From contig JBDHAB010000073.1 in the NCBI GenBank assembly GCA_039588295.1, positions 1 through 12,968 of the forward strand: DNA of 12,968 nt, given 5' to 3'. The stretch is from Gemmatimonadota bacterium (GTDB lineage Bacteria; Gemmatimonadota; Gemmatimonadetes; Gemmatimonadales; GWC2-71-9). This document shows, piece after piece, positions 1-12,968 of this stretch (within the stretch, counting starts at the first letter, position 1; every line of letters begins with the position of its first letter). The notes below the pieces were generated by a model. It was not told the origin of the DNA and did no database searches. It worked only from the letters and a program-made list of their open reading frames with translations. Position numbers and translations under genes: made by a program.

Positions 1-223
1 GTCGTTTAGCGTGCTGCGGACGCGTTAGCACTCGTGGGCCATCCGCTGACCGACATGACCCTGCTACCCGCACAATGAATACACTCGGCAGAAGGGACTT
101 CCCGAGGTCCGGGCGCCCGCCAACCCGATCCCAAGGGGGGTGATTCCGCAACCTGCATGAATGCGGGGAGGTCAGCAATTGCCCCCCTCCCCCTTTGGCT
201 ACCAGCTCACGCGAGCAGTTCGG

Positions 224-348
224 TTAGTGTGCCTTCAGTGTGCCGTACTGATCGTCATTCAGTGTGACTCAGTGGGAAAACGTTGCATTGCTGCGTTCCG
301 ATAACGCCTTGTCCTTTCCCGATTTGTCACGATGAGTCACGATGAGTC
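224..348. repeat. Cluster of ~10-bp repeats (consensus TCA[GT/TC]GTG[A/C]C), putative integrase arm-type/RDF binding sites
   Basis: Forward copies: TTAGTGTGCC 224-233, TCAGTGTGCC 235-244, degenerate TGATCGTCAT 249-258, TCAGTGTGAC 259-268, TCAGTGGGAA 269-278. Inverted tandem pair GTCACGATGA at 326-335 and 336-345 (reverse complement TCATCGTGAC). They lie just upstream of a tRNA 3' fragment; function is inferred. Confidence 0.6.
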
Positions 349-363
349 CGCCTGAAGCGGCAT

Positions 364-480
364 AATCATAATCCGCGTGTCGGGGGTTGACTGCACACTT
401 GGCAGTGCGCGGTCTCGCCTCACCTCGGGTCGCCCGCGCCGCGGGCTCGCTTGGTTCGGCGTCGAGTCCCTCCTCCGCTA
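364..480 (+). tRNA. 3' half of tRNA-Met (anticodon CAT); non-functional fragment and probable att-site duplication, interrupted in the T-loop
   Basis: Removing 389-462 gives AATCATAATCCGCGTGTCGGGGGTTCGAGTCCCTCCTCCGCTA: anticodon loop ATCATAA (CAT at 367-369), stem strand TCCGC, variable loop GTGTC, T-arm GGGGG-TTCGAGT-CCCTC, acceptor strand CTCCGCT and discriminator A. No D-arm or 5' acceptor strand lies upstream. Confidence 0.85.
389..462. mobile_element. 74-bp palindromic (REP/MITE-like) insertion in the tRNA T-loop
   Basis: Sits exactly between GGGGGTT and CGAGTCCC. Internal hairpins: ACTGC/GCAGT (390-405), GCCCGC/GCGGGC (432-446) and CGCC/GGCG (416-419/458-461). Mobility is inferred. Confidence 0.55.
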
Positions 481-485
481 TTCTC

Positions 486-514
486 CAAGCCGTTGACTTT
501 CAACGGCTTGTTCT
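486..514 (+). terminator. Intrinsic terminator-like hairpin downstream of the tRNA fragment
   Basis: Perfect 11-bp inverted repeat CAAGCCGTTGA-CTT-TCAACGGCTTG (486-510) followed by TTCT, 5 bp after the tRNA discriminator base. Confidence 0.7.
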
Positions 515-635
515 CTAGGTAGAACTCATTACCTAGCCCCGTACCCGGTGACTGTGGATGCCACCGTGGATCGGACTTCTCCAGGCAGTGAGCGCCAAAC
601 GCAGAGGACGTTGTCAACGCCGCGATCAGCAGGCG

Positions 636-1046
636 TCACTGAAGCCGAATGACATTATCGAAATCGGCGCTCGCAATAAGGGCCGTGATGCCCCCAAGAA
701 TCGCAACCAGCCAGAATGTCTCACCTACATCGAAGCGGTTGACCTCCAGTCGGGAAAGGGAGGCGACCGAAGTGCGATAGTTGGGGATGCACTCTTCCTC
801 TCCCATCCCACAGCGCGTCCCTCCGATACTGTCCGCAGTTGCCCAAGGGGAAAGGAGCCGGTACCGCGTTTCGCGGCCCCTGCCGCTCACGCCCTCGACG
901 ACAACAACGCGCACTTCCTCTGGCTGCCGCTTCGCGATGACCTCCTGCGGACTGAGCTTCTCGACTTGCCAGCTGCCACAGGCCGGGAGAAGAACCGTCA
1001 AGAGGACAACTGAGACCCACCGTCGGATTCGCGGAAACGCGTGCAT
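636..1046 (-). CDS. Putative lipoprotein with C-terminal hydrophobic helix (136 aa), function unknown
   Basis: Start reassigned to ATG 1046 with an AGGAG RBS upstream. N-terminus MHAFPRIRRWVSVVLLTVLLPAC has a basic region, a hydrophobic core and a lipobox. C-terminal hydrophobic segment FWLVAILGGITALIA. Confidence 0.75.
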   Translation of the reverse strand: MHAFPRIRRWVSVVLLTVLLPACGSWQVEKLSPQEVIAKRQPEEVRVVVVEGVSGRGRETRYRLLSPWATADSIGGTRCGMGEEECIPNYRTSVASLSRLEVNRFDVGETFWLVAILGGITALIASADFDNVIRLQ

Positions 1047-1240
1047 GGGACCGCTCCTGCTGGCAGTCTGCACGTAGTAATACGGGAGAGGTGTCAAGAG
1101 CACGTCAAACAGAATCGCGAGTGAAAGGTTGGCGTTGACCGTTCGGAGGGATGCAGACGGACCACCGAAATGGTGGTGCTCTGCAATCCGACTCGATAAC
1201 CGAATGAAGCCACTGGTGTAGTTCTCGCGGCAGGACAATG

Positions 1241-1270
1241 GCCCCGGGCGTCACGCGGCGTTCGGGGCTT
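1241..1270 (+). repeat. Conserved intergenic hairpin A, copy 1
   Basis: GCCCCGGGCGTC-ACGC-GGCGTTCGGGGC-TT; near-identical to the copies at 2254, 3027 and 4410. Confidence 0.9.
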
Positions 1271-1621
1271 CCCTTTGCACCGGGGTGAGGGATGCGCGAC
1301 GGTGCCGCGAGGGTGTCAACGCATCGTCACCGGCGACACAACAACTCTCGAGTCGTGAGAGGCATACAGGACCATTTCACTTCAATTGTGGCGCTTCTGC
1401 GACTCTTGCAATCGTGTTGACCGAGACCCACTCTAGCGGAACAAAGAACTTCTGTCGGTGGCCCTCGACGGCCCCACGTGCCGCTGTAACGCTTCCAGGA
1501 CGCCCCCCGACCGCGAGACCGCCAGGCCGTCGTCGTCTTTGGAGGAGTTGGCCGGTTCGCGCGGAGTCTCCGTGCGGGAGCGGCCGGACGCAATTTCCCT
1601 TCGAGTTAGGTGAGGTGACTA

Positions 1622-2188
1622 ATGCCCGACAGCCCTGGCGAGACCATCATAAAGGTGGGGAGATTTGCCCTAGCCGCCCTATTTGGGAGTGTTCTTACGG
1701 TGTTCACGATTTTCACCCTGTTCCCAGAGAACACAACGAAGTGGAGTCCAGCGGACAACTACGGTGTTGAAAAAACTTGGTACAAGTTGCCCTTTAATGA
1801 TGAGTCAAACTTCACTGGGAGTTGGGGCTCATTCGTATTAGGCGCGTTTCCTCAGAACGAATGTATCAACATAAAGGGTATTTCGGGTTGGTACGGGGAC
1901 CCAAACGATGGAAGAAGCGTCAAGCTTTACGATGAATTTCAGGGTGATCATCCAGATTGGAACTTACCAGAAGGGATGAAAGTTCATATATACTGGGGCA
2001 GGGCGTGCTCCGATTGGAGACCCTATGGCGTGATAACAGTCCCCGCCAATGTCAAAAGTGTTAAAGTCCCGAGGCTCAATTACTCCAGTGAAAACTATGA
2101 AGTGTTCAACAACTTTGAACAACAAGATGGAGGAGATAGATCGCTCGGTGGTCACGTATATGGGATTCGTTGGTCTATTCCTGAATGA
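1622..2188 (+). CDS. Hypothetical membrane-anchored/exported protein (188 aa), low GC
   Basis: GAGGTG RBS before the ATG; hydrophobic segment FALAALFGSVLTVFTIFTLF; aromatic/Gly-rich, beta-like remainder. GC is 45% in a hand-counted 60-mer (1741-1800), well below the flanks. Confidence 0.75.
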   Translation: MPDSPGETIIKVGRFALAALFGSVLTVFTIFTLFPENTTKWSPADNYGVEKTWYKLPFNDESNFTGSWGSFVLGAFPQNECINIKGISGWYGDPNDGRSVKLYDEFQGDHPDWNLPEGMKVHIYWGRACSDWRPYGVITVPANVKSVKVPRLNYSSENYEVFNNFEQQDGGDRSLGGHVYGIRWSIPE

Positions 2189-2222
2189 ATAGAAGCCACG
2201 CGACTATTGACTGAGGCGACAT

Positions 2223-2248
2223 CGCCCGGTCCCAAGCCGGGCGGTAGC
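2223..2248 (+). repeat. Companion hairpin B, copy 1
   Basis: CGCCCGG-TCCCAAG-CCGGGCG-GTAGC, directly upstream of hairpin A copy 2; a second copy lies at 3658-3683. Confidence 0.75.
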
Positions 2249-2253
2249 GTGTC

Positions 2254-2286
2254 AGCCCCGAGCGTCACGCGGCGTTCGGGGCTTTT
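2254..2286 (+). repeat. Conserved intergenic hairpin A, copy 2 (terminator-like)
   Basis: AGCCCCGAGCGTC-ACGC-GGCGTTCGGGGCT-TTT; 13-bp stem with two G:T wobble pairs, followed by a T tract. Confidence 0.9.
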
Positions 2287-2436
2287 GGTTGTGATCACAT
2301 CAAACCTGACCGCACTACTCGTGTTGTGGCGGTGCTGCGTCTCTTGCGAACTCACCTATCGCAGTCACATTAGCCGGACGCTAATCCTGTCGGTGGCCTC
2401 ATCGGCCCCGCCGGTCCTCACTCTGGGAGTAGTCCG

Positions 2437-2961
2437 ATGAACGCAAGCGTCCTCTGTCTGATGATCATCACAGGGATGACAGTCCCGAACGTTTCAGCAA
2501 GTCCGCTTGTCCAGGACGATGTCAAAAGCCGGATCATCAGCACCACAAATACCTTGACGAGGCGTCAGGACCCTCCGCTCACCATGGAGACAATCGTCGG
2601 TTCTGTTCTCGAGCTGCTGGATCTATCGGCGGCCGTGACTCCCGACAACCAGTACAAGGCGGAGATCCAAAACCGAATCGCCGTGGCTAGGGATCGCATC
2701 AAGGACCTGTCCCTCTTCGATGACAAAGCCCGGCAATACCTGTCCTTCGCATACCGGATGATGACCGACGGCAGGAAGTACGAGATGCCGAAGGAACTCG
2801 ACGAGTTTGTCACCCCCGCCGAACTCCAGGAAAAGACGCTGCGATACGTGGATCGCCTCGTCACGCAGAGCCTTGAGGCGCTCGAAGCCGGGAACAGCCA
2901 GGATTCGGCCAGACTCCTCCTCGAAATCGTCCTAATGACCATCACTCCCCACCAGGGATAG
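2437..2961 (+). CDS. Hypothetical secreted alpha-helical protein (174 aa)
   Basis: GGAG RBS; signal-peptide-like N-terminus (MNASVLCLMIITGMTVPNVSA); amphipathic helical pattern; GC-biased third codon positions. Confidence 0.75.
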   Translation: MNASVLCLMIITGMTVPNVSASPLVQDDVKSRIISTTNTLTRRQDPPLTMETIVGSVLELLDLSAAVTPDNQYKAEIQNRIAVARDRIKDLSLFDDKARQYLSFAYRMMTDGRKYEMPKELDEFVTPAELQEKTLRYVDRLVTQSLEALEAGNSQDSARLLLEIVLMTITPHQG

Positions 2962-3026
2962 TGGCCGTGAAGGGTGAGGAGAAGGGGCTGCACTGTAGCT
3001 CCAGCAGCTAGTGCACGATTCTCCCC

Positions 3027-3058
3027 AGCCCCGAGCGTCAGGCGGCGTTCGGGGCTTT
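3027..3058 (+). repeat. Conserved intergenic hairpin A, copy 3
   Basis: AGCCCCGAGCGTC-AGGC-GGCGTTCGGGGCT-TT; the hairpin differs from copy 2 only in the loop. Confidence 0.9.
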
Positions 3059-3154
3059 CCAGCCCGTCCCACCGTCATCTCCGACAACGCCTTTGCTGTT
3101 TCTCACGGGAGACGGTCTGTACGTTGTCCCTGTTCCTCTCCAAAGGAGAACGCC

Positions 3155-3625
3155 ATGCGCCGCATGATTCTCCCGCTGATGTTGTTTGCGTTCGCTGCGT
3201 GTCAGCCTGCCACGATGGAACTCACCGAGGCCCAGAAGGCAGAGATTGAGGAAGCAGTCAGGCAGGTGGATTCCGACTTCCACGCAACGTGGCAGGCGCG
3301 TGAAGACATCGATGCGTACATGAGCTACATGTCTGACTGGTCGTCCACATCTCCGTTCGGCGACGAATCGCTCGATGCCCAGCGCACTCGGGTCTTGGCA
3401 TGGTGGGGCGCACAGAGCAGTGTGACCATCGACCGGGGTGAGAGGCGTGTCCTTGTAATGGGACCCGACGTTGCCGCTGTCGAAGGAACGAATGTGAGGG
3501 TCGCCACCGACACGACCGGTGCCATCAGGGAACGAACAGGCACCTACACACGGGTTTGGATACGGGAGAATGGCGAGTGGAGAGTCTTTGCGCAGAAGGG
3601 CTACGCTCGCACGCGAGAGGAGTAG
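3155..3625 (+). CDS. NTF2-like/SnoaL (DUF4440-type) domain lipoprotein (156 aa)
   Basis: Start reassigned to ATG 3155 (AAGGAG RBS). Lipobox FAAC. NTF2-like pattern: N-terminal helix, DIDAYMSY, VLVMGPDVAAV and C-terminal YTRVWIRENGEWRV. Confidence 0.85.
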   Translation: MRRMILPLMLFAFAACQPATMELTEAQKAEIEEAVRQVDSDFHATWQAREDIDAYMSYMSDWSSTSPFGDESLDAQRTRVLAWWGAQSSVTIDRGERRVLVMGPDVAAVEGTNVRVATDTTGAIRERTGTYTRVWIRENGEWRVFAQKGYARTREE

Positions 3626-3657
3626 CGAGCGGTCCTCTCGCGTCACCCGCACGTCGC

Positions 3658-3683
3658 CGCCCGGCCCCGCGCCGGGCGGTAGC
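3658..3683 (+). repeat. Companion hairpin B, copy 2
   Basis: CGCCCGG-CCCCGCG-CCGGGCG-GTAGC; same stem and GTAGC tail as 2223-2248 with a different loop. Confidence 0.75.
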
Positions 3684-3756
3684 ATCTCACCCATCAACCC
3701 ACAGGTAACGAACTTCCTCCGAGTGCGGAGAAGTGAGGAATGGGGAGGCGTCACCA

Positions 3757-4317
3757 ATGATAAGGATTCTTCGGCTTGTAGGTTCGTTGTCATTCGTGCT
3801 TGGGCTATTCACCGTCATCTTCGTCGGCGTTCCGTGGGCCATCGTGGTCGAGGACAACCCCGTGGTCCCGGTCTGGTTGAGGGCGGCGGTTTTTGGCGTC
3901 CTTGGGGGCCTGCTCCTGGTCTTGCTGACGGTGGTGCTCGAACAGCGGAGAGGCTGGATGCCGGTGGAGGCGCCTCGCCTCACCAGCGGCGATTCCCAGG
4001 TTCTGCTGTTGAACTCGGATGCCGTGCCGGATAGGGCGGTGGGTGAAATCCTGGGACTGGTCCAGGGTCACACGGTCTTCGCCATATGGTTGGGGAACGA
4101 CCTGTCCGCCCTCATGCGGCTCATCGTCGGTGGAGAACTGACCGAGTATACCGAGATGATGGGGCAAGCCCGCGCAATCGCAACTGATCGAATGGTCGCC
4201 AGGGCCGAGGAGAAGGGGGCGGACGCCATCATCAACGTGCGTTACATGACGACGGGCGTCGTGGGCACGGCTTCCGAACTCCTGGCATACGGCACGGCGG
4301 TGAAACTGGCCGCGTAG
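3757..4317 (+). CDS. YbjQ/UPF0145 (putative heavy-metal-binding) domain protein with two N-terminal TM helices (186 aa)
   Basis: GGGAGG RBS before ATG 3757. The C-terminal ~105 aa carry YbjQ motifs (LGLVQG, IVGGELTEYTEMM, ARAEEKGADAIINVRY, ELLAYGTAVKL); two hydrophobic segments lie at the N-terminus. Confidence 0.9.
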   Translation: MIRILRLVGSLSFVLGLFTVIFVGVPWAIVVEDNPVVPVWLRAAVFGVLGGLLLVLLTVVLEQRRGWMPVEAPRLTSGDSQVLLLNSDAVPDRAVGEILGLVQGHTVFAIWLGNDLSALMRLIVGGELTEYTEMMGQARAIATDRMVARAEEKGADAIINVRYMTTGVVGTASELLAYGTAVKLAA

Positions 4318-4409
4318 TCCATCTGGATGCTCGTGAGCCCGATCGTGTCGGGACTAACTGAGGTGCCCTACTGTCAGGCGGTTAGAACCCTAGGTGGTGG
4401 TGGTCAGAC

Positions 4410-4434
4410 AGCCCCGACCGTCACGCGGCGTTCG
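4410..4434 (+). repeat. Conserved intergenic hairpin A, copy 4 (3'-truncated)
   Basis: AGCCCCGACCGTCACGCGGCGTTCG, then divergent; the closing GGGCT is missing. Confidence 0.8.
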
Positions 4435-4581
4435 CTGGAGGGGCCCGACCCCGCCCGGGCACCCCCGTTTCGGTGTGGGCAGCCTGCCTTATCCGCGCAG
4501 CACGTTTTCAGGAAACCGGGGCCGAAGGGCCCGCTGATCGGCGAGTCCTCGCGGAGACTCGACGGCATTGGCCTTCGGTAG

Positions 4582-4860
4582 TCACCACAGATCGGGCGGG
4601 GGACCCTTCCGCTCGAATACGTAGGTGAACCCGTCCTTCGCCCACGTGATGCGGTCGCCGCGCACCGTGCCGGACGAGAAGGGGCCGTAGTCCCGGTGAC
4701 GATACATACAGTGGAACACGAGGGAATCGGGTGCAACGAGAGTGTAATCGCCCCCGCCCCCCAGGTACCTTCCGCCCCCCTCCTGCGGAAGTAGTGTATC
4801 CCAACGGTGCCACGTTGTATCGCCAGCCTCCTGCAAGGAAGAGTAGGAGCCACACGCACT
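4582..4860 (-). pseudogene. Possible 5'-truncated remnant of a lipocalin-like beta-barrel protein
   Basis: The C-terminal part (GGGDYTLVAPDSLVF...SSGTVRGDRITWAKDGFTYVFER) looks like a beta-meander; the ORF N-terminus looks non-coding and has no clear RBS or signal peptide. Confidence 0.35.
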
Positions 4861-5092
4861 GTTAGCGCGCTTCCGATGATGCGGCGCTGTGATGCGCGGG
4901 GTCGCTGTCAGAGCACCTTCCGCCACGGACACAATGACTACGAGTGAGTTGATCGCCGAGTTCTTCGAGTCGACCAGCAGGCAGGATCGATAGCGCGCTT
5001 GCCGCTCGCCGCGATCACCGAGAAATCGACGTGTTGCGCACGCCGAGAGCCTATCCTCGTCTCCGCAACCAACGTGAAGTCTGATCCCGGCC

Positions 5093-5491
5093 CTATTCGC
5101 TGTCGTTGATCGTCACGTAGAGCGCGGAGGCAGCCACCACGTATTCCTGAACCACCACCTGCCACTCGTCGGGGTCGTTGCTCTTCAACCCCTGCAACTT
5201 GCTGTTGAGCTGGTTGAGCATTCCCTTGAGCTGGTTGACCTCGCCCTGAACGCTGGCCGAGACCATGCCCTTCATGGTGCCGGGGGCGTCGCCGCGGCTC
5301 TTGGAGAACGCCGATCCCTTCATCATGACGTTCTTGGTCCCTACCTTCGTCTTCTTCTTCTGAGCCTCGCTCGCCGACTTGGCGATGTTCGGGTAGGGAA
5401 TGGGTACCGGAATGGGTATTGCGGGAGTCTTACACACGTCGGGGAAGGAGATAGAGAGACCGCTGCTGGCCTTCGACTTTGCTGGCATCAT
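5093..5491 (-). CDS. DUF4150/PAAR-like domain protein, C-terminally truncated and fused to a helical tail (132 aa)
   Basis: DUF4150 motifs FPDVCKTP, PVPIPYPN and SRGDAPGTMKGMVS; AAGGGA RBS upstream; then heptad-like NQLKGMLNQLNSKLQGL. Confidence 0.85.
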   Translation of the reverse strand: MMPAKSKASSGLSISFPDVCKTPAIPIPVPIPYPNIAKSASEAQKKKTKVGTKNVMMKGSAFSKSRGDAPGTMKGMVSASVQGEVNQLKGMLNQLNSKLQGLKSNDPDEWQVVVQEYVVAASALYVTINDSE

Positions 5492-5588
5492 GATCGCTAC
5501 GTCCCTTCTGGTTGTTCCGTGCTACGATCACCGGTCCAGGTGCTCGCGTCCATCGACTGCGCGGGCGCAGTTCGAACGCCGTACGTCC

Positions 5589-5604
5589 TGATAAGTTACC
5601 GTTT
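5589..5604 (+). promoter_or_regulatory. Putative extended -10 promoter for a leaderless methyltransferase mRNA
   Basis: TG-A-TAAGTT (5589-5597, TGnTAnnnT) ends 7 nt before ATG 5605; there is no Shine-Dalgarno sequence. Confidence 0.45.
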
Positions 5605-7176
5605 ATGACCGCGTACGACGAGGTCCCCTACGACTGCCAGCCGATCCCGTGCACGGCGCCCGAACAGCTTGCCACGGCGTCGCTGTTTCACGGCGGCCCC
5701 TGCCCGCCGATACGCGATGGTGCGCTTCTCGAGATCGGCTGCGGTGACGGAGCCAACCTCCTGGCCCTCGCCTTTCATCGCCCGGATTTCCGCTTCGTGG
5801 GGGTCGATGCGTCGACGGCACAGATTGCGGAGGCGCGCCGGTCGAGTTCCCACATCGGCGTCGCGAATATCGCGCTCCACGCCGCGGACATTGCGGAGAT
5901 CGGTCACGAGCTCGGGACCTTCGACTACATTGTGGCCCACGGGATGATGTCATGGGTGTCAGACGAGGTGCGCGATCAGATCTTCGCGCTCTGTCGCAAC
6001 CAGCTTGCCCCCGACGGGCTGCTCTACCTCAGCTACAACACCCATCCCGGATGGCTCGCCCGAGGGTTGGTGCGCGATACGGTCCTTCGGCGAACCGCCG
6101 CACACCAGTCGCTACGAGAGATGGCCGGTGAGGCCCGTCGTCGCGCCGACGTCCTCCGGCTCGGGCTCCAGGGCAACGACCACCCGTACGCCCGACTCCT
6201 AAGCGACGAGCTGAGACGCGTGGACCGAGTCAACGAGAGGTACCTGATCCACGAGTACCTCGCCGAACACAATCGCGCCTTCTGGTTTCGCGACTTCGCG
6301 TTGCTGGCCGCGCAGTTCGGGTTCCGCTATGTGGCCGAAGCGGCGTTCACGGAACGCGACTACCGTGTCCCGCCCGCCGTGCGCGAGGCAGCCGCCGAAC
6401 TGGAGCGCGAGCGGCTCGAGATCGAGACGCTGATCGACGTGCTGTGGTTCCGCCAGCATCGTGCCTCGCTCTTCTGCCACGCCGACCGCCGGTCGTCGCT
6501 CGGCCCAGACAGGCTTCCGCTCGAACGCATGACGGTCGCGTCGGGGTTGCGGGCCCCATCGGATGGCGTGCGGCTCGATCCGGATGTTGAGGAGTCGTTC
6601 ACCGGACACTTCGAGCCGGAGGTCGCCATCGAACTGAGCGATCCGCTGCCGAAGGCCGCGCTGGTAGCCGTGACACCGCACTGGCCGCGCGGCCTTCCCT
6701 GGGAACGGATGCTGCATGACGCCAAGGCGATCTTGGCAAATGCCGGCATTCAATCTCCAAGCGCCGACGATGAACGTGACCTCCGGGCCGAGTTCCACGC
6801 ATTGCACGCGCTCGGCCAGGTCGAGTTCCGGCTCCGGGAACCGCCGTGGCGCGGCACGCCGAACGGGCTCCCAACGGCCACGCGGCTCACGCGATGGGAA
6901 GCCGAGCGGCGCGCCGTGATCACCGCCGCGACCCACCACCGGCTCGGGCTCACGCCGGCTGACCGCGTGATCATCTCACACCTGGACGGTGGGTATGAGC
7001 GGGCGGCGATCGTCTCTGCCGTCGTGGAACAGCTGCGGGCTGGTGACGTGCGCGAATGGCGGAAGGAAGGATTGATGTCGAGCGATGGGTCCGAATCCCT
7101 CACCGGCGAGCAGTGGGCCGAGCGGCAACTCGACCGTAGCGTCGCGCTCCTCGAGGCCTGGGGATTGTGCGAGTGA
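5605..7176 (+). CDS. Class I SAM-dependent methyltransferase with methyltransferase regulatory domain (Rickettsia PKMT-like architecture), 523 aa
   Basis: Start reassigned to ATG 5605 (MTAYDEVPY). Motif I LLEIGCGDGANL, then FVGVDAS, FDYIVAHGMMSWV, LAPDGLLYLSYNTHPGW and the regulatory-domain motif YLIHEYLAEHNRAFWFRDF. C-terminal winged-helix-like region (IISHLDGG). Confidence 0.9.
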   Translation: MTAYDEVPYDCQPIPCTAPEQLATASLFHGGPCPPIRDGALLEIGCGDGANLLALAFHRPDFRFVGVDASTAQIAEARRSSSHIGVANIALHAADIAEIGHELGTFDYIVAHGMMSWVSDEVRDQIFALCRNQLAPDGLLYLSYNTHPGWLARGLVRDTVLRRTAAHQSLREMAGEARRRADVLRLGLQGNDHPYARLLSDELRRVDRVNERYLIHEYLAEHNRAFWFRDFALLAAQFGFRYVAEAAFTERDYRVPPAVREAAAELERERLEIETLIDVLWFRQHRASLFCHADRRSSLGPDRLPLERMTVASGLRAPSDGVRLDPDVEESFTGHFEPEVAIELSDPLPKAALVAVTPHWPRGLPWERMLHDAKAILANAGIQSPSADDERDLRAEFHALHALGQVEFRLREPPWRGTPNGLPTATRLTRWEAERRAVITAATHHRLGLTPADRVIISHLDGGYERAAIVSAVVEQLRAGDVREWRKEGLMSSDGSESLTGEQWAERQLDRSVALLEAWGLCE

Positions 7177-7364
7177 CGTGAGACGCGGAGAACGGATCAG
7201 GAAGCGATTCCGCAAACCGGAGGCTGAGCTGCATGCATTCCGTTGGGTCCTCTCCACGGGCGCAGAAGTTGCTCATGGACGGTCGGGGTGCTGGAACCGC
7301 AAAGGACGGTACGCAAGTATCATTCATCTGGATCGGGGGGGGATGAACCTGAACCGGAGGAAGC

Positions 7365-8096
7365 ATGCGCTCGTGGATGTGGGGTGGGCTCGTCGTGCTG
7401 TCCGTCGTCAGTGACGGGACGCGCACCGAGCTTGGAGCCCAGGAATCGGAAGAGGTTGCCGCACTCATCACACAGGTGCTCGAAGCCTACGGTGGCGCGG
7501 AGGCACTCGACACCGTTCGTGCGTACACGATGCGGGGGATCGTGCACCCCAGGCAGCGCCGAACGCCTGCCCCCGTCCTTCGTGTCTTCCAACGGCCGGG
7601 TCAGCTGGCTGTGCGGATCGACTATCAGGATCGCTTCGAGGCACGGGTGGTCGATCAGAGCCGCGGGTGGCGATCGACGTCCCAAGGTACGCCGACCGAG
7701 GTGACCGGGCCGCTCCTCGCAGCAATGGAGCTTCAAGCGGCGCGCGCCGAGCTACCCTGGATTCTCGATCGGATGCATGATTCCGCGGTTCCGATCCCTG
7801 CGCCATCCGATGCACCCAACCTTCTGGGACTGGAACTGCCGCTCGGCGAGGGGCTCGCCCTCCAGGTATTTGTCGATCCTGCGACGCATTACGTGGTCCG
7901 GAGTGTCGGCTCGCTCGCCATGGGCGGCATGGCGACCTCGTTCGGGGCAGTGTATTCGGATCACCGGATGGTAGCCGGCGTGGTCTTTCCGTTCCGCGAA
8001 GAAACCACGGCCAGTGGCGTCGCCACGGCGATGACCGTCGTGACCGAAATCGAACTCAACCCCGTGCTCGAGGAGGGCACCTTCCACCCCCGCTGA
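7365..8096 (+). CDS. Exported LolA-like/outer-membrane lipoprotein-sorting-like protein (243 aa)
   Basis: GGAGGA RBS; signal-like N-terminus; family-typical LEAYGGAEALDTVR, VFVDPATHYVVR, YSDHRMVAGVVFPF and IELNPVLEEGTF. Confidence 0.75.
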   Translation: MRSWMWGGLVVLSVVSDGTRTELGAQESEEVAALITQVLEAYGGAEALDTVRAYTMRGIVHPRQRRTPAPVLRVFQRPGQLAVRIDYQDRFEARVVDQSRGWRSTSQGTPTEVTGPLLAAMELQAARAELPWILDRMHDSAVPIPAPSDAPNLLGLELPLGEGLALQVFVDPATHYVVRSVGSLAMGGMATSFGAVYSDHRMVAGVVFPFREETTASGVATAMTVVTEIELNPVLEEGTFHPR

Positions 8097-8127
8097 GGCC
8101 ATATCCTCTCACGCACCACGCACCATA

Positions 8128-8571
8128 ATGAAGAAGGCTCTCCCGCCGACCTACTTCCTGCTAGCGCTCGTCGGCATCACGGCGCTCCACCTCCTGTGGC
8201 CAATCCACCGCTACTGGCGGTTTCCGCTAGACCTCGTCGGGCTCGTTCCGCTCGCGCTTGGCATCTTGTTGAATGTCGCCGCAGACCGGCAGTTTGCCCG
8301 CCACCAAACTACGGTGAAGCCGTTCGAGCACTCCTCGGCCCTCATCACGGCATTTCCGTTCTCCTTCAGTAGGAATCCGATGTATCTCGGCATCACGTCG
8401 ATGCTGCTAGGGGTAGCCCTACTGCTCGGGACGGTCTCGCCGTTGCTGCCCACGGCCGCATTCGCGGTTCTGATGGACTTGCGGTTCGTCCGGGTCGAGG
8501 AGCGGATGCTGGCGGAGAGATTCGGCGACGAATGGGAGCAGTACTGCGCTCGGGTCCGGCGTTGGTTGTGA
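8128..8571 (+). CDS. Isoprenylcysteine carboxylmethyltransferase (ICMT/PEMT) family membrane protein
   Basis: Hydrophobic helices; TTVKPF, FSRNPMYLG and EERMLAERFGDEWEQYCARVRRWL. Confidence 0.92.
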   Translation: MKKALPPTYFLLALVGITALHLLWPIHRYWRFPLDLVGLVPLALGILLNVAADRQFARHQTTVKPFEHSSALITAFPFSFSRNPMYLGITSMLLGVALLLGTVSPLLPTAAFAVLMDLRFVRVEERMLAERFGDEWEQYCARVRRWL

Positions 8572-8599
8572 GCGCGCGAGCATTGTGTTGTTGCACCGA

Positions 8600-8881
8600 T
8601 CATTCAAGATCCATTTCTATTCCACCAAACCACCTTGCGACGAGATTGTAGAGAAACGCTCCAATAGCTCCGGCTATAAACCCGAATACTGCAAATGTGA
8701 CTGGCATACCTATGAGTGCCCCAAACGCAAGTGCAGTACCTGAATTCAGTGTGCCCGTGAGCAACTCATAGAAGAATCCACCAAACGCATACAGTATCCC
8801 AGCGATCAAGCCTGCACATGCCATCACAATGGCTTGCAGTTTTGCGAAGAAGAGCACTCCGACTCTTTTGAGTTTCGCCAT
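8600..8881 (-). CDS. Small two-TM membrane protein (DUF3566-like), low GC
   Basis: 93 aa with two long hydrophobic segments and a C-terminal LYNLVARWFGGIEMDLE motif. Its RBS (GAGGAAGG) lies within the end of the upstream gene. Confidence 0.8.
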   Translation of the reverse strand: MAKLKRVGVLFFAKLQAIVMACAGLIAGILYAFGGFFYELLTGTLNSGTALAFGALIGMPVTFAVFGFIAGAIGAFLYNLVARWFGGIEMDLE

Positions 8882-8884
8882 TGT

Positions 8885-9517
8885 CTATTCGCCTTCCTCT
8901 TCTTGAACGGTGGGGACCGCGGAAGGCTGGGCAGAGCTGTCAAGTCGCTGGCGCAGCAGCCATACCAGCACAGCCCCACTCATCGCCCCGTACACGGCCC
9001 CGACCGCGGCCCAACCCGGGAACCCGCCCGCGGCGCCCACGGGGACCGCGCCTGAGAGAAACCCGCCCACAACCCATCCCACGCCGCTGGCCAGCACCCA
9101 CCAGCCCGCCCGGGCGAGCTGCCGCCGCAGCAGCAGCCATTGCAGCACACCGAGCACGGTCCCGAATAGGACCGTTCCCACGACCCAGCCCACATCCGCG
9201 TCGATCACGCCCACGGCGAAGACCATGACACCGAGGGCGGCAACGGCCACGATGCTGGCCGGCACCCACCAGCCCGCCCGGGTGACCTGCTGACGCAGCA
9301 CCAGCCATTGCAGCACCCCGACCCCGATCCCGCCTACGTTCACCCCCATGTACCCGGCCACGACTATGTCCCAGGACGAGCCCACGGCCACGCCTACGGG
9401 TCCGCCCAGGCCCAACCCCACTGCGCCGGCCAGTACCCACAAGAGCCAGAAGCCCCAGCCGGGAGCCGAGGGATTATCCGAAGGATCGTCGGTGCTGCCG
9501 CTAGTCTGCTCAGCCAT
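8885..9517 (-). CDS. Multi-pass Gly/Trp-rich membrane protein with internal repeats (210 aa)
   Basis: AGAAGGGG RBS; about six hydrophobic segments; repeated motif GVLQWL[V/L]LRxQxxRAGWWV[P/L]AS. Confidence 0.85.
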   Translation of the reverse strand: MAEQTSGSTDDPSDNPSAPGWGFWLLWVLAGAVGLGLGGPVGVAVGSSWDIVVAGYMGVNVGGIGVGVLQWLVLRQQVTRAGWWVPASIVAVAALGVMVFAVGVIDADVGWVVGTVLFGTVLGVLQWLLLRRQLARAGWWVLASGVGWVVGGFLSGAVPVGAAGGFPGWAAVGAVYGAMSGAVLVWLLRQRLDSSAQPSAVPTVQEEEGE

Positions 9518-9557
9518 CCGCCCCTTCTTTTATGGAGTCTCTCCGTCGTAAGCCCGG

Positions 9558-9616
9558 TGTTGACGATGTCAACATAGAGTCTACACCCAGAAGTTGACTA
9601 TGTCAACATTCTGGGT
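9558..9616. promoter_or_regulatory. Twin palindromic operators (GTTGAC-N3-GTCAAC) overlapping divergent sigma70 promoters
   Basis: TGTTGAC-GAT-GTCAACA 9558-9574 and GTTGAC-TAT-GTCAAC 9593-9607, the latter extended by ACCCAGAA/TTCTGGGT. Minus-strand promoter: TTGACA (9606-9601), 17 bp, TAGACT (9583-9578). Plus-strand promoter: TTGACT (9594-9599), 17 bp, CAGATT (9617-9622), just before the TetR ATG at 9628. Confidence 0.8.
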
Positions 9617-9627
9617 CAGATTGGTGT

Positions 9628-10156
9628 ATGACCAAACCGGCCCGGGCGTATCATCACGGGGACCTCCGGGCGGCACTGCTGGACGAAGCCGCCGCAATGA
9701 TTGCAGAGGCTGCTGGTCGCCGTCGCCTCGGCCGGCTTCAGCCGCCTGCAAGAACGCCTGCAAACCATCCACCCGGGCGCTCCGGGATCCAGCGTCGAAC
9801 GCGTCCGGCGCATGGGTGAGGAGTACGTGCGTTTCGCCCTCGAGAATCCGGCACACTACCGCGTGATGTACGGGAGGGAGGCGCTCACGCGCCAAGACCG
9901 ACCCGAGCTACGCGAGGCCGCAAACGCCTTGTTCGAGGAATTGGTCGTCGTGTTCCAGGCCTACCAGCAGAGCGGCGGGATCAGACGACAGGATCCTCGA
10001 GCGCAGGCCTACGTCGCTTGGAGTGCGGTGCACGGGCTGGCCTCATTACTGATCGACGGGCAGATCCAGGCCACCGCCGACGTTGACGGGCTTATCCGGC
10101 AGACCACGCGAACGGTGCTGGACGGGATGCGCGTTCGCCGCCGCCGTGAATCCTAA
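9628..10156 (+). pseudogene. TetR/AcrR family regulator (WHG-type C-terminal domain), HTH deleted and frameshifted
   Basis: One frame gives MTKPARAYHHGDLRAALLDEAAAMIAE, a classic TetR helix 1. Near 9708 the protein continues in another frame as LLVAVASAGF...YVRFALENPAHYRVMY...AWSAVHGLASLLIDG. The intervening HTH (LSLRxxARxxGVSxxAPYxHF-type) is absent, and the 529-nt span is not a multiple of 3. Confidence 0.88.
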
Positions 10157-10493
10157 GCGGGTTTCCGTAGAGGCGTTCGAAGAAGCGAAGGTGACGTTCT
10201 TTCGCGTGTTTCAGCAATATCGACTCGCGCACGTGGTCCTGAACATCGTTCCCTATATCGGCCTGAAAAGCATGGTTCAATCCAAGCGTCAGTCGGTTGT
10301 TTGGTTGTCTTGCGGACGACGTGGGGCGGGCTCTCGTGATCTGGAGTGGCTGGCGTCGACCCGGCTTGTGCGCACACTTCGCTGGACGCCACCCTGCGGC
10401 ACGTTCGTCCGACAATCCGAAGCGATCCCGAACGAACCATGCGGCAGTAGCACGCGAAACACCGCATTTCGTTTCTGAGCTCAGAGGAAACTG

Positions 10494-11501
10494 ATGAAGG
10501 CAATTGTCTATGAGAGGTACGGGTCTCCCAGTGTTCTTGAATTGAGAGAGGTGGAGAAGCCCAACGTCAAGGACAACGAAGTGTTGGTGAGAGTATATGC
10601 GACAACAGTCACGTCAGCAGACTCGAGACTGCGACGGCTTGCAGTCCCGCTCGGATTCGGGCTCCTCTCACGAGTGTTCCTTGGCATACGAGGACCAAGA
10701 AAGACCATACTAGGGCTTGAACTAACAGGCGACGTTGAGCGAGTCGGCAAAGATGTAACGCTCTTCAAAGAAGGTGACCAGGTCTTTGGATCTCGAGATA
10801 AGTGGGGTTGTCACGCCGAGTACGTAGCTCTGCCTGAAGATGGGGTGATCGCAACAAAACCATCCAATATGACCTATGGGGAAGCTGCCGCCGTTCCGTT
10901 TGGGGCATTATCTTCACTAGTCTTCCTCAGAGACTTTGGAAAGATTCAAAGCGGACAACAGGTTCTCATCAATGGCGCTTCAGGAGGCTTAGGTACGTTT
11001 GCCGTACAGCTTGCCAAGTACTATGGGGCAGAAGTGACCGGGGTATGCAGTGCCTCGAATGTAGAATTGGTGAAATCTCTCGGCGCCGATAAGGTCATCG
11101 ATTACACCGAAGAGGATTTTTCCACAGGCACTGAGACCTACGACATTGTTTTTGACACGGTCGGTACGGTGTCGTTGTCGCGCTGTAAAAGCTCTCTAAA
11201 GCAAAATGGACGCTGTCTTCTGGCTGTCGCTGGGCTGCCACAGCTTCTTCACATGCTATGGATGTCGACGATCGGCAGCAAGAAGGCAGTCGGTGGGGTA
11301 GCCGTCTTCAAGAAGAAGGATCTCGTTTTCGTCAAAGAGCTTATTGTGGCAGGAAAGATGCGATCGGTCATAGATCGACGCTATCCGTTAGAACACACCG
11401 CCAAGGCTCATAGCTATGTTGATGAAGGGCACAAGAAGGGGAGTGTTGTCATCACTGTGAAGCGTGATAACGTCGAACCTGCGCCTGAAACTGTCGCGTG
11501 A
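10494..11501 (+). CDS. NAD(P)-dependent MDR-family oxidoreductase (alcohol dehydrogenase/quinone oxidoreductase-like)
   Basis: GAGGA RBS; MKAIVYERYGSPSVL, GroES-like N-terminal domain, nucleotide-binding VLINGASGGLGTFAVQLAK, LGADKVIDY and GHKKGSVVI. It lacks the Cys cluster for structural zinc. Confidence 0.93.
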   Translation: MKAIVYERYGSPSVLELREVEKPNVKDNEVLVRVYATTVTSADSRLRRLAVPLGFGLLSRVFLGIRGPRKTILGLELTGDVERVGKDVTLFKEGDQVFGSRDKWGCHAEYVALPEDGVIATKPSNMTYGEAAAVPFGALSSLVFLRDFGKIQSGQQVLINGASGGLGTFAVQLAKYYGAEVTGVCSASNVELVKSLGADKVIDYTEEDFSTGTETYDIVFDTVGTVSLSRCKSSLKQNGRCLLAVAGLPQLLHMLWMSTIGSKKAVGGVAVFKKKDLVFVKELIVAGKMRSVIDRRYPLEHTAKAHSYVDEGHKKGSVVITVKRDNVEPAPETVA

Positions 11502-11513
11502 GGTCCACCGTCG

Positions 11514-11732
11514 ATGAAGAGCTACCTTCTGTCATGTGCAGTCATCGGAATCGTGTCGCTGTTCTTCTTCATCCTCACCAATCTTGCACTCGTGGACGTC
11601 TCTCAGGGCGAGCCGGACTTGGCGAACGAGTGGCGTGCTGTGAAGGTCGGGGTGCTTCCAATCCTCCTGTTCCATGTGGCGGCAATCGTTGGCCTATTCA
11701 AGGTGGCGGGTAGAATACAGCAACAGAAGTAA
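11514..11732 (+). CDS. Small two-TM hypothetical protein (72 aa)
   Basis: GAGG RBS overlapping the oxidoreductase stop; two hydrophobic segments separated by a short acidic loop (DVSQGEPDLANEW). Confidence 0.65.
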   Translation: MKSYLLSCAVIGIVSLFFFILTNLALVDVSQGEPDLANEWRAVKVGVLPILLFHVAAIVGLFKVAGRIQQQK

Positions 11733-11819
11733 GGGCTGCCGAGCACGCGTCTGCACACCGTGACAAACCCACACGTTGGACACCGCCATACTTCGACTGG
11801 AAACCAGAAGCCCGCAACC

Positions 11820-12968
11820 ATGACATCCGGCCCCCTTCTCATCCTGTTACTGATCCTGGCGATCCTCTTCATCATCGTGGGGACCGCGACGGTGAAGATG
11901 CATCCGTTCATCGTGTTGCTGATCACCGCGTATGGATTGGGGCTGCTGGCCGGGCTTTCGCCCGAGGCGGTGACGCAGGCAATCACCGAAGGGTTCGGCG
12001 GGACGCTTCGGTACATCGGCATCGTCATCGCCGCCGGCACCATCATTGGTGCGATTCTGGAGCGGGGCGGGGCGGCGCGCGTGATGGCCGAGACCGTCAT
12101 CCGCTGGGTCGGCCGCGCCAGCTCGGCGCTGGCGATGAGCCTGACAGGGGCTATCGTCTCGATCCCGGTCTTTTGCGATTCGGGCTACGTGGTGCTCTCG
12201 CCGCTGAGCCGGTCGCTGGCCGCCCAGTCGAAGCAGTCGTTGGCGGTCTATGCGGTGGCGCTGAGCATGGGACTGTACGCGACGCACGTCTTCGTGCCGC
12301 CTACGCCGGGACCCATCGCCGCCGCCGCCGAACTCGGCGCCGACATCGGAACGGTCATCATCCTGGGGCTCATCACGACGATCCCGGTGATCGCTGCGAC
12401 GTACCTGTTTGCGCGGTACATGGGCCGCCGTATCTACATCGATCCCGCCCACGAGCCGGAAGCCGCTGAGGCCGTCGAAGCCGCCGAGACGGAGCGCCTA
12501 GCGCCGTGGAAAGCGTTCGCGCCCATCGCCGTGCCGGTGCTGTTGATCGCCGTACAATCGATAGCCGCCCTGCCGGCGAAGCCGTTTGGCGAAGGCGCGG
12601 CGTATACGCTGCTGCGTTTTCTGGGCAATCCCAACACGGCGCTGCTGCTGGGGGTGTTCATCGCTTTTGCGGTGGTGTGGAAGCAGCGGCCGGCGGTCTA
12701 TGGCGCGTGGGTTGGGGCCGGGTTGAAACAGGCGGGGACCATCATCCTAATCACGGGTGCAGGCGGGGCCTTGGGCAAGGTGCTTCAGACCACGCCGCTG
12801 GGCGATTACCTGGGCGAGACGCTCGCGCCGCTGGGGTTGGGGCCGCTGAGCATCCTGTTGCCCTTTTTCATCGCCGCCACGCTCAAGACCGCGCTGGGCT
12901 CGTCCACCGTCGCCATCATCACGACGGCCTCCATCATCGCGCCGCTGCTCGATTCGCTGGGGCTGGCT
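11820..12968 (+). CDS. GntP family (gluconate:H+ symporter-like) permease, partial, runs off the window end
   Basis: Translated by hand from ATG 11820: MTSGPLLILLL...KMHPFIVLL...GFGGTLRYIGIVIAAGTIIGAILERGGAA...SIPVFCDSGYVVLSPL...THVFVPPTPGPIAAA...LKTALGSSTVAIIT. It is missing from the ORF track because there is no stop in the window. Confidence 0.93.
   Translation, partial: MTSGPLLILLLILAILFIIVGTATVKMHPFIVLLITAYGLGLLAGLSPEAVTQAITEGFGGTLRYIGIVIAAGTIIGAILERGGAARVMAETVIRWVGRASSALAMSLTGAIVSIPVFCDSGYVVLSPLSRSLAAQSKQSLAVYAVALSMGLYATHVFVPPTPGPIAAAAELGADIGTVIILGLITTIPVIAATYLFARYMGRRIYIDPAHEPEAAEAVEAAETERLAPWKAFAPIAVPVLLIAVQSIAALPAKPFGEGAAYTLLRFLGNPNTALLLGVFIAFAVVWKQRPAVYGAWVGAGLKQAGTIILITGAGGALGKVLQTTPLGDYLGETLAPLGLGPLSILLPFFIAATLKTALGSSTVAIITTASIIAPLLDSLGLA

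What the first reader, a model, noticed from the sequence alone, without database searches (positions are those of the whole stretch)
364..480. tRNA-Met 3' fragment split exactly in the T-loop (GGTT^CGA) by a 74-bp palindromic element
Seen: deleting 389-462 (or, equivalently, 388-461) restores a complete tRNA 3' half. The insert is highly self-complementary, encodes nothing, shows no target duplication beyond a 1-nt T ambiguity, and reads GAC...GTC across its ends. Inference: a miniature non-autonomous element that targets the near-universal TTCGA T-loop motif, or an intron-like insert. Placed in an att core it could also block excision and lock the neighbouring island in place. Standard tRNA finders would probably miss it.
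Basis: partly seen in the sequence, partly recalled or inferred. Interest (0 to 1): 0.72.

Follow-up and report, generated by a model that had tools for sequence, protein, structure and literature searches.

The report
Twin-hairpin mini-element splitting tRNA T-loops
The 74 bases that split this leftover half of a methionine tRNA gene are one member of a family of tiny, gene-less twin-hairpin inserts found at the same T-loop spot in dozens of spare tRNA copies across one bacterial family; they are likely mobile DNA moved by a still unknown enzyme, and would turn clean excision of the neighbouring genomic island into a gene-killing event.

Summary
Window 364-388 and 463-480 match the intact tRNA-Met on contig C66 exactly, and form the displaced 3' fragment at an island end.

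The insert is two hairpins, not one palindrome, and is not a one-off. In this genome 15 of 26 T-loop-spanning tRNA fragments are split at the same site by 40-74-nt inserts of the same architecture. About 50 more occur in relatives and metagenomes (about 15 genera, at least 11 amino-acid types). The Met site alone carries four different inserts, or none. Stems covary, there is no target duplication, and T55 is often replaced, which argues against an intron.

Copies sit in displaced fragments or, in three cases, in full-length genes; two of these lie beside intact copies. One weak copy lies outside a tRNA. No mobilising gene was found.

The insert lies 17 nt from the likely crossover core, so it would not block recombination, but excision would leave a dead tRNA.

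The scan noted similar inserts on other DNA before. Ten paper searches found no description. Verdict: new variant of non-autonomous palindromic mini-elements, enzyme unknown.

The parts
226..244 (+). Arm-type repeat of the island's right end, shared with the sequence just behind the intact tRNA-Met on contig C66
   Evidence: the arm recurs in G004, G008 and L101; its role as an integrase arm site is inferred
327..348 (+). Tandem 10-nt repeat next to the att core (likely integrase arm site)
   Evidence: conserved in front of the same fragment in G004 and G008
364..388 (+). Displaced tRNA-Met fragment, positions 31-55; anticodon loop 365-371 is the likely crossover core
   Evidence: identity to the C66 tRNA begins at 364; anticodon-loop subsite as listed in PMC4383910
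389..462 (.). 74-nt twin-hairpin insert between T55 and C56 (equally 388-461 between T54 and T55)
389..414 (.). Hairpin 1: the terminal GAC pairs with an internal GTC (one T-G wobble in the outer stem)
   Evidence: fold; family covariation
416..461 (.). Hairpin 2 with an expanded loop; homologous to hairpin 2 of an insert in a tRNA-Lys fragment of another genus (L183)
   Evidence: 38 of 48 positions identical, 0 of 1000 shuffles as good; a partial relative at the Met site in run X2
463..480 (+). tRNA-Met positions 56-73 (rest of T-loop, T-stem, acceptor strand)
   Evidence: exact match to C66
481..581 (+). Arm of an older island at the same tRNA, with a hairpin at 486-510
   Evidence: 78% identical over 462-581 to the DNA behind the intact tRNA-Met of G007

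Best explanation
The insert is one of a family of 38-91-nt gene-less twin-hairpin DNA segments that sit at the T54-T55-C56 position of tRNA T-loops and are likely non-autonomous mobile elements, inserted by an unidentified enzyme acting in trans. SHOWN: the fixed site; the shared architecture (terminal arm paired to a subterminal arm, then a second hairpin ending one base before C56); covarying stems; several sequence subfamilies that cross tRNA types; empty and filled alleles; no target duplication; variable bases at both junctions; and survival almost only in spare copies. INFERRED: the enzyme most likely works on single-stranded DNA, recognising the element's hairpins and the folded T-arm, like HUH (IS200/IS605- or rolling-circle-type) transposases. 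I give about 0.45 for this enzyme class. INFERRED: hits in working single-copy tRNA genes are purged, so copies pile up in the displaced fragments at island ends and then also travel with island DNA. INFERRED: here the element entered after island A had displaced the tRNA 3' half donated by an older island B. Excision at the anticodon-loop core would rebuild a split, non-functional tRNA-Met, so split fragments would act as a ratchet that favours retention of tandem island arrays.
For: OWN GENOME: 15 complete split fragments (Met, Pro, Ile, Trp-type, 5 Ser, 5 Arg, Leu; one Arg degenerate) against 11 unsplit T-loop-spanning fragments. Insert-only profiles gave 13 of 13 hits at E<0.01 in T-arms, 12 of them training copies, in a genome with 26,301 GTTCR sites. 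MET SITE: subfamily A (L101, L104, L178), subfamily C (L002, L023, L038, L059, L103 and four variants in runs X1, X2, X3), the window's type, a 91-nt type (L105), and an empty allele with the same arm (L003). PARALOGOUS PAIR in one array of G259: flanks 63/70 and 59/60 identical, 42 nt replacing T55. WIDER FAMILY: 40 of 43 printed model matches from 30 fetched loci are split T-arms, in 17 other genomes (one duplicates a G001 locus). ARCHITECTURE: passes in 23 of 28 inserts against 0.53 expected from shuffled middles, and in 14 of the 19 found without using the internal motif (subset counted by me). COVARIATION on 41 model-aligned copies: 95.8% of cells paired, 11 of 13 pairs with two-sided changes, hairpin-2 outer pair CG:20 and UA:17 (alignment fitted to the model). 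No strand bias in wobbles (7 vs 4), which fits DNA-level hairpins. TARGETING: an element-only pattern gave 14 of 16 matches in T-loops in 10 pre-selected genomes (reversed control 5) and 6 of 6 in G000. One Pro fragment carries two inserts, the second at a GTT^CA in its anticodon arm (L182). Full-length split Phe and Leu genes lie 13 kb and 5.3 kb from intact copies. PRECEDENT for att damage that makes excision destroy the RNA gene: PMC5148205 (passages), PMC4383910 (passages).
Against: No autonomous partner was found. G000 has one Y1 ORF with an altered HUH motif, a 65-codon Y2 remnant, two IS110 genes, one group II RT and only long GIY-YIG ORFs. Y1 and small GIY-YIG loci of five insert-bearing genomes carry no insert motif and no tRNA. 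Genes recurring near 29 inserts are cargo. No gene-bearing long version was seen. Subfamilies are biased by isotype (A in Arg, B in Ser, C in Met), which copying between like fragments would also explain. One weak copy lies outside a tRNA (G004:C125, E 2e-5); of the 3 truly non-training matches of the insert-only model, 2 were in T-loops. The window's own insert fails the strict architecture test because of a T-G wobble. Variable junction bases are not typical of precise HUH insertion (own knowledge). The C66-C73 link is inferred; the contigs do not overlap. The lock effect is untested, and a tRNA array on C14 may hold a spare Met gene.
Confidence: 0.7

Rival explanations
1. Homing or gene conversion: a nuclease cuts intact T-loops, the split allele is immune, and it is copied into cut spare copies using the tRNA flanks as homology. 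Rare cross-isotype jumps happen by microhomology.
For: Isotype bias of subfamilies; junction bases that co-vary with subfamily; point damage at T54/T55 in unsplit fragments (Lys one T missing, Ala T54G); earlier scan notes tie similar hairpins to small GIY-YIG genes (unchecked).
Against: No small GIY-YIG gene in G000, G004, G479 or G259; those of G513 have other flanking palindromes and no tRNA nearby. The same subfamily occurs in T-arms with unrelated flanks, and once in an anticodon arm.
Confidence: 0.15
2. Integration scar: the hairpin is part of the island's attachment end and is left at the junction by a T-loop crossover each time a block integrates.
Against: The same arm occurs with insert A, C, the window's type or none. 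Identity starts at the anticodon loop. Both T-stem strands co-vary across the insert. Full-length genes are split too. Subfamily A spans arrays headed by different integrase families.
Confidence: 0.09
3. An RNA-level intervening sequence or degenerate intron that is removed from tRNA transcripts, or that entered by reverse splicing and reverse transcription.
For: In the alternative register 388-461 the insert follows a T and ends in G, as group I introns do (own knowledge); three full-length genes carry inserts; minus-strand RNA fold z -3.5.
Against: No Rfam match; far too short for a ribozyme core; T55 replaced in many copies; 0 of 28 tested copies rebuild a full gene; two of three full-length cases lie beside intact copies and the third was not checked; no strand bias in wobble pairs.
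Confidence: 0.04
4. Assembly artefact or one-off random insertion.
For: The exact 74-mer is single-copy, and no laid run spans its junctions.
Against: Dozens of independent genomes and three runs have inserts at the identical position; hairpin 2 has a homologue in another genus.
Confidence: 0.02

Closest known systems
PATEs, the terminal-only IS605 derivatives of Haloquadratum (PMC3119063, passages read)
   Same: Tiny (down to 52 bp), no coding capacity, near-terminal palindromes, no terminal inverted repeats, no target duplication.
   Different: PATE ends match IS605-type transposons in the same genomes; no such partner was found here. Here the hairpins start at the very first base, the target is the tRNA T-loop, and the junction bases vary.
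SMR-A short mobile repeats of Haloquadratum (PMC3119063, passages read)
   Same: About 100 bp or less, no target duplication, mobiliser unknown, strongly targeted to hairpins that belong to other mobile elements, proposed to disable them.
   Different: SMR-A have terminal inverted repeats and target PATE/IS605 palindromes; this family has an asymmetric twin hairpin and targets tRNA T-arms.
Non-autonomous Helentrons (HINE/DINE-1; PMC4067079, passages read)
   Same: A 5' arm with a subterminal inverted partner, a small 3' stem-loop, insertion in a TT dinucleotide, ragged termini.
   Different: Eukaryotic, with 11-15-bp arms and a known Rep/helicase partner; here 4-6-bp arms, bacterial, tRNA-specific, no partner. 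An analogy of architecture only.
Damaged att fragments of tRNA/tmRNA islands (Islander, PMC4383910; CP4So, PMC5148205; passages read)
   Same: A displaced 3' fragment differs from the gene, so excision yields a defective RNA.
   Different: Known damage is a 1-3-nt deletion; here it is a 38-91-nt structured insert in the T-loop that crosses isotypes and integrase families.
Bacterial MITEs and REP elements (review PMC3184786, passages read)
   Same: Short, non-coding, stem-loop-forming repeats moved in trans.
   Different: No conserved terminal inverted repeats, no target duplication, no intergenic scatter.

Membership tests
MITE | Terminal inverted repeats | tested here: not met
   The 5' arm pairs with an internal arm; the right end varies
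MITE | Target-site duplication | tested here: not met
   None; T55 is often lost or replaced
MITE | Ends shared with an autonomous transposon | tested here: not met
   No match at the transposase loci examined
PATE / IS200-IS605 derivative | Near-terminal palindromes, no coding capacity | tested here: met
PATE / IS200-IS605 derivative | No target duplication, fixed short target motif | tested here: met
   GT(T)^CR at all T-loop sites and at one anticodon-arm site
PATE / IS200-IS605 derivative | Ends homologous to an IS605-type element with TnpA | tested here: not met
   One Y1 locus in G000 and 14 in five relatives lack the motifs; other genomes not examined
PATE / IS200-IS605 derivative | Precise single-strand excision and insertion by TnpA | not testable with these tools
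   Needs biochemistry; junction variation argues for imprecision or later decay
IS91 / rolling-circle element | Insertion next to an intact GTTC or CTTG tetranucleotide (recalled) | tested here: not met
   The T-loop GTTC is split internally
Integron cassette (attC) at a secondary site | Crossover at G/TT with host TT kept on the right, and inverted core sites (recalled) | tested here: not met
   Right junctions lack T54-T55; one weak copy lies in an attC-like stretch that folds no better than shuffles
Serine-recombinase or IS110 insertion | Dinucleotide core repeated at both junctions (recalled) | tested here: not met
   No constant 2-nt repeat in 41 junction pairs
Group I/II intron or tRNA intron | Ribozyme core or known RNA family | tested here: not met
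   No Rfam match; length 38-91 nt
Group I/II intron or tRNA intron | Precise removal from RNA | tested here: inconclusive
   The one RNA run laid did not cover the insert
tRNA-targeted island attR, anticodon-loop class (the host structure) | 3' tRNA fragment starting at the anticodon loop, arm repeats, tyrosine integrase beside the intact gene | tested here: met
   contig link inferred

The most novel reading that the evidence does not exclude
An undescribed transposition system reads the universal tRNA T-arm as a single-stranded DNA hairpin and drops 40-90-nt twin-hairpin elements into it, whatever the isotype. By poisoning the displaced half of att sites it makes island excision lethal, a ratchet that builds the long tandem island arrays of these bacteria. 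Its enzyme would be a natural insertion tool for any tRNA gene.
Probability: 0.35. Interest if true: 0.82.

Novelty: new variant of a known kind. Interest (0 to 1): 0.62.

Why it matters
It shows a recurrent, site-specific invader of the most conserved tRNA loop, among the smallest mobile units in bacteria, whose enzyme is still to be found. In practice, split fragments hide island ends from tools that look for contiguous tRNA fragments, so island arrays in these genomes are likely mis-mapped. If the ratchet holds, it offers a testable reason why tandem islands accumulate at tRNA genes instead of being lost.

Tried and rejected
SEARCHES THAT FOUND NOTHING USEFUL
- Exact or degenerate patterns in viral contigs: three scans gave 0 matches and one gave 8 matches with no tRNA context.
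- A two-gap Met-site pattern over 401 genomes of the order hit only G004; by design it could not match the window's own insert.
- A loose pattern over 201 phylum genomes matched 41 genomes. Of 30 fetched loci only 4 had a full T-stem (G004, G008, G001, G123); the rest were chance.
- A subfamily-C pattern in genome contigs gave 24 matches: 18 chance hits, most in coding DNA, and 6 real, all in Gemmatimonadota-labelled records before a tRNA-Met tail. Three of the 6 repeat loci already counted and were left out.
- The Met-site metagenome scan gave 6 loci: 4 with inserts and 2 unrelated truncated genes.
- The insert-only model found subfamily A in 4 of 70 genomes of the family and 0 of 79 outside it. 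Other hairpin types elsewhere are not excluded.

MOBILISER CANDIDATES WITH NO LINK
- Y1, Y2, IS110, reverse transcriptase, GIY-YIG and neighbouring ORFs.
- A recalled link between large serine recombinases and tRNA loops was not borne out: PMC10083194 has no 'tRNA' in its main text (supplements not seen).

Uncovered parts of the insert prove nothing.

DROPPED OR REDONE
- One search used a mis-indexed structure and is superseded.
- The C34 Arg copy was dropped because its right boundary was mis-called.
- G200's locus is identical to a G001 locus over 1759 nt and is counted once.
- ended early; one search's partial output served only as a lead.

PAPERS: ten searches found no description of T-loop hairpin inserts in att fragments. 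Williams 2002 and 2003 on tRNA/tmRNA integration sites were not held and were not seen.

Full report
OBSERVATION. The window is contig C73 of genome G000. Bases 364-388 and 463-480 match the intact tRNA-Met(CAT) on contig C66 exactly, and 74 nt lie between T55 and C56 with a one-base ambiguity. ARAGORN and Rfam see nothing in the window. The insert folds into two adjacent hairpins, 389-414 and 416-461, moderately better than shuffles (z -1.77 as DNA). The exact 74-mer is single-copy in G000 and has no significant match in 8 other genomes of the genus.

CONTEXT. The intact gene on C66 is followed by a tyrosine integrase and by an arm repeat that recurs at window 226-244. Identity to the tRNA starts at position 31, so the fragment is the displaced right end of an anticodon-loop-class island. 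The subsite classes are as tabulated in PMC4383910 (passages). The C66-C73 link is inferred, because the contigs do not overlap. The DNA after the fragment resembles what follows the intact tRNA-Met in G007 (78% over 462-581), which points to an older island behind it. The integrase has HDLC where the G008 homologue has HDLR; by established knowledge of the HxxR motif it is probably inactive. Records holding close relatives of these inserts are labelled Gemmatimonadota.

A FAMILY IN THE OWN GENOME. I compared all tRNA genes with the genome (33 partial matches at 35 bits or more) and added a T-arm scan and profile searches. Together these gave 15 complete split fragments and 11 unsplit T-loop-spanning fragments, plus about five truncated ones. 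The inserts are 40-74 nt and fall into subfamilies A, B, C and the window's type. Profiles of the inserts alone gave 13 hits at E<0.01, all in T-arms; 12 were training copies. The genome has 26,301 GTTCR sites.

THE MET SITE. The same fragment is empty in G008 (L003) and carries a 38-nt subfamily-C insert twice in G004. Further C copies are L038, L059 and L103; A copies are L101, L104 and L178; L105 is a 91-nt type. Contigs of runs X1, X2 (one study) and X3 (a second study) show four more C variants at the same joint. X2 also holds a partial relative of the window's second hairpin followed by a Met tail. No run spanned the window's own junctions, and the RNA run did not cover the insert.

WIDER DISTRIBUTION. 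A model of subfamily A with its T-arm matched 142 of 150 genomes of the family, mostly as ordinary 56-nt tRNA halves; 256 weaker matches were not listed. From 30 fetched loci I printed 43 matches: 40 are split T-arms, one is an unsplit control, one a tail duplication and one degenerate. They come from 17 genomes; one duplicates a G001 locus. With the own genus and G123 this makes about 15 genera and at least 11 amino-acid types. An insert-only model found 14 matches in 5 of 150 phylum genomes, all in this family. Thirteen are in T-arms and one weak one is not; of the three true non-training matches, two were in T-loops. An element-only pattern gave 14 of 16 matches in T-loops in ten pre-selected genomes, with 5 matches for the reversed control.

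INFORMATIVE CASES. G259 has a filled and an empty copy of the same Arg fragment in one array, with 42 nt replacing T55. One Pro fragment has two inserts, one in the T-loop and one at GTT^CA in the anticodon arm. Three full-length genes are split. A Phe gene lies 13 kb from an intact Phe gene and a Leu gene 5.3 kb from an intact twin; the third is a degenerate class II gene whose counterpart was not checked. The window's second hairpin matches that of an insert in a Lys fragment of another genus at 38 of 48 positions (0 of 1000 shuffles).

ARCHITECTURE. In 23 of 28 inserts the first four bases pair with an internal arm that is followed at once by a second stem closing one or two bases before C56; 0.53 were expected from shuffled middles. 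Nine of the 28 were found with motifs that include this feature; among the other 19, 14 pass. The window's insert misses the strict test by one T-G wobble. Pair counts support both stems: 95.8% paired on 11 MAFFT-aligned copies and on 41 model-aligned copies, with 11 of 13 pairs changing on both sides (the second alignment leans to the model, and five of the pairs are the T-stem). Wobbles show no strand bias. Junctions vary: position 55 is T in 18 and G in 10 of 28 copies, and the right junction has one or two variable bases. There is no target duplication. Removing the insert rebuilt a full tRNA in 0 of 28 at default settings.

MECHANISM. The site, the architecture, the recurrence across isotypes and the empty/filled alleles are shown. 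That the element is moved in trans is inferred. Absence of duplication, hairpin ends and a hairpin target fit single-strand HUH chemistry best. The layout recalls PATEs and SMR-A (PMC3119063, passages) and non-autonomous Helentrons (PMC4067079, passages). No partner was found, however, so the enzyme class stays at about 0.45. Survival only in spare copies follows from tRNA essentiality (inference). The insert lies 17 nt right of the likely core, so it should not hinder the integrase. Excision would join the 5' half of the gene to a split 3' half, as a damaged attR inactivates ssrA on CP4So excision (PMC5148205, passages). By my reading of identity features (recalled rules, not tested), C66 holds the only core elongator Met gene, with a possible spare in the C14 array. 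The rivals are homing or gene conversion (0.15), an integration scar (0.09), an RNA-level intron (0.04) and an artefact (0.02).

NOVELTY. It fails the defining tests for MITEs, IS91, integron cassettes, serine/IS110 insertions and introns, and meets two of the three testable PATE features. Ten paper searches found no description; subscription papers and the two Williams papers were not seen. The scan has noted similar T-loop inserts on other DNA; those notes are unchecked leads, not support. Verdict: a new variant of non-autonomous palindromic mini-elements, interest 0.62.

Noticed in passing
window 1242-1268, 2256-2282, 3029-3055, 4412-4434: Four copies of a 28-nt terminator-like hairpin; about 50 copies genome-wide, mostly on contigs with island arrays. 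On C59 one follows a truncated copy of the window's island arm.
   Followed up: partly
window 1284-1408 (to 1522): A non-coding module repeated at 73-85% identity on at least 12 other contigs, often in front of cargo genes; no Rfam match.
   Followed up: no
G000:C1 64234-64395 (minus strand) and C1 252511-252665: Gene-less cassettes of about 100 nt behind tRNA-Gln and inside a tRNA-Cys fragment. They repeat the tRNA tail from the T-loop, with an inverted acceptor-strand copy and a hairpin before the displaced tail.
   Followed up: partly
G000:C2 29986, C5 110031: Unsplit att fragments with point damage at T54/T55 (Lys lacks one T; Ala has T54G).
   Followed up: no
L115-L117, L123-L126 (subfamily A): The loop of hairpin 1 is a variable but always C-rich stretch of about 22 nt, G-rich on the other strand; possibly a quadruplex.
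   Followed up: no
L242:912-956 (G004:C125): The only subfamily-A-like copy outside a tRNA, in an intergenic, loosely attC-like stretch.
   Followed up: partly
L102, L106: Full-length tRNA-Met 5' part that stops at the T-loop and continues into unrelated AT-rich DNA, in another organism.
   Followed up: no
G000:C14 47647-63751: Array of 19 tRNA genes with divergent sequences, likely on a phage or plasmid-type element.
   Followed up: no
L027:1552-2712 (G000:C66): Island integrase with Cys in place of the Arg of the HxxR motif; the G008 homologue keeps Arg.
   Followed up: partly
window 5093-5491 (minus) and 5512-7176: A PAAR-like ORF beside a 554-aa methyltransferase with a regulatory domain.
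   Followed up: no
window 9079-9361: 115-nt internal repeat (78%) in a membrane-protein ORF.
   Followed up: no
L147 and L235: 1759 nt are 100% identical between genomes of two genera (G200, G001): recent transfer or binning overlap.
   Followed up: partly
L211, L215, L217 (G513): Small GIY-YIG ORFs flanked by palindromic repeats unrelated to the T-loop inserts.
   Followed up: partly
G000:C111, C145: A group II intron reverse transcriptase, and an IS110 gene near an attC-like sequence.
   Followed up: no

Follow-up and report, generated by a model that had tools for sequence, protein, structure and literature searches.

A repeated terminator-like hairpin as a probable anchor for single-gene exchange in tRNA-integrase islands of a Gemmatimonadota genus

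The hairpin array and its tRNA-Met surroundings

The window, by which we refer to the whole stretch of 12,968 nucleotides that was analyzed (contig C73 of the genome labeled G000 below), contains near its start a row of four genes separated by hairpins and repeated leader sequences. The features, all on the plus strand, are as follows.

364..481, +, 3' fragment of tRNA-Met, an att-type duplicate of the tRNA-Met on contig C66 of G000
389-462, +, structured insert of 74 nt in the T-loop of this fragment
482..581, +, putative arm of a decayed tRNA-Met element; in genome G007 it follows a full tRNA-Met and precedes an integrase end
1240..1269, +, hairpin A, copy 1 (two mismatches relative to the copy at 2254)
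1284..1523, +, leader module L1, a mosaic of sub-blocks
1622..2188, +, gene 1 (188 aa, N-terminal hydrophobic stretch, 47% GC)
2223..2243, +, hairpin B, member of a repeated terminator-like family
2254..2283, +, hairpin A, copy 2, the consensus; terminator-like in a terminator scan
2298..2355, +, repeated leader sub-block
2437..2961, +, gene 2 (174 aa, predicted signal peptide)
3027..3056, +, hairpin A, copy 3 (one mismatch relative to the copy at 2254)
3066..3157, +, leader module L2 with a TAnnnT hexamer, a ribosome-binding site and a start codon
3155..3625, +, gene 3 (156 aa, SnoaL/DUF4440-like predicted lipoprotein)
3658..3678, +, hairpin B, second copy, alone without A
3757..4317, +, gene 4 (186 aa, membrane-anchored YbjQ_1 protein)
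4410..4434, +, hairpin A, copy 4, truncated (end of the 3' arm missing)

An earlier note on this DNA had described a cassette-like array with one envelope-targeted gene per unit. The four copies of hairpin A, all on the plus strand with starts at 1240, 2254, 3027 and 4410, and the copies of hairpin B at 2223 and 3658 were found again, and a gene caller likewise placed one plus-strand gene in each unit, although between genes 3 and 4 there is B but no A. The description of the boundaries was incomplete, as the larger repeated leader modules (1284-1523, 2298-2355 and 3066-3148) had been overlooked. Envelope targeting agrees with an N-terminal hydrophobic stretch in all four genes, as judged by a crude hydropathy test. 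The GC differences mentioned in the note exist as values (47, 57, 60 and 62% for genes 1 to 4), but when considered against the 64% of the genome, gene 1 is the sole outlier. Similarly, the window indeed holds only the four copies of A, but the genome holds 57 (E<0.01). The hairpin array is real, but it is not a one-off.

Gene 1 belongs to a rare family with five homologues at 46-60%, and neither gene 1 nor gene 2 matched Pfam. Genes 1 and 4 gave no match in a DNA search of eight genomes of the genus and four further genomes, and for gene 4 no protein match at E<=1e-30 was found in 60 genomes of the family. A search of Rfam gave no match. Two public DNA runs, which belong to two different studies, contain contigs that bridge the junction from gene 3 through B to gene 4 without differences; one of the runs possibly comes from the source sample.

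The note had also placed the array beside a tRNA-Met island and its integrase. The array does lie behind a tRNA-Met att fragment, but only the 3' portion is present and the window contains no integrase; ARAGORN called no tRNA in the window, and C73 shows no end overlap with C66, the contig of the tRNA-Met integrase. Positions 482..581 would represent the arm of a decayed tRNA-Met element whose integrase has been lost here. More generally, for 19 of the 57 copies of A a tRNA 3' fragment is found at most 5 kb away (4.2 at random), three-copy arrays are found between att duplicates on contigs C93 and C5, and A adjoins the att arms of elements of several tRNA specificities (tRNA-Ser, -Ala and -Leu). 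The characteristics of tRNA-targeting islands, namely tRNA 3' duplicates, an integrase or its remnants and cargo between att duplicates, were found at C93, C5 and the start of the window.

Hairpin A and the leader modules across the genus

The 30-nt hairpin A occupies 27 contigs of G000 and is present in seven of the eight other genomes of the genus, while it is rare outside it; its sequence is identical across species that are 25-30% diverged in core DNA. A reversed control pattern gave no match in 41 genomes, so that a chance origin of the repeat is excluded. It should be considered throughout that the genomes compared are fragmented assemblies of uncultured organisms. In G041, a single contig of 5.5 Mb, five copies of A are dispersed without forming an array. 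In G000, no copy lies within any called gene. The gene 5' of A is co-oriented with it in 44 of 54 cases, with A a median of ~55 nt past its stop codon, and B is frequently found 7-11 nt 5' of A. Neighboring copies at distances of up to 3.5 kb are co-oriented in 23 of 24 pairs in G000 and in 46 of 49 pairs in the loci of relatives, and 39 of the 57 copies have such a neighbor, as compared to a random mean of 6.6. The copies are mostly confined to variable regions marked by tRNA fragments and are not scattered behind core genes, which favors the reading of the earlier note: six large contigs totaling 1.26 Mb carry none. Among the proteins adjoining A, 28 of 60 scanned had no Pfam match at E<=1e-5, and viral contigs contained no exact match to A.

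In the stem of A, 89-99% of pairs are kept, with the outermost pair kept in 78%, and 43 of 158 copies have G-C in place of a G.T pair. At three of its four positions, the loop is conserved to about the same degree as the stem. The hairpin is followed by a T-rich tail, and the top strand folds better than the bottom strand. A is predicted to be an intrinsic terminator, although only one of the four window copies passed the terminator scan. One variant of A is homogenized by lineage (17 of 24 copies in G004 versus 19 of 120), and truncated copies are broken at varying positions.

The DNA that follows A is itself repetitive. When the flanks 3' of A were clustered, 97 of 176 fell into five clusters, corresponding to several different leaders, and other repeats make up 21% of the intergenic DNA near A, as compared to 3% elsewhere. 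Positions 1284-1408 of L1 have 10-18 blastn matches elsewhere in G000. In L2, the TAnnnT hexamer is invariant and similarity extends into the signal-peptide codons; the hexamer may be a -10 box, although a sigma-70 scan of the plus strand called no consensus promoter. These blocks were traced by blastn and clustering, single-sequence HMMs being too weak for most of them.

Sharing of single genes and the ends of shared segments

Core DNA identity between the species is only ~66-76%. Nonetheless, 86 cross-genome segments at 85-98% identity were found, 69 of which span a single gene and 50 of which involve G000. Gene 2, for example, is found in other neighborhoods in G004 (94%), G005 (73%), locus L103 (92%) and further loci, and the segment shared with G004 starts at 2319, inside the leader sub-block 2298-2355. 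The gene is accompanied by its own trailer and A in G005 and L103, while A is missing in G004, L104 and L105. The idea that genes move singly thus held, and hairpin A often limits the shared segments.

Among 53 segment ends next to A, a count that includes reciprocal duplicates and close sister genomes, 23 lie in A, 27 before it and 3 beyond it, where 10.3, 21.6 and 21.1 would be expected by length; as BLAST crosses any two copies of A and drops early in diverged spacers, the first two classes are inflated. When all segment ends are considered (n=72), 47 lie in unique intergenic DNA, nine in A, eight in other repeats and eight in genes, and ends in A in both genomes account for only 12 of 145. 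In-register pairs of A with at least 300 nt of flank in common share one side only in 23 of 24 cases. In the ten pairs that share the downstream side, similarity extends at most 4 nt to the 5' side of A. In eight of them it begins within A or at its edge, where A is the terminator of the neighboring gene; none includes the upstream spacer. One copy of A in G003 has its upstream flank and diagnostic variants in common with a G008 copy and its downstream flank in common with another G003 copy.

A contig of G008 (C71) had been considered as an orthologous locus, as its gntP is 95% identical; with core identity at ~70-76%, gntP itself was recently exchanged, and no safe orthologous locus was therefore found. 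The contigs of the public DNA runs contained no A-to-A joints; the joints listed in them connect repeat modules with each other and are probably derived from other loci. Neither a circle nor an A-to-A deletion was seen.

Candidate explanations and related systems

As the shared genes of related species often begin or end at A, A is likely a common joint for gene swaps. We thus favor, at a probability of roughly 0.6, the reading that hairpins A and B and the leader modules serve as a homology anchor for ordinary recombination, which swaps single genes in decayed tRNA-integrase islands. A would act as terminator and the leaders as promoters. On one side of an incoming gene the crossover would fall inside A or a leader, while the other side would be joined through a second module or by short-homology (illegitimate) joining. 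The DNA could be delivered by natural transformation or by tRNA-targeting integrative elements, with A located just inside their attachment arms. ComEC is found in nine of nine genomes but, as ComEC and DprA are also found in 10-11 of 14 control genomes, this does not demonstrate competence. After each cycle, one gene would remain together with start and stop signals of its own, such that a cassette-like array could grow with no cassette enzyme. Recombination should be rare between species so diverged in their core DNA, and yet they have single genes in common at 85-98%. Common joints would be supplied by identical terminator and leader repeats, each incoming gene arriving with working signals. 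Cassette-like arrays could arise in this simple way without any integron, by a route that has so far been shown experimentally in T4-type phages. The capture and ordering of single accessory genes in bacterial islands is a standing question, which a 30-bp handle makes testable.

It is rather unlikely, in our view, that A is instead a passively copied terminator or small mobile palindrome, spread by local duplication and gene conversion, with genes moving by unrelated illegitimate events and A hitchhiking or only looking like a boundary. Such spread would agree with the 47 of 72 ends in unique spacers, with gene 2 being found with its own trailer and A at some loci and without A at others, with the homogenization of A by lineage and with the alignment bias towards ends in A. 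Random junctions, however, predict ~21 of 53 ends beyond A rather than the three observed. Against this reading, too, eight of ten downstream-sharing pairs begin within A or at its edge, and none includes the upstream spacer. Marks of a mobile palindrome are also missing: a GTAG tag was found within 8 nt of A in three of 158 copies and CGTC or its complement in 17 of 158, only one of 24 neighboring pairs in G000 (shortest spacing 431 nt) and three of 49 in relatives are inverted, and no A of at least 14 bits lies near 12 of the 13 Y1_Tnp matches examined.

The note had proposed a dedicated recombination site run by the neighboring integrase or an HUH/Y1 enzyme. In this form the proposal was not supported, as A is one of several repeated modules, accounts for nine of 72 ends, appears to have variable crossover positions, lies beside elements of several tRNA specificities and may or may not accompany gene 2 when it moves. 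A broader version, by which A would be the core of an undescribed site (11-bp arms, asymmetric 8-bp spacer) doubling as terminator, with a trans-acting tyrosine recombinase of tRNA-island elements capturing and reordering single-gene cassettes across species, would amount to an integron analogue with promoter-carrying cassettes in one Gemmatimonadota genus. The conservation of three of the four loop positions, the strict co-orientation, the identity of A across diverged species and its position next to the att arms of elements with tRNA-Ser, -Ala and -Leu specificity would suit it. We nevertheless consider it improbable, given that crossovers, placed by few diagnostic variants, map to the 3' arm in some pairs and to the 5' edge in another, that truncated copies are broken at varied positions and that most of the moving genes are not flanked by A on both sides. 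Moreover, no recombinase or Y1 gene tracks the copy number of A; G003 has 29 pattern matches of A but only three tyrosine-recombinase matches (two XerC/D-like, one island-type), and a serine resolvase is found in one of nine genomes.

Integron cassette arrays carry one gene per unit, mostly small and of unknown function, with co-oriented attC repeats defined by RYYYAAC and GTTRRRY boxes. The present array resembles them in having one gene per unit, co-oriented repeats and genes that are mostly small and of unknown function. It differs in that the boxes are missing, its repeat is far shorter, its units contain leaders and it has no link to the integron integrase of the genome. A reading of the array as the remnant of an integron (CALIN) whose degenerate attC sites are processed by this integrase is highly improbable. 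G000 does encode an integron integrase on contig C3, above the TIGR02249 cut-off, and the one-gene, co-oriented units would fit. Yet, as the note had stated, A is not attC: the boxes, sought within 80 nt on either side, bracket one of 158 full copies, A is 30 nt in length, the units carry long leaders, and no A lies on C3 or near the four other integron-integrase loci examined. The window of this fragmented assembly contains no integron integrase. A heuristic attC scan found nothing in G000, not even beside IntI, and was set aside as having no positive control.

Our literature search, which covered mainly openly accessible papers, listed none on repeats of this kind in Gemmatimonadota and none that describes PeSL-like repeats in the chromosome of a cell. 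The promoter-early stem-loops (PeSLs) found in T4-type phages are, in the accessible portions of PMC2839356 and PMC4122927, intergenic terminator and promoter repeats, ~50 per genome, which lie in hyperplastic regions, flank small orphan genes and are proposed as exchange points between otherwise unrelated sequences. A is likewise a stem-loop that is repeated between genes and found mainly in hypervariable regions next to orphan genes. As for PeSLs, gene differences between relatives are bounded by the motif, here at a minority of all ends. By contrast, A lies in a cellular chromosome inside tRNA-integrase islands, its conserved core is a terminator-like hairpin that is combined with different leaders, apparently in place of a single sigma-70 promoter, and the exchange spans species only ~66-76% identical. 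Terminator and promoter activity and mini-circles were shown for PeSLs; for A and its leaders, the two activities are predicted. By analogy, A likely acts like a PeSL but is not one.

With the GTAG/CGTC-tagged REPs and their RAYTs, as far as the available part of PMC3733652 describes them, A shares a palindrome of 20-40 bp, lineage specificity and a position 3' of genes; it differs in having no terminal tag, inverted dimers or flanked Y1 gene and in being restricted to variable regions. Tycheposon/PICI-like tRNA islands (10.1101/2020.12.28.424599) have partial tRNAs, integrase remnants and HTH_17 excisionase-like and small terminase genes, as here, although the accessible part of that report does not describe a repeated intergenic joint between single cargo genes. 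In the Vibrio T6SS immunity arrays, as given in the part of PMC5361080 that was available, homology-facilitated illegitimate recombination combines a homologous anchor with a non-homologous join, which when repeated yields a growing single-gene array, as proposed here; the anchor there is flanking coding sequence at fixed loci, whereas the anchor proposed here is a non-coding repeat dispersed among unrelated genes.

Hairpins, leaders and genes of the array

The earlier note had described a cassette-like array of four units, separated by hairpin A (a 30-nt terminator-like repeat) and the shorter hairpin B. The window comprises contig C73 of this genome in full. The features found are listed below.

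Features of the window array
1240, plus strand: hairpin A
1622-2188, plus strand: gene 1, no match in the Pfam scan
2223, plus strand: hairpin B
2254, plus strand: hairpin A
2437-2961, plus strand: gene 2 (174 aa), no match in the Pfam scan
3027, plus strand: hairpin A
3155-3625, plus strand: gene 3, SnoaL/DUF4440-like by Pfam
3658, plus strand: hairpin B
3757-4317, plus strand: gene 4, YbjQ-like by Pfam
4410, plus strand: hairpin A, 3'-truncated

The hairpin positions were recovered and gene calling yielded a single plus-strand gene in each unit, but the boundary between genes 3 and 4 is B without A. All four products, proposed to be envelope-targeted, have a hydrophobic N-terminus (a crude test). 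As to GC, gene 1 is clearly low; genes 2-4 are not.

Among 158 full copies of A, the 12 inner stem pairs are conserved at 89-99%, and one G.T pair is changed to G-C in 43. As the tail is also T-rich and the top-strand RNA fold is more stable than that of the bottom strand, A has the build of an intrinsic terminator; of the window copies, the one at 2254 alone passed a strict terminator scan. Three of the four loop positions are well conserved, which is compatible with a recent common origin or with sequence recognition. Hairpin B represents another terminator-like family and frequently lies 7-11 nt upstream of A. Of 176 downstream flanks of A, 97 fall into five clusters, comprising leader modules (L1, window 1284-1523; L2, window 3066-3157; and kinase-gene leaders) and attachment arms with tRNA fragments at the end. 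In nine aligned copies of L2, TAnnnT is invariant and is accompanied by a ribosome-binding site and a start codon; L2 may act as a promoter. Up to 6 kb from A, repeats other than A account for 21% of the intergenic sequence, vs 3% elsewhere.

Elsewhere in the window, positions 4474-5723 encode a PAAR-like protein (Tox-PAAR-like) and a 523-aa methyltransferase, with a 77-90% match to contig C30 of the relative G004. A 115-nt internal repeat (78%) lies at 9079-9361, within a membrane-protein gene. At 9701-10156, a TetR C-terminal domain was matched and the N-terminal HTH was not in the called frame, which may have a broken or wrongly called start. Additional repeated non-coding blocks lie at 164-268 and 11750-11794; the former is followed directly by hairpin A on contig C59 and by an att arm in the window.

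Placement and distribution of hairpin A

A profile search of this genome (G000) found 57 distinct copies of A at E<0.01, out of 82 at E<=10, over 27 of 160 contigs. Scattering behind core genes, which would have made A an ordinary repeat, was not seen, with six of the ten contigs longer than 100 kb (1.26 Mb together) having no copy. Instead, the repeat is genome-wide but non-random: 52 of the 57 copies are on contigs below 25 kb or no more than 10 kb from a contig end (random mean, 28.8), 39 have a neighbour within 3.5 kb (6.6 at random), and 23 of 24 such neighbouring pairs are co-oriented. Relative to our own gene calls (genes scoring at least 12), no copy in this genome lies inside a called gene; among 89 copies in loci of relatives, 4 do. 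Upstream of A, the nearest gene reads the same way as the repeat in 44 of 54 cases (median distance, about 55 nt); downstream of A, this holds for 31 of 56. The 56 co-oriented genes adjoining A represent 49 families. Genes adjoining A are short (median 178 aa vs 299 aa), and a hydrophobic N-terminus is found in 40 of the 56 co-oriented ones vs 1273 of 3734 other genes. Pfam, run on 60 of the 64 adjoining proteins, from 18 contigs, matched 32 and left 28 without a match, with translation and replication core families absent among the 60. On contig C20 (18135-21407), a truncated A lies between two tandem YadA-head/Peptidase_S74 genes.

The pattern of A is present in seven of the eight other genus genomes (0-40 copies each) and in none of 32 others; of 396 genomes beyond the genus in a sample of the phylum, 3 carry 1-2 copies. 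Exact matches in the species-genome collection comprise 48 stretches under 14 accession prefixes, all in records labelled Gemmatimonadota or Gemmatimonadales, such that, going by these labels, they come from the phylum Gemmatimonadota. Viral contigs gave no exact match. Of two further genomes, G045 holds 19 copies, which have a loop variant of their own, and G041, a single 5.5-Mb contig, five scattered copies. Lineage-specific variants are compatible with frequent exchange among copies. No published description of such repeats in Gemmatimonadota was found in the literature searched.

Sharing of single genes and its boundaries

Two A-free control stretches are syntenic in seven relatives at 66-76% identity, whereas for two A-rich 20-kb stretches the matches are confined to individual genes at scattered places. 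Considering only fetched A-rich loci, we found 86 cross-genome segments of at least 85% identity over 350 nt, 69 containing one gene, 8 two and 9 none. For the 50 that involve this genome, vertical descent cannot explain identities of this level; for the close pairs G003/G008 and G001/G002, sharing shows rearrangement only. Gene 2 occurs reversed and without A in G004 (94% identity), with trailer and A in G005 (73%), and between different neighbours in locus L103 (92%), where the A behind it is truncated and the one in front degenerate; its homologues in L104 and L105 lack A. Judged from such comparisons, genes move singly between species. The GntP-family permease at window 11820-12968 is itself a recently exchanged single gene, as its identity (95% to G008, 86% to G001) exceeds that of the core (about 70-76%) and its neighbours differ.

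Twenty-four in-register pairs of A, seven from within a single genome, share at least 300 nt: on both sides in 1, downstream only in 10 and upstream only in 13. Downstream sharing begins at -4 to +1 (6), +13 (2) or past A (2), and never further upstream, while upstream sharing stops between +26 and +37 in both copies of 7 pairs, at mixed positions in 2, ahead of A in 2 and 200-250 nt beyond it in 2. In spacers with one A, 53 segment ends fall 23 in A, 27 before and 3 beyond (10.3, 21.6 and 21.1 expected by length), although the ends depend on one another and the first two classes are favoured by the way alignments behave. Leaving out sister pairs gave 14, 16 and 2 (expected 6.4, 13.5 and 12.1). 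The tally of 72 segment ends in this genome (A 9, other repeats 8, unique spacers 47, genes 8) counts against a central role of A. Diagnostic variants placed one crossover in the 3' arm of A and suggest a second at its 5' edge; truncated copies have varying breakpoints. Considering the end counts, differing crossover sites and varied truncation points, A is a favoured, not obligatory, boundary, seemingly with no fixed position.

Proposed exchange, alternatives and the tRNA-island setting

The repeat, its context, single-gene sharing and the boundary effect are documented, and we give a probability of about 0.6 to A, B+A and the leader modules being homology anchors for single-gene exchange by ordinary recombination. 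Foreign DNA would enter by transformation or via tRNA elements (ComEC and DprA are present, yet near-universal) and pair at A, B+A or A+leader, stretches of 30-250 bp that are the sole highly similar non-coding DNA seen between species of the genus. The far end would be resolved at a second module or through a short-homology join; an anchor with such a join is proposed for Vibrio immunity arrays in PMC5361080.

That A is a passive terminator, which the boundary effect speaks against, is unlikely in our view. Less probable still is a new site-specific recombination site; loop conservation could reflect recognition, but crossovers seem to take no fixed position. The earlier note had named the neighbouring integrase or an HUH/Y1 enzyme as possibly running the array, and no dedicated enzyme was found when recombinase, integron-integrase and Y1 loci were checked. 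This genome has 13 tyrosine-recombinase matches, one of them a genuine integron integrase whose contig lacks A, and the A-rich G003 has three. No A lies near integron integrases at five loci examined, or near Y1 genes at 12 of 13. An integron remnant, which the array organisation might recall, is very improbable; A failed the test for attC boxes, as the earlier note had held. REP tags also fail. The integron integrase (C3, 774-1757) is at a contig end, adjoined by one possible cassette gene. A Y1_Tnp-like gene (C5, 80423; L168-L172), possibly a domesticated HUH gene, holds the same position in a pyruvate-dehydrogenase-type operon of six genomes, with no hairpin A.

Homology-anchored exchange would resemble that at the promoter-early stem-loops (PeSLs) of T4-type phages, as described in PMC2839356 and PMC4122927. 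By the same sources, the A array differs in being chromosomal, hairpin-centred, species-spanning and equipped with alternative leaders; by analogy, it would be PeSL-like, not a PeSL.

Thirty tRNA-fragment hits lie beyond the tRNA array of this genome (C14, 47647-63751; 19 called tRNA genes in about 16 kb). Nineteen of 57 A copies are within 5 kb of a tRNA 3' fragment, vs 4.2 at random (maximum 12), although copies are clustered and hence not independent. On contig C93, a tRNA-Ile is followed by an integrase remnant, then by cargo that holds three A copies, and last by a tRNA-Ile fragment; on C5, two tRNA-Ala fragments enclose three genes, each with A behind it. A tRNA-Met fragment that matches C66 opens the window, and the sequence after it sits, in G007, between a full tRNA-Met and an integrase end, which suggests that a tRNA-Met element has decayed here. 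Among the domains encoded by neighbouring elements are integrase, HTH_17 and small terminase, as in tycheposon/PICI-like islands (10.1101/2020.12.28.424599). Att-type 3' fragments of tRNA-Met, Ser, Arg and Leu carry structured 38-81 nt inserts at an identical T-loop point (window 389-462; C44, 313 and 3913; C69, 3581; three on C46; L015, L020, L061, L070, L071). Their first and last letters are common to all, with 12 tRNA-linked matches and one spurious match on C1, and public runs contain other variants.
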